From assembly GCA_050329555.1 (NCBI GenBank), contig JBHJOQ010000026.1, positions 1 to 54,985 on the forward strand: DNA of 54,985 nucleotides. Direction: 5' to 3'. The notes under the pieces were generated by a model. It was not told the DNA's origin. It ran no database searches and saw only the letters and a program-made list of their open reading frames with translations. This document shows, piece by piece, positions 1-54,985 of the stretch (position 1 is the stretch's first letter; every line of letters starts with the position of its first letter). The translations under genes were made by a program, and so were the position numbers. The DNA is from Acidimicrobiia bacterium. GTDB lineage: Bacteria; Actinomycetota; Acidimicrobiia; Spongiisociales; ZC4RG35.

Positions 1-618
1 GCCGACAATCGAGAAGCTTTGATGTGGTTTGCCAACATGGGCTGTATCGAGGTCCACCCTTTCCACGCTCGCGCGGACAGTCTCGACATGCCCGACTACG
101 CAGTCTTCGACTTCGACCCCGCGGAGGGATCGGTCTGGGACCAGGTGGTCGCCGGGGGAGATTTGCTCAAAGTGGCCCTCGGCCAACTCGGCCTCGAGGG
201 CTACCCCAAACTCTCGGGCTCGAAAGGCCTCCACGTCTATGTGCCTCTGGAGCCGGTGCACACCTACGAGCGTGTCCGCCGCTTCGTCGGTGAGGTCGGC
301 AACTATCTCGCTTCGGCCAACCCCGACGACCTGACGATGGAGTGGGAAAAGCCGAAGCGGAAGGGAAAGGTCCTGATCGACCACAACCGCAACGCCTCCG
401 GCCAGACCGTTGCTGCCGCATACTCGGTCCGCCCACGCCCGGGTGCCCCGGTATCGGTTCCGCTGACCTGGGACGAGGTCCCGAAAATCAAGAACGGAGA
501 CGTTACCATTGCCAATCTCTGGGAGCGGATCCAGAAACACGGCGACCTTTTCGAGCCGGTGATCAAAGGCGGTCAAGCCCTCGACGACGCCGAGAAGGCC
601 CTGCAGATCACCGACTAG
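1..618 (+). CDS. ligD: NHEJ LigD-type primase-polymerase domain protein (5' truncated by window edge)
   Basis: Frame open from base 1; motifs IEVHP, FDFDP, KLSGSKGLHVYVPL, IDHNRN, YSVRPRPGAPVSVPLTWDE. Confidence 0.85.
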   Translation, partial: ADNREALMWFANMGCIEVHPFHARADSLDMPDYAVFDFDPAEGSVWDQVVAGGDLLKVALGQLGLEGYPKLSGSKGLHVYVPLEPVHTYERVRRFVGEVGNYLASANPDDLTMEWEKPKRKGKVLIDHNRNASGQTVAAAYSVRPRPGAPVSVPLTWDEVPKIKNGDVTIANLWERIQKHGDLFEPVIKGGQALDDAEKALQITD

Positions 619-1436
619 TCGACGATTGCGCTCTCGGTGCTCAGCTCGGCTTTCGCCCGCTTCCAGAACAGGATCAGCGCACCAAGGATCATCACACCGA
701 TGGAGACCCATGCGTTGCGGCTGAGGCCGAGGAACCGGAAGGTGGTGTCGGTGCGGATCAGCTCCATGAGGAACCTGAAAAAGGCGTACCCGAGGAAGTA
801 GACGCCGACCAGCCGCCCGCTGAGCTGGGTGTAACGCTTGCCGAGCCAGATGATGAAGAAGGCGAGTGATACGTTCCATATCGATTCGTAGAGGAAGGTG
901 GGATGGAAGGCTTCGGCGTCGAGATATGCCTCGGGCCGGTGCTGAGGGTCGATCTCCACACCCCAGGGGAGATCGGTCGGCGTCCCGAAAAGCTCCTGGT
1001 TGAAGTAGTTGCCCCAGCGGCCGAAAGCCTGGGCGAGGGGCACGGCCGGCGCCACCGAGTCGAGCAGATGGGGGAGGCTCGAGTTCCACTTCCGGCTGTA
1101 CACGATCATGACAATCGCGCCCGCGGTCAGCCCGCCGTAGAGGGCGAGGCCTCCCTCCCAGATTGCGATCACCTTCCACCATTCCCCCTCGAACCGGGAC
1201 AGGTGAGTGGAGACATAACCGAATCGCGCACCGAGGAAGCCGAAGATCAGGACCCGGGCCAGGATCCGGCCCAGCACCTCGCTGTCGCCACCGCGGGCAG
1301 TGAAGCGCCGCTCGGTCACCTGCCAGGCAACCGCGACCCCGATCGCGATCAGCATCCCGTAGAAAGTCACCCGGACCGGGCCGATATGGAAGCTGTTGAT
1401 CGGGGGGGATGGGAAAGAGGCGAGTATCTGGTGCAT
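615..1436 (-). CDS. lgt: Prolipoprotein diacylglyceryl transferase
   Basis: IWEGGLALYGG, AQAFGRWGNYFNQELFG and HPTFLYES signature motifs; multiple TM helices. Confidence 0.95.
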   Translation of the reverse strand: MHQILASFPSPPINSFHIGPVRVTFYGMLIAIGVAVAWQVTERRFTARGGDSEVLGRILARVLIFGFLGARFGYVSTHLSRFEGEWWKVIAIWEGGLALYGGLTAGAIVMIVYSRKWNSSLPHLLDSVAPAVPLAQAFGRWGNYFNQELFGTPTDLPWGVEIDPQHRPEAYLDAEAFHPTFLYESIWNVSLAFFIIWLGKRYTQLSGRLVGVYFLGYAFFRFLMELIRTDTTFRFLGLSRNAWVSIGVMILGALILFWKRAKAELSTESAIVD

Positions 1437-1541
1437 CAGGGGTTATCGCCAATCGAGGCAGTGGTGATGGTACCGGCGCGTGCTGGCTTTGCGAGTGTCG
1501 TGTGGGGGGCCAGGTGACTAGTCATCGGGGACGTAACCCCG

Positions 1542-4289
1542 TTGATCATTCAGCGCACCCGGGGCAGCTCCGATCCAACCGCGATGATCACTGCAACATC
1601 ACGCTTGCCTCTCAGGTCGAGTTTCGTCGTCCTGCTTGTCGTGCTTGCCCTTGTGGTCGCGCCCACCCTCGACGCTTTGGCCGTGCAGGCACCCTCGCCG
1701 TCGTCTTCGCTCTTCGTGCAGACTTCCGGGCCGAACGCCGGGCTCAGCATTGGCGACTATTACACGTCACCAGCCGGTGGCGATACCGACCATCTCTTCA
1801 TGATCCGGGTCCCGGCGGACTGGCCGGCGGGCACCCCGGTGACCGTTGCTTTGTACGACCCCGAGATCGGGGGAGTCGACCCGGTTTCGCCGACCGCTGC
1901 CGACGAGGTCAGGGGCGCCGCCGACAGCGCACAGTTCAGGCTGGAGTCTCCAACCGGATCGGTCGTGGCGTCGGCGACCTACAGCGACCTCTCCACGAAT
2001 GGTGCATGGGCCGAGCTGGCAACGTTTGACCCCGGGACCGTCGGGACCGGCACCTACCACCTCCGCGTCAGCGTGTCCGACGACGACGACAACTCATGGC
2101 GCGTCGATGTGTCCCATGATCCCGACTGTGCCGTCGGAGGCCCCGGGACGTGTCCTGCACCAAGTCTGGTCAACGGCAACGAGGTCTCCCGGGCGCCTTC
2201 GGGCTCAGGTGCTCTCGCGGTCGGGGTGATCCGGACCAGCTGGCAACACGAAGGGCCCGGTTCGAGCTGTCAGGACCACATATTCTTTGTCAACAGCGCG
2301 ACTCCCCGGCCGCTGCGTGCCCACAACTTCGACATGGACGGGAGAGGGTCGGTGACCTACACGACACCCAACGGGGCGAACGTCGTGGGAACGGTGTCCG
2401 GCAACGCAAGTTGGAACAACAGCAGCGATGCCAACCGGGTGGGCGACGTCCTCCCCGACATCAACGGTTGGTGGACAGCCGAAATCTGCATAGGCGCCCA
2501 CAACCAGTACGTCTTCGAGGCACCTTCGGCAGGACCATCGTTCCCGGAGCCTCAGCCTGCTCCTCGAATCGCCGTGGATAAAACCGACGGTGAGGAAACG
2601 CTCATGCTTGGTGACGAGACAACATACACGGTGACCATCGAAAACGTCTCCGATGACGATCCGCTCCCCGGCAGCGCTTATAACCTCGTCGCCACGGACA
2701 TCTTGCCGGAAGGAGTTGAATTCGTCACCTGTCGCACCACCGACTTCGCCTGTTCGGAAACAGGCGGTGTCGTGACAGCTACCCTCGCCGCACCACTGCA
2801 GCCGGGCACGTCGGTGTCATTCGACGTCGTGGTGATAGTCGCCCCGGATGCCGGCCTCACCATCACCAACGTGGTCGATGTCGACTTCCGCGATCACATC
2901 GGAAACGATCATGAGACGGCTTCGGCTTCCGACGTCAACGACATCGATTTCGTCCCGACTCTCACCATGAGTGTCTCCGGGCCTGTCGAAGTGCTGCGCG
3001 GCGACTCCGCCGCTCTCTTCTACACGCTCGAGCACGGAGACGCATCGGATGGATCGCCGGTGACGATGGTCGACGTCACCTGCGGGCTGTGTTTGGCTAT
3101 TACCTATCAAAGTGGAGACACCAACGCCAACGGCATCCTGGAGGCGACCGAAGCCTGGATCTATGCAGCGGTGGTGTCAAGCGATGACTCATCCCCGTCG
3201 CTCATAGCCGCCGAAGCAATTGCCAGTGGTCTCGACGCCAATGGCGAAGACGTGACCGCCTCGGTCGTCGGCCAGGTCACACTGATCGAGCCGGGGGAGA
3301 TCTCCGGCGTCGTCTTCGAAGATCTCAACGGCAATGGCGAGCTCGACCCCGGTGAGCTCGGCCTCCCCGGCGTCTCGGTGCAGCTGAGCGATGTCGACGG
3401 GCCCGTCGACCTCGCGACTGCGGTTGATGGTGCCTACGAATTCAGTCATCTTCAACCCCGCGCCTACACGGTGACCCCGGTCGGAGTCTCCAGCCCATTC
3501 CTGGCTACAAGCGGCGAATCGGTGTCAGTGGGCCTCGGCGCAGGCCAGACGCTGGGCGGCGTGAACTTCGGCTTCGCCCTGCCCGTGACGATCTCGGGCA
3601 CGACCTTCCACGACGCAGACCATGACGGCTTTTTCGATCCGGGGGAGGCGGGTGTGGGCGGAGTCGTCCTGTCGCTAGTTGATGCCGACGGTGTCGTCAT
3701 GGCAACCACGAGCTCGACCGACGATGGCGCCTACAGCTTCAGCGCCCTTCCCGGCGAGTACACGGTTGTCGTCGACACCGGCTGGCCGAAGGGTTGGGCG
3801 ATGAGAACGCCCGCCGCCGCCGTCGCAGGGCTCGTGCTTTCCGGCCAGGATCGGACCGGGCTCGACTTCGGCGCCTCGAACACCGCACCGGTAATGGTCG
3901 ACGGAACCCAGACGATCAACGCTGGCGAGACGCCCTCGGGGTTGATAGCCACCGACGCCGAGGGTGACCGGGTCACGTTCACCTTTGCGGGCGGCCTGCT
4001 TCCTGCCGGCCTGAGCCTCGAGAACGACGGAACCTTCAGCGGATCCGCGACTCTGGGCGGCGTCTATCAGTTCTTCGTGGAGGTCTGCGACCAAGCCGAC
4101 CCGGTCGCTTGCGCAACCTTCGCGTATGAAATCCGTGTGATCGGCACCGTGGTCGTAGCGAACGAGGTGCTGCCATTCACCGGTGCTGATTCCGGGGAGC
4201 TGGTATTCACCGCTTTGATCCTTCTCGTCGGAGGGGTAACGATGACCTTCGGTGGCCCGGCCCGTCTGGAAGAATCAGCGAAGCGCTGA
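1542..4289 (+). CDS. Large sortase-anchored surface protein (unknown N-terminal domain, DUF11, SdrD B-like repeats, Ig-like domain, LPFTG); true start may be ATG 1584
   Basis: Hydrophobic signal peptide; DUF11-like KT..YTVTIEN..DILPEG; ISGVVFEDLNGNGELDPGE and ISGTTFHDADHDGFFDPGE repeats; LPAGLSL Ig-like motif; C-terminal LPFTG, TM helix and basic tail. Confidence 0.8.
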   Translation: MIIQRTRGSSDPTAMITATSRLPLRSSFVVLLVVLALVVAPTLDALAVQAPSPSSSLFVQTSGPNAGLSIGDYYTSPAGGDTDHLFMIRVPADWPAGTPVTVALYDPEIGGVDPVSPTAADEVRGAADSAQFRLESPTGSVVASATYSDLSTNGAWAELATFDPGTVGTGTYHLRVSVSDDDDNSWRVDVSHDPDCAVGGPGTCPAPSLVNGNEVSRAPSGSGALAVGVIRTSWQHEGPGSSCQDHIFFVNSATPRPLRAHNFDMDGRGSVTYTTPNGANVVGTVSGNASWNNSSDANRVGDVLPDINGWWTAEICIGAHNQYVFEAPSAGPSFPEPQPAPRIAVDKTDGEETLMLGDETTYTVTIENVSDDDPLPGSAYNLVATDILPEGVEFVTCRTTDFACSETGGVVTATLAAPLQPGTSVSFDVVVIVAPDAGLTITNVVDVDFRDHIGNDHETASASDVNDIDFVPTLTMSVSGPVEVLRGDSAALFYTLEHGDASDGSPVTMVDVTCGLCLAITYQSGDTNANGILEATEAWIYAAVVSSDDSSPSLIAAEAIASGLDANGEDVTASVVGQVTLIEPGEISGVVFEDLNGNGELDPGELGLPGVSVQLSDVDGPVDLATAVDGAYEFSHLQPRAYTVTPVGVSSPFLATSGESVSVGLGAGQTLGGVNFGFALPVTISGTTFHDADHDGFFDPGEAGVGGVVLSLVDADGVVMATTSSTDDGAYSFSALPGEYTVVVDTGWPKGWAMRTPAAAVAGLVLSGQDRTGLDFGASNTAPVMVDGTQTINAGETPSGLIATDAEGDRVTFTFAGGLLPAGLSLENDGTFSGSATLGGVYQFFVEVCDQADPVACATFAYEIRVIGTVVVANEVLPFTGADSGELVFTALILLVGGVTMTFGGPARLEESAKR

Positions 4290-4373
4290 CCTCCCGCAGA
4301 ACGATCTGGCCCTGATCCGTGACCAAGAGGCCGTGCGATCCCACATTCCCCGTGGACTCGCTAGGTTTCAGTC

Positions 4374-5444
4374 ATGGACCTTTACGCCAGAGTGAACATC
4401 CTCGGTGGTCTTTCGGTCAGGTTGCCTCACGGAGGGCTCGACGAAGCGATACCACTCGACAACGATCCGATCGGCAGAGCCCGCAATTGGGTCGAACAAG
4501 GAATCAAGTACTTGCACATCGTCGACCTCGACGCGGCTGCCTACAGCGATGCCCGCAACCGCAACCTCATCTACGAGCTCGTCGAGTCGGTCGACGCCAA
4601 AGTCCAGGTCGCTGGTGGGATCCGTTCGGAGAGCGAGGCGGAGTCTTTCATCAAACGAGGAGCATGGCGGATCGTGATGGGGACCGCGGCGATCGAGAAC
4701 CAGAACATGATCTGGGATCTGTGTCGCGACAACCCCGAGAAGATCGTGGTGGCTCTCGACGTTCGCGCCGACGAGGAGATCGCCACCCGGGGATGGACCC
4801 AAAACAGCGGTCGCTACCTCGAAGAGGTGATGATCGAGATGTCCTCGGCCGGAGTAGTTGCATTTCTCGTCTCCGAGGCCGGTCGCAACGCCCTCGAAGA
4901 CGTCCCCAACTTCCAGCTGATTGGCTCTGCACTCGCCACCGTCGAGGAGCCGGTCATTGCTTCCGGTGGGGTGCGAAATCTTGAAGATCTCCGTCGCCTG
5001 GTCTCACTCGAGTCTTCCGGCCGTCGCCTCGGAGGAGTGATCGTGGGGCGCGAGGTCACGGCCGGTCGGTTCACCGTCGAGGAGGCAATCGAGGTGATGG
5101 CGGGCCGGGGCTCATCCCGTGCGCCCGGTGGCATCGTTGCCGCCCGTCAACTGCTCCAGGTTGGCTCCGTGGACGAGGCAATGCACTTTCTCGAGCATGT
5201 TGTTGGACTCTCCCGGGTCCGGTCGCCCGAATCGGGCGTCCTCGGCACAGTCCTCGAGGTCGCCGAAGGCCAGCAGGTCGAGTTGATCCAGGGACCTTCA
5301 GGGCAGACCGCAACCCTTGCGTTGCTCGTTGAAGACCCCGAGCCCTGGCTCGAGCACTTCAACGCACAGGAGATCGAAACCGTGCGGACGTCAGCGGGCC
5401 TGGAAGTCTCCGGCCCTGGCGGGCTCACACTCAGGTTTGAATGA
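4374..5444 (+). CDS. HisA/PriA-like TIM-barrel protein (catalytic Asp replaced by Asn) fused to a C-terminal VOC/glyoxalase-like domain
   Basis: LHIVDLD, QVAGGIR, MGTAA, VALDVR, TRGW, IASGGV and VIVGR motifs of HisA; last ~110 aa follow a VOC beta-alpha-beta-beta-beta x2 pattern. Confidence 0.8.
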   Translation: MDLYARVNILGGLSVRLPHGGLDEAIPLDNDPIGRARNWVEQGIKYLHIVDLDAAAYSDARNRNLIYELVESVDAKVQVAGGIRSESEAESFIKRGAWRIVMGTAAIENQNMIWDLCRDNPEKIVVALDVRADEEIATRGWTQNSGRYLEEVMIEMSSAGVVAFLVSEAGRNALEDVPNFQLIGSALATVEEPVIASGGVRNLEDLRRLVSLESSGRRLGGVIVGREVTAGRFTVEEAIEVMAGRGSSRAPGGIVAARQLLQVGSVDEAMHFLEHVVGLSRVRSPESGVLGTVLEVAEGQQVELIQGPSGQTATLALLVEDPEPWLEHFNAQEIETVRTSAGLEVSGPGGLTLRFE

Positions 5445-5506
5445 ACCCCGGGTGGGGTTCCCCGTTCGGCTCCGCCTCCGGGGAAACAGCCGCTCGCTTC
5501 GCTTCG
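5443..5506. repeat. Hairpin-rich intergenic element between convergent genes (terminator or REP-like)
   Basis: GAACCCC-gggt-GGGGTTC and TTCCCCG...CGGGGAA stems followed by CGCTCGCTTCGCTTCGCT. Confidence 0.45.
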
Positions 5507-7057
5507 CTAACTGATCAGGGTGCGGGACTGTTCCCTCAGGAACTGACGCAGGTACCAGGGACCGCCGCCGCCGGTCCCGGAGGTTCCCGACCCCTTCCAG
5601 CCTCCGAATGACTGGATGTCGGGCCAGGCGCCGGTGGTCGCCCCAGCGGCGCGGTTGACATAGGTCGTCCCTGCCTGGATCCGGGCGAACCACTTCTCGA
5701 TCTCGGCGTCATCGGTTGAAAACAGCCCGGCGGTGAGACCAAAGTCGGTGTCGTTGGACAGTTCGATGGCCTCGTCCACGGAGTCGACGGCGGTGACTGC
5801 GACCAGCGGCGCAAACAGTTCCTCTTTCCACACCCAGGACTCCCGGGGTGCGTTGACAACGGTCGGCTGTACATAGTTTCCCTTGCCGAATTCTCCTTCG
5901 GTGAGGACCTCACCGCCTGCAAGTACCTCGCCACCGTCGTCCCGCACCGCAGCAACGGCTTTGGTGAAGCGATCGACCGCATCCCCGTCGATTACCGGGC
6001 CCATGAAGGTGCTCTGTTCCAGAGGATTCCCGACGGTGATCTCGTGTGTCCGAGAAACCAGCTTGTTGATGAACTGGTCGTAGACGGGCCGCTCGACATA
6101 GACCCGCGACGTTGCCGAGCACTTCTGCCCGCTCAAACCGAAGGCGCCCCGGAAAACTCCTTCTGCGGCGATGTCGAGATCGGCCGTGGCTGAGACGATC
6201 GCCGGATTCTTCCCGCCCATCTCAGCAGCTACGGGCTTGGGCCGCTTTTCGTTCACGGTGCGGTACAGATACATCCCCACGGGGTAGGACCCGGTGAAGG
6301 TGAGGCCGTCGATTCCCTCGTGGTGGGCTAGGTGGTCTCCGGTACCGTCACCACCGGTCAGCACATGCAGGGCGCCCTCGGGGAGGCCGGCCTCGCGCAT
6401 GATCCTGTAGAACTCGAGAGCCATGAGCGCGCCGGTATTCGACGGTTTGAGGACCACCGTGTTTCCGGTGATCAGCGCACCCGTCGAAGGGCCTCCGCTG
6501 AGTGCCAGCGGGAAGTTGAATGGCGAGATGACCGCCCAGGTGCCCCAGGGACGGAGCACGGAGATGTTGGTCTCGTTGTCGGAAAGCGAGCTCAATGGCG
6601 TGACAAAACCGTTGTGCTCGGTGATCTGCTTCGAGTAGTAGCGAAGGAATTCGACGGTCTCGGCGACATCGCCGAGGGCTTCCAACCGGTTTTTCCCCAC
6701 CTCGAAAGACATCAGTGCGGCAAGGTCGAACATCTCTTCGTCCATGATGTCGGCAGCTGACATCATGAGGTCGCGTCGCCGCTCCCACCCCCACGCCTCC
6801 CACTCCGGGGCGAACGCCCGAGCGGCCGCTACCGCATCGTCCACATCCTGGGTAGTGGCCTGGGCGTAAATACCGACGACGAGGTCCCGATCGATTGGCG
6901 ATCTCTCCTCGTACAGCGCCCGGTCGGTGCGTTCTTCGCCGTCGACCCACACGCCGTACGCAGCGCCCAGACGCTGCCTCGCCTTCTCAACGGCGTGTTC
7001 GTAGGCCTGATTCAGCTCCTCGTTGTCTGCAGACATCGTGGCGTAAGTGATCTTCAT
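5507..7057 (-). CDS. Aldehyde dehydrogenase, 1-pyrroline-5-carboxylate dehydrogenase-like
   Basis: SPFNFP, FTGS, EMGGKNP, GQKCSA, EELFAP, TTGAWPDIQSFGGWKGSG. Confidence 0.85.
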   Translation of the reverse strand: MKITYATMSADNEELNQAYEHAVEKARQRLGAAYGVWVDGEERTDRALYEERSPIDRDLVVGIYAQATTQDVDDAVAAARAFAPEWEAWGWERRRDLMMSAADIMDEEMFDLAALMSFEVGKNRLEALGDVAETVEFLRYYSKQITEHNGFVTPLSSLSDNETNISVLRPWGTWAVISPFNFPLALSGGPSTGALITGNTVVLKPSNTGALMALEFYRIMREAGLPEGALHVLTGGDGTGDHLAHHEGIDGLTFTGSYPVGMYLYRTVNEKRPKPVAAEMGGKNPAIVSATADLDIAAEGVFRGAFGLSGQKCSATSRVYVERPVYDQFINKLVSRTHEITVGNPLEQSTFMGPVIDGDAVDRFTKAVAAVRDDGGEVLAGGEVLTEGEFGKGNYVQPTVVNAPRESWVWKEELFAPLVAVTAVDSVDEAIELSNDTDFGLTAGLFSTDDAEIEKWFARIQAGTTYVNRAAGATTGAWPDIQSFGGWKGSGTSGTGGGGPWYLRQFLREQSRTLIS

Positions 7058-7175
7058 GTGGTCGAAACCTCCGGTGATGGGTGTTTGCTGACGATATCAA
7101 CATTGGGCGGGCACTCCAGTTTCGGAGGGAACCTTCCGATATCACCGCAACGAATTCAAGGATCGTCACTCGAAT

Positions 7176-8834
7176 ATGTCAACAGAACTTCACCTTGCTG
7201 ACACCTCGCTCGGTTCGCCCGGCGACATGGAGCAGTTGAATCGTCGGGTAGTCCGCGTCTGCGCTGCTGCGGCCCTTTTCGCTTTTGCTCTCCTTCTGGC
7301 CGTCGGCCTGGTAACCGGCGAGGCGGCCTACTACGCCCAGGCGGTGGGCCCCGGGCTTGTCTCGGTTCTGATCCTGGCCCAAGTCCGCACCCACCGGGAG
7401 AATGCCGTCGTGACGCTGCTCGTCGCCGGCGTCTCTGCCGTTGCGACATATGGTGTCTTTGGTGAGCAGGCGACGCTAATCCCCGCCGCGCTCGGGGTCG
7501 TGATCATCGCTTCCGTATCCATCCTCTTCGTGGAGAGGCACAACCTGTTGATCACGGTGGGGATCGCCGCGGTACTAACCGGAGTCCCCTTCTACTGGAG
7601 AGAGCCTTTTGCAGACTCCGCTTCCCTCGGCGCCATCATGGGGGTGAGCTTCGCTGTGGTCTCTTCGATCTTCTACTCAATGCGAAATGCAGCAACCACG
7701 TTGAACCGTCGATTCCAGGTGATCTTCGAGTACTCGCCGATGGCGGCGGTGGAAGCCGACTGGTCCGAAGCCATCGAATATTTGGGAACCGAGTTCTCGG
7801 GGAGGAGCGACCGGATCAGGGGATTCCTCGGTGCCTACCCGGATGTGGTCCGCAGCGCTGCCTCGCACGTGCGGATTGTCCGGACGAATCAGGCTGCCAA
7901 GGAACTCCTCGAGATAGAGCCGGGAAACGAACTGGCAATCAGCGGCCCACATCTGAGGGACGGGTGGCTGCTCGCAATCACCGAGATCCTGATCGCCCTC
8001 GTCGAAGGCCGCGACCTCGTCCAACTGGAGCTGCCACTCGAGAATGGCAACGGGGAGAAGATCTGGCTGAGCCTTCGCGCCGTGAATGTGTCGGCCGGCG
8101 ACAAGCCTGACGGAGTCCTGTGTGTCCTCGCCGATGTGACCCATCTCAAAGTCAAGGAAGGGGCGATGAGTGAGCTGATCCAGGCCAAAGACGAGTTCGT
8201 CGCCTCGATCAGCCACGAACTACGCACTCCGCTGACCGCGGTGGTGGGCCTCACCTCCGAGATCGCCTCCGGCGGGTTTGTTGGCCCAGAGCACGATGAG
8301 CTGATCGGATTGGTCGCTTCTCAGGCGCAGGAGATGTCCCACATCATCGACGATCTCCTGGTATCAGCACGCGCCGGCATGGGCACAGTGGCAGTGGCGC
8401 TCGATACGGTCGATCTGAACGCTGAGTTGTCGGCCGCGGTCGGCGGAGTTGGAACCGATCTCCTTGAAATTCCATCTGCGCTGCCGCTCGCGGTGGGTGA
8501 CGGGCCCAGGATTCGCCAGATTCTCCGCAACCTTCTCACCAACCTCGAACGGTATGGGGGTTCGAGCAGGAGGGTGCTCGGCGGTGTCGAAGGCGAGCGG
8601 GTCTGGTTAGAGGTGCGCGACGACGGGGAAGGAGTCTCCGGCGAGGATGCAGTGCGAATCTTCGAGCCTTACACCTCGGCCCACCGCGGTGTGGCGGGTT
8701 CGGTCGGACTCGGCCTTTCCGTCTCCCGCCAGCTCGCCGAATTGATGGGCGGTTCGCTTGCCTACCGGCGTGACGGGGAGGAAAGTGTCTTCCGGCTCGA
8801 GTTGGTACTGGCCCGGGAATCTTTGTTGGTTTGA
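7176..8834 (+). CDS. Membrane sensor histidine kinase (about 6 TM, PAS-like, HisKA, HATPase)
   Basis: H-box SISHELRTPLT, N-box QILRNLLTN, DDGEG, IFEPY, GSVGLGL. Confidence 0.9.
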   Translation: MSTELHLADTSLGSPGDMEQLNRRVVRVCAAAALFAFALLLAVGLVTGEAAYYAQAVGPGLVSVLILAQVRTHRENAVVTLLVAGVSAVATYGVFGEQATLIPAALGVVIIASVSILFVERHNLLITVGIAAVLTGVPFYWREPFADSASLGAIMGVSFAVVSSIFYSMRNAATTLNRRFQVIFEYSPMAAVEADWSEAIEYLGTEFSGRSDRIRGFLGAYPDVVRSAASHVRIVRTNQAAKELLEIEPGNELAISGPHLRDGWLLAITEILIALVEGRDLVQLELPLENGNGEKIWLSLRAVNVSAGDKPDGVLCVLADVTHLKVKEGAMSELIQAKDEFVASISHELRTPLTAVVGLTSEIASGGFVGPEHDELIGLVASQAQEMSHIIDDLLVSARAGMGTVAVALDTVDLNAELSAAVGGVGTDLLEIPSALPLAVGDGPRIRQILRNLLTNLERYGGSSRRVLGGVEGERVWLEVRDDGEGVSGEDAVRIFEPYTSAHRGVAGSVGLGLSVSRQLAELMGGSLAYRRDGEESVFRLELVLARESLLV

Positions 8835-8873
8835 ACTAGAACTCAGCGCGCCGAGTCACTAGTTTTCCTGTTC

Positions 8874-9539
8874 ATGTCTGATGTCCTGGGGTTGATCTCC
8901 TGGCCCCTTTTGTTGTTGAGCGCATATCTGGTCGGGTCGATTCCGTCGGCCCAGCTTCTCGCGCGCCTCAAAGGCGTCGACCTGCGGAAAGTGGGTACGG
9001 GCAACATCGGTGCCGGGAACCTGACTCACTCGGTCGGACCGCACTGGGGGGCGGCAGCGGCGCTCTTCGACGGTCTCAAGGGGCTCATCCCGGTTCTCAT
9101 CGCCCGGGTCGGGCTCGACATGGGGCTGGCTGCGAGCGGAATGGCGGGATTGGCAGCCGTGGCTGGCCATTGTTGGTCGATCTACCTCAGGGGCCGGTCC
9201 GGTCGTGGCCTCGCCACTTCTGCTGGGCTTCTGGTCGGCCTCGACCCGGTCCTGATCGTCTGGGTTGGCGGGTGGTCGCTGGCAGGCTGGCGGATCGGGA
9301 GTGGCTTCGCCGGATTCCTCGGTTGGGGCCTTCTCCCCCTTCTGGCCATGGCGCTGGGCCGGCCCGGCCCCGAGACACTCTTCCTGGTCCTGTTGTCGGC
9401 CACGCTGATGTTGCGCCGGGCCCAGGGCAACCCGGGCGACCTGGAGGGAGCGGGCAACGTCCTGCGCAGGGTGATATACGACCGGGATCCTTTCGACCAG
9501 CCGTACCCGGAAACGGCGGATGAGGCCTCAACTCAGTGA
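8874..9539 (+). CDS. PlsY-family glycerol-3-phosphate acyltransferase-like membrane protein (divergent)
   Basis: YLVGSIPS, DLRKVGTGNIGAGN, DGLKG, AGHCWS..RSGRGLAT; motif-3 His not seen. Confidence 0.75.
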   Translation: MSDVLGLISWPLLLLSAYLVGSIPSAQLLARLKGVDLRKVGTGNIGAGNLTHSVGPHWGAAAALFDGLKGLIPVLIARVGLDMGLAASGMAGLAAVAGHCWSIYLRGRSGRGLATSAGLLVGLDPVLIVWVGGWSLAGWRIGSGFAGFLGWGLLPLLAMALGRPGPETLFLVLLSATLMLRRAQGNPGDLEGAGNVLRRVIYDRDPFDQPYPETADEASTQ

Positions 9540-10477
9540 CACCAAAGAAGGTGGCGTGGATCGGGGGAATCGCGGCAGTCCTCTACATCGTCGCGATGGT
9601 GATCGTCCTCAACACGGTCGAGATCCCTCCCCTCCGGCCGACTGCTGCGCTGTTGATCGTGCTCGCCGGTATCGTTGAAATTGGAGCGAAGTGGTTCTTC
9701 GGAGCCCTCTTTCGTGAGTCGGTGGAGGAGACCGGACAGAGCCTTCGGAGTTTTTCGGCCTTCAAGGGGGCGCTGGTCGGCGCCGGCGTTGCCCGTCTGA
9801 TTCCTGCCGGCGGTGCGATCACGCCTGTGGCGATGTCGTGGACCGTGCGTGATGAAGTCGATGCGTCGGCGGGGCCTGCGATAAGGGCCGTGCTGCTCAA
9901 CTACGCCGGCCTGCTGATAATGACCGGTGCCGCCATCCTCATCGTGAGGCCCCGAGTCGGAGTGGCCTCGCTCACTCTCACCATCGCCGCTGTTGTTGCC
10001 CTCGGCGTCGGCCTCCTTTTGATGTTCGGCTCGGGCAAGCTCGGATCGCTCAACAAATATCTGCCCAAGTTCATGAGCAAGCGCCTCGAGCCGTCGATGG
10101 TGAACCACATGCCCGGGCGGACCTCACAGCTCTATATCTGGCTCCGCTTGGTTCTCGAGGCTGCAGCCCTCGGGCTCGTCCTGGTTGCATTCGGAATCGA
10201 AATCAGCCCGGTTGAGATCGTGGCCGCCTTCGGTTTCGCCTCACTGGTCGGCGGGTTGCCGGGGACTCCCGGCGGCCTCGGTGTCGTCGAAGCGGGCCTG
10301 TTATTCATCCTCGCCGCATACGGGTTCAGGGCGGGAATCACCGTGGCACCGGTGCTCGTGTTCCGCCTCGTCTCGTACTGGCTGCCGGCAGCGCTCGGAT
10401 TCCTTGCCGGCGGGGCCATCTTCCTCTCCTCCCCCGAGGCGGCCGCTGCCTCCGCTGAGAAATCCTCGAACGCTTAA
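9536..10477 (+). CDS. LPG_synthase_TM / YbhN-like flippase-type membrane protein
   Basis: TPGGLGVVEA and VLVFRLVSYWLP motifs; about 8 TM; overlaps upstream stop (GTGA). Confidence 0.8.
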   Translation: MTPKKVAWIGGIAAVLYIVAMVIVLNTVEIPPLRPTAALLIVLAGIVEIGAKWFFGALFRESVEETGQSLRSFSAFKGALVGAGVARLIPAGGAITPVAMSWTVRDEVDASAGPAIRAVLLNYAGLLIMTGAAILIVRPRVGVASLTLTIAAVVALGVGLLLMFGSGKLGSLNKYLPKFMSKRLEPSMVNHMPGRTSQLYIWLRLVLEAAALGLVLVAFGIEISPVEIVAAFGFASLVGGLPGTPGGLGVVEAGLLFILAAYGFRAGITVAPVLVFRLVSYWLPAALGFLAGGAIFLSSPEAAAASAEKSSNA

Positions 10478-10487
10478 AGTTCCGAAA

Positions 10488-10928
10488 ATGACGCTCAAGT
10501 TCGAACTCAAGAACCACAACGGTGACACGGTGACCCAGGACCAATACCTCGATGGGGGGTTGGTGATGTTCTTTTACCCGCGTGCGATGACAACGGGGTG
10601 CACGGTCGAAGCCTGCGATTTCAGGGACAACCACGGCGACCTCGTTGAATCCGGGTACAACGTCGTGGGCGTCAGCCCGGACCCGCCGGAGCTCAACGCC
10701 GAATTCCGGGAGAAGGAGGGCCTCAACTTCGATCTGCTCTCCGACGAAGACCACACCCTGGCCGAGGAGCTCGGCGCCTGGGGCGAGAAGAAACTCTACG
10801 GGAAGACAATCACCGGGCTGATCAGGTCCACCTTCGTCTTCGATTCGAGCGGAGAGATGGTGCGCGAATACCGCAACGTCAAAGCCACTGGCCACGTTGA
10901 GAGGGTCAAGGCCGACCTACTCGGCTAG
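10488..10928 (+). CDS. bcp: Peroxiredoxin BCP/PrxQ
   Basis: FFYPRAMTTGCTVEACDFRD, GVSPD, LLSD, RSTFV, KATGH. Confidence 0.92.
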   Translation: MTLKFELKNHNGDTVTQDQYLDGGLVMFFYPRAMTTGCTVEACDFRDNHGDLVESGYNVVGVSPDPPELNAEFREKEGLNFDLLSDEDHTLAEELGAWGEKKLYGKTITGLIRSTFVFDSSGEMVREYRNVKATGHVERVKADLLG

Positions 10929-11813
10929 CGGCTCATCCCCGAGCCGGATCCCGGACAACGTTTCTAGGGCCTTGACGAGGGCATGGTTCCCCTCGCCGCC
11001 CAGACCCTGTGTTTGCAGGGCTCTAAAGAGCTGGAAGACCAGGGCGGTCCCCGGGAGGGGCACCCCCAACTGGTCTGCCGTCTCGAGGACCAGCCGCAGG
11101 TCTTTCTGCTGGAGGTCGATGGTGAACCCCGGAGACCAATCCCGTTTGATCATCTGCGGGCCGCGGTTGGTGAGCATCCACGAGCCGCCGGCTCCGCCGC
11201 CGACCGCCTTCAGTGTCGTCTCCAGGTCGAGTCCGGCCGCTTCGGCCAGGAGCAGACCCTCTGACGCGGCGAGTTGGTTGACCACGACCAGGGCCTGGTT
11301 GACCATCTTCGCCATCTGGCCCGAACCGGGAGCTTCCCCGACGTGCACGATCGAAGAGGCGTAGGCATCGATGAAGGCGCGTACCGTATCCAGGGCGGAA
11401 GGGTCGCCTCCAACCATCACCGCAAGCGTGCCGTTGCGTGCGCCCTCCGAGCCACCCGAAACCGGGGCGTCGATCCAGCTGACACCGAGTTCGGCGGCAC
11501 GTTCGGCAAACTCTCTGGTAGCGATCGGCGAAATCGTCGAATGGTCGACCAGGATCCCGCCACCCATCCGCTCGACGACTCCGCCTTCTCCGAAGCAGAT
11601 CTCATCCACGTCGGGCGTGTCCGATACACAGAGAAATACAACGTCGCGACCTTCAGCCAGATCCCCCGGATTTGGCGCAGCTGTAGCACCCGGTACCGCC
11701 CCGATGCGCGACGGGCTCCGGTTCCAAACCGTAAGCGGGTGGCCCGCTTTGACCAGATTGTTTGCCATGCCGGAGCCCATGATCCCGAGTCCGATGAAGC
11801 CAAGTTCTCTCAT
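10917..11813 (-). CDS. NAD(P)-dependent beta-hydroxyacid dehydrogenase (3-hydroxyisobutyrate / tartronate semialdehyde reductase family)
   Basis: GFIGLGIMG, DAPVSGG, GSGQMAKMVNQ, KDL. Confidence 0.9.
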   Translation of the reverse strand: MRELGFIGLGIMGSGMANNLVKAGHPLTVWNRSPSRIGAVPGATAAPNPGDLAEGRDVVFLCVSDTPDVDEICFGEGGVVERMGGGILVDHSTISPIATREFAERAAELGVSWIDAPVSGGSEGARNGTLAVMVGGDPSALDTVRAFIDAYASSIVHVGEAPGSGQMAKMVNQALVVVNQLAASEGLLLAEAAGLDLETTLKAVGGGAGGSWMLTNRGPQMIKRDWSPGFTIDLQQKDLRLVLETADQLGVPLPGTALVFQLFRALQTQGLGGEGNHALVKALETLSGIRLGDEPLAE

Positions 11814-11844
11814 GGATCTAGCCTAAACCTGCTAAACCGAAGAC

Positions 11845-13059
11845 ATGCCACACGACCGACTCGACTCAGTTCTGGCCGACCGCGTCTCCGACCTGGAGGC
11901 GGCGGGATCCGCCAAAGGGGACGAATTCGTGATCGTCGACGTGCTTCCCCCCGCAGACGGCTTCAGTCGCAGATACCTCCTCGAGGGAGGACTGCGGGGC
12001 TTTCTCCGCATGAACTCGAATAGCTATCTCGGCCTTTCCCATCACCCGGCTGTGCTCGAGGCCGAGGAGACAGCTTCCCGTAAGTTTGGCGCAGGGCCGG
12101 GGGCGGTCCGCTTCATCTCGGGCACCTACAGCCCGCACCGGAGTCTGGAACAGCGGCTCGCGTCCTTCCACGAGCGTGAGGCAGCCATCATCTATTCCTC
12201 GGCCTATGCGGCTGTGGTGTCGACCCTCAGCGCCCTGATCACGCCGGACACGGTCGTTCTCTCCGACGAGCTCAACCACAACTGCATCATCAACGGAGTG
12301 CGGATGAGCCGGCCCGGTTCTCGCGAGGTGTACGGGCACCTTTATTACGACGCTCTCGACACCGCCCTCGGCGCGGCTGCCGGGACTGCGAGGCGGGCCG
12401 TCGTGGTCACCGATGGTGTGTTCTCGATGCGCGGCGACTTCGCCGACCTCGGCCGAATCTCAGCCATCGCCACAGCTCACGACGGCGAGTTCGAGGAGAA
12501 CGTCGTCGTGGTCGTCGACGACTCCCATGGTGTGGGGGCCTTCGGAGCCACGGGACGCGGCACCGAAGAGGTCACTGCCGGCGGGGCCGATGTGCTGATC
12601 GGGACGCTGGGCAAGGCGTTTGGCGTCAACGGCGGATATGTCGTGGGTAGCGGCGCGACAGTCCGGTTCCTGCGCGAAAGCGGGCCGATGTACATCTACT
12701 CCAACCCGATCACCGTGGGTGAGGCCGCCGCCGCCGAAGCTGCTCTGGATGTCCTCGACTCAGCCGAAGGGTCCGGGATGCTTGCCCATCTCGCGGCGAT
12801 GACAGAGAGATTCGAGACTGGCTTGGTCGACCTCGGCCTGGAGACGCTCCCCGGCCCGCACCCGGTTGTCCCCCTCATGGTGAGGGACACCGCTGAGACT
12901 TCCCGCCTCGTCGACCACCTGTATGCCCACAGCGTCCTTGCGACCGGGCTCAACTTTCCGGTCGTCCCCAAAGGTGACGAGGAGATCCGCTTCCAGGTGA
13001 ACGCCGATCACACACCCGCCGACATCGACTACGTGCTCGGGATCCTCGCCACCGCCTGA
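11845..13059 (+). CDS. PLP-dependent alpha-oxoamine synthase (Kbl / BioF family)
   Basis: NSNSYLGL, SDELNHNCIING, TDGVFSM, DDSHGVG, GTLGKAFG. Confidence 0.88.
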   Translation: MPHDRLDSVLADRVSDLEAAGSAKGDEFVIVDVLPPADGFSRRYLLEGGLRGFLRMNSNSYLGLSHHPAVLEAEETASRKFGAGPGAVRFISGTYSPHRSLEQRLASFHEREAAIIYSSAYAAVVSTLSALITPDTVVLSDELNHNCIINGVRMSRPGSREVYGHLYYDALDTALGAAAGTARRAVVVTDGVFSMRGDFADLGRISAIATAHDGEFEENVVVVVDDSHGVGAFGATGRGTEEVTAGGADVLIGTLGKAFGVNGGYVVGSGATVRFLRESGPMYIYSNPITVGEAAAAEAALDVLDSAEGSGMLAHLAAMTERFETGLVDLGLETLPGPHPVVPLMVRDTAETSRLVDHLYAHSVLATGLNFPVVPKGDEEIRFQVNADHTPADIDYVLGILATA

Positions 13060-13066
13060 AAGACGG

Positions 13067-15019
13067 TCACTCCACGACAATCAGGATGTCGTTGGTCTCG
13101 ACCTGGTCACCGACCTGGTAGTTGATTTCGGTGACGGTGCCGTGGTGGGGTGCGCGCAAGGTGTGCTCCATCTTCATTGCTTCAAGCACAACGAGGGCGT
13201 CGCCTCCGTTCACGGCGTCTCCCTGCTCGACCTCGACCCGGACAATCCGGCCGGGCATGGGGGCATGCAAGCTTCCCTCCGACCGGGCCATCTCCGACGC
13301 CGGGTATCTGGAGATTTCGACGAGCCGAACCGATCCAGCGGTGGAGTCGACGTACACGACGTCGCCATATCGCGCCAAGGCCAGGTCGAGAATGTCGCCA
13401 TCGTTGGTCAGTCCCACCCGGTCGGGCCCGGCTGACATGACCACAACCCCGCGTGGCTCCACCAGTTCCATCCCATCCCTGTTGTTGACGTAGATGACAT
13501 CGATCCGGTGGTCGCCGTGCAGGTACCCGACCTGCTGGCAGCTGAGGCCGACGTTGCGAAATCCCGGGGGAATGGTCGAAGGCATGGCCGAAGCCGCGAG
13601 CCGGACCGCCCTGCTCGCGGCTGCCGCGGCGGCCGCTCTGGCCGGCACCTCGTCGGGTGCAACGAGGGGTTTGGCAAGAGCGCCGACACCGTTCGCTTCG
13701 ATGAAGCCGGTGTCGGCCTCCCCGGTGAGGAAGGTCGGGTCTTCGAGAATTCGCACCAGGAGGTCGCGGTTCGTGGTCGGACCGTGGATTTCGGCCCGGC
13801 GCAGCGCGTTGGCGAGTACTTTCGCAGCATCATCCCGATCGGGGGCATGGGCGATCACTTTTGCCAGCATCGGGTCGAAGAAGACAGAAACGACTGATCC
13901 TGACTCCACCCCGGAGTCGACCCGGACCGCGCTTGGCGCCGGGAAGGAGAAGCGGTGCATCGGCCCGGTCACGGGGAGGAAGCCATTCGCAGGGTCTTCG
14001 GCGTAGATCCTGGCTTCGATTGCATGGCCCGCGATGGGTGGGGCGAGGGCCGGGGGAGGTAGGGGAGATCCGTTGGCGACGATGATCTGGAGCTCGACCA
14101 GGTCGAGCCCGGTGACCATCTCGGTGACCGGATGCTCCACCTGGAGCCGCGTGTTCATCTCGAGGAAGAAGAACCGACCGTCCTTGAAGAGAAACTCCAC
14201 CGTGCCGGCGCCCACATAGCCGACCGCCCTTGCTGCTGCCACTGCTGCGGCACCCATGCGCTCCCTGGTCGCCTCGTCGATCGCCGGACTCGGGCTCTCC
14301 TCGATGATCTTCTGGTGGCGCCTCTGGATCGAGCACTCCCGCTCATGGAGGGAGACCACATTGCCGTGCTGGTCCCCGAACACCTGGATCTCGATGTGTC
14401 GCGGACCGGTCAGGTATTTCTCGAGGAATACCGTCGGGTCTCCGAAGGAGCTCGAGGCTTCTCGCCTGGCCGCCTCGACGGCTTCGATGAGCCCGTCCGC
14501 AGAGTCGACGATCCGCATTCCTTTGCCACCTCCGCCAGCGCTTGCTTTGATCATTACCGGGTACCCCACCCCCTCGGCCGCCGCTGCGGCCTCTTCGTTT
14601 GAAAGATCGCTGAGTTCGGCGCCAGGCAGGCCGGGAACACCGGCGGAGGCCATGAGCCGCTTGGCTTCGACTTTCGAGCCCATCGCGGCGATGGCGTCTG
14701 GTGAGGGGCCGATCCAGGTCAAGCCGGCTGCAATCACGGCCCTGGCGAAGGCCGCGTTCTCGGAGAGGAAGCCGTATCCAGGATGGACAGCGTCAGCCTC
14801 CGAAGAGATCGCAGCCTCCACTATTGCTTTCTGGTCGAGATAGGTCTCAGCAGGGGTGTGGCCCGGGAGCCGAACCGCCCGATCGGCCTCGCGGACGTGC
14901 GGCGATCCGGCATCGCTGTCCGAGTAGACGGCAACAGTCTCTATCCTTAGCCGGGCACAGGTTCGGAAGACCCGACGCGCGATTTCACCCCGATTTGCCA
15001 CAAGGACCCTGCGAATCAT
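13067..15019 (-). CDS. Acyl-CoA carboxylase alpha subunit (biotin carboxylase plus biotin carrier)
   Basis: ANRGEIA, HPGYGFLSEN, ERECSIQRRHQK, EMNTRLQVEHPVTE, EAMKM biotinylation site. Confidence 0.95.
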   Translation of the reverse strand: MIRRVLVANRGEIARRVFRTCARLRIETVAVYSDSDAGSPHVREADRAVRLPGHTPAETYLDQKAIVEAAISSEADAVHPGYGFLSENAAFARAVIAAGLTWIGPSPDAIAAMGSKVEAKRLMASAGVPGLPGAELSDLSNEEAAAAAEGVGYPVMIKASAGGGGKGMRIVDSADGLIEAVEAARREASSSFGDPTVFLEKYLTGPRHIEIQVFGDQHGNVVSLHERECSIQRRHQKIIEESPSPAIDEATRERMGAAAVAAARAVGYVGAGTVEFLFKDGRFFFLEMNTRLQVEHPVTEMVTGLDLVELQIIVANGSPLPPPALAPPIAGHAIEARIYAEDPANGFLPVTGPMHRFSFPAPSAVRVDSGVESGSVVSVFFDPMLAKVIAHAPDRDDAAKVLANALRRAEIHGPTTNRDLLVRILEDPTFLTGEADTGFIEANGVGALAKPLVAPDEVPARAAAAAAASRAVRLAASAMPSTIPPGFRNVGLSCQQVGYLHGDHRIDVIYVNNRDGMELVEPRGVVVMSAGPDRVGLTNDGDILDLALARYGDVVYVDSTAGSVRLVEISRYPASEMARSEGSLHAPMPGRIVRVEVEQGDAVNGGDALVVLEAMKMEHTLRAPHHGTVTEINYQVGDQVETNDILIVVE

Positions 15020-15095
15020 GTTTGTTGAGGCTAACCGCAGGGAACTTTCTGTCGATAGCCGGAGTCATATACCTACGACCCGAGGGAGCTCAGTT

Positions 15096-15824
15096 GTGAC
15101 AATAATGAAATCGAGGCCTGAGGAGCGTCAAGACGCTGCCGCACCGGCCACCAGCCCGCAACCGGCACAACCAGCGCAAAGGCGCTCGGGATCCGGCTTG
15201 CTCATCGGCCTCTCCGGATTCTTCCTGGCTGTTCTTCTCGTCGTTGTCGGCTTTGTCGCGTGGTCCGCACGCGGGATCGTCGAAGCGATACCCACTCCTG
15301 CGGACCTTGCAGCGGTCTTCGAACCGGAGCCCTTCACCGATATCGGCCCCGTAGTGGTGAGCTCGGTTCAGGACCTGGGCAGTCTGACCACCGTTGAGGT
15401 CGTGGAGTACACCATCGTCGAAAAGGGAACTGACGCCGGGTGGCTCGCCTGGGCGCGGGGCGACAGCTTGCGGATGATCGCCGTAGCCCGGATCGGGGCA
15501 GGCGTGGACATCAGCGGCCTGACACCGGGTGACTTCTCCGTGTCGGAGGATGGCGTGGTCGAGGTGAACATCCCTGCAGCTGTTATCCAGTATGTGGCTG
15601 TCGACAACGACGCAACCGAAGTCCTCGATCGCGACATGGGACTCTTCACCAAAGGCGACCCCCAGCTCGAAGGTGAGGCGCGTCGGGTGGCTGAGACCGT
15701 TCTGGTCGATGCTGCAATCGAAAACGGCGTCCTCATTCGGGCCGAGGAGAACGCAACCACCGTGCTGACCAACTTCCTGCTCAGCTTGGGATACACCGAC
15801 GTCGTGGTCAACTTCGGGAACTGA
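15096..15824 (+). CDS. DUF4230-like single-TM protein
   Basis: N-terminal TM; LTTVE, AGVDIS, IP.A.I and AEENA..VL..FL..LGY patterns; GAGGGAG SD before GTG 15096. Confidence 0.7.
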   Translation: MTIMKSRPEERQDAAAPATSPQPAQPAQRRSGSGLLIGLSGFFLAVLLVVVGFVAWSARGIVEAIPTPADLAAVFEPEPFTDIGPVVVSSVQDLGSLTTVEVVEYTIVEKGTDAGWLAWARGDSLRMIAVARIGAGVDISGLTPGDFSVSEDGVVEVNIPAAVIQYVAVDNDATEVLDRDMGLFTKGDPQLEGEARRVAETVLVDAAIENGVLIRAEENATTVLTNFLLSLGYTDVVVNFGN

Positions 15825-15834
15825 ACGAGTTGTC

Positions 15835-17433
15835 CTACATCCTGAATACGCCGAAGCGGTCGGTCCCCTTCACCGGGCCTGAGTGGATCGCCGACAAGGC
15901 GATCCCGACCACGTGCCTGGTGTCTCTGGGATCGATGAGCCCGTCATCGCGGACCAGCGAGGTTGAGAAGTAGGACTGTTCCTCGTGCTCGATCTGCGCT
16001 TCGACCTCGGCGCGCTGCTTGGCGTCGGCTTCCTCGTCGAAGGGGATCCCCCGGGCCTCTGCTGATGCCTTCGCAATGATCGACATGACTCCTGCCAGTT
16101 GCTTGGGTCCCATCACGGCAACTTTGTGATTCGGGTATCCGAAGACGAAGCGAGGCTCGAACGAGCGTCCAGACATCCCGTAGTTGCCTGCTCCGTACGA
16201 AACACCGGCCATGAGGGTTATGTGCGGCACCTCGGAGTTGGCCACCGCATTGACCATCTTCGCCCCGTCTTTGATGATGCCCCTCTGCTCGTACTCCTTG
16301 CCCACCATGTAGCCGGTCGTGTTGTGACTGAACAGGATCGGAGTGTCGTGGCGGTTGCACAATTGGATGAACTCGGTTGCTTTGTGCGCCTCCTCGCTGA
16401 AGATGACGCCCTGCTGGTTGGCGATGACACCGATCGGATAGCCATGGATCGATGCCCACCCGGTGAGGATCGACGGTCCGTACCGGCTCTTGTATTCTTC
16501 GAACCAGGAACCGTCGACCACCCGTGCCAGGATCTCCCGCTGGTCAAAGGGCACCCTTAAGTCACGGGGGATCACCCCGAGGATGTCGTCGGGATCGTGC
16601 ACCGGGTCGTCAGCTGGCTTCGTCGGGCCGTAGCCCTGCTTTCGCCAGTTGAAGTGGCTGACGATGTCCCGGCCCATCCGGATCGCCTCGTGCTCGTCGT
16701 CGGCGAAATAGTCCGAGAGCCCCGAGATGCGCGAGTGCATCTCCGCCCCGCCCAACTCCTCGTCGGTCGATTCCTCTCCGGTGGCCATCTTGACCAGGGG
16801 GGGACCGCCGAGGAAGACCTTCGCCTGGTCCTTCACCATCACCGAGTAGTCGCACATTGCCGGGAAGTATGCGCCCCCCGCGGTCGACGACCCGAAGACG
16901 ATTGCAACCGTCGGGATCCCTTGCTTGGAGAGCCGGGTCAGGTTCCGGAACCACTTGCCTCCGGTGATGAACACCGCGGCCTGGTCGGGAAGGTCGGCGC
17001 CGCCCGACTCGATCAGGTTGATCAGAGGCAGCCTGTTTTCCATGGCGATGTCCATCGCCCGCAGGCTCTTCGCCAGGGTGTATCGGTTGAACGACCCCGC
17101 CTGGCTGGTCGGGTCGTTGGCGAGGATCACGCACTCGACCCCCTCGATCACCCCGATCCCGGTGACGAGGTTTGCCCCGAGGTTCTTGTCGGTGCCCCAC
17201 GCCGCCAGTGTCGACAGCTCGAGGAAAGGCGTGTCCCGGTCGAGGAGGAGATCGATCCGCTCCCGGGCGAGCAGCTTTCCCCGGTCGCGGTGGCGCTTGA
17301 TGTATTTCTCGCCGCCACCCTCCTGCGCCTGACGGGTCAGATCCTGGAAGTTGGCGAGGACCTTCTCCATTTCGGCGCGATTCGCGACGAAGTCTTCCGA
17401 GCTGCGATCGACGTTGGTACCCAGTACTGGCAT
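15835..17433 (-). CDS. Acyl-CoA carboxylase beta (carboxyltransferase) subunit
   Basis: RGKLLARERI, ESGGADL, STAGGAY, LGGPPLVK, SYGAGNYGM, DDGLIDPRDTR. Confidence 0.95.
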   Translation of the reverse strand: MPVLGTNVDRSSEDFVANRAEMEKVLANFQDLTRQAQEGGGEKYIKRHRDRGKLLARERIDLLLDRDTPFLELSTLAAWGTDKNLGANLVTGIGVIEGVECVILANDPTSQAGSFNRYTLAKSLRAMDIAMENRLPLINLIESGGADLPDQAAVFITGGKWFRNLTRLSKQGIPTVAIVFGSSTAGGAYFPAMCDYSVMVKDQAKVFLGGPPLVKMATGEESTDEELGGAEMHSRISGLSDYFADDEHEAIRMGRDIVSHFNWRKQGYGPTKPADDPVHDPDDILGVIPRDLRVPFDQREILARVVDGSWFEEYKSRYGPSILTGWASIHGYPIGVIANQQGVIFSEEAHKATEFIQLCNRHDTPILFSHNTTGYMVGKEYEQRGIIKDGAKMVNAVANSEVPHITLMAGVSYGAGNYGMSGRSFEPRFVFGYPNHKVAVMGPKQLAGVMSIIAKASAEARGIPFDEEADAKQRAEVEAQIEHEEQSYFSTSLVRDDGLIDPRDTRHVVGIALSAIHSGPVKGTDRFGVFRM

Positions 17434-17471
17434 TACCCGGCGAGGCTACTCGTAGTCCGGGCCCGGCAGGT

Positions 17472-17777
17472 CTATCCCTGGTGGACGGCGTCTGCGGAGT
17501 AAGGCTCGATCATGATGCATTCGCCGGGGCACTCCTCGGCCGACTCGATGGTGTCCTCGATTAGCTCATCGGGGACCCGGGCAAGACCGCGTGCCCCGTC
17601 GGGGGCTTGTTCGCCGTCGAAGACAACAGTGCTGTCGAAATACTTCGACTCTTCTTTGACGACCCAGAGACCGTCGTCACGCCCGACAAACACGTCAGGA
17701 GTTATCTCTTCGCATATCCCGTCACCGGTGCAGAGGTCCTGGTCGATCCAGACCATCAGCTTCGTCTCTTTGGCCAT
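17472..17777 (-). CDS. Single-cluster ferredoxin (CxxDxxC...CP)
   Basis: IDQDLCTGDGICEEITPDVF...AEECPGECI. Confidence 0.88.
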   Translation of the reverse strand: MAKETKLMVWIDQDLCTGDGICEEITPDVFVGRDDGLWVVKEESKYFDSTVVFDGEQAPDGARGLARVPDELIEDTIESAEECPGECIMIEPYSADAVHQG

Positions 17778-17831
17778 ACCCACAAACTTAGCCTGACTGG
17801 CGGGTTTCGCCAGTCATGGCACAATCAGTTT

Positions 17832-18278
17832 ATGGAAATCGCCCGGAGTCTCGCGGAACAGGTGGGCCAGCATCTTGGTGTTTCGGAGTGGATGGTTGTC
17901 GACCAGGAACGGGTCAACCGGTTCGCCGATGCGACCGACGACCACCAGTGGATCCACGTTGACGCGGAAAGGGCGGCACATGGCCCGTTCGGGGTGACGA
18001 TCGCCCACGGCTTCCTCACCCTGTCCCTCACTGTGACCCTGGGCGGGCAGGTCCCGCTCGATGTGGGCAATCCCAAAATGGCGATCAACTACGGGCTGGA
18101 GAAGGTGAGATTTCCCGCCCCGGTGCCGGTGGGTTCCCGGATCCGGGCCAGTGTGGAGCTGGGCAATGTCACCGACGTCAGTGGCGGAATCCAGGTGAAC
18201 CGTATCGTCACGATCGAGGTCGAGGGCCAGGAAAAGCCTGCGATGGTGGCCGAAACGGTCTCCCGCTATTACTACTGA
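17832..18278 (+). CDS. MaoC-family (R)-specific enoyl-CoA hydratase/dehydratase
   Basis: FADATDDHQWIHVD, IAHGFLTLSL, NYGLEKVRFPAPV. Confidence 0.92.
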   Translation: MEIARSLAEQVGQHLGVSEWMVVDQERVNRFADATDDHQWIHVDAERAAHGPFGVTIAHGFLTLSLTVTLGGQVPLDVGNPKMAINYGLEKVRFPAPVPVGSRIRASVELGNVTDVSGGIQVNRIVTIEVEGQEKPAMVAETVSRYYY

Positions 18279-18306
18279 ACCGTTCCGAGCATGGTGTTGG
18301 CCCGCT

Positions 18307-19005
18307 TCAGGTGAGACTGCGGCCTCCACCGACCACCAGGACGTGGCCGGTGATGTAGGAGGACTCGGGGGAGAGGAGGTACCAGACTGCTTTGGCGATC
18401 TCCTCTGGCTCACCCATCCTGCCCAGGGGGATCGCCGCAATCATCTTCTCCCGGATCTCTTCGGGAATCGCCAGCGACATCTCACTCGCGATCAGCCCGG
18501 GTGCAATTGCGTTCACTCTGACCTCCGGGGCCAGGTCGATGGCCAGGGCGCGTGTCATCCCGACCAGCCCTCCCTTGGACATGGAGTAGTTGTACTGCCC
18601 GAAATTGCCCAGATAGGCACGGGAGGCGATGTTGATGATCGCCCCACCCGGCCCCATCAGCGGGGAGAGGGATCCGGCGAGGCGGAAGGCGGCACCGAGG
18701 TTCACGTCGAGGACGGAGGCGAAGTCGGCATCGGTCATGTTGATCAACCGGGCATCCCTGGTGATCCCTGCGTTGTTCACCAGGCCCACCAGTGGGAGGC
18801 CCGTTTGCTCAACCGCTTCCCGCACCACCGAAGGGCCGTCCTCGGAGGTGAGGTCGACCTGCACCGGTACGATCCCCTCGGAGTGGGCAAGCTCGGGGGA
18901 GATGTCAACGCCGACAACGGTGAACGGGCCGGCGCCCTGGACGGTCTCGGTGATCACTCTGCCGATCCCGCGAGCGGCCCCGGTGACGACCACCGCCCCG
19001 TTCAC
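18307..19005 (-). CDS. SDR 3-oxoacyl-(ACP/CoA) reductase
   Basis: TGAARGIG, NNAGITRD, S...YSMSK catalytic set, VNAIAPG. Confidence 0.92.
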   Translation of the reverse strand: MNGAVVVTGAARGIGRVITETVQGAGPFTVVGVDISPELAHSEGIVPVQVDLTSEDGPSVVREAVEQTGLPLVGLVNNAGITRDARLINMTDADFASVLDVNLGAAFRLAGSLSPLMGPGGAIINIASRAYLGNFGQYNYSMSKGGLVGMTRALAIDLAPEVRVNAIAPGLIASEMSLAIPEEIREKMIAAIPLGRMGEPEEIAKAVWYLLSPESSYITGHVLVVGGGRSLT

Positions 19006-19439
19006 GCCAACGCCTTTCCGATGTGGCCGAAGCCGATGTGGACCAGCTCACCGGTGACCAACCCGTCCCCGAGGAGGGCCGCCGCCCTCATGATTATCCC
19101 GGCAGGTTCGTTGCCGTCGTCGTAGGCGATGACGTTGGCGGTCCAGCCCTTCTTCACACCCTCGATGGCCGCAGTCCGCGCCCCTGACAACAGCCCGGCG
19201 GCCACCATCGCATTCGCCGGACCGACTCTCCCGAGGAGGGCGTCGTTGGTCACGATATAGACGAAGGAATGTTCGTTCCGGGCCGCTTCCCGGGATCGTT
19301 CGAAGGCATCGATCAATTCAATCCGGGCGTCATCCCAGGTTTTGAGCCCGGGCCTGGCCCAGAAAATGAGCCCGCGTTCGGGAGCCAGGCCTTCGGCTTC
19401 GATGCCTTCGGGGAGCCGGATCTCACCGCTCAACTGCAA
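19002..19439 (-). CDS. Small degenerate SDR-like protein (no Rossmann motif, no YxxxK)
   Basis: AGLLSGARTAAIEG..GWTANVI and LVTGELVHIG resemble the C-terminal half of SDRs; overlaps both neighbours. Confidence 0.65.
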   Translation of the reverse strand: MQLSGEIRLPEGIEAEGLAPERGLIFWARPGLKTWDDARIELIDAFERSREAARNEHSFVYIVTNDALLGRVGPANAMVAAGLLSGARTAAIEGVKKGWTANVIAYDDGNEPAGIIMRAAALLGDGLVTGELVHIGFGHIGKALA

Positions 19440-20610
19440 CCGCCTTTCCTTCGCTGATCAGCCTCTCGACCGTGTCGGTGTCGACGCCCGACTCGATGAG
19501 GAGCTGACGGGTATGGCTTCCTAATTCGGGAGGCGGGCCCTGGCTCCTGCCCGGTCTGCCGTCGATCCGGATCGGGCTGCCCGTCGACCGGACCATGCCG
19601 GCCACGGGATGCTCGAATTCAACCGTCATCTCGTGGTATCGGGCCTGGGGGTCGTCGAAGGCCTCGGCCAGGGTGAGCACGGGTCCCGCGGGCAGGCCCG
19701 CCGATTCGAAGAGCTCGACCCAGTGTGAGGCCGGTTCCCGGTCGAAGACACCCTGCAGCCGTGCCACGAGGTCATCGAGGTTCTCCATCCGATCTCCGTT
19801 GGTCGGGTAGTCGGCGAGGAGGTCTGGCATTTCCAGAGCATCACACAGCAGTTCGAAATGGCGGTCGGACACTACGGCCAGGGTGAAATGGCGGTCTTTC
19901 GCCCCGAACACCTGGTTTGGGGCGAGGAACGGGCTCGCGGTGCCGGTCCGCTCCGGCTGGTTGCCGTCGGCGAAATGGATTGCGTTCCATCCCGATTGCA
20001 CCGCCATCGCACCGTCACGCAGCGAGATGTCGATCTGGTGGCCCCGGCGTGGTGACTCGGCGAGTGCCGCCGAAACCGCAAAGGCTGCATTGGTCCCTGC
20101 GACATAGTCACCAATTGTCGTCGCGGTCTTGCGGGGCCCGTCCTCGGGAGCGCCGGTGATGGAGATCATGCCGGACTCGCCCTGGAAGACGATGTCTATC
20201 CCCGGTCTGGAGGCGTAGGGGCCGGCCGAGCCGAACGCCGAGATGGTCGTGTACACGAGGGTGGGGTTGATCTCGAGGGACCTTTCGGCACCGAGCCCGA
20301 GCCGGTCCATTGCGCCGTAACGCAGGTTGTGGATCAAGGCGTCAGCCCTCTTGACCAGATTGTCGAGGACCCGCTTCGCCACCCAGTCCCGGGTGTCGAT
20401 GGCGAGTGATTCCTTGCCCCGGTTCACCGCCAGGAAGAACACCGACTCCCCGTTCTGGAAGGGCCCGAAGTGCCGCCCGAGGTCGCCGGTCGGAGGCTCG
20501 ACTTTGATCACGCGGGCGCCGAGGTCGGCGAGGAGCATGCCCGCGTAGGGGGCGGCGATGAGATTGCCCAGCTCGACAACGGTGAAGCCCTTGAGCGGGC
20601 CCTCAGACAC
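19423..20610 (-). CDS. Family III CoA-transferase (CaiB/BaiF)
   Basis: LADLGARVIKVEPP.GD..R, NRGKES, IGDY catalytic Asp, PPELGSHT. Confidence 0.92.
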   Translation of the reverse strand: MSEGPLKGFTVVELGNLIAAPYAGMLLADLGARVIKVEPPTGDLGRHFGPFQNGESVFFLAVNRGKESLAIDTRDWVAKRVLDNLVKRADALIHNLRYGAMDRLGLGAERSLEINPTLVYTTISAFGSAGPYASRPGIDIVFQGESGMISITGAPEDGPRKTATTIGDYVAGTNAAFAVSAALAESPRRGHQIDISLRDGAMAVQSGWNAIHFADGNQPERTGTASPFLAPNQVFGAKDRHFTLAVVSDRHFELLCDALEMPDLLADYPTNGDRMENLDDLVARLQGVFDREPASHWVELFESAGLPAGPVLTLAEAFDDPQARYHEMTVEFEHPVAGMVRSTGSPIRIDGRPGRSQGPPPELGSHTRQLLIESGVDTDTVERLISEGKAVAVER

Positions 20611-21811
20611 GCTCGATCACCAGTGCGATCCCCTGACCGACGCCGATGCACATCGTGGCGAGCCCGAATCTCGCCTCACGACGCCGTAGCTCGTGGGCCA
20701 GCGTTACCACGATCCTGGCGCCGGAGGCACCGAGGGGATGGCCGATGGCTATGGCCCCTCCATTCACGTTGACGATCGCCGGGTCGAGGTCGAGGAGACG
20801 CATGCTGGCCAACGCCTGCGCGGCAAAGGCCTCATTCAGCTCCACCAGGTCGAGGTCGGATACCGCCAACCCGGCCCTTTCCATTGCCTTGGTGGAAGCC
20901 GGCACCGGGCCAATCCCCATCACATCGGGGTGGACCCCTGCCACGGCAGAGCTCACGATTCGGGCCATCGGGGTCAAATCGTGCTTTTCCAAACCTTCCC
21001 CGGTGGCGAGGAGGAGGGCCGCAGCCCCGTCGTTCATGGGAGAGGAGTTGCCGGCGGTCACGGTGCCGCCAGCCTTGAATACCGGCCGCAGTGACGACAG
21101 TGTTTCGAGGGAAGCGTCGGGGCGCGGGCCCTCGTCGCTCTGGATCGTCGAGATGTTGCGACGCGCGGGATCGGAAGGAGCCTCGAGCGGCTCGATCTCA
21201 TCTTTGAATCTCCCTCCCTCCGCTGCGGCGATGGCCTTCTGATGGCTTTCCAGGGCAAACCTGTCCTGGTCCTCGCGTGAGATCTTGTACTTCTCGGCGA
21301 CACGTTCGGCGGTCATCCCCAGAGTGATCGGCGGATACATCTCCTCCATCATCGGGTTGACCATCCTCCACCCGAGGACGGTGTCGGCGATCTCGGGTGC
21401 GCCCATCGGGAACGGCCGGTCTGCCTTCGCCAGGACATACGGAGCCCGGCTCATGGACTCCGAGCCTCCGGCGACCATCACCTCGCCCCATCCGGCCCCT
21501 AACGAGTGTGCTGCCGAGATGATGGCCTGCATCCCGGAACCGCAGAGCCGGTTCACCGTGTTGCCGGGAGTCTCGATGGGCAGGCCAGCGAGCAGGGCGG
21601 CCATTCGGGCGACATTGCGGTTGTCCTCACCAGCCTGATTGGCGGCGCCCCACTGGACGTCTTCGATTTCTGAAAGGGCGACGCCGCCGTTGCGCTCCAT
21701 CAGTTTCGAGATCGCATGTGCAGCGAGGTCGTCGGGTCGGACGTGGGCGAACTGGCCACCTCTCTTTCCCATCGGGGTGCGGCACCCGTCGACTATGTAT
21801 ACGTCTTTCAT
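20603..21811 (-). CDS. Acetyl-CoA C-acyltransferase (thiolase, PcaF/PaaJ-like)
   Basis: NQAGEDNRNVARMA, NRLCGSG, NEAFA, GHPLGASG, MCIGVGQG; GAGG SD upstream. Confidence 0.93.
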   Translation of the reverse strand: MKDVYIVDGCRTPMGKRGGQFAHVRPDDLAAHAISKLMERNGGVALSEIEDVQWGAANQAGEDNRNVARMAALLAGLPIETPGNTVNRLCGSGMQAIISAAHSLGAGWGEVMVAGGSESMSRAPYVLAKADRPFPMGAPEIADTVLGWRMVNPMMEEMYPPITLGMTAERVAEKYKISREDQDRFALESHQKAIAAAEGGRFKDEIEPLEAPSDPARRNISTIQSDEGPRPDASLETLSSLRPVFKAGGTVTAGNSSPMNDGAAALLLATGEGLEKHDLTPMARIVSSAVAGVHPDVMGIGPVPASTKAMERAGLAVSDLDLVELNEAFAAQALASMRLLDLDPAIVNVNGGAIAIGHPLGASGARIVVTLAHELRRREARFGLATMCIGVGQGIALVIERV

Positions 21812-21837
21812 CGCTCGCTTCCTCGTGATTCTCACCG

Positions 21838-21856
21838 ATAGGGCCGATAGCCCTAT
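21838..21856. promoter_or_regulatory. Inverted repeat (candidate operator or hairpin) upstream of the thiolase operon
   Basis: ATAGGGC-cgata-GCCCTAT with perfect 7-bp arms, 26 nt before the thiolase ATG. Confidence 0.4.
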
Positions 21857-22009
21857 TACACCTCGCTCTGTTTCGCCGTATGTTCGCATGGTTTGGGATG
21901 GGGGTTAGGCAACGGCCCGGTTGCCGGGTGAACAGCGGGGAGCTCGTCCGGCGGCCGTGGCCAATGCCACCAACCCCGACTCGGCGCAGTCTCCACTACC
22001 GTCCGGTCG

Positions 22010-22579
22010 ATGAAACGGCCTGATCAACTCCACTTCACAGAGTCCGAGGAAGCCAATCGCCTTCTCGCCGGCGACGACCTCGCAGTCCTCATCGGCATGC
22101 TCCTCGACCAGCAGTTCCCCATGGAAAGGGCCTTCTTCGGCCCACAACTGCTCAAGGACCGTCTCGGGGAAGATCTCGATGCCAGGAGAATCGCGGAAGC
22201 TGACCTCGCCCGGCTGGAAGAGATTTTCAAAGGCCCGCCCGCGATTCACCGGTATCCGGCGTCGATGGCGAAACGAACCCAGGATCTCTGCCAGGTGATA
22301 GTGGACGAATACGAAGGCGATCCGGCCCGAATCTGGACGACGGCAGGGAGCGGCAACGATCTGTTGAAGCGGCTCAAGGCGTTGCCCGGTTTCGGCGACG
22401 GGAAGTCCCGCATCTTCGTCGGTCTCCTCGGGAAGCGTCTCGGGATCCGCCCCGAAGGGTGGGAGGACGCAGCTGCGGATTGGCCGAGCATTGCCGACGT
22501 GGCGACATTCGACGATGTCCTCGAACTGAGAGAGCAGAAGCGGCTGATGAAACAGAAGAAGAGGGACTCTCCCGCTTAG
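22010..22579 (+). CDS. Actinobacterial HhH-GPD-type base-excision-repair-like protein
   Basis: IGMLLDQQFPME.AF.GP, PPAIHRYP.SMA.R, LPGFG..K HhH motif. Confidence 0.85.
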   Translation: MKRPDQLHFTESEEANRLLAGDDLAVLIGMLLDQQFPMERAFFGPQLLKDRLGEDLDARRIAEADLARLEEIFKGPPAIHRYPASMAKRTQDLCQVIVDEYEGDPARIWTTAGSGNDLLKRLKALPGFGDGKSRIFVGLLGKRLGIRPEGWEDAAADWPSIADVATFDDVLELREQKRLMKQKKRDSPA

Positions 22580-22711
22580 CCGCGGCCACAGGGATCCTCG
22601 CCGATTCGTTTGGCGCCGGCCGCAGACCACTAGGTATATCGACCTATTTATCGCTAAACCGGAGGGCGCGGCTGTCCGATACCCACGTGATGGAGGAAAG
22701 AACGGACGACC

Positions 22712-23626
22712 GTGGATAAAAGCATGAACCTCTCAGGCCAATTGGCCGACTGGACGATGGACGACTTGCTTCAGATCGTTCAGGTGACCAAGAAGACCGG
22801 ATCACTGGACATCGTGGGTGTTCACAAGGGCCGTGTCCATTTCCGTGATGGAAACATCACCGGTGCCGAGCTGCACAGTTCGAAGGGTGTCTATGCGGGA
22901 ACCGACACTTCGGTAATCGCCGATGTCGTGTTCGTCCTGGGATCGATGACCGAAGGCGCATTTGCGATGGGCCGTTCCGATGGCCCCGATGTCGACGGAG
23001 TACCGATCGAGGCCATCACCGGCGCAATAGGTGAGCTGCGGGCGCTCGAGGCGGTCGTCGCCGATAAGGGTTTGATCGACGCCGGGGACGTGAAGCTCAA
23101 ATCCACCATAGAGTCTGACGTCACCATCGCCCCCGAGGACTGGGCAGCAATCGCCTCCCTCGTGCAGCCGTTCACCTTCGCCAGCCTGGCCGAGCGCCTG
23201 GGGCGGGGGGCGGCAGTCCGGATGGTCCACGCTTTCCATCGTCTCGACCTTGCCGAAGCGGTCGAATCCGATCAAACAGGGTCGGTAATCGAACCTGTTC
23301 CCGGCGAGGTCAGCGAGGAAGAGTCCAACTGGCTCGACCGGCTTGCCGACGAGGTTTCCAGCACCGACTCCACCAAATGGCTCGACGATGCCGTCGCAGA
23401 AATGACTTCCGAAAGCAATGATTCCACCGCCAAAGCCCCGGTTGCGGCTGCGGCAGATGCCGAGGAGCCCGAGGCGGAACCCTCCGACCCCGAAGTTGTG
23501 ATTGCACCGAATGAGCCCAAAGATCGCTCTACGGGAGCGCGCGGCATCTCGGCCCCTGCGTCAACCACCTTGACCACCGGTGTCTACGACGATATCCGCC
23601 GTCTCCGCAGCAAGGTCTCTGAGTAG
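22712..23626 (+). CDS. DUF4388 (PATAN-like) domain protein with acidic low-complexity C-terminal half
   Basis: LSGQLADWTMDDLLQIV..TKKTGSL.I...GRVHFRDGNI..A. Confidence 0.78.
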   Translation: MDKSMNLSGQLADWTMDDLLQIVQVTKKTGSLDIVGVHKGRVHFRDGNITGAELHSSKGVYAGTDTSVIADVVFVLGSMTEGAFAMGRSDGPDVDGVPIEAITGAIGELRALEAVVADKGLIDAGDVKLKSTIESDVTIAPEDWAAIASLVQPFTFASLAERLGRGAAVRMVHAFHRLDLAEAVESDQTGSVIEPVPGEVSEEESNWLDRLADEVSSTDSTKWLDDAVAEMTSESNDSTAKAPVAAAADAEEPEAEPSDPEVVIAPNEPKDRSTGARGISAPASTTLTTGVYDDIRRLRSKVSE

Positions 23627-23734
23627 TGCCCCGACCACTGACGTTTGTCGCGTTCAGGACCCGGACGACGCCCCTGACTTGGAACGAACATCGCCGACGT
23701 CACTGGCCAGAGCACATGCGGTAACGTCCCGCCG

Positions 23735-24370
23735 ATGCGAGACAAGAGCCCCTGGGTTCCCGACCGCCCTCTCTTCATCGGTCTGGCCGGTGGCTCCGGC
23801 TCGGGGAAGACCACAGTTGCCGAAGATCTGATCGGCACCCTCGAGGGTGCCGTTTCCTACCTGCAGCATGATGCCTACTACCGGCACAAGCCGGAACTGT
23901 CCTACGAGGAGCGAACCAAGGTCAACTACGACCACCCCTCCTCGCTCGAGACCGAGCTGATCGTGGAGCACCTGGAGATGCTGCGGTCAGGAATCGCCGT
24001 CGAACGGCCCGTATATGACTTCGCACAGCACCTCCGTTCCGAAGAAACGGTTCATGTCGCCCCCGCTGCCGTGGTCCTCGTCGAGGGGATCCTCGTGCTC
24101 GCCGAAGCCGAACTGCGCAGTGAGCTCGATCTGAAGATCTTCGTCGACACCGCGCCCGACATCAGGCTGGCCCGTCGGATCGAAAGGGACATCCAGAAGC
24201 GGGGGAGGACCCTGGAGAGCGTCATCGCCCAGTATTTTGCGACGGTGCGCCCGATGCATATCGAATTTGTCGAGACATCGAAGCGGTATGCCGACCTGAT
24301 AATCCCCGAGGGGCACAATCCCGCAGCTGTGGCAACGGTCATCGAATTGATTCGCTCCCGTCTCGGATAG
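23735..24370 (+). CDS. udk: Uridine kinase
   Basis: IGLAGGSGSGKTT, HDAYY, NYDHP, EGIL, RRIERD...RGR, VRPMH. Confidence 0.95.
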   Translation: MRDKSPWVPDRPLFIGLAGGSGSGKTTVAEDLIGTLEGAVSYLQHDAYYRHKPELSYEERTKVNYDHPSSLETELIVEHLEMLRSGIAVERPVYDFAQHLRSEETVHVAPAAVVLVEGILVLAEAELRSELDLKIFVDTAPDIRLARRIERDIQKRGRTLESVIAQYFATVRPMHIEFVETSKRYADLIIPEGHNPAAVATVIELIRSRLG

Positions 24371-24393
24371 TCCTCCTTCTTATACTCGTCGCA

Positions 24394-25206
24394 ATGTCAC
24401 AACAACCTTCCGTCGCAGTTCTCGGTGTCGGCGCTATGGGAGAGGCCCTGGTGTCCGGGTTGCTCCGCGCCGGTTGGGGGAACCGAAACGTTTCTCTTTG
24501 TGTTCGTCGGATGGAGCGGGGCGACGTCCTGGCCAACCAGACCGGGTGTCAGGTCCACCTCGACCCGGCAGAGGCCATTGCCGGCAGCGACGTGGTTGTC
24601 GTGGCCGTAAAGCCGCGCGATGTCCCGACTGTGGTCAACGCAATTGCGTCCTCGTTGCGCCCGGACCAGCTGGTCATTTCCCTGGCCGCCGGGGTCACCA
24701 CTGCCACATATGAGTCGCTGCTGTCGGCCTCACCTGTGGTCAGGGCGATGCCCAATACACCGGCCCTGGTCGGTGAAGGGGTGACCGGCATCGCCGGTGG
24801 CACACGGGCCGGTGCCGCCGAACTGGAGAAGGCTCGGGTGATCCTGGGAGCGGTGGGTGATGTCAGGATCATGGACGAGTCGTTGCTCGACGCCATCACT
24901 GCGGTTTCCGGTACCGGGCCCGCCTACGTCTTCCTGCTTGCGGAGGCATTGACTGACGCCGCCATTCGCGAAGGGCTGCCTCGCGACATCGCGGAGATGT
25001 TCGTAAATCAAACGGTGCAGGGTGCAGGCAGGTTGCTAACCGCCATCGACAAGACACCTTCGGAGCTGAGGGCCCAGGTCACCTCTCCGGGAGGAACTAC
25101 CGCAGCAGCCCTTCACGTGCTGGAAGAGCGCGGGTTCAGAGCCATCGTCGAGGATGCGGTGCGGGCGGCAGCGAAACGGGCTCACGAACTCGGGGAAGCC
25201 GGGTGA
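24394..25206 (+). CDS. proC: Pyrroline-5-carboxylate reductase
   Basis: LGVGAMG, AVKP, RAMPNTP, TAVSGTGPAY, VTSPGGTT. Confidence 0.95.
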   Translation: MSQQPSVAVLGVGAMGEALVSGLLRAGWGNRNVSLCVRRMERGDVLANQTGCQVHLDPAEAIAGSDVVVVAVKPRDVPTVVNAIASSLRPDQLVISLAAGVTTATYESLLSASPVVRAMPNTPALVGEGVTGIAGGTRAGAAELEKARVILGAVGDVRIMDESLLDAITAVSGTGPAYVFLLAEALTDAAIREGLPRDIAEMFVNQTVQGAGRLLTAIDKTPSELRAQVTSPGGTTAAALHVLEERGFRAIVEDAVRAAAKRAHELGEAG

Positions 25207-26111
25207 GTGTCTTCTCCCGGGTTTTGACCGCCACCACCCAGTCCCGTCCGGTAGAGAAAGTGATCACGGGCACGACGCCGGGAAAGGCGCTTGCCTCGAG
25301 GTTCGTCGCAGGGGAGACCCTGGAGGAGGCGGTAGCGATTGCTGCTGAGCTCAACCGGAGTGGTTTCCTCGTCTCCCTGGATTTGCTCGGGGAGGAGGTT
25401 CACGACGAGGAATCGGCTCGCAACGCACTTGCTGAATATCTCGAGTGCCTCGATCGGATCGCAGAGGACGGCCTCGATGCAAACATCTCCGTCAAGCTGA
25501 CCCAGCTCGGTCTCAGCATCGACCGGGAGCTGACGATCGAACTCGTGGCGCAGCTCGCCGAAAGGGCAGCAGAGGTGGGCACAACTGTGACGATCGACAT
25601 GGAAGACTCGCGATTCACCTCCGACACAGTGGACATCTTCGCCGACGCCCAGGAGAGGTTCGGCAACCTCGGGATCGCTATTCAGGCATACATGAAGCGC
25701 ACTCCCGCCGACCTCGACCGCCTCATCCCGTTGGGCGGGCATATTCGCCTCTGCAAGGGGGCATACGTGGAGCCGCCCGAGGTGGCCCTGACTATCAAAC
25801 GCGCCGTGGACGCTGCCTTTGTCGCCCAGCTGGAGCAACTGATGGTGGCGGAGTCGATCCGCCCGGCGGTGGCCACACACGATCTGAAGATGGTCGAGCG
25901 GGCCCGTCAGCTCGCGTCCCAGCGCCTGGGGTACTTCGAGTTCCAGATGCTCTACGGGGTGCGTCCGGCTCTACAACAATCGTTGGTCGAGGAGGGGTTC
26001 CCGTTACGGGTCTATCTCCCGTTCGGGTCGCAGTGGTACCCGTATCTGACCCGGAGGATGGCCGAGCGACCGGCAAACCTGTGGTTCTTCGTGAGGTCGC
26101 TGGTCGACTGA
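25203..26111 (+). CDS. putB: Monofunctional proline dehydrogenase
   Basis: RFVAGET, DLLGE, SVKLTQLG, IDMEDS, RLCKGAY, ATHD, FQMLYG, YLTRRMAERP. Confidence 0.93.
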   Translation: MSVFSRVLTATTQSRPVEKVITGTTPGKALASRFVAGETLEEAVAIAAELNRSGFLVSLDLLGEEVHDEESARNALAEYLECLDRIAEDGLDANISVKLTQLGLSIDRELTIELVAQLAERAAEVGTTVTIDMEDSRFTSDTVDIFADAQERFGNLGIAIQAYMKRTPADLDRLIPLGGHIRLCKGAYVEPPEVALTIKRAVDAAFVAQLEQLMVAESIRPAVATHDLKMVERARQLASQRLGYFEFQMLYGVRPALQQSLVEEGFPLRVYLPFGSQWYPYLTRRMAERPANLWFFVRSLVD

Positions 26112-26120
26112 ACTGCCAAA

Positions 26121-26153
26121 GAGAAAGGGCAGCCGGATGGCTGCACTTTTCTC
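26121..26153. terminator. Probable bidirectional intrinsic terminator
   Basis: GCAGCC-ggat-GGCTGC stem flanked by GAGAAAG and CTTTTCTC between convergent genes. Confidence 0.65.
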
Positions 26154-26172
26154 ATTTCTTGTCGGACGAGAC

Positions 26173-26394
26173 TCAGGCTGCCCTATCCAGGCTCGGTTGG
26201 TCGACCGAGGGAGGTTCGGCCAGCCTCTCGCCAAGGGCGATGAGTCCGTTTCCGATGGCCCCTCTGAACGAGTGGCCGTTCCGGACCATGGGGCCGCCGG
26301 CTTTGGCCGATCGGGCCATACGTCTGTGATCTGAGGCTATCTGGAGTCTCCCGACCCGATAGTCGTATTCGCTTCTGTCAATCAACGGGTACAT
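26173..26394 (-). CDS. Small hypothetical protein (73 aa) downstream of the ArsR regulator
   Basis: Strong AAGGAG SD 6 nt before ATG; lies immediately after the regulator stop. Confidence 0.65.
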   Translation of the reverse strand: MYPLIDRSEYDYRVGRLQIASDHRRMARSAKAGGPMVRNGHSFRGAIGNGLIALGERLAEPPSVDQPSLDRAA

Positions 26395-26408
26395 CTGGTA
26401 CTCCTTTC

Positions 26409-27548
26409 TCATGCAAGTGCTGACTTGTCTTGTGGTCTCATGTAGCTCTCGAGGAATGCTGAGGCGTCCTCGAATGCCTGCGGTCTGAGGCCGTATTTGG
26501 ATTCGGCTTTGGTCGATCCCATCTGGACCCGGACCAGCCCGGCAGCCCTCAGGATCGTGATGTGGTGGTGAACTGTTGACTTGGTCAGGTCGAGCATCTC
26601 GGTCAATTCGTCGAGGCTCGTGTCTCCCTCAGAGAGCCGACGGAGGATTCTCAGCCTCTTCTCATCACTCAGTGCCTTGTAGAACCGGACCATCCAGGAC
26701 GGCGGTGCCTCAGGATTGAGGTTGAGGAACTCGTCGGCGAGCCCGTAACAGACGATCAACGCATCCCGGTACTGATCGATCAGCGACAGTGGCCTCACCA
26801 CCACCGACGGAACCAGGATCACCCGGCAAACACCGAGCGGGATCTCGTAGTCGAGGCCATTGGTTACCTCTTCGATCACGTCCTTGGCGCTATCGCGGGT
26901 GGCCACCGAGCGGCGGGCCCCCGCCGCTGCGGCGATTGCCTTGCCGAACTCTTCTTCATACTTCGAGAAGACTTCATTCCGGAACCTTCGCAATGTCGCT
27001 GCCATCCGGTCTCGCATCTCGATGGGGTCCATCTCGAACATTGCCACTACCTGGTCGACGCCTTCCTGGTCCATACTCGAGCCGATGATCTCTCGCACGA
27101 AGTTGATGTCGCCCTGCGCCGCCTGCTCGATCAAGGATGGAGGTGGCGGGCTCTGGCCCGTCTCGAGAGCGTTCTGCTCACCGAGGTAGCCGAGGATCCA
27201 TCGCCGTAATCGCTGCGGGTTCAGTTCTCCGATCCAGGTAAAGACGCTGTCCGGGTCGTGGGGATGCGGCGCCACCGAGATGAGCCCGAGGAGACTGAGC
27301 CACACTGAGCAATGACTTCCACCAAACCTGACGATCTCTTCCTTGAGATCGTCGGGAGTGGCGTCGTGCGCCTCTGTGAACCAGTCGGCACCCAGATCGA
27401 ACGATCCGGTGTACTTCTTCGAACTGAAGAGACTCCACACCGTGATCACCACCTCATACGAGATGGCACCGTCGACCTCGATCGGGATCCGGCGCGTTGC
27501 GCTGTTCAGTTCCCTGACCTTCTGTTGTGGTGTGACTAATTCGGGCAT
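26409..27548 (-). CDS. Long ArsR/SmtB-family regulator (DUF5937-like N-terminal region, C-terminal wHTH)
   Basis: KALSDEKRLRIL...LTKSTVHHHITILRAAGLV; VILVPSV motif; GAGGG SD. Confidence 0.85.
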   Translation of the reverse strand: MPELVTPQQKVRELNSATRRIPIEVDGAISYEVVITVWSLFSSKKYTGSFDLGADWFTEAHDATPDDLKEEIVRFGGSHCSVWLSLLGLISVAPHPHDPDSVFTWIGELNPQRLRRWILGYLGEQNALETGQSPPPPSLIEQAAQGDINFVREIIGSSMDQEGVDQVVAMFEMDPIEMRDRMAATLRRFRNEVFSKYEEEFGKAIAAAAGARRSVATRDSAKDVIEEVTNGLDYEIPLGVCRVILVPSVVVRPLSLIDQYRDALIVCYGLADEFLNLNPEAPPSWMVRFYKALSDEKRLRILRRLSEGDTSLDELTEMLDLTKSTVHHHITILRAAGLVRVQMGSTKAESKYGLRPQAFEDASAFLESYMRPQDKSALA

Positions 27549-27568
27549 TTTGAATCCCTCACGGGTAA

Positions 27569-27643
27569 TTCGATAATCATCGAACGGAATTGTATCATAC
27601 GAATCTTCTACATGCAAGGAGCTATTCGATAAACTTCGTATGA
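27569..27643. promoter_or_regulatory. Candidate ArsR operator array in an AT-rich divergent promoter region
   Basis: TTCGA-N6-TCGAA (27569-27584), TTCGA-N6-TCGTA (27625-27640), 9-bp IR TCATACGAA/TTCGTATGA. Confidence 0.6.
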
Positions 27644-27727
27644 CAGTTTCGCTTATCATCGGAGTCGCATGCGATCCGGGGAAGCGATGGCAGGCAGAGG
27701 TTTCCGGTGGATATACACTCCGGCGCT

Positions 27728-29923
27728 ATGACCGCCACGACGGAGCAGGAAACCGGCATAGACGCCAACCGGCGCCCGTCGGCGGTGCCGGTGATTTTTG
27801 AGGCGCTGGGTGTCTTCTCGGCCGTTGCCACCCTGCTTCTCGGAGTGTTGGGGACGATTCCCGAGCATCCACAATTCGACGTCGGCCGCAAGGTGTTCGG
27901 AAACGTGCCAGACGCGGTTGTAGCCGTCTTCTATGTGAGTGTTGCCGGATTTCTCTGGCTGACTTTCCACTTGCTGGCCCAGCGGTCGAGGTCGTGGCTC
28001 CAGGGCCGGCCCGAGACCAGGTGGGGCGACTGGCGGAAGAGGTTCCGACGGCTGGGCCAGGGTCTGCGGATGGAGACATTGATGCGGGACCGACGCATGG
28101 GTGTCATCCATTCGATGATCTACTACGGCTTCATTGTGCTGTTTCTGGGCACCGTCACCCTCGAGATCGACCATCTCCTGCCTGCCAACCTCAAATTCCT
28201 CCATGGAGCGTTCTATCAGGGTTACTCGGCGGTGCTCGACCTCGCCTCACTCGTCTATTTGGGGGGCGTCGCGCTCGCTGCAGCCAACCGTTACGGAGCA
28301 AGGCCGTCGCGCCTCAAGTCGAAGACCAAGCCCGAAGACGGGTTGATCCTCCTGACGCTGGCTTTGATGGGAATCACCGGGCTGCTCACCGAGGGAGCCC
28401 GCATCTCACTCGTTGCCCGCCCTGACTTCGAAGTGTGGTCTTTTGTCGGATATCCGATCTCGCTTTTGATCCCGCAGGCGGCGGCTGGTGATTTCCACCT
28501 CGCGATGTGGGTGATTCATGTTCTCAGCTTCGTAGCCTTCCTCGTGGTGCTTCCGATGACCAAGCTCCGCCACATGGTCACCTCGCCGGCAAACCTCTTC
28601 CTCAGCCCGCACGAACGGCCCAAGGGGGCGATGCGGCCGATGCCGAACCTGATGGAGGCCGACGACATCGAATCCATAGGTGCGTCTCTGGCCAGCGACC
28701 TCACCTGGAAGCAGATATTCGACACCGACGCCTGCACCATCTGTGGCCGGTGCACCTCGGTGTGCCCCGCCAACATCACCGGCAAGCCCCTGGACCCGCG
28801 GGAGATGGTGCTCAAGTCGGGTGAGGTGGCTGCGGCAAATGCCGGAGTTGGCCCCCCGGTTGGATCACTTGCGACGTTGGCGCCCGGGGCGGGCCTCTTC
28901 GATCGGATCACCGTAGAGGAAGCTTTCGCATGTACCACTTGCCGGGCCTGCGATGAGATCTGCCCTGTAGACATCGAGATCCTCGACCGCATCCTGGACA
29001 TGCGGCGCCACCTCACGCTCATGGAGTCGGAGTTCCCTGCCGAACTGGGTAAGGCGTTCGTCGCGATGGAAAACCAGTCGAATCCGTGGGGGATGAGCCA
29101 GCAGGCCCGCGCCGATTGGACGAAAGAGCTCGATTTCGAAGTCCCGGTTTTCGGAGAGAACGGCAAAGACACCGCCGATTACTTGTGGTTTGTCGGATGT
29201 GCCGGGTCCTTCGACGATCGCAACACCGCGGTGTCGGTCGCTCTGGCACGGCTGCTGCGGACGGCCGACATCGATTTCGCCATCCTGGCCGGCCGGGAGC
29301 TTTGCAACGGCGACCCGGCCCGGCGTTCCGGCAACGAGTTCGTCTTCCAGCAGCTCGCCTTGCAGAACATCGGGACCTTCGGCGAGATCGGCGTGAAGAA
29401 GGTGATCACCCAGTGCGCCCACTGTTTCAACACAATCGCAAACGAGTATCCGCAGTTCGGTGGCAACTACGAGGTCGTGCACCACAGCCAGTTGCTGGCA
29501 TCGTTGTTGACCCAGGGCCGGCTGCCCGAACCGGTCAAGGCCGACGGGCAGCGGAAGAAGATCGCCTATCACGATCCTTGCTACCTGGGCCGTCATAACG
29601 ACGTCTATATCTCCCCCAGGGAAGTGGCCGCTGCTCGCAGCGATATCGACCTGGTGGAGATGCCGAGGCATGGCACCCGGGCGTTGTGCTGCGGTGCCGG
29701 CGGAGCCCGGTTCTGGATGGAGGAGCAGACCGGCAAGAAGGTGAACATCGAGCGTGCGGAGGAAGCCCTTTCCACCGAAGCCGATGAAATCGCAGTCGCC
29801 TGCCCGTTCTGTTTGGTGATGCTCGACGACGGGGTCAAGGAACTGGGCAGAGACGACGTGAAGGTGCGCGATATTGCGGTGATCCTCGCCGAGGGGATTC
29901 TGCCTGCACCGGGGGATGGGTGA
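27728..29923 (+). CDS. Membrane Fe-S oxidoreductase, FadF/EtfD-like (NarI-like TM region, 2x 4Fe-4S, 2 CCG domains)
   Basis: CTICGRCTSVCP, CTTCRACDEICP, FVGC, QCAHC, YHDPCYLGR, CCGAGG, ACPFC. Confidence 0.88.
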   Translation: MTATTEQETGIDANRRPSAVPVIFEALGVFSAVATLLLGVLGTIPEHPQFDVGRKVFGNVPDAVVAVFYVSVAGFLWLTFHLLAQRSRSWLQGRPETRWGDWRKRFRRLGQGLRMETLMRDRRMGVIHSMIYYGFIVLFLGTVTLEIDHLLPANLKFLHGAFYQGYSAVLDLASLVYLGGVALAAANRYGARPSRLKSKTKPEDGLILLTLALMGITGLLTEGARISLVARPDFEVWSFVGYPISLLIPQAAAGDFHLAMWVIHVLSFVAFLVVLPMTKLRHMVTSPANLFLSPHERPKGAMRPMPNLMEADDIESIGASLASDLTWKQIFDTDACTICGRCTSVCPANITGKPLDPREMVLKSGEVAAANAGVGPPVGSLATLAPGAGLFDRITVEEAFACTTCRACDEICPVDIEILDRILDMRRHLTLMESEFPAELGKAFVAMENQSNPWGMSQQARADWTKELDFEVPVFGENGKDTADYLWFVGCAGSFDDRNTAVSVALARLLRTADIDFAILAGRELCNGDPARRSGNEFVFQQLALQNIGTFGEIGVKKVITQCAHCFNTIANEYPQFGGNYEVVHHSQLLASLLTQGRLPEPVKADGQRKKIAYHDPCYLGRHNDVYISPREVAAARSDIDLVEMPRHGTRALCCGAGGARFWMEEQTGKKVNIERAEEALSTEADEIAVACPFCLVMLDDGVKELGRDDVKVRDIAVILAEGILPAPGDG

Positions 29924-30462
29924 GCCTGAAGAAGCTGTTCGCCCTGGTGACGGTGACCATGGCGTTTGGCTGCACGGCTGCGCCGGGCGGTTCGTCGGAA
30001 TCGACCGTGGTATCGGTGACGACCACTACCACCACGATTCCAGGCCGTGTCGCAGCTATCGAGTATGTGGCCTGTCTTCGCACCGAAGGAGTCGAGGTAG
30101 ATGACATCCCCATCGACGCCCACGGGCGGCCGATGCTCAACGCCATCAACGACCAGCTCAACTATACCGACCCGGCGACAGTTGAAGCCGTCTCTGCTTG
30201 TGCCGGCATCCTCTCCGAGGGCGCTCTCGACCTCGGGTTCGACGAGACCTTCCGCCAGGCCGTCGTGGAACAACTTGCGGCCTTCTCGCGGTGCCTTCGC
30301 GCCCGGGGGGTCGATACCTTCCCGGACCCGGTTCCCGGGTTCATCGGAATCGGCTCCCCTTACCCGGTTGCGGAAATCCCTTACGACGATGCCGGTCTGC
30401 CGGCGGCAGTCGAGGCATGCGAGAAGACCATCTTTGGTCGTTTTCCCGGGGCCAGCGGCTGA
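29920..30462 (+). CDS. Hypothetical lipoprotein with two CLR..G..PDP-type repeats
   Basis: Lipobox AFGC, S/T linker, YVACLRTEGV and FSRCLRARGV repeats. Confidence 0.72.
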   Translation: MSLKKLFALVTVTMAFGCTAAPGGSSESTVVSVTTTTTTIPGRVAAIEYVACLRTEGVEVDDIPIDAHGRPMLNAINDQLNYTDPATVEAVSACAGILSEGALDLGFDETFRQAVVEQLAAFSRCLRARGVDTFPDPVPGFIGIGSPYPVAEIPYDDAGLPAAVEACEKTIFGRFPGASG

Positions 30463-30502
30463 CACGAAGATCACTTCCGCCAATGCTTCTATTCTTGCTC
30501 GG

Positions 30503-30787
30503 GTGACAGCACCCGCTCCGGTCATCGATTCTCATGTCGACGAGGCAACCGACAAGGACCGACCCTGGCAGGTTGTGGTGTGGGACGACCCCGTCAACAC
30601 GATTCCTTACGTCATCTACGTCTTCCGCAAGCTCTTCGGCTATAGCGAGCGCAAGGCAAGGAAGCTGACGATGGAGGTGCACCACGAAGGCCGGTCGGCG
30701 GTCTCTGATGGTCCCAGGGAACAGGTCGAGGCCCAATGTTTTCAGCTCCACGCCTATGGCCTCTGGGCCACAATCGAGCAGACCTGA
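30503..30787 (+). CDS. clpS: ATP-dependent Clp protease adaptor ClpS
   Basis: PWQVVVWDDPVNT..YV..VF..LFG, MEVHHEGR, LH.YGLWAT. Confidence 0.92.
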   Translation: MTAPAPVIDSHVDEATDKDRPWQVVVWDDPVNTIPYVIYVFRKLFGYSERKARKLTMEVHHEGRSAVSDGPREQVEAQCFQLHAYGLWATIEQT

Positions 30788-31248
30788 TGGGCCGGCGATT
30801 TCAGACGACCAGGGCGGGGCGTATCTCCCTGCAGCTCGACCCGGCCGAGTCCGCCTTCCTCTCCGACATGTTGAGAATGCTGGAGAGTGTGGGACAGGTG
30901 GATGGTGACCCCGGCGAGAAGCGACTGAACGTCCCCGCCTATCTGGGGGATGCTGAATCGGCAGAGGAGTGGCGCCGACAGATGAGCGACCGGATCGAGG
31001 ACGGAAGGGCCGGCGACAGGGAGGTCCTCCGTTCGGCGATCGAAACCGACGATAGGTTGACGCTCGAACCGGCTGGAGCCGAGGCGATCCTTCGTGTGGT
31101 CAACGAGGCCCGGCTGGTGCTTGCGGCGCGGCTGGGGATCGAGGTCGAGTCTGACTACGAGCAACTCGACCCCGGTGGGACCGTAGCTCTGCACTATCTG
31201 GGCCTGTTTATCGAGGATCTCACCGATGAACTGTCCAGGATGCTCTGA
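30787..31248 (+). CDS. DUF2017-like protein
   Basis: DP..KRL.VPAY, A.AILRVVNEARLVLA.RLGI; TGATG coupling to clpS, a typical actinobacterial synteny. Confidence 0.78.
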   Translation: MGRRFQTTRAGRISLQLDPAESAFLSDMLRMLESVGQVDGDPGEKRLNVPAYLGDAESAEEWRRQMSDRIEDGRAGDREVLRSAIETDDRLTLEPAGAEAILRVVNEARLVLAARLGIEVESDYEQLDPGGTVALHYLGLFIEDLTDELSRML

Positions 31249-31320
31249 TCACATGCAGGTTTCGCCGTCGATGAGTAGTTTCCGGGTTAACACTGTGCCG
31301 TTTGACAAAGTGGAGGATTC

Positions 31321-32436
31321 TTGGTCGCCGATCCGATAGCAGAGCTCCGCAGCCCCGAGGGAGCCTTGATCTCGATGTACATGGAACGTCCCAGTCCAGG
31401 AGGTTTCAGCGCACTCATCTCCGAGCTCGGGAGAGACGTCCGCAACGTCGCCCGGACCCGGGACAGGGTCGTCCAGAAAAGTGTCGAAGCGGACATTCAC
31501 CGGATTAGGGGGGAGGCCGAGCGTTTCGAGCTGGAGGCTGTCCCGGCATATGCAGTCTTCGCAGCTTCGGTGAACGCCATCTATCAGATCAAGCCGCTCG
31601 CTCACCCGGTCGCATCCAGGAGCACCCTTGGCTCCAGGCCCTACCTACGCCCGCTCCGTGCCGAGCCCCGTCCCTCCCGGACTGCAATCCTCGTGGCCGA
31701 CCGCGCTGAAGCCCGTGTGTTCGTGGGGTACGACGGGTCGATTGCAGAAGTTGGAGCCCCGCTGAACGCCGATGCGGGCAAGTCGAACTTTGGTGGGTTT
31801 GCCGGTTACGAGGAGCACACGGTGCGGGGACGGGCCGACGAGGTTGCGGCGCGTCTGTGGCGGGAAGCCGGCCAGCGCCTGTTGGATGGCCACCAGGATG
31901 TGCCTTTCGACTCGATCGTCATCGGCTGTCACGAGGAAGCCGTGGATGACATCCGCAATCAGCTGCACCCATACCTCCGGGCTCTCCCCCACGGAACCTT
32001 CCCGGTAAGCCCTTCCGAAGTCTCGATCCAACGGCTGCGGCATGAGGTCGACGAGCAGAATCGATCGATTCGCGAGGAAAGGGAGATGGCGCTGGTGTCG
32101 ACTCTGATGGCAGCAACCAGCAGGGGGACGGGGGCGGTGGTTGGTCTTGCCGACACCCTGCGGATGGCCAACGTCCAGGGGATTTCGGATCTCGTCGTCG
32201 CCGGTTCGTTCTCCCGGCCGGGAGTGATGTGCCCGGCATGTGGTTTTCTCGGACGGGACGGGACCGTATGCGACGTTTGCGGGAACGGGCTGCACGAGGT
32301 CGCCGATGTCGTCGCGGCGATGATCGACTCCACTGTCGAGGCCGGAGGCCTGGTCCATCAGGTTGTCATCGGTTCGGTACTAGACAGGGACGGGATCGGC
32401 GCCCTGACCCGCTTCGATATCGGCGGTCTCGACTGA
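31321..32436 (+). CDS. Bacterial archaeo-eukaryotic release factor 1 homolog (baeRF1, Balon-like) with Zn ribbon
   Basis: ISMY, PYLRPL, ILVADR..ARVF, AVVGL..TL..AN, CPACG...CDVCG, GIGALTRF; GGAGG SD before TTG. Confidence 0.8.
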   Translation: MVADPIAELRSPEGALISMYMERPSPGGFSALISELGRDVRNVARTRDRVVQKSVEADIHRIRGEAERFELEAVPAYAVFAASVNAIYQIKPLAHPVASRSTLGSRPYLRPLRAEPRPSRTAILVADRAEARVFVGYDGSIAEVGAPLNADAGKSNFGGFAGYEEHTVRGRADEVAARLWREAGQRLLDGHQDVPFDSIVIGCHEEAVDDIRNQLHPYLRALPHGTFPVSPSEVSIQRLRHEVDEQNRSIREEREMALVSTLMAATSRGTGAVVGLADTLRMANVQGISDLVVAGSFSRPGVMCPACGFLGRDGTVCDVCGNGLHEVADVVAAMIDSTVEAGGLVHQVVIGSVLDRDGIGALTRFDIGGLD

Positions 32437-32464
32437 GCACGCCACCGCCACTACCTTCCCCCAG

Positions 32465-33064
32465 ATGTCCGTAGCAGCTCTCATCCTCGCCGCCGGTGGA
32501 TCGGTGCGACTCGGGCGGCCCAAGCAGCTCGAGCCGTGGGGCGAAGACTCCCTTCTCGAACATGTCATCAAACGGACCAGGGGCTTCCCGGTCGACGAGG
32601 TGTGGGTCGTGATCGGCGCCCTTTCCGACGAACTGCTCGACAAAGTCGATTTCCTCGATGCCAACGTTGTCGAGAATCCGGAGTGGGAGGAAGGCATCGC
32701 CTCGTCGATCCGGGCCGGCCTCGATGCACTCACCCAGCTGTCACGGTGCGACTCTGCCCTGATCGTCCTGGGAGACCAGCCGGATGTGTCCGCGGAGGTC
32801 GTCGAGGAGCTGCTGGTGTCGCATCGCCGCTCCGACAGCCGGGTCAGCGTTCCCAAGTATCGCTACAGCCGGGGCAACCCTGTTGTCGTCGACCGTTCGC
32901 TCTGGCCCCGATTGATGTCACTCGAGGGCGACGATGGTGCGGGCCGGCTCTGGCAGGCCCATCCGGAGTGGGTTAACGAGGTCTGGTTCTCTGAGATGGG
33001 CCCGCGCGATGTCGACACCGACGTCGATGTCAGAGACATGAAGCCGCGGGATGGGTCCCAATGA
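32465..33064 (+). CDS. MocA/YgfJ-like nucleotidyltransferase (molybdenum cofactor cytidylyltransferase family)
   Basis: ILAAGGSVRLGRPKQL, NPEWEEGIASSI, LGDQP, GNPV, GDDGA, DVDT. Confidence 0.85.
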   Translation: MSVAALILAAGGSVRLGRPKQLEPWGEDSLLEHVIKRTRGFPVDEVWVVIGALSDELLDKVDFLDANVVENPEWEEGIASSIRAGLDALTQLSRCDSALIVLGDQPDVSAEVVEELLVSHRRSDSRVSVPKYRYSRGNPVVVDRSLWPRLMSLEGDDGAGRLWQAHPEWVNEVWFSEMGPRDVDTDVDVRDMKPRDGSQ

Positions 33065-33122
33065 AAGGGATGGCTCCGATGTCTAATGTTACGAGGATGA
33101 CGTTGTTTTGGAGTCGCGGTTA

Positions 33123-33527
33123 ATGGGGCGAATCGACGAAGTCGCCGGATTAGGTGTCAGGCAGGCCACAAGCCTTCGCAAGGCCGGGGTAAAGACCAGC
33201 AAGGGGCTGATCGAAGAGGCTTCGACCAGGGCCGGGCGCAGCGCATTGTCCAAGAAGACCGGGATACCTCCACGTGATCTCAAATCGTGGGTTCACCACG
33301 CCGATCTCCTTCGGGTCAAAGGCGTCGGGGGTGAGTACGCCGAGTTACTGGTTGCTGCCGGTGTGGACACCATCCGGGACCTTCGCCGCCGCAACCCGAC
33401 CGCATTGGTGGCCAAGGTCATCTCGATGAATGGTTCGAAGAAAGTAGTGAGGCGACTCCCCACCGAGGCAATGGTCGCCGGCTGGATCGAATCGGCCACA
33501 CTGATCGAGCCTTCCATCGACAAATAG
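33123..33527 (+). CDS. DUF4332-like HhH protein
   Basis: IDEVAGLG...L.KAGV, WV.HADLLRVKGVG.EYAELL..AGVDT..L..RNP, V.GWI. Confidence 0.82.
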   Translation: MGRIDEVAGLGVRQATSLRKAGVKTSKGLIEEASTRAGRSALSKKTGIPPRDLKSWVHHADLLRVKGVGGEYAELLVAAGVDTIRDLRRRNPTALVAKVISMNGSKKVVRRLPTEAMVAGWIESATLIEPSIDK

Positions 33528-33609
33528 CCCACCGGCGCGCAGCACTGATTCAAATCGGCTGTGGGTAGCATCGGGTCCTGATGACGGTACGAAGGATGAC
33601 AGCACGCAG

Positions 33610-34338
33610 ATGACTGCCAAAGACCTTACCGGTTACGAGCCTGGTTATACCCCTCACATTGGTGAGAGCCGCCAGTACTGGCGCGACATCATCCTCGGGG
33701 TCAACGATGGACTGGTGTCGATGTTTCTGCTGGTGGCCGGGGTGGTCGGTGGTGGTCTCAACTCGAGCCAGGTCCTGCTCACCGCGATTTCCGGTGCGGT
33801 GGCCGGCGCAATCTCGATGGCTGCAAGCGAATATCTGGCAACGAAGTCCCAAGACGAGGTTCTCGAAGCCGAACTGGTGCTGGAGCGCACCCACATCAGG
33901 GACTTCCGGGAGTCGGAGTTGGAGCAGCTTCGTGAGATGTTCTCCGACATGGGGTTGCTGGCGGAGGATGTCGAGGCGGTGGTGGGCGCCTTCGACCGTT
34001 CCGACGAGGCGATGCTCAATGCGATGAAGTCGCTCGAATTCGGCGTAGTCGACTCGGAGCGACGCTCTCCCTATACGGCGATGGCGCTGTCAGGGTTGCT
34101 CTTCCTCGCCGGGTCGATTCCCTCCGTACTCCCGTTTGCCTTTGGCCTGCGACCGTCAGTCGGCCTGGCCATCGCATCAGTGCTCTCGCTCTCGGGTTTG
34201 TTCATGGTCGGCGTGGTCAAGGCCCGGGTCGTCGGGTCCAGCCGCCTCAAGGCCGGTTTCGAAAACCTGGTGATCGCCGGCATCGGCGGTGTTCTCGCAT
34301 GGTTCATCGGAGACATCATCGGGAGAACTTTCCTCTGA
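33610..34338 (+). CDS. VIT1/CCC1 family Fe/Mn transporter
   Basis: DIILGVNDGLV, AGAISMAASEYL, acidic cytoplasmic loop. Confidence 0.92.
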   Translation: MTAKDLTGYEPGYTPHIGESRQYWRDIILGVNDGLVSMFLLVAGVVGGGLNSSQVLLTAISGAVAGAISMAASEYLATKSQDEVLEAELVLERTHIRDFRESELEQLREMFSDMGLLAEDVEAVVGAFDRSDEAMLNAMKSLEFGVVDSERRSPYTAMALSGLLFLAGSIPSVLPFAFGLRPSVGLAIASVLSLSGLFMVGVVKARVVGSSRLKAGFENLVIAGIGGVLAWFIGDIIGRTFL

Positions 34339-34348
34339 TCAGTTAGCG

Positions 34349-34407
34349 TTGCGCTTGCTATTGCTAGCAGCTTGCGATATACTCACATATTGTGAACGAT
34401 AGCAAGC
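34349..34407. promoter_or_regulatory. Candidate autoregulatory operator of the XRE gene
   Basis: 9-bp IR GCTTGCTAT (34353) / ATAGCAAGC (34399) flanking a TATACT -10; tandem TTGC at 6-nt period. Confidence 0.45.
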
Positions 34408-34751
34408 AGACCGATCTCGGTGATTTCATCCGCCAGCAGCGGGAGAGGGCGAACCTGTCCTTGCGGCGCCTGGCCGATTCAGCCGGCATCTCAAACCCGT
34501 ACCTCAGTCAGATCGAGCGTGGGATTCGGAAGCCTTCGGCAGAGATCTTGAAACGGCTATCGCGCGCACTGGAGATTTCGGCCAACTCGATGTACACAAA
34601 AGCCGGGTTGTTCGACGAGGAGTTCGACTCGCCGTCAGTTCTCGATGCCATCGACGCTGACGGGGGTCTGACCCCTGACCAAAAGAAAGTGCTGCTCGAC
34701 CTGTACCGGACAATGAGCCGGGCGAACGGTCTGGCAGCTGAAGAGCAATAG
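34392..34751 (+). CDS. XRE-family HTH regulator (Rv0474-like)
   Basis: LGDFIRQQR...SLRRLA..AGISNPYLSQIERG.RKPSA; LT.DQK.VLL..Y. Confidence 0.9.
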   Translation: MNDSKQTDLGDFIRQQRERANLSLRRLADSAGISNPYLSQIERGIRKPSAEILKRLSRALEISANSMYTKAGLFDEEFDSPSVLDAIDADGGLTPDQKKVLLDLYRTMSRANGLAAEEQ

Positions 34752-34760
34752 GAGAAAATC

Positions 34761-35342
34761 ATGCAGGCAAAGAACGTCCTGTACGCGGCCGTCGGCGCTC
34801 CCGTCGTAGCCGCTCGCAAGGTCTCCGACTCCGTCGGAACCCTGCGCACCAAAATCAATGAAGAAGCTGGCGACTACACCAAGTACGCCACCAAGACTGT
34901 CGAGGACTGGGCGAAAGAGGGCGAGAAGCTCGTCTCCCGCGTCGCGGACAACGATAAGGTCGAAGAACTCGCCTCACGCGTCGACCTCGACCAGGCCAAA
35001 GAGCAGGTCGGCAAGCTGCGCACGCAGCTCGAGGACATGCTCGACACATGGCGGTCGTCGTTCCGTCCGGAGAAGAGCGTGACCAAGGTCGAGGTGACCG
35101 AGGCCACGAAGCCCGCCTCCAAGACCAGCACGGCGAAGAAGCCTGTGGCGAAGACAGCTGCGAAGAAGCCTGCTGCCAAGTCGACCACGGCGAAGAAGCC
35201 TGCCGCGAACACAGCTGGGAAGAAGCCTGCTGCCAAGTCGACCACGGTCAAGAAGCCTGCAGCGAACACGGCTGCGAAGAAGCCTGCTGCCAGGACCAGC
35301 ACGCCAAAGCCGAAGACGACCGAAGCTGCCAAAGCTTCCTGA
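34761..35342 (+). CDS. HBHA/phasin-like protein with Lys-Pro-Ala-rich tail
   Basis: N-terminal LYAAVGA, amphipathic coiled coil, KKPAAK repeats; directly after an Rv0474-like HTH; AGGAG SD. Confidence 0.72.
   Translation: MQAKNVLYAAVGAPVVAARKVSDSVGTLRTKINEEAGDYTKYATKTVEDWAKEGEKLVSRVADNDKVEELASRVDLDQAKEQVGKLRTQLEDMLDTWRSSFRPEKSVTKVEVTEATKPASKTSTAKKPVAKTAAKKPAAKSTTAKKPAANTAGKKPAAKSTTVKKPAANTAAKKPAARTSTPKPKTTEAAKAS
35136..35306 (+). repeat. Intragenic tandem repeat, 57-bp unit (27+30) x3
   Basis: AAGAAGCCTG at 35136, 35163, 35193, 35220, 35250 and 35277. Confidence 0.9.
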
Positions 35343-35363
35343 GGGCCCCTCCTCACGATGATG

Positions 35364-35398
35364 ACGGGTTCCCGATATCGGGGACCCGTTCCCGTTTT
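35364..35398 (+). terminator. Intrinsic terminator hairpin between convergent genes
   Basis: ACGGGTTCCCGATATCGGGGACCCGT near-perfect palindrome followed by TCCCGTTTT. Confidence 0.7.
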
Positions 35399-35420
35399 CC
35401 ACTAGTTGGAGGCCAGAGCA

Positions 35421-36788
35421 CTAGACGTCGCGCAAAGCCGCCAGGGTCTGTTCCAGGGCGTCTTTGGCATCGGCAAAGTACATGAGGGTGTTGTCGTTGT
35501 AGAAGAGCGGGTTGTCGGTGCCGGCGAAACCGGGGGAGAGGCTTCGCTTGACCACGATCACAGTTCCGGCACGGTCGACATTGAATATCGGCATGCCGTA
35601 AATCGGTGACGATGAGTCATCACGAGCTGAAGGGTTCACCACGTCGTTTGCCCCGAGGATGAGCACAACGTCGGTCTGGGGCAGCTGGGGGTCGGCTTGC
35701 TCCAGGTCGAGCAGCTGCTCGTAGGGCACGTCTGCCTCGGCCAGCAAGACGTTCATATGCCCGGGCATCCGGCCCGCCACCGGATGTATCGCGTAATGGA
35801 CCGTGATCCCCCGGTCCTCCAGGGCGTTGGCCAGCTTGCGCGTTGCATGCTGCGCCTGAGCGACGGCGAGGCCGTACCCGGGAACGACCATCACCGTTTC
35901 GGCGAATCCGAGGGCGATGGCGGCATCCTCGGCGGTCGCCCGCTTCACCGGCTTTGTGCTCATCTCGCCTAAACCGGAAATTGCGTTCCCGCTGCCGAAG
36001 CCGGCGAAGAGGACATTGGCCAGAGAGCGATTCATGGCTTTGGTCATCTGAATGGTGAGGATCAACCCGGCCGCACCTACCAGGGCCCCTCCGATGATCA
36101 GAGCGTTGTTCTCGATCACGAAACCTGCCGACGCCGCGGCCAGGCCCGAGAAAGAGTTGAGCAACGAGATGACGACCGGCATATCCGCCCCGCCAATCGG
36201 GATGACCGCCATGACCCCGATGATCAGCGCTACGGCGCCCAGCACCCAGTACACGTCAGGGTTGCCGTCGGCCATCACCAACACGCCGGCCCCGATCGCC
36301 ACGACCACCAGAAAGGCGTTCACCCCCTGCTGCCCCGTAAAGACGATCGGGTTGCCTCCGATCAGCCCCTGGAGCTTGGCGAACGCAACGAAACTGCCGG
36401 AAAAGGTCACCGCCCCGATGAGGGTCGAGATGAGGATGGTCACAGTTGTCTGTGCAGGGAGAAGAGACAGGTCAGATTCGAGCACCGCGACCGCGGCGAC
36501 CAGCGCCGAGGCGATACCGCCGAGACCATTGAAGACGGCAACCATCTGAGGCATCGCCGTCATTTGCACCCGCAGCGCCCCCCAGACCCCGATGACCGTT
36601 CCCACAACGAGGCCCGAAGCGACGGTCTCCCAGTTGACGATATCGGCGTCCAGCAGAGCTACCACCAGCGCCACCAGCATCCCCGCTGCGGCAATACGAT
36701 TACCCGAGCGCGCCGTCTTCGGGCCCCCGAGGCGTCTGAGGCCAACGATGAAAGCGACCGCGGAACCCAGGTAAAGCAGTTCGATCAT
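35421..36788 (-). CDS. pntB: NAD(P) transhydrogenase beta subunit
   Basis: MTAMPQMVA, IGGADMPVVISLLNS, VPGYGLAVAQAQH, HPVAGRMPGHMN, GANDVVNP. Confidence 0.96.
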   Translation of the reverse strand: MIELLYLGSAVAFIVGLRRLGGPKTARSGNRIAAAGMLVALVVALLDADIVNWETVASGLVVGTVIGVWGALRVQMTAMPQMVAVFNGLGGIASALVAAVAVLESDLSLLPAQTTVTILISTLIGAVTFSGSFVAFAKLQGLIGGNPIVFTGQQGVNAFLVVVAIGAGVLVMADGNPDVYWVLGAVALIIGVMAVIPIGGADMPVVISLLNSFSGLAAASAGFVIENNALIIGGALVGAAGLILTIQMTKAMNRSLANVLFAGFGSGNAISGLGEMSTKPVKRATAEDAAIALGFAETVMVVPGYGLAVAQAQHATRKLANALEDRGITVHYAIHPVAGRMPGHMNVLLAEADVPYEQLLDLEQADPQLPQTDVVLILGANDVVNPSARDDSSSPIYGMPIFNVDRAGTVIVVKRSLSPGFAGTDNPLFYNDNTLMYFADAKDALEQTLAALRDV

Positions 36789-37099
36789 CTGGCGCCCTGG
36801 TCCTTGCTCGCGTCTCTGGCTCCGGGCCTGCGGAACATCTGGAGCATCCGGTCGGTGACCAGGAAGCCGCCGACGACGTTCACCGTGGCGGTGACCACGG
36901 CGAGGAACCCGAGCACTTCGACTATCGGGGATGCACCGAGACCGGCGGCAGTTACCGCGGCGATCACAGTTATGCCGGATATCGCGTTTGCGCCGGACAT
37001 CAGGGGAGTGTGCAGAGTGGGGGGAACCTTGCTGATCACTTCGAACCCGACGAAGGCCGCCAGAACGAAGACCGTGATTCCGACGATAAGGACACTCAT
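36785..37099 (-). CDS. pntAB: NAD(P) transhydrogenase alpha subunit, part 2
   Basis: KVPPTLHTPLMSGANAISG, NVVGGFLVTDRML. Confidence 0.94.
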   Translation of the reverse strand: MSVLIVGITVFVLAAFVGFEVISKVPPTLHTPLMSGANAISGITVIAAVTAAGLGASPIVEVLGFLAVVTATVNVVGGFLVTDRMLQMFRRPGARDASKDQGAR

Positions 37100-38229
37100 G
37101 AGGCCCCACTGGAGCTGATACGACGGCGCACGACTGGATGGTTCACTTTGCCCTCATGGGTAATGCAAGCCTCGGAGATGATCTCGTCGTCGAAGTCCAT
37201 GGACAACTCTCCATCCTCACCGGTGATCCGGTCGAGCAGTGATGCCACATTGCGGGCGTACATCTGGCTGGCGTCGTAGGCGACCTGTCCGGCAAGGTCG
37301 ACGGCACCGACGATCGTGACACCGTTGACCACAACTGTCTCTCCGGGAACTGTTGGCTCACAGTTGCCACCCGCTGGTGCAGCCACGTCGACGATCACCG
37401 AGCCGGGCCGCATCCGCTCCACCATCTCCGTCGAGACAAGCAGGGGGGCGGGAGAGCCCGGAATCTGTGCTGTTGTGATCAGGACGTCGGCCTCGGCAAC
37501 ATGTGCGCTCAGGGCATCTTGTTGGCGTCGCTGGGTCTCATCTGCGACCTGTTTGGCGTAACCGCTTGCCGCTGCCGCAGATTCGTCGACAGGAGCCGAC
37601 ACGAATTTGGCCCCGAGGCTCTCGATCTGCTGGCTGACCTCAGGACGGATGTCGTATGCGGAGACGACAGCCCCCAATCGCTTGGCGGTCGCGATCGCCT
37701 GCAACCCGGCGACACCGGCGCCGAGGACCAGGAGCTTCACTGGCGGGATGGTGCCTGCCGCGGTCACCAACATCGGGAACAAGCGCGGGCTGGTGAAGGC
37801 GGCGGTGAGGACAGCCTGGTAGCCGGCCGCGGTGGCTTGTGACGACAGTGCATCCATGCTCTGGGCGAGAGTTGTTCGCGGAATTGCCTCCATGGCAAAC
37901 GAGGTGATCTCGCGGTCGATCATCGCCTGCACGTGCGGCCCTGCGGCGAAAGGGTCGAGAAACCCGATGAGAACTGCGCCGGAGGGGATGCTTTCGATCA
38001 GGCCTACGGTCGGGGGGCCTACGGTGATGATTACCTCGGCTCCGGTCAGGGGGTCGCTACCCACGTCGGCTCCCGCCGATCGGTACTGCTCGTCGTCGAA
38101 ACCCGCTGCCTCTCCAGCTCCCGACTCGATCGAGACCTGGTGGCGGTTCTCGACGATCCTTACGACCACCTGTGGCGTGAGGGCCACCCGGCGCTCACCC
38201 GTCGACTCCTTGGGAACTGCAATCCGCAT
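37096..38229 (-). CDS. pntAA: NAD(P) transhydrogenase alpha subunit, part 1
   Basis: ERRVA, PRTTLAQSMDALSSQ, TAAGT, GAGVAGLQAIATA, GGNCE. Confidence 0.94.
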   Translation of the reverse strand: MRIAVPKESTGERRVALTPQVVVRIVENRHQVSIESGAGEAAGFDDEQYRSAGADVGSDPLTGAEVIITVGPPTVGLIESIPSGAVLIGFLDPFAAGPHVQAMIDREITSFAMEAIPRTTLAQSMDALSSQATAAGYQAVLTAAFTSPRLFPMLVTAAGTIPPVKLLVLGAGVAGLQAIATAKRLGAVVSAYDIRPEVSQQIESLGAKFVSAPVDESAAAASGYAKQVADETQRRQQDALSAHVAEADVLITTAQIPGSPAPLLVSTEMVERMRPGSVIVDVAAPAGGNCEPTVPGETVVVNGVTIVGAVDLAGQVAYDASQMYARNVASLLDRITGEDGELSMDFDDEIISEACITHEGKVNHPVVRRRISSSGAS

Positions 38230-39395
38230 CAGCTTTGCACCTGCCCCGATCCGAGGTTCAAGAGTGCGGCCACCCCACCGCGTATCCCGTGGCCGACCGC
38301 CGCCTCGTCCAACTGGAAGGACGAAGAGTGGAGGTCGCCGTGGCCCTTTGCCGCACCCAGCCTGACCAGGGCACCGGGCACGACGTCGAGATAGTTGGCG
38401 AAGTCCTCACCTCCCATACTGGTCGGGGTGTGGACTATGGCTTCGTCGCCGTAGAGCGAACTTATTGCGTCGGCCACCCTTGTGACTACCCGGGCGTCGT
38501 TGACCACCGGGGGGATCGCCCGCTGATAGGTGAGTTCGTAACCGGCCTCGCTGACCGCGACCAGGTTGGAGAGGATCTTCTCCATAAGCGCCGGCATCTC
38601 GTCCCACACCTCCCGGTCGAGTGCGCGCGCCGTGCCTTTCAGCTCCAGGCGGGTCGGGATGACATTTTCGGTTGTCCCACCGTGTATCGAACCGAAAACC
38701 ACCGTGAGGGCGCGCCTCGCGTCGATGCTCGACCTGAGGGCGGCGGGGAGGTCGACCACGATTCGCGCCGCAGCGTCTACGAGGTTGACGGTCTGGTGTG
38801 GCCGGGCGGTGTGGCCGCCCGGGCCGGTCAGGGCAATGGTGAATTTGTCGGCGCTGGCTGTGATCGCGCCGATCCGTATGCCGAACTTGCCCGCTTCGGT
38901 TGCAGGGTCGACGTGGAACGCCAGAATCGAGGACAGTCCGTCGACCAAACCGTCGCCGACCATCTCGACAGCTCCGCCCGGAAAGCCCTCTTCGGCAGGC
39001 TGGAACAGAAATCGGACCCCGGGGCTTTTTTCAATCTGGCTGAGGACAACGGCGATACCGAAGGCGATAGCCGAGTGGGCGTCATGGCCGCAGGCATGCA
39101 TCCATCCCGGATTCAGCGACTCGGGTATGTTTCCCGCGGGCTCTTCTATAGGTAGTGCGTCGATATCGGCCCGGAAGGCGCAGACCGGGTTGGGCTTGCT
39201 GTCAACCCATAACCCGGTGCGCGGCGTCCGGTCCCCCGGTTCCAGCCCGAAAGCTACTAGCGCCTCTTTGATGAGCCGGGTTGTCTCGTATTCGTGATAC
39301 GAAGGTTCCGGGTTCTGATGTAAGTCTCGTCGCAGCTCGAGGGCCCGAGGCAGGACGCGCTCGATCAATTCTCCGACTTCATCGGGTGGTTGCAT
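38229..39395 (-). CDS. M20D family amidohydrolase
   Basis: LHQNPE, RADIDALP, MHACGHDAH, QPAEE, GGHTARPH, GGEDF, LHS. Confidence 0.92.
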   Translation of the reverse strand: MQPPDEVGELIERVLPRALELRRDLHQNPEPSYHEYETTRLIKEALVAFGLEPGDRTPRTGLWVDSKPNPVCAFRADIDALPIEEPAGNIPESLNPGWMHACGHDAHSAIAFGIAVVLSQIEKSPGVRFLFQPAEEGFPGGAVEMVGDGLVDGLSSILAFHVDPATEAGKFGIRIGAITASADKFTIALTGPGGHTARPHQTVNLVDAAARIVVDLPAALRSSIDARRALTVVFGSIHGGTTENVIPTRLELKGTARALDREVWDEMPALMEKILSNLVAVSEAGYELTYQRAIPPVVNDARVVTRVADAISSLYGDEAIVHTPTSMGGEDFANYLDVVPGALVRLGAAKGHGDLHSSSFQLDEAAVGHGIRGGVAALLNLGSGQVQS

Positions 39396-39442
39396 GCACC
39401 TGAAGCCTAACCGCAACAGGAAAGGATCTTGTTGGCTGACGC

Positions 39443-42169
39443 TTACTCGTAGAAGAGGCGCTCGAAAACACGGCGGGCCCGTCTCGTGACCTGTAGGAAG
39501 TGTTCTCGCAGTTCGACGGTCCTGTCGTAACCAAGCGACGATGCCAGCTTGGAAAGCTGATCAGGATCTGTCGGCAGGGAGTCGGCGAGACGCCCCCGCT
39601 GTAGATGCAGACGTAGTCGCACTCGGGTGCAGAACTCGTATGAGTTGATCAGGGTGTTGTGGTCGCTCGTCTGGATCGCTCCCATCTCGAGCAGTGCGCT
39701 CAGGGCCTTCGGCGTCACGGTTGTGCGGAGGTCGGGGTTGGCAGCCCCGTGCTTTAGCTGGAGAAGCTGGGTCACGAACTCGATGTCGCTGAGAGAGCCC
39801 GGGCCCAGCTTTATGTGAAAGTCGGCATCCTCATCCGGGTCGATGCGCTCCGTTTCGACCCGCGCCTTGATCTTGCGGATCGATTGGATCACCTCGGGCC
39901 TGACCTGCTCACGCCAGAGAATCGGGTTGATCGTGCCGTAGAAGGCGTTGATCACATCTGGATGGCCTCCAACCGCTCTTGCCCGGGTGAGGGCAAGGAT
40001 CTCCCAGGGCTCTGCCCACTCCGTGTAATAGCGACGGAGGCTCTCCACCGAACGTGCTATCGGGCCGCTCTTGCCTTCTGGCCTGAGGCCGGCGTCGAGT
40101 TCGTAGCCCTCTCCGTGTTTGCCGGGATCACTGAGGATCTGGCGCAACTGTCCGGGAATGGCCAGAGCTTCATCTCGATCCATTCCCTCGTAGACATACA
40201 TCACGTCGAGGTCGGAACCGTAGGACAGCTCGCCGCCTCCCCACCTTCCCAGCGCAATAACCGCAAACTTCTGCGACGGAGCGGCGGCTTCGAGCGCTGC
40301 GGCCATCGCGGCGTCTGCGGTGACAGAGAGAGCTTCGATCGTCCCCGTAACCGGGTGGTTTCTCAGAATGTCCCGGGCGGCGATCCTGAGGCGGCGTCGG
40401 CGGGCGAATCTCCGGATCGTCCCGATCCGGTCGTCGATGTCCGGCCGGGACTCCAAGAGCCCGAGGAGCCGGGAGACGGACTCATCGCGGTCCCTGACCT
40501 GGTCCAGCGCCTCGTCGCTCTCGAGTCTGGGGATTGCTTCCGGAATGCGGTCGATCAGGTCGCCGAGAAGGCGTCCCGTTCCCAGGAGCATGGCCAGGCG
40601 CTCGCCGGTGGTCGGACTGTTCAACAGGCGCGCCACCAGCGACGAGTGGTCGGGGGTGTGGGCCAACAACAGCCGGAGCTGACTCAAACCCAGATCCGGA
40701 TCGGGCGAAAGTGACAGCCAATCGAGCATCAAGGGCATCATCTGCTGCATCGCCGTCGATCTTCTGCTGAGGCCCTTGGTTAGCTCTTCGAGGGCTTTGC
40801 CCGACTCCCGGGGATTCCCGAACCCAAGTGCAGTCAGCCGCTCACCCGCCCGGTCGGGGCCCAGGCGGGCACTCGGGGAGCCGACCAGGGACTCGAGCAC
40901 CGGTCTGAAGTAGATCCGCTCGTGGAGGGTTCGGGCCCGGCTCCTGGTCTCCCTGAGTCGCTCAGTCAGCTCTTCGGCGTCATTCATCCCGAGGTTGGAT
41001 GCCAGGCGGGCCCGATCGTCCTCCCCACCGGGGAAACGGTGGGTCTGGCGGAGGTCCCAAAGCTGTATCTGGTGTTCGAGGCGACGGAGGAACCGGTATC
41101 CCTCCTCGAGTTCTGCGCGCTCTTCGGGTGTGATGAACTCCCCGGATTCCAGGGCGTCGAGCGCTCCGAGGGTGGACCGCACCCGCACCGTTGCGTCGTG
41201 CCTGCCATGGACCAGCTGCAGCATCTGGACGGTGAACTCGATGTCCCTGATCCCACCGGGCGCCCGCTTGATGTCCTCGGGACTTGCCCGCTCCTCCGTC
41301 ATTGCCTTGATCCTCCGCAGACCGCGGAGGGCATCGACGTCCAGCCCCTTCTCCCAGACGAACCGCGATGCCAATGCATCGAATTGCCGGCCAAGTGCCT
41401 CGCTCCCGGCCGCCGGTCGCGCCTTGATCAACGCCTGCAACTCCCAGGGCTCGGCCCATTTCTCGTAGTAGCGCTCATAAGCCTCCATCCGCCGGGTCAA
41501 GGCCCCCATCGTCCCTTCCGGTCGGAGGTCGGCGTCGATGATCAGGCCGGGACCTTCGAAAGTCGAGTCGGAGAGTGTCGCCATGAGCCTGCTCGCCAGT
41601 GCCAGCGCCGCCCTCCGTCCCGCTTCGGGATCAGACGGGTACTCACCGTGGACGAACAACAGATCGATGTCCGAGTAGTAGTTGAGTTCTTCGGCGCCCC
41701 ACTTGCCCATAGCGATCACCGCAAACTCGATATCGGCCGCTTGAGGATGTTGTGTCGCGACTCGGTCCCTGGCAGAGCCGAGCGCCTGTTCGATGAGCCC
41801 ATCGACGAAAGTCGAGTACCGCAGCATTGCACCGGAGAGGTCGACGGTGCCCAGGACCTCGTCTCCCGCGATCTGAAACAGTGCCTGGCGCTGCTGCAAA
41901 GGGAGGGAGTGGTCTCCGGCGTGAGCGCGGTCGAGCAACGAGGGGTGGTTGGCGAGGGCTGCAGGGAGTGCGCGGCTCACCGACGCCACCGCACATAACC
42001 TGGCCATGGTCTCGTCGTCGAGAGCTGACAGCTCCACGGCGGCAAGGACCGGCCCGAGCCGGCCCAGCGCTTCCCCGCGCCCAGGGCCGAGCACGTCTGC
42101 GGCCCGGGCCAGAGCTGCCTCCCGGCCCTCTGAATCCCCGTTGGATTTCGGCTCCACCTTGTCGTTCAC
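39443..42169 (-). CDS. glnE: Bifunctional glutamine synthetase adenylyltransferase/deadenylase
   Basis: Two NTase domains: MGKWGAEELNYYSDIDL...DLRPEG and LGRWGGGELSYGSDLD...LRPEG. Confidence 0.95.
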   Translation of the reverse strand: MNDKVEPKSNGDSEGREAALARAADVLGPGRGEALGRLGPVLAAVELSALDDETMARLCAVASVSRALPAALANHPSLLDRAHAGDHSLPLQQRQALFQIAGDEVLGTVDLSGAMLRYSTFVDGLIEQALGSARDRVATQHPQAADIEFAVIAMGKWGAEELNYYSDIDLLFVHGEYPSDPEAGRRAALALASRLMATLSDSTFEGPGLIIDADLRPEGTMGALTRRMEAYERYYEKWAEPWELQALIKARPAAGSEALGRQFDALASRFVWEKGLDVDALRGLRRIKAMTEERASPEDIKRAPGGIRDIEFTVQMLQLVHGRHDATVRVRSTLGALDALESGEFITPEERAELEEGYRFLRRLEHQIQLWDLRQTHRFPGGEDDRARLASNLGMNDAEELTERLRETRSRARTLHERIYFRPVLESLVGSPSARLGPDRAGERLTALGFGNPRESGKALEELTKGLSRRSTAMQQMMPLMLDWLSLSPDPDLGLSQLRLLLAHTPDHSSLVARLLNSPTTGERLAMLLGTGRLLGDLIDRIPEAIPRLESDEALDQVRDRDESVSRLLGLLESRPDIDDRIGTIRRFARRRRLRIAARDILRNHPVTGTIEALSVTADAAMAAALEAAAPSQKFAVIALGRWGGGELSYGSDLDVMYVYEGMDRDEALAIPGQLRQILSDPGKHGEGYELDAGLRPEGKSGPIARSVESLRRYYTEWAEPWEILALTRARAVGGHPDVINAFYGTINPILWREQVRPEVIQSIRKIKARVETERIDPDEDADFHIKLGPGSLSDIEFVTQLLQLKHGAANPDLRTTVTPKALSALLEMGAIQTSDHNTLINSYEFCTRVRLRLHLQRGRLADSLPTDPDQLSKLASSLGYDRTVELREHFLQVTRRARRVFERLFYE

Positions 42170-42203
42170 ACCAACAGGCTAAGAGGTTGAATAACGTGCG
42201 GCG
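42170..42203. promoter_or_regulatory. Back-to-back leaderless promoters for glnE and nadE
   Basis: TAGCCT (minus, 42176-42181) 6 nt before GTG; TAACGT (plus, 42192-42197) 6 nt before ATG. Confidence 0.6.
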
Positions 42204-43868
42204 ATGCCGTTTCGTATCGCGGGCGCCCAACTCAACCTCGTCGTCGGCGATATCGCCGGAAACGAGCGCCGCATAATCGAGGCGGTCGAGCGCGCAACCG
42301 ATGCGGGCGCCTCCGTTCTGCTCCTGCCCGAGCTGGCCATCAACGGGTACCCGCCCGAGGATCTGGTCCATCGATCCGATTTCGTCGATGCCGGTATCGC
42401 TGCGCTGCGTCGGATCGCCCGCGCCACCTCGACCACTGACCTGGTGGTCGGGTTCGTCGACCATGCCCCGAGCCCCTCAGCAGGAGCGGCCGACTCGGTA
42501 GAGCGGCGGGTGGCAAACGGCGCAGCTCTTCTCGGCGAGGGTGAGATCAAGGGGATCTACCACAAGGTGCACCTCCCCAATTACGGAGTGTTCGACGAGG
42601 ACCGCTACTTCTCGGCTGGCTCTCACCCCGACCGCATCTGGGAGATCGCAGGGGTTCCGGTCGGGATATCGATTTGCGAGGACATCTGGCTTGCCGATGG
42701 GCCCCCGCGAATGCAGGCGGCAGCGGGAGCCAGAGTGCTGCTCAACATCAACGCTTCCCCTTTCCACGCTGGAAAGGCAAAAGAGCGTGAAGACATGCTC
42801 GCTGCCAGGGCGCGGGCCAGCGGGACCCCGGTCGCTTATCTGAACCTGGTCGGTGGCCAGGACGAGCTGGTATTCGACGGGGCGTCGGTGGTATTCGACG
42901 AGCGGGGCGACGTGGTCCACAGGTCGCCGCAGTTCGAGGAGGACTTCTTCGTCGTCGACTGCCCGCTGCCCGGAGAGCCCGGGTTGGATCACTCCGAGGC
43001 TGCGGCTCTGCTCGATCCGGTCGAGGAGGTGTATCGGGCCCTCACTGCGGGACTTGCCGACTATGTGACCAAGAACGGGTTCTCCCGGGTCCTGATCGGG
43101 TTGTCCGGGGGGATCGACTCCGCTCTCACCGCAACCCTGGCGGCTGATGCCCTCGGCCCGGAGAATGTCTGGGGCATTTCGATGCCATCCCGCTTCTCCA
43201 GCCAGCACTCCATTGACGACGCCCGTCAGTTGTCGCTCAACCTCGGCATCGAGTTCGACCTGTTCTCCATCGACAATGTGTTCGGGGCGTACCTGGAGAC
43301 GCTCGAGGGCCCGTTTGCCGGGACGGAGTTTGGAGTCGCCGAGGAGAACATCCAGGCGCGGGTGCGCGGAGCGCTGCTGATGGCTCTGTCGAACAAGTTC
43401 GGCCCGATGGTCCTTGCCACCGGCAACAAGTCTGAAATGGCCGCTGGCTACGCAACGTTGTACGGCGACATGGTTGGCGGGTACGCGGTGCTAAAGGACG
43501 TGTTCAAGACCCTGGTGTACGAGCTGGCGACCTGGCGGAACAAGGAAGGGGAGCTGATACCAGCGAACAGCATCTCCAAGCCGCCCTCTGCCGAACTCCG
43601 GCCCGATCAGAAAGACTCCGACTCGCTACCCCCGTATGACCTGTTCGACTCGATCCTGGCGAGGTACATCGAACGGGACATGGGCGTCACCGATATCATC
43701 GCCGAGGGTTACGATCCGTCGACGGTGATGCGCGTGGCGGCGATGGTCGACCGCAACGAGTACAAGCGGAGGCAGGCCGCCCCGGGGGTCAAGATCACAG
43801 TCAAGGCGTTTGGCAAAGACCGCCGGCTTCCCATAACCAATCATTACCGCCCGGCACCGGATGAGTAG
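42204..43868 (+). CDS. nadE: Glutamine-dependent NAD+ synthetase
   Basis: Nitrilase triad (PEL, K in YHKVHLPNY, ICED) plus GLSGGIDS, ENIQAR, TGNKSE, PSAEL. Confidence 0.96.
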   Translation: MPFRIAGAQLNLVVGDIAGNERRIIEAVERATDAGASVLLLPELAINGYPPEDLVHRSDFVDAGIAALRRIARATSTTDLVVGFVDHAPSPSAGAADSVERRVANGAALLGEGEIKGIYHKVHLPNYGVFDEDRYFSAGSHPDRIWEIAGVPVGISICEDIWLADGPPRMQAAAGARVLLNINASPFHAGKAKEREDMLAARARASGTPVAYLNLVGGQDELVFDGASVVFDERGDVVHRSPQFEEDFFVVDCPLPGEPGLDHSEAAALLDPVEEVYRALTAGLADYVTKNGFSRVLIGLSGGIDSALTATLAADALGPENVWGISMPSRFSSQHSIDDARQLSLNLGIEFDLFSIDNVFGAYLETLEGPFAGTEFGVAEENIQARVRGALLMALSNKFGPMVLATGNKSEMAAGYATLYGDMVGGYAVLKDVFKTLVYELATWRNKEGELIPANSISKPPSAELRPDQKDSDSLPPYDLFDSILARYIERDMGVTDIIAEGYDPSTVMRVAAMVDRNEYKRRQAAPGVKITVKAFGKDRRLPITNHYRPAPDE

Positions 43869-44676
43869 AAAGGTCTGGGTCAACGGAGTCCTCTCGGATG
43901 GCCGTATCGACGTCACCGACTCCTCGGTTCTCCGCGGCGACGGCTGTTTCGAGGTGATGCGGGCATACCAAGGCCGGGTCTTCGCAGCAACCGATCACCT
44001 GGATCGCCTCGAGAAAAGTGCGCGAATGCTCGGGATTGCTCTGCCCGCACGGGAGGACCTCCTCAGTTGGATCGAGGGCGCCGCCGCAGACCAGCCCGAC
44101 GGTGCGGTCAGGGTGGTGGTGACGAGAGGGTCTGCGATCCCCGGTGAGGAACAGCATCCGCTCGTCGTGGTATTCGCACATCTCTGGAGCGAGGGACCCG
44201 ACGCTGTCGCCCTCGGGCCGGTGCGGGCTCCCTGGCACGGCGCCGGAGAGGAGTGGGAGTTGAGCGGGGCCAAGGTGCTCAGCTATGCGCCCAACCTGTC
44301 CGCAACCCGCTCCGCCCGGGCCGATGGGTTCGACGACGCCGTTCTGATTTCAACAGAGGGCGTGGTTCTCGAGGGCCCGACCTTCTCACTGGCGTGGGTG
44401 TGCGACGGTGTGATCGAGACACCCGCGTTGAGCCTGGGAATCCTCGATTCGATTACTCGCCGCCACGTCCTGGACCTCGCCGCTGAGGAGGGGTTGGTGA
44501 CGGTAGAGGGATCGTGGAATCTGAGCCGTCTCGAGACCGCCGATGAGGTGATGGCACTGAGCACGATCAGGCAGGTGCAGCCGGTGAGCAAGGTAGGGAA
44601 TCTGGCATTCGACCCCGGACCGGTGACCCGACGGCTATCCCGAGCGTATGCTCAGCTGGTCGGCTCAGCGCTCTGA
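43861..44676 (+). CDS. Class IV PLP aminotransferase (ADC lyase / D-amino acid transaminase-like)
   Basis: RGDGCFE, HLDRL, GAKVLSYA (PLP Lys), LEGP, GIL.SITR. Confidence 0.85.
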   Translation: MSRKVWVNGVLSDGRIDVTDSSVLRGDGCFEVMRAYQGRVFAATDHLDRLEKSARMLGIALPAREDLLSWIEGAAADQPDGAVRVVVTRGSAIPGEEQHPLVVVFAHLWSEGPDAVALGPVRAPWHGAGEEWELSGAKVLSYAPNLSATRSARADGFDDAVLISTEGVVLEGPTFSLAWVCDGVIETPALSLGILDSITRRHVLDLAAEEGLVTVEGSWNLSRLETADEVMALSTIRQVQPVSKVGNLAFDPGPVTRRLSRAYAQLVGSAL

Positions 44677-46028
44677 GCGCAACCTGCCCCGTTGCCGAGT
44701 ATCCACCAGGACAACAGGCTCGCCGTCTCGGCCCTGGTAACAAGGCGGTCTGCGTCGATGGAGCCGTCGCAGATTCCGATGATTCCGAGCACGCGCAATC
44801 CGATTTCGGCCTCCCTGGCGTTGACGAGATCGAGACCGGGGTCGGCTTCGGGATCGGCGCCTCGCTGCCGCTGGGTGAGATTCACCCAATATGCGAGCCG
44901 GGCGAGGTCGCCGGCTGAGATACCCGATTGGAGGCAAGGGTCGAAGCTCCCACAGCCAAGGACCTCTTCGATGCGTTCGGCGGGGATTCTCTCCTGGAAC
45001 TCGAGGGGTCGTTCGGTCGCGAGCACCATCGGGGCGTCGAGCCCGGTCAACTGGCGGAGCAGCTCGACCACATCTGCGGGCTGAGCGAGAGAGTCGGGGC
45101 AGAACATCAGACCACGGTCGTCACAGTGCCAGAAGACGCCTTTCGTCACCAGGCGGGTGAGTTCAAACCCCAGGACAGATTGATCAACGTCGAGGTAAGC
45201 ACCTATCGCGTCGGGCAGCTCGCCGGCAGCGGCCCGGGCGGCCTGCAGGCTGCTGTACGGGTCGACCGCGTATCCGTCGGGGTGGCGCAACTCGAAGTGA
45301 AGGTGGGGGACGGTATCCTCGGCGTTGCCCGAGTCGCCGTTCCACCCGATCACCTCGCCGGCCACGACCGTGTCCCCGGCGGCCAATCCTGGCCTCACCC
45401 CGTGCCCCAGGCCGTCGTCTGTTCGCCAGGTGTCGTTGTTCAGGTGCACATACAGGCTCTGCCAGCCATCATTGTGGGTGATCAGGAGCCAGCAACAGTC
45501 GTCGGGAGGGGTCGAGTGGACTGCGGTCACCGTCCCGTCGGCCACCGCTACCACCGGAGCCATTTTCGGGACGACGAGGTCATTGCCCTTGTGTTTCCGG
45601 GCACCCCCGTCACGGTCGACCCCGAACCCCGAGAAGACCCGGCCCTCCACCGCCAACGGCCAATGCATCTCGTAGACCCAGCTGGTGCATGGCTCGGGCG
45701 GTGCCGGGGCGCGTGGGGCAGCCTCTGTGGTTGGCGACGTTGCGGTCGTTGCGACCGTGGTCGTGGTGGTGGATGTGTCCGGGCTCGAGGTCGACGAATC
45801 TGCCTGCGCGCTCGATTTGGTCTCGCCTCCGTCGGAAGTGGAGGTGGTGAACTCCGGGGTGGTCGTGGTCGTGGGGATCGGGTGCCCGTGGACGTCGAGG
45901 TGGGGGAAGAGTTGGTCGAGCGTCACCGGACCGCATTCACCCTCAGCCGCTTCTCCCGGGGCGGCGAGCCAGAAGAGGCCGCCCATAAGGGCTGCCACCG
46001 CAATGACTCCACCGATCTTCCCAGCCAT
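44652..46028 (-). CDS. Secreted M23 peptidase with S/T-rich linker and C-terminal SLH-like repeats
   Basis: Signal peptide; HKGND, YVHL, HLHFE Zn motifs; FCPD and VTRAETA SLH-like motifs. Confidence 0.82.
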   Translation of the reverse strand: MAGKIGGVIAVAALMGGLFWLAAPGEAAEGECGPVTLDQLFPHLDVHGHPIPTTTTTPEFTTSTSDGGETKSSAQADSSTSSPDTSTTTTTVATTATSPTTEAAPRAPAPPEPCTSWVYEMHWPLAVEGRVFSGFGVDRDGGARKHKGNDLVVPKMAPVVAVADGTVTAVHSTPPDDCCWLLITHNDGWQSLYVHLNNDTWRTDDGLGHGVRPGLAAGDTVVAGEVIGWNGDSGNAEDTVPHLHFELRHPDGYAVDPYSSLQAARAAAGELPDAIGAYLDVDQSVLGFELTRLVTKGVFWHCDDRGLMFCPDSLAQPADVVELLRQLTGLDAPMVLATERPLEFQERIPAERIEEVLGCGSFDPCLQSGISAGDLARLAYWVNLTQRQRGADPEADPGLDLVNAREAEIGLRVLGIIGICDGSIDADRLVTRAETASLLSWWILGNGAGCAQSAEPTS

Positions 46029-46096
46029 GGAGCCATGACACTACACAATTGGCCTGCCCGAGGAACTACGACAGGGATGTAGTACGTTGGAGGGGT

Positions 46097-46618
46097 ATGA
46101 AACGCTTCAAAACACTCAAGACTTTTTCACTGGTAATCGCTGTCTCTCTGGCCATGACGGCGTGTGACAATGGCGATGTCGAGCCGGAATTGACCACTAC
46201 CTCGTCGATTGTCGGCCAGACCACCGCTCCCGACCCGGACCCGACCACAACGGTCGGAGGCGGTGAGACGACCTCTACCACCCTGGTGGGCCAGACCGTT
46301 GACAGCTACGACGTGGTGCTGCGTGAGAGCACCGACGACGGAGAGACCCTCTACATCGTTGTGCCGCCCGGCGACTACACAGCCATCGACCTCGAGAACT
46401 TCATCGGTGACCTGATGGAAGGCGACGACGACCTGCAGAGCGTTGAGGTCTTCGACGATGCAGCAGCCCTTGATTCATTCCTGAAGGACGAGTCGGAGCA
46501 GACTGCTGGTGACCTCGCGGCCATCGATGCCCATCATCTGGTCAGCCTCGTCGATGCGCGCACCATCAGGTTCCAGGGGCCGTTCGCCGACGAGGGCGAA
46601 TACGCGATAGGCAGCTAA
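46097..46618 (+). CDS. Hypothetical acidic lipoprotein
   Basis: Basic N-terminus, hydrophobic stretch, MTAC lipobox, T-rich linker; GGAGG SD. Confidence 0.72.
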   Translation: MKRFKTLKTFSLVIAVSLAMTACDNGDVEPELTTTSSIVGQTTAPDPDPTTTVGGGETTSTTLVGQTVDSYDVVLRESTDDGETLYIVVPPGDYTAIDLENFIGDLMEGDDDLQSVEVFDDAAALDSFLKDESEQTAGDLAAIDAHHLVSLVDARTIRFQGPFADEGEYAIGS

Positions 46619-46627
46619 AGGATCTGG

Positions 46628-48031
46628 TCAAACGAACGCGTTGGCGATAAGAAGGAAGCCGCCGAAACCCACGGCGTCGGTCAGCAGTGTGAGGAAGATC
46701 GCCGATGCCAGTGCCGGATCCTGTCCCAGTTTTCTGAGAGCGACCGGAATAGCGGCACCAGCCAGGGTCCCCACAGTCAAGTTGACGATGGCAGCCAGGG
46801 CAACCGTGAGAGCGACCGCCAGCCCGTTGGTCTGAGTCTCGAAGACCCCGGACAGCAGCAGCAGGTAGGTGAGGCTTCCCCCGATGAGGGCAAGGACCAG
46901 GCCATTGAGGACACCGACCCCTGTCTGGCGGGCAAGTATGCCGGGAACCTGAGATCCGGGGACGTCGTCGGACGCCATCGACCTGATCATCACCGCCAGG
47001 CTCTGGTTTCCCCCGTTGCCGCCGATGAGTGCGATAACGGGCATCAGCGCGGCAAGCACCGGTTCCCGGCTGATCACCCCGGTCTGTTGTTCGATGATCA
47101 GGGCGACGAAAAGGGCAAGCACCAGGTTCAGGAGTAGCCACGGCGCCCGCACCAGGAAGGAGGAGCCGACATCGGAGTACACGGTCTCTTCGACACCGGC
47201 ACCAACGGCTGCTGCGAAGTCCTCGCTCGCCTCGTCCTGGATGGCCTCGATGACGGCATCGTTCGACACCATTCCGAGCAACGCGCCCTCGGCATCGACC
47301 ACAGGAACACCGAGAAGGTGGTATCGCTGACTGATCGCTGCGATCTCTTCCCGGTCGGTGTCGGGAGAGACCGTGATCGGATTGGGGATCATCACGTCAG
47401 CGAGAGTCGCGCCGGGCCTCTTGAAGACGAGATGGCGGAAGGAGACGACACCGTGGAGCCGCCTCTCGTCGTCGACCACGTAGATGTAGTCCAGGTCCTC
47501 GTAGTGTTCATTGAGTTGGCGGATTCGCTCGATGGCTTCTCCTGTGGTCAACCCGAGCGGCAGAGAGGCGATTTCGGTCGACATGAGACCCCCGGCAGTG
47601 TCGGCCGGGTATTGCATCAGCCGGCGATAAGCGGCCTCGGTCCTGTCGTCGATGCGGTCGAGCAAATCTTCGACCAACCCCTCGTCGAGCTCGGCCAGCA
47701 AGTCGGCCGCTTCGTGGTCGGTCATGCTGGCCAGGGCCGCAGTCAATTCGGCCAGGGGCACGTGCTCGGCGATCTCGGCAGCGAGCTCAGGGGCGATCTC
47801 CTCGAGAACCTGAGCGGCGTCCTCGGGCTCGAGATCGGAGATCAGGTCGGCGGCGTCGACATCGCGGAGCTGCTCGATAACGTCGGCGGCGTCGCTCGGC
47901 GAGGCCTCGACCAGTGCTTCCCATTCCTCGGGCCTCAGCTCGAGATAGTCGGCCACTTCGTCGCGGTCCCGACGCGCTGCGGCGACCAGGGCATGGGCAA
48001 GCTCGCGCGGTCTTCTCAGACGGAATCTCAA
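46628..48031 (-). CDS. mgtE: Magnesium transporter MgtE
   Basis: Acidic N-domain, YP.DTAGGLM, CBS pair, GGNGGNQ, TLLTD. Confidence 0.93.
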   Translation of the reverse strand: MRFRLRRPRELAHALVAAARRDRDEVADYLELRPEEWEALVEASPSDAADVIEQLRDVDAADLISDLEPEDAAQVLEEIAPELAAEIAEHVPLAELTAALASMTDHEAADLLAELDEGLVEDLLDRIDDRTEAAYRRLMQYPADTAGGLMSTEIASLPLGLTTGEAIERIRQLNEHYEDLDYIYVVDDERRLHGVVSFRHLVFKRPGATLADVMIPNPITVSPDTDREEIAAISQRYHLLGVPVVDAEGALLGMVSNDAVIEAIQDEASEDFAAAVGAGVEETVYSDVGSSFLVRAPWLLLNLVLALFVALIIEQQTGVISREPVLAALMPVIALIGGNGGNQSLAVMIRSMASDDVPGSQVPGILARQTGVGVLNGLVLALIGGSLTYLLLLSGVFETQTNGLAVALTVALAAIVNLTVGTLAGAAIPVALRKLGQDPALASAIFLTLLTDAVGFGGFLLIANAFV

Positions 48032-48074
48032 GTTGCAGCCTTCCGTTCCCGGGACACCGTCAGGCTAATTAAAC

Positions 48075-48551
48075 TCAGGCCTCGTAGGGACGTACCGTTT
48101 TGATGGTGACGGTCAGTGTTCCTGCCGGGGCCTCGTAGGCGACCTCGTCTCCCTCTCCGGCCCCGAGGAGGGCCGCACCAAGTGGGCTGGTCGGTGAGGC
48201 CAGCAGCATCCCCGAAACCTTGTTCTCCTGGGGTGCGACGAAGTAATCCATCTCGTCGCCATCTCCGTCGACGACGGTGACCACCGAGCCCACTTCGACT
48301 CGTCCACTGTCGACCACGTCACGGACCTCAGCGGTGCGAAGGAGATGCTCGAGCTTGCGGATCCGCGCTTCCATGAGCCCCTGCTCGTTCTTGGCTGCGT
48401 CGTAGTCGGCGTTCTCCCGGAGATCGCCGTGAGATCGGGCCTCGGCGATGCGGTCCTCGATCTCTTCGCGGCCTTTGGTCTTCAAATGTTCCAACTCCTG
48501 CTTCATCTTCTCATGCGCGGCAGGGGTCAGGAAAGTCGGTTCTTCTGACAT
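48075..48551 (-). CDS. greA: Transcription elongation factor GreA
   Basis: ARSHGDLRENADYDAAKNEQ, SPLG.ALLG. Confidence 0.95.
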   Translation of the reverse strand: MSEEPTFLTPAAHEKMKQELEHLKTKGREEIEDRIAEARSHGDLRENADYDAAKNEQGLMEARIRKLEHLLRTAEVRDVVDSGRVEVGSVVTVVDGDGDEMDYFVAPQENKVSGMLLASPTSPLGAALLGAGEGDEVAYEAPAGTLTVTIKTVRPYEA

Positions 48552-48622
48552 GGAACTGCTGAGGGTAACTATCGGCCGGGAATATCCGGGGAACGCCAGG
48601 AGGGGCTAACTTTCTCGGGACG

Positions 48623-49645
48623 ATGTCTGACGTGCGCCTCACCCGCTACAGCCACGGGGCTGGTTGTGCCTGCAAGCTCAGCCCTACCGAGTTGAGCGAA
48701 GTCCTCGGCCCGGTCCGGGGGCACAGGGCCCTCGACCACCCCGACCTGCTCGTGGGGCTCTCGGTCGCCGACGATGCCGGTGTGTTTGCGCTGGGGGATG
48801 GCCGTGCTCTGGTGCAGACCGTCGACATCTTCACTCCCGTGGTCGATGACCCCTACGACTGGGGGCGAATCGCCGCCGCCAACGCCCTCAGCGACATCTA
48901 CGCGATGGGCGCGGCGCCGATCACGGCCCTGAACTACCTGGCCTGGCCCCGGGATCAACTTCCCTTCGAGGTCTCTGCTGGAGTCCTGCGGGGCGGTTTC
49001 GATGTGATGGCAGAGGCCGGGTGTACCGTGGTGGGGGGTCATTCGGTCGACTCACCCGAGCCATCCTTCGGATTCGCAGTCACCGGCCTGGTAGCGAGCG
49101 ACGCGGTTGTAACCCTGGCCGGCGCCCGTCCCGACGACATCCTGGTGCTCACCAAACCGCTCGGCATCGGGATCATCACCACCGCGATCAAACGCGAGAT
49201 CTGCCCCGAACCGGTAGCCAGGAGCGCAGTGGACACCATGACGCGATTGAATCGGGCGGCAGGGGCTGCACTGGTAAGTGCCGACGCCCATGCCGCTACC
49301 GACGTGACCGGGTTCGGCCTTCTCGGCCACCTCCGTGAGATGGTCGAGGCGTCAGGGGTTGGCGCAGTAGTCCGCTCTTCCGCTGTGCCCGTTCTGGACG
49401 GGGCGAGGGTGTTGCTCGAGCAGGGGGCGTGGGCGGGGGGATCGAGCCGCAACTTTGCTTCCGTTCGATCCATCGTCGACTCGGCCGTGGACGAGTCGAC
49501 GTTGCGGCTCCTCGCCGACGCCCAGACATCGGGTGGGCTCCTGGTTGCCATGGATCGGGCGTCGGTCGCGGGCTATCTCGACGTGGTACCCGGGTCCGCG
49601 GACATTGGCGAGATTGTGGCGGGGGCGGGCATCGAGGTCGTATGA
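48623..49645 (+). CDS. selD: Selenide, water dikinase (Cys form)
   Basis: [59 protein letters not shown]. Confidence 0.95.
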
Positions 49646-49715
49646 ACCGATTCGTCGCCGCTGGCGAGCGCTCCAGTTTCCCAAACCGCGCCAGGCCGGT
49701 TACCAATTGGTTCTC

Positions 49716-50141
49716 ATGGACAGCAAGGACCGTCTAGAAGCGATTGCCGAGGGTCTTTCGATCCCCCGGGCGCAGAGGCATATCTTTCTCTGCGCCGACC
49801 AGTCCACACCCAAGTGCGCTCCCCGGGAGACAACCTCGGTCTTGTGGGCCCATCTCAAGAAGCGAACCAAAGAGCTGGGAATCGCTTCGGCGCCGCCGCC
49901 ATGGGCGGGACGCCCGGAGCTGGAGGCAACTCCGTGGCCCCGGGGAGAAGGGTCGGTCCTCAGGAACAAAGTCGACTGTCTCCGGATCTGTGAGAGTGGG
50001 CCGATTGCGGTGATCTACCCCGAGGGCACCTGGTACGCCGAGCTCACGGTCGACAAGCTAGACCGAATCATCGACGAGCACCTGGTCGGGGGCACCCCGG
50101 TTGCCGACCTCGTGTTCACTGTTGGAGGCCTCAACCGATGA
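49716..50141 (+). CDS. Thioredoxin-like (2Fe-2S) ferredoxin
   Basis: [39 protein letters not shown]. Confidence 0.85.
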
Positions 50142-51055
50142 TCTCCTGGAAGAATTGGCTGGTCGGGGTTCTACTGGTCCGCGCCCTTGCGCCGGTGGTG
50201 ACACCTCGATTCCGACAGCCGCAAACACATCCTTGGCGCCAACCGGGCAGAACGGTTTTTGTGGCCGACCGGGAATTCCTGGTGCGCGAGGCGGGTCCCG
50301 TAGACGGCCCGCCCATAGCCTTGATTCACGGGCTTGCCGGTTCCTCATTGGGCGAGTGGTATCTGGTTGCTCCTGCGCTTGCGGAGAATCATCGGGTGAT
50401 CCTCATCGACCATCGGAGTCACGGCCTGTCTGCCCTCTCCCGTGGTCGCTACGAGATCTCCGAGGTCGCCGACGACATCGCCGGTGTCTTCGACCAGCTT
50501 GGTGTGACACGTGCTCACATGGTCGGGTACTCCCTCGGGGCCACCATCGCCCAGGCCTTCGCCTACTCGTATCCCGGCAGGGTCGACAAAATGGTCCTGG
50601 TCGGAGCGTTCGCACATCATCCCGAGCCATTGCGCTCCCTGCGGTCTTCGGGGAGCGTTCTCCTGCGTGGCCTGGAGCGGATCTTCGGGATCGGCACTTC
50701 CGACGTCCGGGCCGGCTATCTGCTTGCCACCGGGGCTGTGAAGCGGGAGCACGGCCGCTGGCTCTGGGAGGAGACCCATCGCCGCGACGTCGACGCCGGG
50801 GCCCAGGCCACCCTGGCAATGGTCAGGTTCGATTCCCGGGACTGGTTGGGAAAGCTCGAGGTCGAAACCCTTGTAGTGATCCCAACCCGGGATCAACTGG
50901 TCCCGGTGGCCTGGCAGTACCAACTCGCCTCACTTCTGAAATCCCCGACAGTGGTCGAATTGGTCGGGGCACGCCACGAGGTGCCATGGGTGCATCCAGA
51001 GCGACTGGCCGAGGAGATCGAGCGGTTCATCACCCCGGACCGGGGACCAGAATGA
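50138..51055 (+). CDS. Alpha/beta-fold hydrolase
   Basis: IHG oxyanion motif, DHRSHG, GYSLG nucleophile, D..VP, GARH. Confidence 0.88.
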
Positions 51056-51285
51056 GTGTGTTCGCCGCTGCCTCTTCGATCTGACCGAGGCCCCCGATCA
51101 GCATGGGGTGCTGCTCTCCTTCGGCGCACATCTCGATCATGTCCGCATAGTTGGCACGGAATGCGTGGCCCGACTGAACTGAGCAGGGTGTGGATCGTAC
51201 TGGACCTTCACTCATCGCATTTGCGAGGTCAGACTACGCAATCGGCGAGTAGTAGTTCCGCCGGGGAGGGGGTACCGTTCGCCTG

Positions 51286-52185
51286 GTGACCGCCAACACC
51301 TCATTCGAGATCACGGTCGATGTCCCGGTGCGCAGCCGGCTGGCGGCATATGTGGCTCTGACCAAGCCGCGCATCATCGAATTACTCTTGATCACGACCG
51401 TGCCGGCCATGGTCCTGGCTGCGGGCGGATGGCCCGGCACCTTGCTGGTGGTGGCCACCCTCCTCGGCGGGACGCTGTCAGCCGCAGGGGCAAACACCTT
51501 GAACTGCGTCTACGACGCCGACATCGACGAATTGATGAGACGGACCCGAGGACGGCCCCTCGCCCGACACGAGGTCTCACCGCAGAATGCCCTCATCTTC
51601 GGAGTGGCGCTCGGCGCTTGCGGCTTTGCCGTGCTCTGGGCGGCGGCAAACCTGCTGGCGGCGGTCCTGAGCACAGCTGCTTTGCTGTTCTACGTATTCG
51701 TCTACACGATCTATCTCAAACGGCGGACGGCACACAACATCGTCATTGGCGGCGCGGCCGGAGCCGCACCGGTGCTGGTTGGGTGGGCTGCGGTGACCGG
51801 CTCTCTCGCGGTGACACCGTGGGTCCTCTTTCTCATCGTGTTCTATTGGACGCCTCCGCACTTCTGGGCGCTTGCGGTGCGTTATCGGGACGATTACGCA
51901 AGTGCGGGAGTCCCCATGCTCCCGGTGGTTGCCGGGGTGGATCACACCACCCGCCGCATGCTCCTCTACACCGGCCTCATGGTCGGTGTCAGCCTCCTCC
52001 TCGTACCCGTTGCCGGCCTGCGCTGGGTATACCTTGCCTCGGCCCTCGCTCTTGGAGGTTGGTTCCTGGCCGACACCTGGCTCGTGTACAGAGACCCGGC
52101 AAAGGCGATGCGGCTCTTCACAACGTCGACCGTCTATCTGTCTGCATTGTTCGGTGCAGCCATGGTCGATGTCCTCATCCGATGA
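51286..52185 (+). CDS. ctaB: Protoheme IX farnesyltransferase (heme o synthase)
   Basis: LTKPRII, D.DID..M.RT..RP, LKRRT..NIVIGG.AG, WTPPHFWALA, DY...GVPMLP. Confidence 0.96.
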   Translation: MTANTSFEITVDVPVRSRLAAYVALTKPRIIELLLITTVPAMVLAAGGWPGTLLVVATLLGGTLSAAGANTLNCVYDADIDELMRRTRGRPLARHEVSPQNALIFGVALGACGFAVLWAAANLLAAVLSTAALLFYVFVYTIYLKRRTAHNIVIGGAAGAAPVLVGWAAVTGSLAVTPWVLFLIVFYWTPPHFWALAVRYRDDYASAGVPMLPVVAGVDHTTRRMLLYTGLMVGVSLLLVPVAGLRWVYLASALALGGWFLADTWLVYRDPAKAMRLFTTSTVYLSALFGAAMVDVLIR

Positions 52186-53024
52186 GAACGATCCGACTGG
52201 CCGCCGCGTTACTCACGGCAGTATTTCTGATCACCGCATGCTCCTCAGGACCGGAACCGCTGGCGTTCATCGCCTCGAGTGGGGCGTCGATCGGCACGGG
52301 TGAGCAGCGCATCCTCATTGCCCTGGTCGACCCGGAGACCAACGCCTACCTAGCAACTGAGAATGATGCCGCCACCGCCCTTCTCCGCAACGAGGACGGA
52401 AGCCCGCTAGGCAATTACGAGCTGGACTTCGTCTGGACCGTCCCTGGTGTGCGCGGCATATACGTCGGGTACTTCGAGATCCCCGAGGCCGGGGTGTACC
52501 AACTGACCGTCGAACGAGAGGGCCTTACGGCCTCCGGGCCCACCGGGTTTGTGACCGTGGACAACCCTCCGATGATCGGGCCCGGTGACCGGGCACCACT
52601 CTCGGAGACACGGGTCGGGGACGACTTTGCAGATTTGTCTTTGATCACCACCGATCCTCAGCCGGCTTCGGATCTATACTCGATGACGGTGGCCGAGGCA
52701 GTCTCCAATGGCACGCCGTCGGTGGTGATCTTCGCAACCCCGGCTTTCTGCACCACCCAGGCATGCGGACCGATGCTGTCCCAGATCAAGGACTTGAAGT
52801 TCGACTACCCCGGCATCGACTTCGTCCATGTCGAGATCTATGAGAACCTGCAGGTGGAGACCGTCGAGGAGCTGGTAGTGGTCGACTCAGTACGCGAGTG
52901 GCAGCTTCCCAGCGAGCCCTGGGTCTACATCATCGACGCTGACGGTGTTGTCGTGGCTGCGTTCGAAGGTGCGGTCAACGACGACGAATTGACGTCGGTG
53001 CTGGACGGGTTCGCCGGCTCATGA
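52182..53024 (+). CDS. Lipoprotein with Ig-like N-domain and thioredoxin-like C-domain (CxxxxC)
   Basis: Lipobox ITAC; VVIFATPAFCTTQACGP, FVHVEIY, LPSEPWVYIIDADG..FEG; ATGA overlap with ctaB. Confidence 0.75.
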   Translation: MRTIRLAAALLTAVFLITACSSGPEPLAFIASSGASIGTGEQRILIALVDPETNAYLATENDAATALLRNEDGSPLGNYELDFVWTVPGVRGIYVGYFEIPEAGVYQLTVEREGLTASGPTGFVTVDNPPMIGPGDRAPLSETRVGDDFADLSLITTDPQPASDLYSMTVAEAVSNGTPSVVIFATPAFCTTQACGPMLSQIKDLKFDYPGIDFVHVEIYENLQVETVEELVVVDSVREWQLPSEPWVYIIDADGVVVAAFEGAVNDDELTSVLDGFAGS

Positions 53025-53080
53025 GAGCGCCGAGGATGAAGTTGGTCGGGCGTCGAAAGACCCCTTATGATGCCGAACCA

Positions 53081-54139
53081 ATGGCAGGTTTCAAGCGGAC
53101 GCTTACTCGCACGCTCGCACTGGTGGGGGCGACGGTCTTTTTGGCCTCGTGCTCACTGTTCGAGGACGTCGACCAGCCACTGACCACCTTCGAGCCGGCC
53201 GGACCCTTCGCGGAGCGGATCGACGGCCTCTTCTGGCCTGTGTTCTGGATCGCTACCGCGGTATTCGTCCTGGTCCAGGGCGCCGTCCTCGCCGCGGTGT
53301 TCCTTTTTCGTGACAGGGGAGATTCCAAAGAGCCAAAGCAGATCCACGGGAATGCGAAGCTGGAGGTGATCTGGACGGTGATCCCCGCCTTGATCCTGGC
53401 GGTTATCGCAGTCCCCACCGTGTCGGCGGTCTTCGACCTGACCGAATGCGACCCCGACGCGATGCAGGTGGAAGTGGTCGGGCATCAGTGGTGGTTCGAG
53501 TTCAACTATCCCGATGAGGAGATCCAGACCGCAAACGTGATGGTGGTGCCGGCGGGTGAGGAGATCTGCGCGGTGATGACATCAGACGATGTGCTCCACA
53601 ACTTCTGGATCCCCGCCCTGAACGGCAAGAGATACCTGGTGCCAGGCCAGGAGACAACGCTCCGGCTTCAGGCCGATGAGCCCGGTGAGTACTGGGGCCA
53701 CTGTGCCGAGTTCTGCGGACTCTCCCATTCACTCATGCGGGCACGGCTGCTGGCGCTCGAGCCCGCCGAATACGATGCCTGGGTCGCAGCCCAGAATCAG
53801 CCAGCCACTTTTCCCGAAGAGGGCACCGTCGAGTTCGAGGGCTGGGAGGTCTTCCTCGCCAAGGGCTGCAGCCAGTGTCATACGGTCGAGTATGACGAGG
53901 CTGACAACTCGGTCATCGTGCCCGAGGGCGCGTTCGCGGGCCCGAACCTCACCCACTTCTCCTCCCGGAATGTCTTCGCGGGGGCGGTGCTGCCCGAAGA
54001 TGGAGAGTCTTACGAGGAAGGCTTGAAGCGGTGGCTTGCCGACCCGCCGCAGGTGAAGCCGGGCAGTTTCATGCCCGACCTTGGCCTCACCGAGCAAGAA
54101 ATCGACTTACTCATCGCCTGGTTGGGGGGTAACCAATGA
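53081..54139 (+). CDS. coxB: Cytochrome c oxidase subunit II with fused cytochrome c (caa3-type), lipoprotein
   Basis: Lipobox LASC; LEVIWT.IP, GHQWWF, DVLH, CAEFCGLSHSLM CuA motif; CSQCH plus distal MP. Confidence 0.93.
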   Translation: MAGFKRTLTRTLALVGATVFLASCSLFEDVDQPLTTFEPAGPFAERIDGLFWPVFWIATAVFVLVQGAVLAAVFLFRDRGDSKEPKQIHGNAKLEVIWTVIPALILAVIAVPTVSAVFDLTECDPDAMQVEVVGHQWWFEFNYPDEEIQTANVMVVPAGEEICAVMTSDDVLHNFWIPALNGKRYLVPGQETTLRLQADEPGEYWGHCAEFCGLSHSLMRARLLALEPAEYDAWVAAQNQPATFPEEGTVEFEGWEVFLAKGCSQCHTVEYDEADNSVIVPEGAFAGPNLTHFSSRNVFAGAVLPEDGESYEEGLKRWLADPPQVKPGSFMPDLGLTEQEIDLLIAWLGGNQ

Positions 54140-54985
54140 CAGCCACAGCAGAGCGCCCATCGACAACCATCTTCAAACGCCCGAGGTCGACGACCGGGAT
54201 CTGGTCGTGGATCACTACCGTCGACCACAAGCGGATCGGCATCATGTACGGCTACGCGGCGTTCTTCTTCTTCATCATCGGTGGGGTAGAGGCGCTCCTT
54301 CTCCGGATCCATCTCGCCCAGGCCAACTCCGAGTTCCTCACCGCCGGTGCCTACAACGCATTGTTCACGATGCACGGCACGACGATGATCTTCCTCTTCG
54401 TGATGCCGGTGTCATCAGCGTTCATCAACTACCTGCTCCCGCTGCTGCTTGGCGCACGCGATGTCGCCTTTCCCCGGCTCAACGCCCTCTCCTGGTGGAT
54501 TTTCTTCTTCGGCGGGATCTTCCTCTACTCGACTTTCATCTTCGGGACCTCGTTGGCGCCGGTCGGGGTGGACGGCGTCGGCGGCAACCTCGCTTCCGGA
54601 GGTGGCCCCGGCAGCTTCAACTTCCTGTCCGACTCCCCTGACGGAGGATGGTTCGGTTACCAACCGAACGCCGGGCCGATCTACTCGGCGGGCACGGCGA
54701 TGGACTATTGGGCGCTGGGCCTGCAGATCCTCGGCCTGGCCTCGCTGATCTCTTCGGTGAACTTCCTGGTGACCGTGTTCAACATGCGGGCCAAGGGAAT
54801 GCGGCTGATGCGGATGCCGGTGTTCGCCTGGATGTCGACAATCACATCCTTCCTCCTTGTCTTCTCCCTGCCCATCATCGCCGCTGCCCTGTTCATGGTC
54901 ACGTTCGACCGACAGTTCGGGACCCTGTTCTTCGACGCCGCCGGAGGGGGCGATCCCATCCTCTGGCAGCACCTGTTCTGGCTCT
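54136..54985 (+). CDS. ctaD: Cytochrome c oxidase subunit I (3' truncated by window edge)
   Basis: Translated by hand: TTVDHKRIGIMY, TMHGTTMIF, GARDVAFPRLN, GWFGY, GGGDPILWQHLFW. Confidence 0.95.
   Translation, partial: MTATAERPSTTIFKRPRSTTGIWSWITTVDHKRIGIMYGYAAFFFFIIGGVEALLLRIHLAQANSEFLTAGAYNALFTMHGTTMIFLFVMPVSSAFINYLLPLLLGARDVAFPRLNALSWWIFFFGGIFLYSTFIFGTSLAPVGVDGVGGNLASGGGPGSFNFLSDSPDGGWFGYQPNAGPIYSAGTAMDYWALGLQILGLASLISSVNFLVTVFNMRAKGMRLMRMPVFAWMSTITSFLLVFSLPIIAAALFMVTFDRQFGTLFFDAAGGGDPILWQHLFWL

Follow-up and report, generated by a model that had tools for sequence, protein, structure and literature searches.

The window analysed here, i.e., the whole stretch of 54,985 nucleotides from an Acidimicrobiia genome, carries on its forward strand an open reading frame that starts with ATG and encodes 356 amino acids. 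The protein consists of a HisA-derived barrel followed by a C-terminal VOC tail, and the features discussed below are collected in Table 1.

Table 1. Position of the gene and of its features in the window, with the evidence on which each assignment is based.
Feature	Position	Strand	Evidence
Whole gene, HisA-derived barrel and VOC tail	4374..5444, stop codon included	+	ORF list, sequence
HisA/PriA-type (beta-alpha)8 barrel, residues 1-243	4374..5102	+	PF00977, phmmer, AF2, Foldseek, dN/dS
Beta-1 signature R6-V7-N8 (HisA: A-I-D); N8 at the catalytic-base position	4389..4397	+	Alignments, codons
A80-G81-G82-I83-R84, N-terminal phosphate site	4611..4625	+	Invariance, S. enterica HisA literature
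Beta-6 loop E168-A-G-R-N172-A173-L174 (HisA: D-I-x-R-D-G-T); N172 at the catalytic-acid position	4875..4895	+	Alignments
G225-R226-E227-V228-T229, end of beta-8 (HisA: G-K/R-A-L-Y)	5046..5060	+	Alignments
Linker with conserved APGG motif, residues 244-253	5103..5132	+	pLDDT blocks, tail alignment
VOC (glyoxalase/bleomycin-resistance fold) domain, residues 254-356	5133..5441	+	PF00903, model, Foldseek, dN/dS

The barrel is homologous to HisA and HisF, as seen from the match to Pfam His_biosynth (PF00977; 163 bits over residues 8-228, cut-off 23.6) and from the fold. Comparison with PriA structures by phmmer gave an E-value of about 1e-38, and the AF2 model (mean pLDDT 88.4) was aligned by Foldseek to PriA and HisA with target-normalised TM values of 0.85-0.92 at 30-35% identity. 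None of the curated equivalog cut-offs of HisA and PriA was reached, i.e., the protein scored 166.5 bits against TIGR00007 (HisA equivalog, cut-off 228.95), 149.2 bits against TIGR01919 (hisA-trpF, cut-off 306.45) and 150.5 bits against PRK13585 (cut-off 243). The best look-alikes in the ESM Atlas that are not HisA were KDPG-aldolase::glyoxalase fusions, at 0.79 and hence below the 0.9 level used for leads.

Neither of the two catalytic aspartates of HisA/PriA is found in the 356-aa protein. Codons 8 and 172 are both AAC (positions 4395-4397 and 4887-4889), and in phmmer alignments with S. coelicolor PriA (1vzw/2vep) N8 is placed opposite the D of AVDVRDG, chain residue 11, and N172 opposite the D of IAKDG (residue 171 by counting from the printed alignment coordinates). 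The substitutions described in the earlier note are therefore real, and the motifs that it quoted from the remaining barrel (LHIVDLD, GGIR, GTAA, LDVR, TRGW, SGG, and VGR) were all found. An error of assembly or sequencing was rejected, as Asn recurs in five MAGs and in independent contigs. Homologs in these MAGs, which are 92-95% identical, have Asn at both positions, encoded by AAC or AAT, and contigs of runs X2 and X5 span both codons, neither of which is touched by the 40 differences listed out of 48 in these contigs; this comparison was made with contigs and not reads, and the X3 and X4 contigs cover the gene only partly. That the gene might instead be a strain-specific hisA copy in decay, or an artefact, found no supporting evidence and can practically be discounted, because the reading frame is intact in all of 120 full-length homologs (336-359 aa), the two Asn codons recur independently, and dN/dS is 0.02-0.05 (0.024-0.047 for the barrel against close relatives at a dS of 0.4-1.2). 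The VOC tail has a dN/dS of 0.044-0.078 against close relatives. The proposal of an intact paralog under purifying selection is thus upheld.

The two positions differ in how firmly Asn is held. Of 118 homologs with sequence at position 8, 117 have N8, with both AAC and AAT in use, as have 6/6 divergent representatives and 10/10 genome loci examined, and Asn at the catalytic-base position is under selection. At position 172, on the other hand, Asp is found in 103 and Asn in 18 of 121 family sequences, and at least 12 changes between D and N are required on a FastTree tree of 120 rows, a count that errors in the tree would inflate. In the clade of the query itself, Asn stands at positions 8 and 172 alike. 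The claim that both aspartates were changed is consequently correct for the query and, at N8, for the family, but at 172 most of the family has Asp.

Changes and conservation are distributed unevenly over the pocket. In 41 family rows R6 and N8 both have a frequency of 0.98, whereas 113 HisA representatives have A (0.95) and D (0.97, N 0.00) at these positions. E168 is found in 121/121 family sequences, and A173 and L174 stand where HisA has G (0.98) and M/T. At the end of beta-8, E227, V228, and T229 all reach 1.00 in the 41 rows, where the 113 HisA rows have A (0.96), L (0.76), and Y (0.86), and all three are invariant in alignment A1 as well, so that E227 is an invariant carboxylate specific to the family. 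The phosphate motifs G81-G82-x-R84, G103-T104, G198-G199, and G225-R226 are retained and D129 is conserved, but the surroundings of the C-terminal phosphate site are altered (G173A, T174L, and A227E). No variation was seen at G81, G82, and R84, either in the family or in HisA. In S. enterica HisA the N-terminal phosphate site holds the phosphate carried by the non-reacting ribose of ProFAR, and the roles of positions 80, 81, 83, and 102 are taken from work on that enzyme (PMC7591586, PMC9088769). The half of the ProFAR site that holds the non-reacting ribose is thus retained (G81, G82, R84, T104, and W141, also R16), while the reacting half has been reshaped (R6, N8, E168, A173, L174, R201, and E227). 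The placement of R6, E168, and E227 relative to the pocket is taken from the sequence register.

Of 49 genomes sampled from the order to which the window belongs, 43 have a family member, defined by a match of at least 270 bits. In other orders of Acidimicrobiia there was none in 152 sampled genomes, and the best match was 185 bits. In a library of 1.84 billion representatives the scores fall from 297 to 165 bits with nothing in between. The family forms one clade with a SH-aLRT of 100 and a stem length of 0.82 in a quick tree of 41 rows, in which no sister group was resolved. The family is monophyletic, has a long stem and is under strong purifying selection. The earlier note had suggested a test of whether N8, N172, and the VOC fusion are conserved in homologs with dN/dS below 1; this holds for N8 and for the low dN/dS, but N172 toggles and the VOC fusion is specific to a lineage.

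The VOC tail was matched in 15 of the 43 family genes of the class sample, and the others end at 245-251 aa or bear unrelated tails. It is separated from the barrel by a linker of lower model confidence (pLDDT 72 for residues 241-250 and 76 for 251-260), in which all of 31 tails share A250, P251, G252, and G253. The query tail itself reaches only 15.5 bits against PF00903 (E=0.024, cut-off 20.6), but a match at E<=0.1 was obtained with 26 of the 31 tails of homologs (the best at 2.2e-9), and the model of residues 250-356 (pLDDT 87) has two beta-alpha-beta-beta-beta modules, paired as in VOC proteins. A Foldseek search of the PDB with this model gave 199 matches at E<=0.001, and the top-ranked ones listed were all VOC proteins, so that the suggested C-terminal VOC fold stands. 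The accompanying statement that the tail has no obvious His/Glu metal ligands does not, since E303 (118/121), H328 (121/121), and E356 (117/121) are conserved, as is W325. E303 aligns with the strand-4-type Glu of E. coli glyoxalase I, and R258 occupies the strand-1 position (HMMER). In the metalloenzymes of the VOC superfamily, His/Glu residues on strands 1, 4, 5, and 8 bind the metal. We take Arg258 to replace the metal-binding His of the first strand and E303 alone to be at a canonical Glu position, with H328 and E356 presumably off the canonical metal-ligand positions. In a predicted homodimer of the VOC domain, with beta-1 paired to beta-5, H328 and E356 are within the modelled interface. 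The three homodimer runs agreed in at least 96% of contacts with a partner pLDDT of at least 82, and the score was 0.49 (best of 3 controls 0.00). Among proteins of known structure, 20 of 30 that were solved as pairs of one chain attain this mark, as does 1 of 23 that were solved as single chains, although these counts are only rough here because a custom alignment was used. Many VOC dimers have been solved, and the result may reflect likeness to them. The tail is an accessory specific to a lineage; the protein probably forms a homodimer through it, and it may also form a pocket between the subunits, lined by E303, H328, and E356.

The earlier note saw no his genes nearby, and indeed no histidine-pathway Pfam family was found among the window genes scanned. 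In none of the 40 + 10 loci examined does the family gene lie in a his operon. The note had also asked for a hisA elsewhere in the genome, and another HisA candidate is encoded there, a HisA-like domain that has the base Asp, is fused to HisIE and lies directly after hisB-hisH-hisF; TrpF is also encoded. The gene is therefore neither the sole HisA candidate nor part of the his operon. Among the relatives, G023 and G186 have a canonical second HisA adjoining hisD or hisG, while HisG, HisI, a second HisA, HisF, IGPD, and HisD were not found in G007, G033, G102, and G190, which are MAGs of 95-99% completeness (one in 2 contigs, none closed) with an intact family gene. PurH was present in 5/5 and IGPS in 4/5 genomes tested. 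The family coexists with another HisA where the histidine pathway exists, and persists where his genes are not found. Two evolutionary couplings were considered and rejected. First, a PriA made redundant by the gain of TrpF does not fit with the occurrence of TrpF throughout the class (150/201 genomes). Second, the HisA::HisIE fusion is scattered among 11/61 genomes of the order, and is present in two (G078 and G126) that are without a family match.

These observations bear on two readings that keep the protein within the histidine pathway. It is conceivable that it is a working HisA/PriA isomerase in which a relocated base, e.g., E227 or E168, replaces Asp8: D129 and the phosphate motifs are retained, new invariant carboxylates exist, and the gene scores higher against TIGR00007 than the HisA-like domain of the operon (131.9 bits). 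This is nevertheless very improbable, as a canonical HisA is found alongside in G023 and G186 and HisA-HisIE in this genome, the gene is retained where the pathway was not found, and it lies outside the his operon in every locus examined. The acid position, moreover, toggles to Asn, and in S. enterica the D176A and D176V variants of HisA had lost HisA activity (PMC7591586). In the other reading, put forward in the earlier note, the protein would serve the histidine pathway as a sensor of ProFAR/PRFAR or as a chaperone, with signalling via the VOC domain. Retention of R84, T104, W141, and R16 in the non-reacting half and the presence of the his pathway in this genome agree with it. We regard it as improbable because the four near-complete relatives keep the gene although the six his families were not found, which makes ProFAR or PRFAR an unlikely ligand, and because 28/43 family genes are without the VOC tail, which cannot then be the core of a signalling mechanism. 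The side of the reacting ribose is also changed, with A173, L174, and E227 for G, T/M, and A.

The neighbouring genes do not point to a partner. In the window and 40 related loci an upstream AP_endonuc_2::LigD-PrimPol gene was found in 34 loci and a convergent downstream aldehyde dehydrogenase in 32. This synteny is confined to the family designated f1, and the two genes were rejected as functional partners because the neighbourhoods in f2, f3, and f4 are unrelated; no partner gene was conserved across the order. With regard to expression, the gene was said to have its own -10 element, TAGGTT. The hexamer is present at positions 4362-4367, 6 nt before the ATG, but a scan of 4100-5700 with the sigma-70 consensus gave 0 promoter-like sites. 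There were likewise 0 terminator-like sites in 4100-5700, and an Rfam scan of 3900-5800 (E<=1) gave no riboswitch or leader and only two sub-threshold matches to eukaryotic families.

A catalytically dead barrel that binds a phosphoribosyl-type metabolite, and either sequesters it or regulates a partner protein, is possible though rather unlikely. Crystals with bound ProFAR or PRFAR have been obtained of HisA and PriA engineered to carry D7N or D11N, the clade of the query has Asn in place of both catalytic residues, position 172 accepts D as well as N, and the variable C-terminal modules could serve as alternative output or oligomerisation modules. Members of 245-251 aa are however tail-less and have no output domain, an order-wide partner gene is lacking, and the many invariant charged residues of the pocket, including the new R6 and E227, exceed what simple binding usually needs.

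We prefer new chemistry to the other readings of the earlier note. With modest confidence, and judging from sequence, the family would be an order-restricted, HisA-derived and neofunctionalised group of Acidimicrobiia proteins that are not isomerases and act on a phosphoribosyl-type ligand. The Amadori rearrangement of ProFAR or PRA would no longer be catalysed. The retained half-pocket (G81, G82, R84, T104, W141, and R16) would grip a 5'-phosphate and stack a planar ring on Trp141, and the reacting half would have been rebuilt with the new conserved charged residues R6, E168, R201, and E227. We read this combination of a kept phosphate/ring half and a rebuilt reacting half as that of an enzyme, a pure binder being less likely. 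Its metabolite would be phosphoribosyl- or nucleotide-like and would have a source other than histidine synthesis. In such an enzyme N8 may act as a hydrogen-bonding residue, with D129, E168, or E227 as candidate catalytic carboxylates. TIM barrels are usually enzymes, and it is this habit together with the tail-less 245-aa members without an output domain, i.e., prior expectation, that makes a pure binder less likely. It is tempting to go further and to speculate that this is the first natural HisA/PriA clade without the Amadori acid-base pair, independent of histidine and under housekeeping-grade selection, with either a new chemistry or a metabolite-binding pseudoenzyme as the outcome; we hold this broader view only tentatively. 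The new-chemistry option within it would have the relocated carboxylates E227, E168, and D129 act on a phosphoribosyl or nucleotide substrate.

The gain and loss of functions in (beta-alpha)8 enzymes has its standard model in HisA, PriA, HisF, and TrpF. A well-conserved, order-wide family in which Asn is fixed at the base position, the reacting half alone is rebuilt and loss of the entire his pathway is survived would be a natural experiment in neofunctionalisation, and if the protein is a binder, a natural metabolite-binding pseudoenzyme would have arisen from the textbook model of barrel evolution. In either case the family is a concrete target for deorphanisation. There is also a consequence for annotation. 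Family proteins are named ProFAR isomerase at JGI, and genomes auxotrophic for histidine would therefore be wrongly credited with the HisA step.

Compared with PriA and HisA of known structure (1vzw/2vep, M. tuberculosis 3zs4/2y88, and S. enterica 5a5w), the family has the same (beta-alpha)8 fold, both phosphate-binding glycine motifs and the residues R16, H48, D51, D53, R84, T104, D129, and W141. It differs in the base Asp, which is Asn throughout the family, in the acid Asp, which is Asn in the 356-aa protein, and in P5A, A6R, G80A, D168E, G173A, A227E, and Y229T, all at positions where the HisA residue is 81-98% conserved. The location outside the his operon, the scores below the equivalog cut-offs and, in the query, the C-terminal VOC domain are further differences. 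A published description of this family was not found in the literature searched. The natural shifts of function that were found keep both catalytic aspartates; these are SubTrpF2 and AdeK (PMC13055916) and, judged from its PDB title, subHisA. AdeK, from nucleoside-antibiotic clusters, and SubTrpF2, from Ornithinimicrobiaceae, are described there as natural PriA expansions with shifted function. They resemble the present family in being paralogs beside a housekeeping copy, with conserved active-site substitutions that mark the functional shift (PMC13055916). Figure legends in the same paper mark Asp11 and Asp175 as catalytic and Asp11, Asp130, and Asp175 as conserved, and its sole mention of "Acidimicrobi" is a HisA seed sequence. 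These paralogs retain HisA or TrpF activity (PMC13055916), whereas the Acidimicrobiia family has lost the base and is not located in a biosynthetic cluster. The VOC tail shares its two-module fold with small VOC proteins such as glyoxalase I, FosA/FosB/FosX, bleomycin-resistance-like proteins, and TnmS (query-normalised TM 0.6-0.74 by Foldseek, identity only 10-23%), but these are single-domain proteins, and in the query a TIM barrel precedes the domain. N8 has a parallel in the isosteric Asp-to-Asn change at the base that was made in HisA and PriA (D7N and D11N), variants that were crystallised with ProFAR or PRFAR (according to the PDB titles of 5ahf, 5a5w, and 2y88). Those are laboratory mutants of true isomerases, whereas in the family Asn8 became fixed in nature and goes along with about 25 other substitutions that are specific to the family.

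The query protein matches the Pfam His_biosynth model over residues 8-228 (163 bits), its closest solved structures are actinobacterial PriA proteins (E ~1e-38), and its full-length model (pLDDT 88.4, pTM 0.74) superposes on PriA/HisA with a target-normalised TM of 0.85-0.92. It nevertheless falls under the cut-offs of both NCBIfam equivalogs, scoring 166.5 bits against 228.95 for TIGR00007 (HisA) and 149.2 bits against 306.45 for hisA-trpF. The general base in HisA/PriA is Asp7/Asp11. In alignments to solved PriA, the Asp of 'AVDVRDG' (chain residue 11) is matched by N8, that of 'IAKDG' (residue 171 by count) by N172 and that of 'TD' by E168; these alignments and the codons confirm the Asn described earlier at both catalytic positions. 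The catalytic aspartate is given as D176 in Salmonella enterica HisA and D175 in Mycobacterium tuberculosis PriA (PMC9088769), Asp11 and Asp175 are named as catalytic residues (PMC13055916), and HisA activity is lost in D176A and D176V (PMC7591586). As for the -10 that the earlier note assigned to the gene, the hexamer is present, with no Shine-Dalgarno-like purine run seen, and its spacing to the ATG would fit a leaderless actinobacterial transcript; a consensus scan of 4100-5700 gave neither promoter nor terminator flanking the gene, and an Rfam scan of 3900-5800 gave no riboswitch.

Coordinates of the query gene, its neighbours and related genes (window positions unless a locus, L, is named)
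Feature	Position	Strand	Remark
AP_endonuc_2 (xylose-isomerase-like TIM barrel)::LigD-type primase-polymerase (PrimPol)	1-618	+	~600-660 aa; also L004:1352-3214
Lgt	615-1436	-	between PrimPol gene and query
915-aa secreted surface protein	1542-4289	+	DUF11, SdrD-B, He_PIG, SpaA-like domains
TAGGTT	4362-4373 region		ends 6 nt 5' of query ATG
HisA-like::VOC gene (query)	4374..5444	+	ATG start, 356 aa (ORF list)
Codon 8, AAC (N8)	4395-4397	+	read from sequence
Codon 172, AAC (N172)	4887-4889	+	read from sequence
HisA-like::HisI::HisE fusion	L001:2238-3497 (G000:C45, about 51792-53051)		end of his operon
Stand-alone glyoxalase/VOC gene, genome G186	L060:4786-5205		140 aa

The best 120 matches in a word-indexed search are 322-359 aa long, most with 100% query coverage and 63-90% identity, and are named 'ProFAR isomerase' (JGI) or 'HisA/HisF-related TIM barrel protein' (NCBI). 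In the 121-row alignment including the query, position 8 is N in 117 rows, K in one (P0116) and a gap in three N-terminally truncated entries, and position 172 holds D in 103 rows and N in the other 18; conservation of Asn in homologs thus holds for N8 and not for N172. A FastTree tree of 120 rows, computed with column 172 left out, calls for at least 12 D/N changes at that position, a count that tree error could raise; even so, a carboxylate is plainly not required at this 'acid' position. When 50%-identity representatives were searched exhaustively with the query, a few family clusters at 297-360 bits stood apart from ordinary HisA/PriA, which began at ~165 bits and 40% identity; N8 recurs in the divergent representatives P0121, P0123-P0126 and P0129, and P0123 also has N172. 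In comparisons with close relatives at dS 0.4-1.2, the barrel has a dN/dS of 0.024-0.047 and the VOC tail one of 0.044-0.078, well in keeping with the selection supposed earlier, and AAC and AAT are both used at each Asn position in different MAGs. By these substitution patterns the family is evidently under strong constraint and not a decayed copy, which leaves decay or artefact a negligible probability.

The class sample comprised 201 genomes, 49 of the window's order and 152 of other orders. At a threshold of at least 270 bits, family genes (Asn-bearing, HisA-derived homologs of the query) were found in 43/49 genomes of the order. By taxonomic family (f1-f8), these are 21/21 in f1, which includes the window's genome G000, 5/8 in f2, 8/9 in f3, 6/6 in f4, 0/2 in f6 and 1/1 each in f5, f7 and f8. 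The 152 genomes of other orders gave no family match, their best (185 bits) being an ordinary HisA of ~40% identity. A quick IQ-TREE run on 41 barrel sequences recovers the family as a single clade (SH-aLRT 100, stem 0.82) but does not resolve its sister group. Sequence comparison thus establishes an order-wide, monophyletic, HisA-derived family in which the base position is fixed as Asn and the acid position is taken by either Asp or Asn; it clearly descends from HisA/PriA, yet departs from it in base, acid, equivalog score and pathway role.

As the earlier note had it, no his genes lie among the scanned genes of the 55-kb window. Three PF00977 matches occur in G000 (2.67 Mb, 91% complete): HisF, the query and, directly after hisB-hisH-hisF, a 419-aa protein in which a HisA-like domain is joined to HisI and HisE, and whose HisA-like part keeps the base Asp ('SIDIVDG') and has Glu at the acid position. 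That part is very divergent (end branch 2.48), and full-length matches to the fusion are scattered over f1, f3, f6, f7 and f45 (11 of the 61 genomes sampled from the order). In G023 and G186 a second, canonical HisA that has both Asp adjoins hisD or hisG. In G186 the stand-alone VOC gene lies divergently beside this HisA, near hisG, which may be coincidence but is notable given the HisA-like::VOC fusion. TrpF is present in G000 and in 150/201 genomes of the class.

An intact family gene (357-361 aa) is also found in G007 (99% complete, 2 contigs), G033 (98%), G102 (95%) and G190 (97%), where there is no second PF00977 match above the Pfam cut-off and where searches of these MAGs of 95-99% completeness yielded no PRA-CH, histidinol dehydrogenase, IGPD or HisG. 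G082, searched alongside, is positive for all his families absent from the four, and across the five PurH is found in 5/5 and IGPS in 4/5. Chance hardly accounts for the joint lack of six families in four near-complete genomes that represent two genera, although for MAGs absence is not proven; the four, of 2.2-2.9 Mb, are likely histidine auxotrophs. In G007, G082 and G102 the TrpF match is confined to the last, C-terminal third of its Pfam model. The family thus persists where his genes are not found, an independence from the pathway read from four MAGs with absence not proven, and a protein so kept cannot rely on ProFAR or PRFAR made by the cell. The sensor of these metabolites proposed in the earlier note is accordingly very improbable. 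A cryptic isomerase is about as improbable, given this retention, the Asn accepted at the acid position and the other HisA or HisA-like domain coexisting in G000, G023 and G186.

The f1 loci share an AP_endonuc_2::LigD-PrimPol gene upstream, a domain combination unusual among proteins of end-joining repair. Downstream they share an aldehyde dehydrogenase in convergent orientation and, beyond it, a histidine kinase, PlsY and an LPG-synthase-like gene. Because this synteny is absent at f2, f3 and f4 loci, the neighbours were read as inherited gene order and rejected as a functional clue. An insertion of Lgt and the 915-aa protein separates PrimPol from the HisA-like gene in some, but not all, of the query's clade; the 915-aa protein ends in an LPFTG motif and a hydrophobic segment, which by eye make a sortase-type anchor.

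Matches reach into the VOC region in only 15/43 family genes of the class sample. Members of f2 and f7 (245-251 aa) have no tail, f3 has one of ~45 aa ('GPWSRAELD...WL'), a helical one of ~90 aa ('AAAHARTA...') is found in f4 and in part of f1, and the VOC tail occurs in the query's part of f1, G094, P0123, P0125 and P0133. The fusion is therefore not conserved across homologs, the VOC tail is by these alignments lineage-specific, and the barrel is the functional core. On sequence alone the query tail is marginal for PF00903 (E=0.024, 15.5 bits, cut-off 20.6), and 26/31 homologous tails reach E<=0.1, the best of them 2.2e-9. Residues 250-356, modelled with AF2 (pLDDT 87), form two beta-alpha-beta-beta-beta modules and match 199 PDB chains at E<=0.001; among the matches listed, those ranked highest are all VOC proteins (TM 0.6-0.74, identity 10-23%). 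Obvious metal ligands had been thought lacking, but E303, H328 and E356 are conserved in 118, 121 and 117 of 121 sequences. A HMMER alignment to Escherichia coli glyoxalase I places Arg258 and E303 opposite ligand positions, which we take to be the first-strand ligand position and the strand-4-type Glu, respectively. A two-copy tail model passes its controls (0.49 versus 0.00 for the best of 3), a mark reached by 20/30 proteins solved as one-chain pairs and 1/23 solved as single chains, counts that are only rough here because a custom alignment was used. The three runs share at least 96% of their contacts (partner pLDDT at least 82), and the interface is made up of domain residues 1-11, 47-54, 65-72, 75-79 and 107, which take in E303, V319, W325, H328 and E356; as many VOC dimers have been solved, the pass may only mirror likeness to them. 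The nearest non-HisA look-alikes in the ESM Atlas are Chloroflexota proteins of ~340 aa with a KDPG/KHG-aldolase TIM barrel and a C-terminal glyoxalase (score 0.79, lead level only), and the pairing of a TIM barrel with a VOC domain may be one that recurs.

Signature motifs of the family compared with HisA
Element	Family	HisA
beta-1	LYARVNIL	LYPAIDL
beta-3 loop	VAGGIRS	xGGGxRx
beta-6 loop	SEAGR(D/N)ALxDPPN	T(D/E)IxRDGTxxGP(D/N)
beta-7	SGGVR	
beta-8	VGREVT	xGKALY

Across 41 family rows and 113 HisA representatives, invariants common to the family and HisA include R16, H48, D51, D53, G81, G82, R84, G103, T104, D129, G140, W141, G198, G199 and G225, whereas well-conserved HisA residues are swapped in P5A, A6R, D8N, G80A, D168E, G173A, A227E and Y229T, with R201 in addition. 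In S. enterica HisA, positions 80, 81, 83 and 102/103 hold the non-reacting ribose phosphate and W145 stacks on the substrate (PMC7591586, PMC9088769). The counterparts of these residues are kept, and the changed ones cluster on strands 1, 6 and 8, which by homology probably line the site of the reacting ribose and of the phosphate it carries. The family is probably no longer an Amadori isomerase; with the conserved half of the pocket it would still hold a 5'-phosphate and a planar ring, and the rebuilt half (R6, E168, R201, E227) would serve a different ligand moiety or different chemistry. Since an output domain is lacking in members without a tail and the new charged residues do not vary, a pure binder is unlikely, if a serious contender, and we lean modestly towards an enzyme.

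A literature search, with most subscription journals and supplements outside its reach, found no published description of an Asn-bearing Acidimicrobiia HisA family. Its nearest known counterparts are PriA/HisA themselves and the offshoots with shifted function that these have given rise to in nature. The HisA of Acidimicrobium ferrooxidans is reported to be ProFAR-specific (PMC4462073). In SubTrpF2 and AdeK, Asp11, Asp130 and Asp175 are conserved, with Asp11 and Asp175 catalytic, and both offshoots are described as still TrpF- or HisA-active (PMC13055916).
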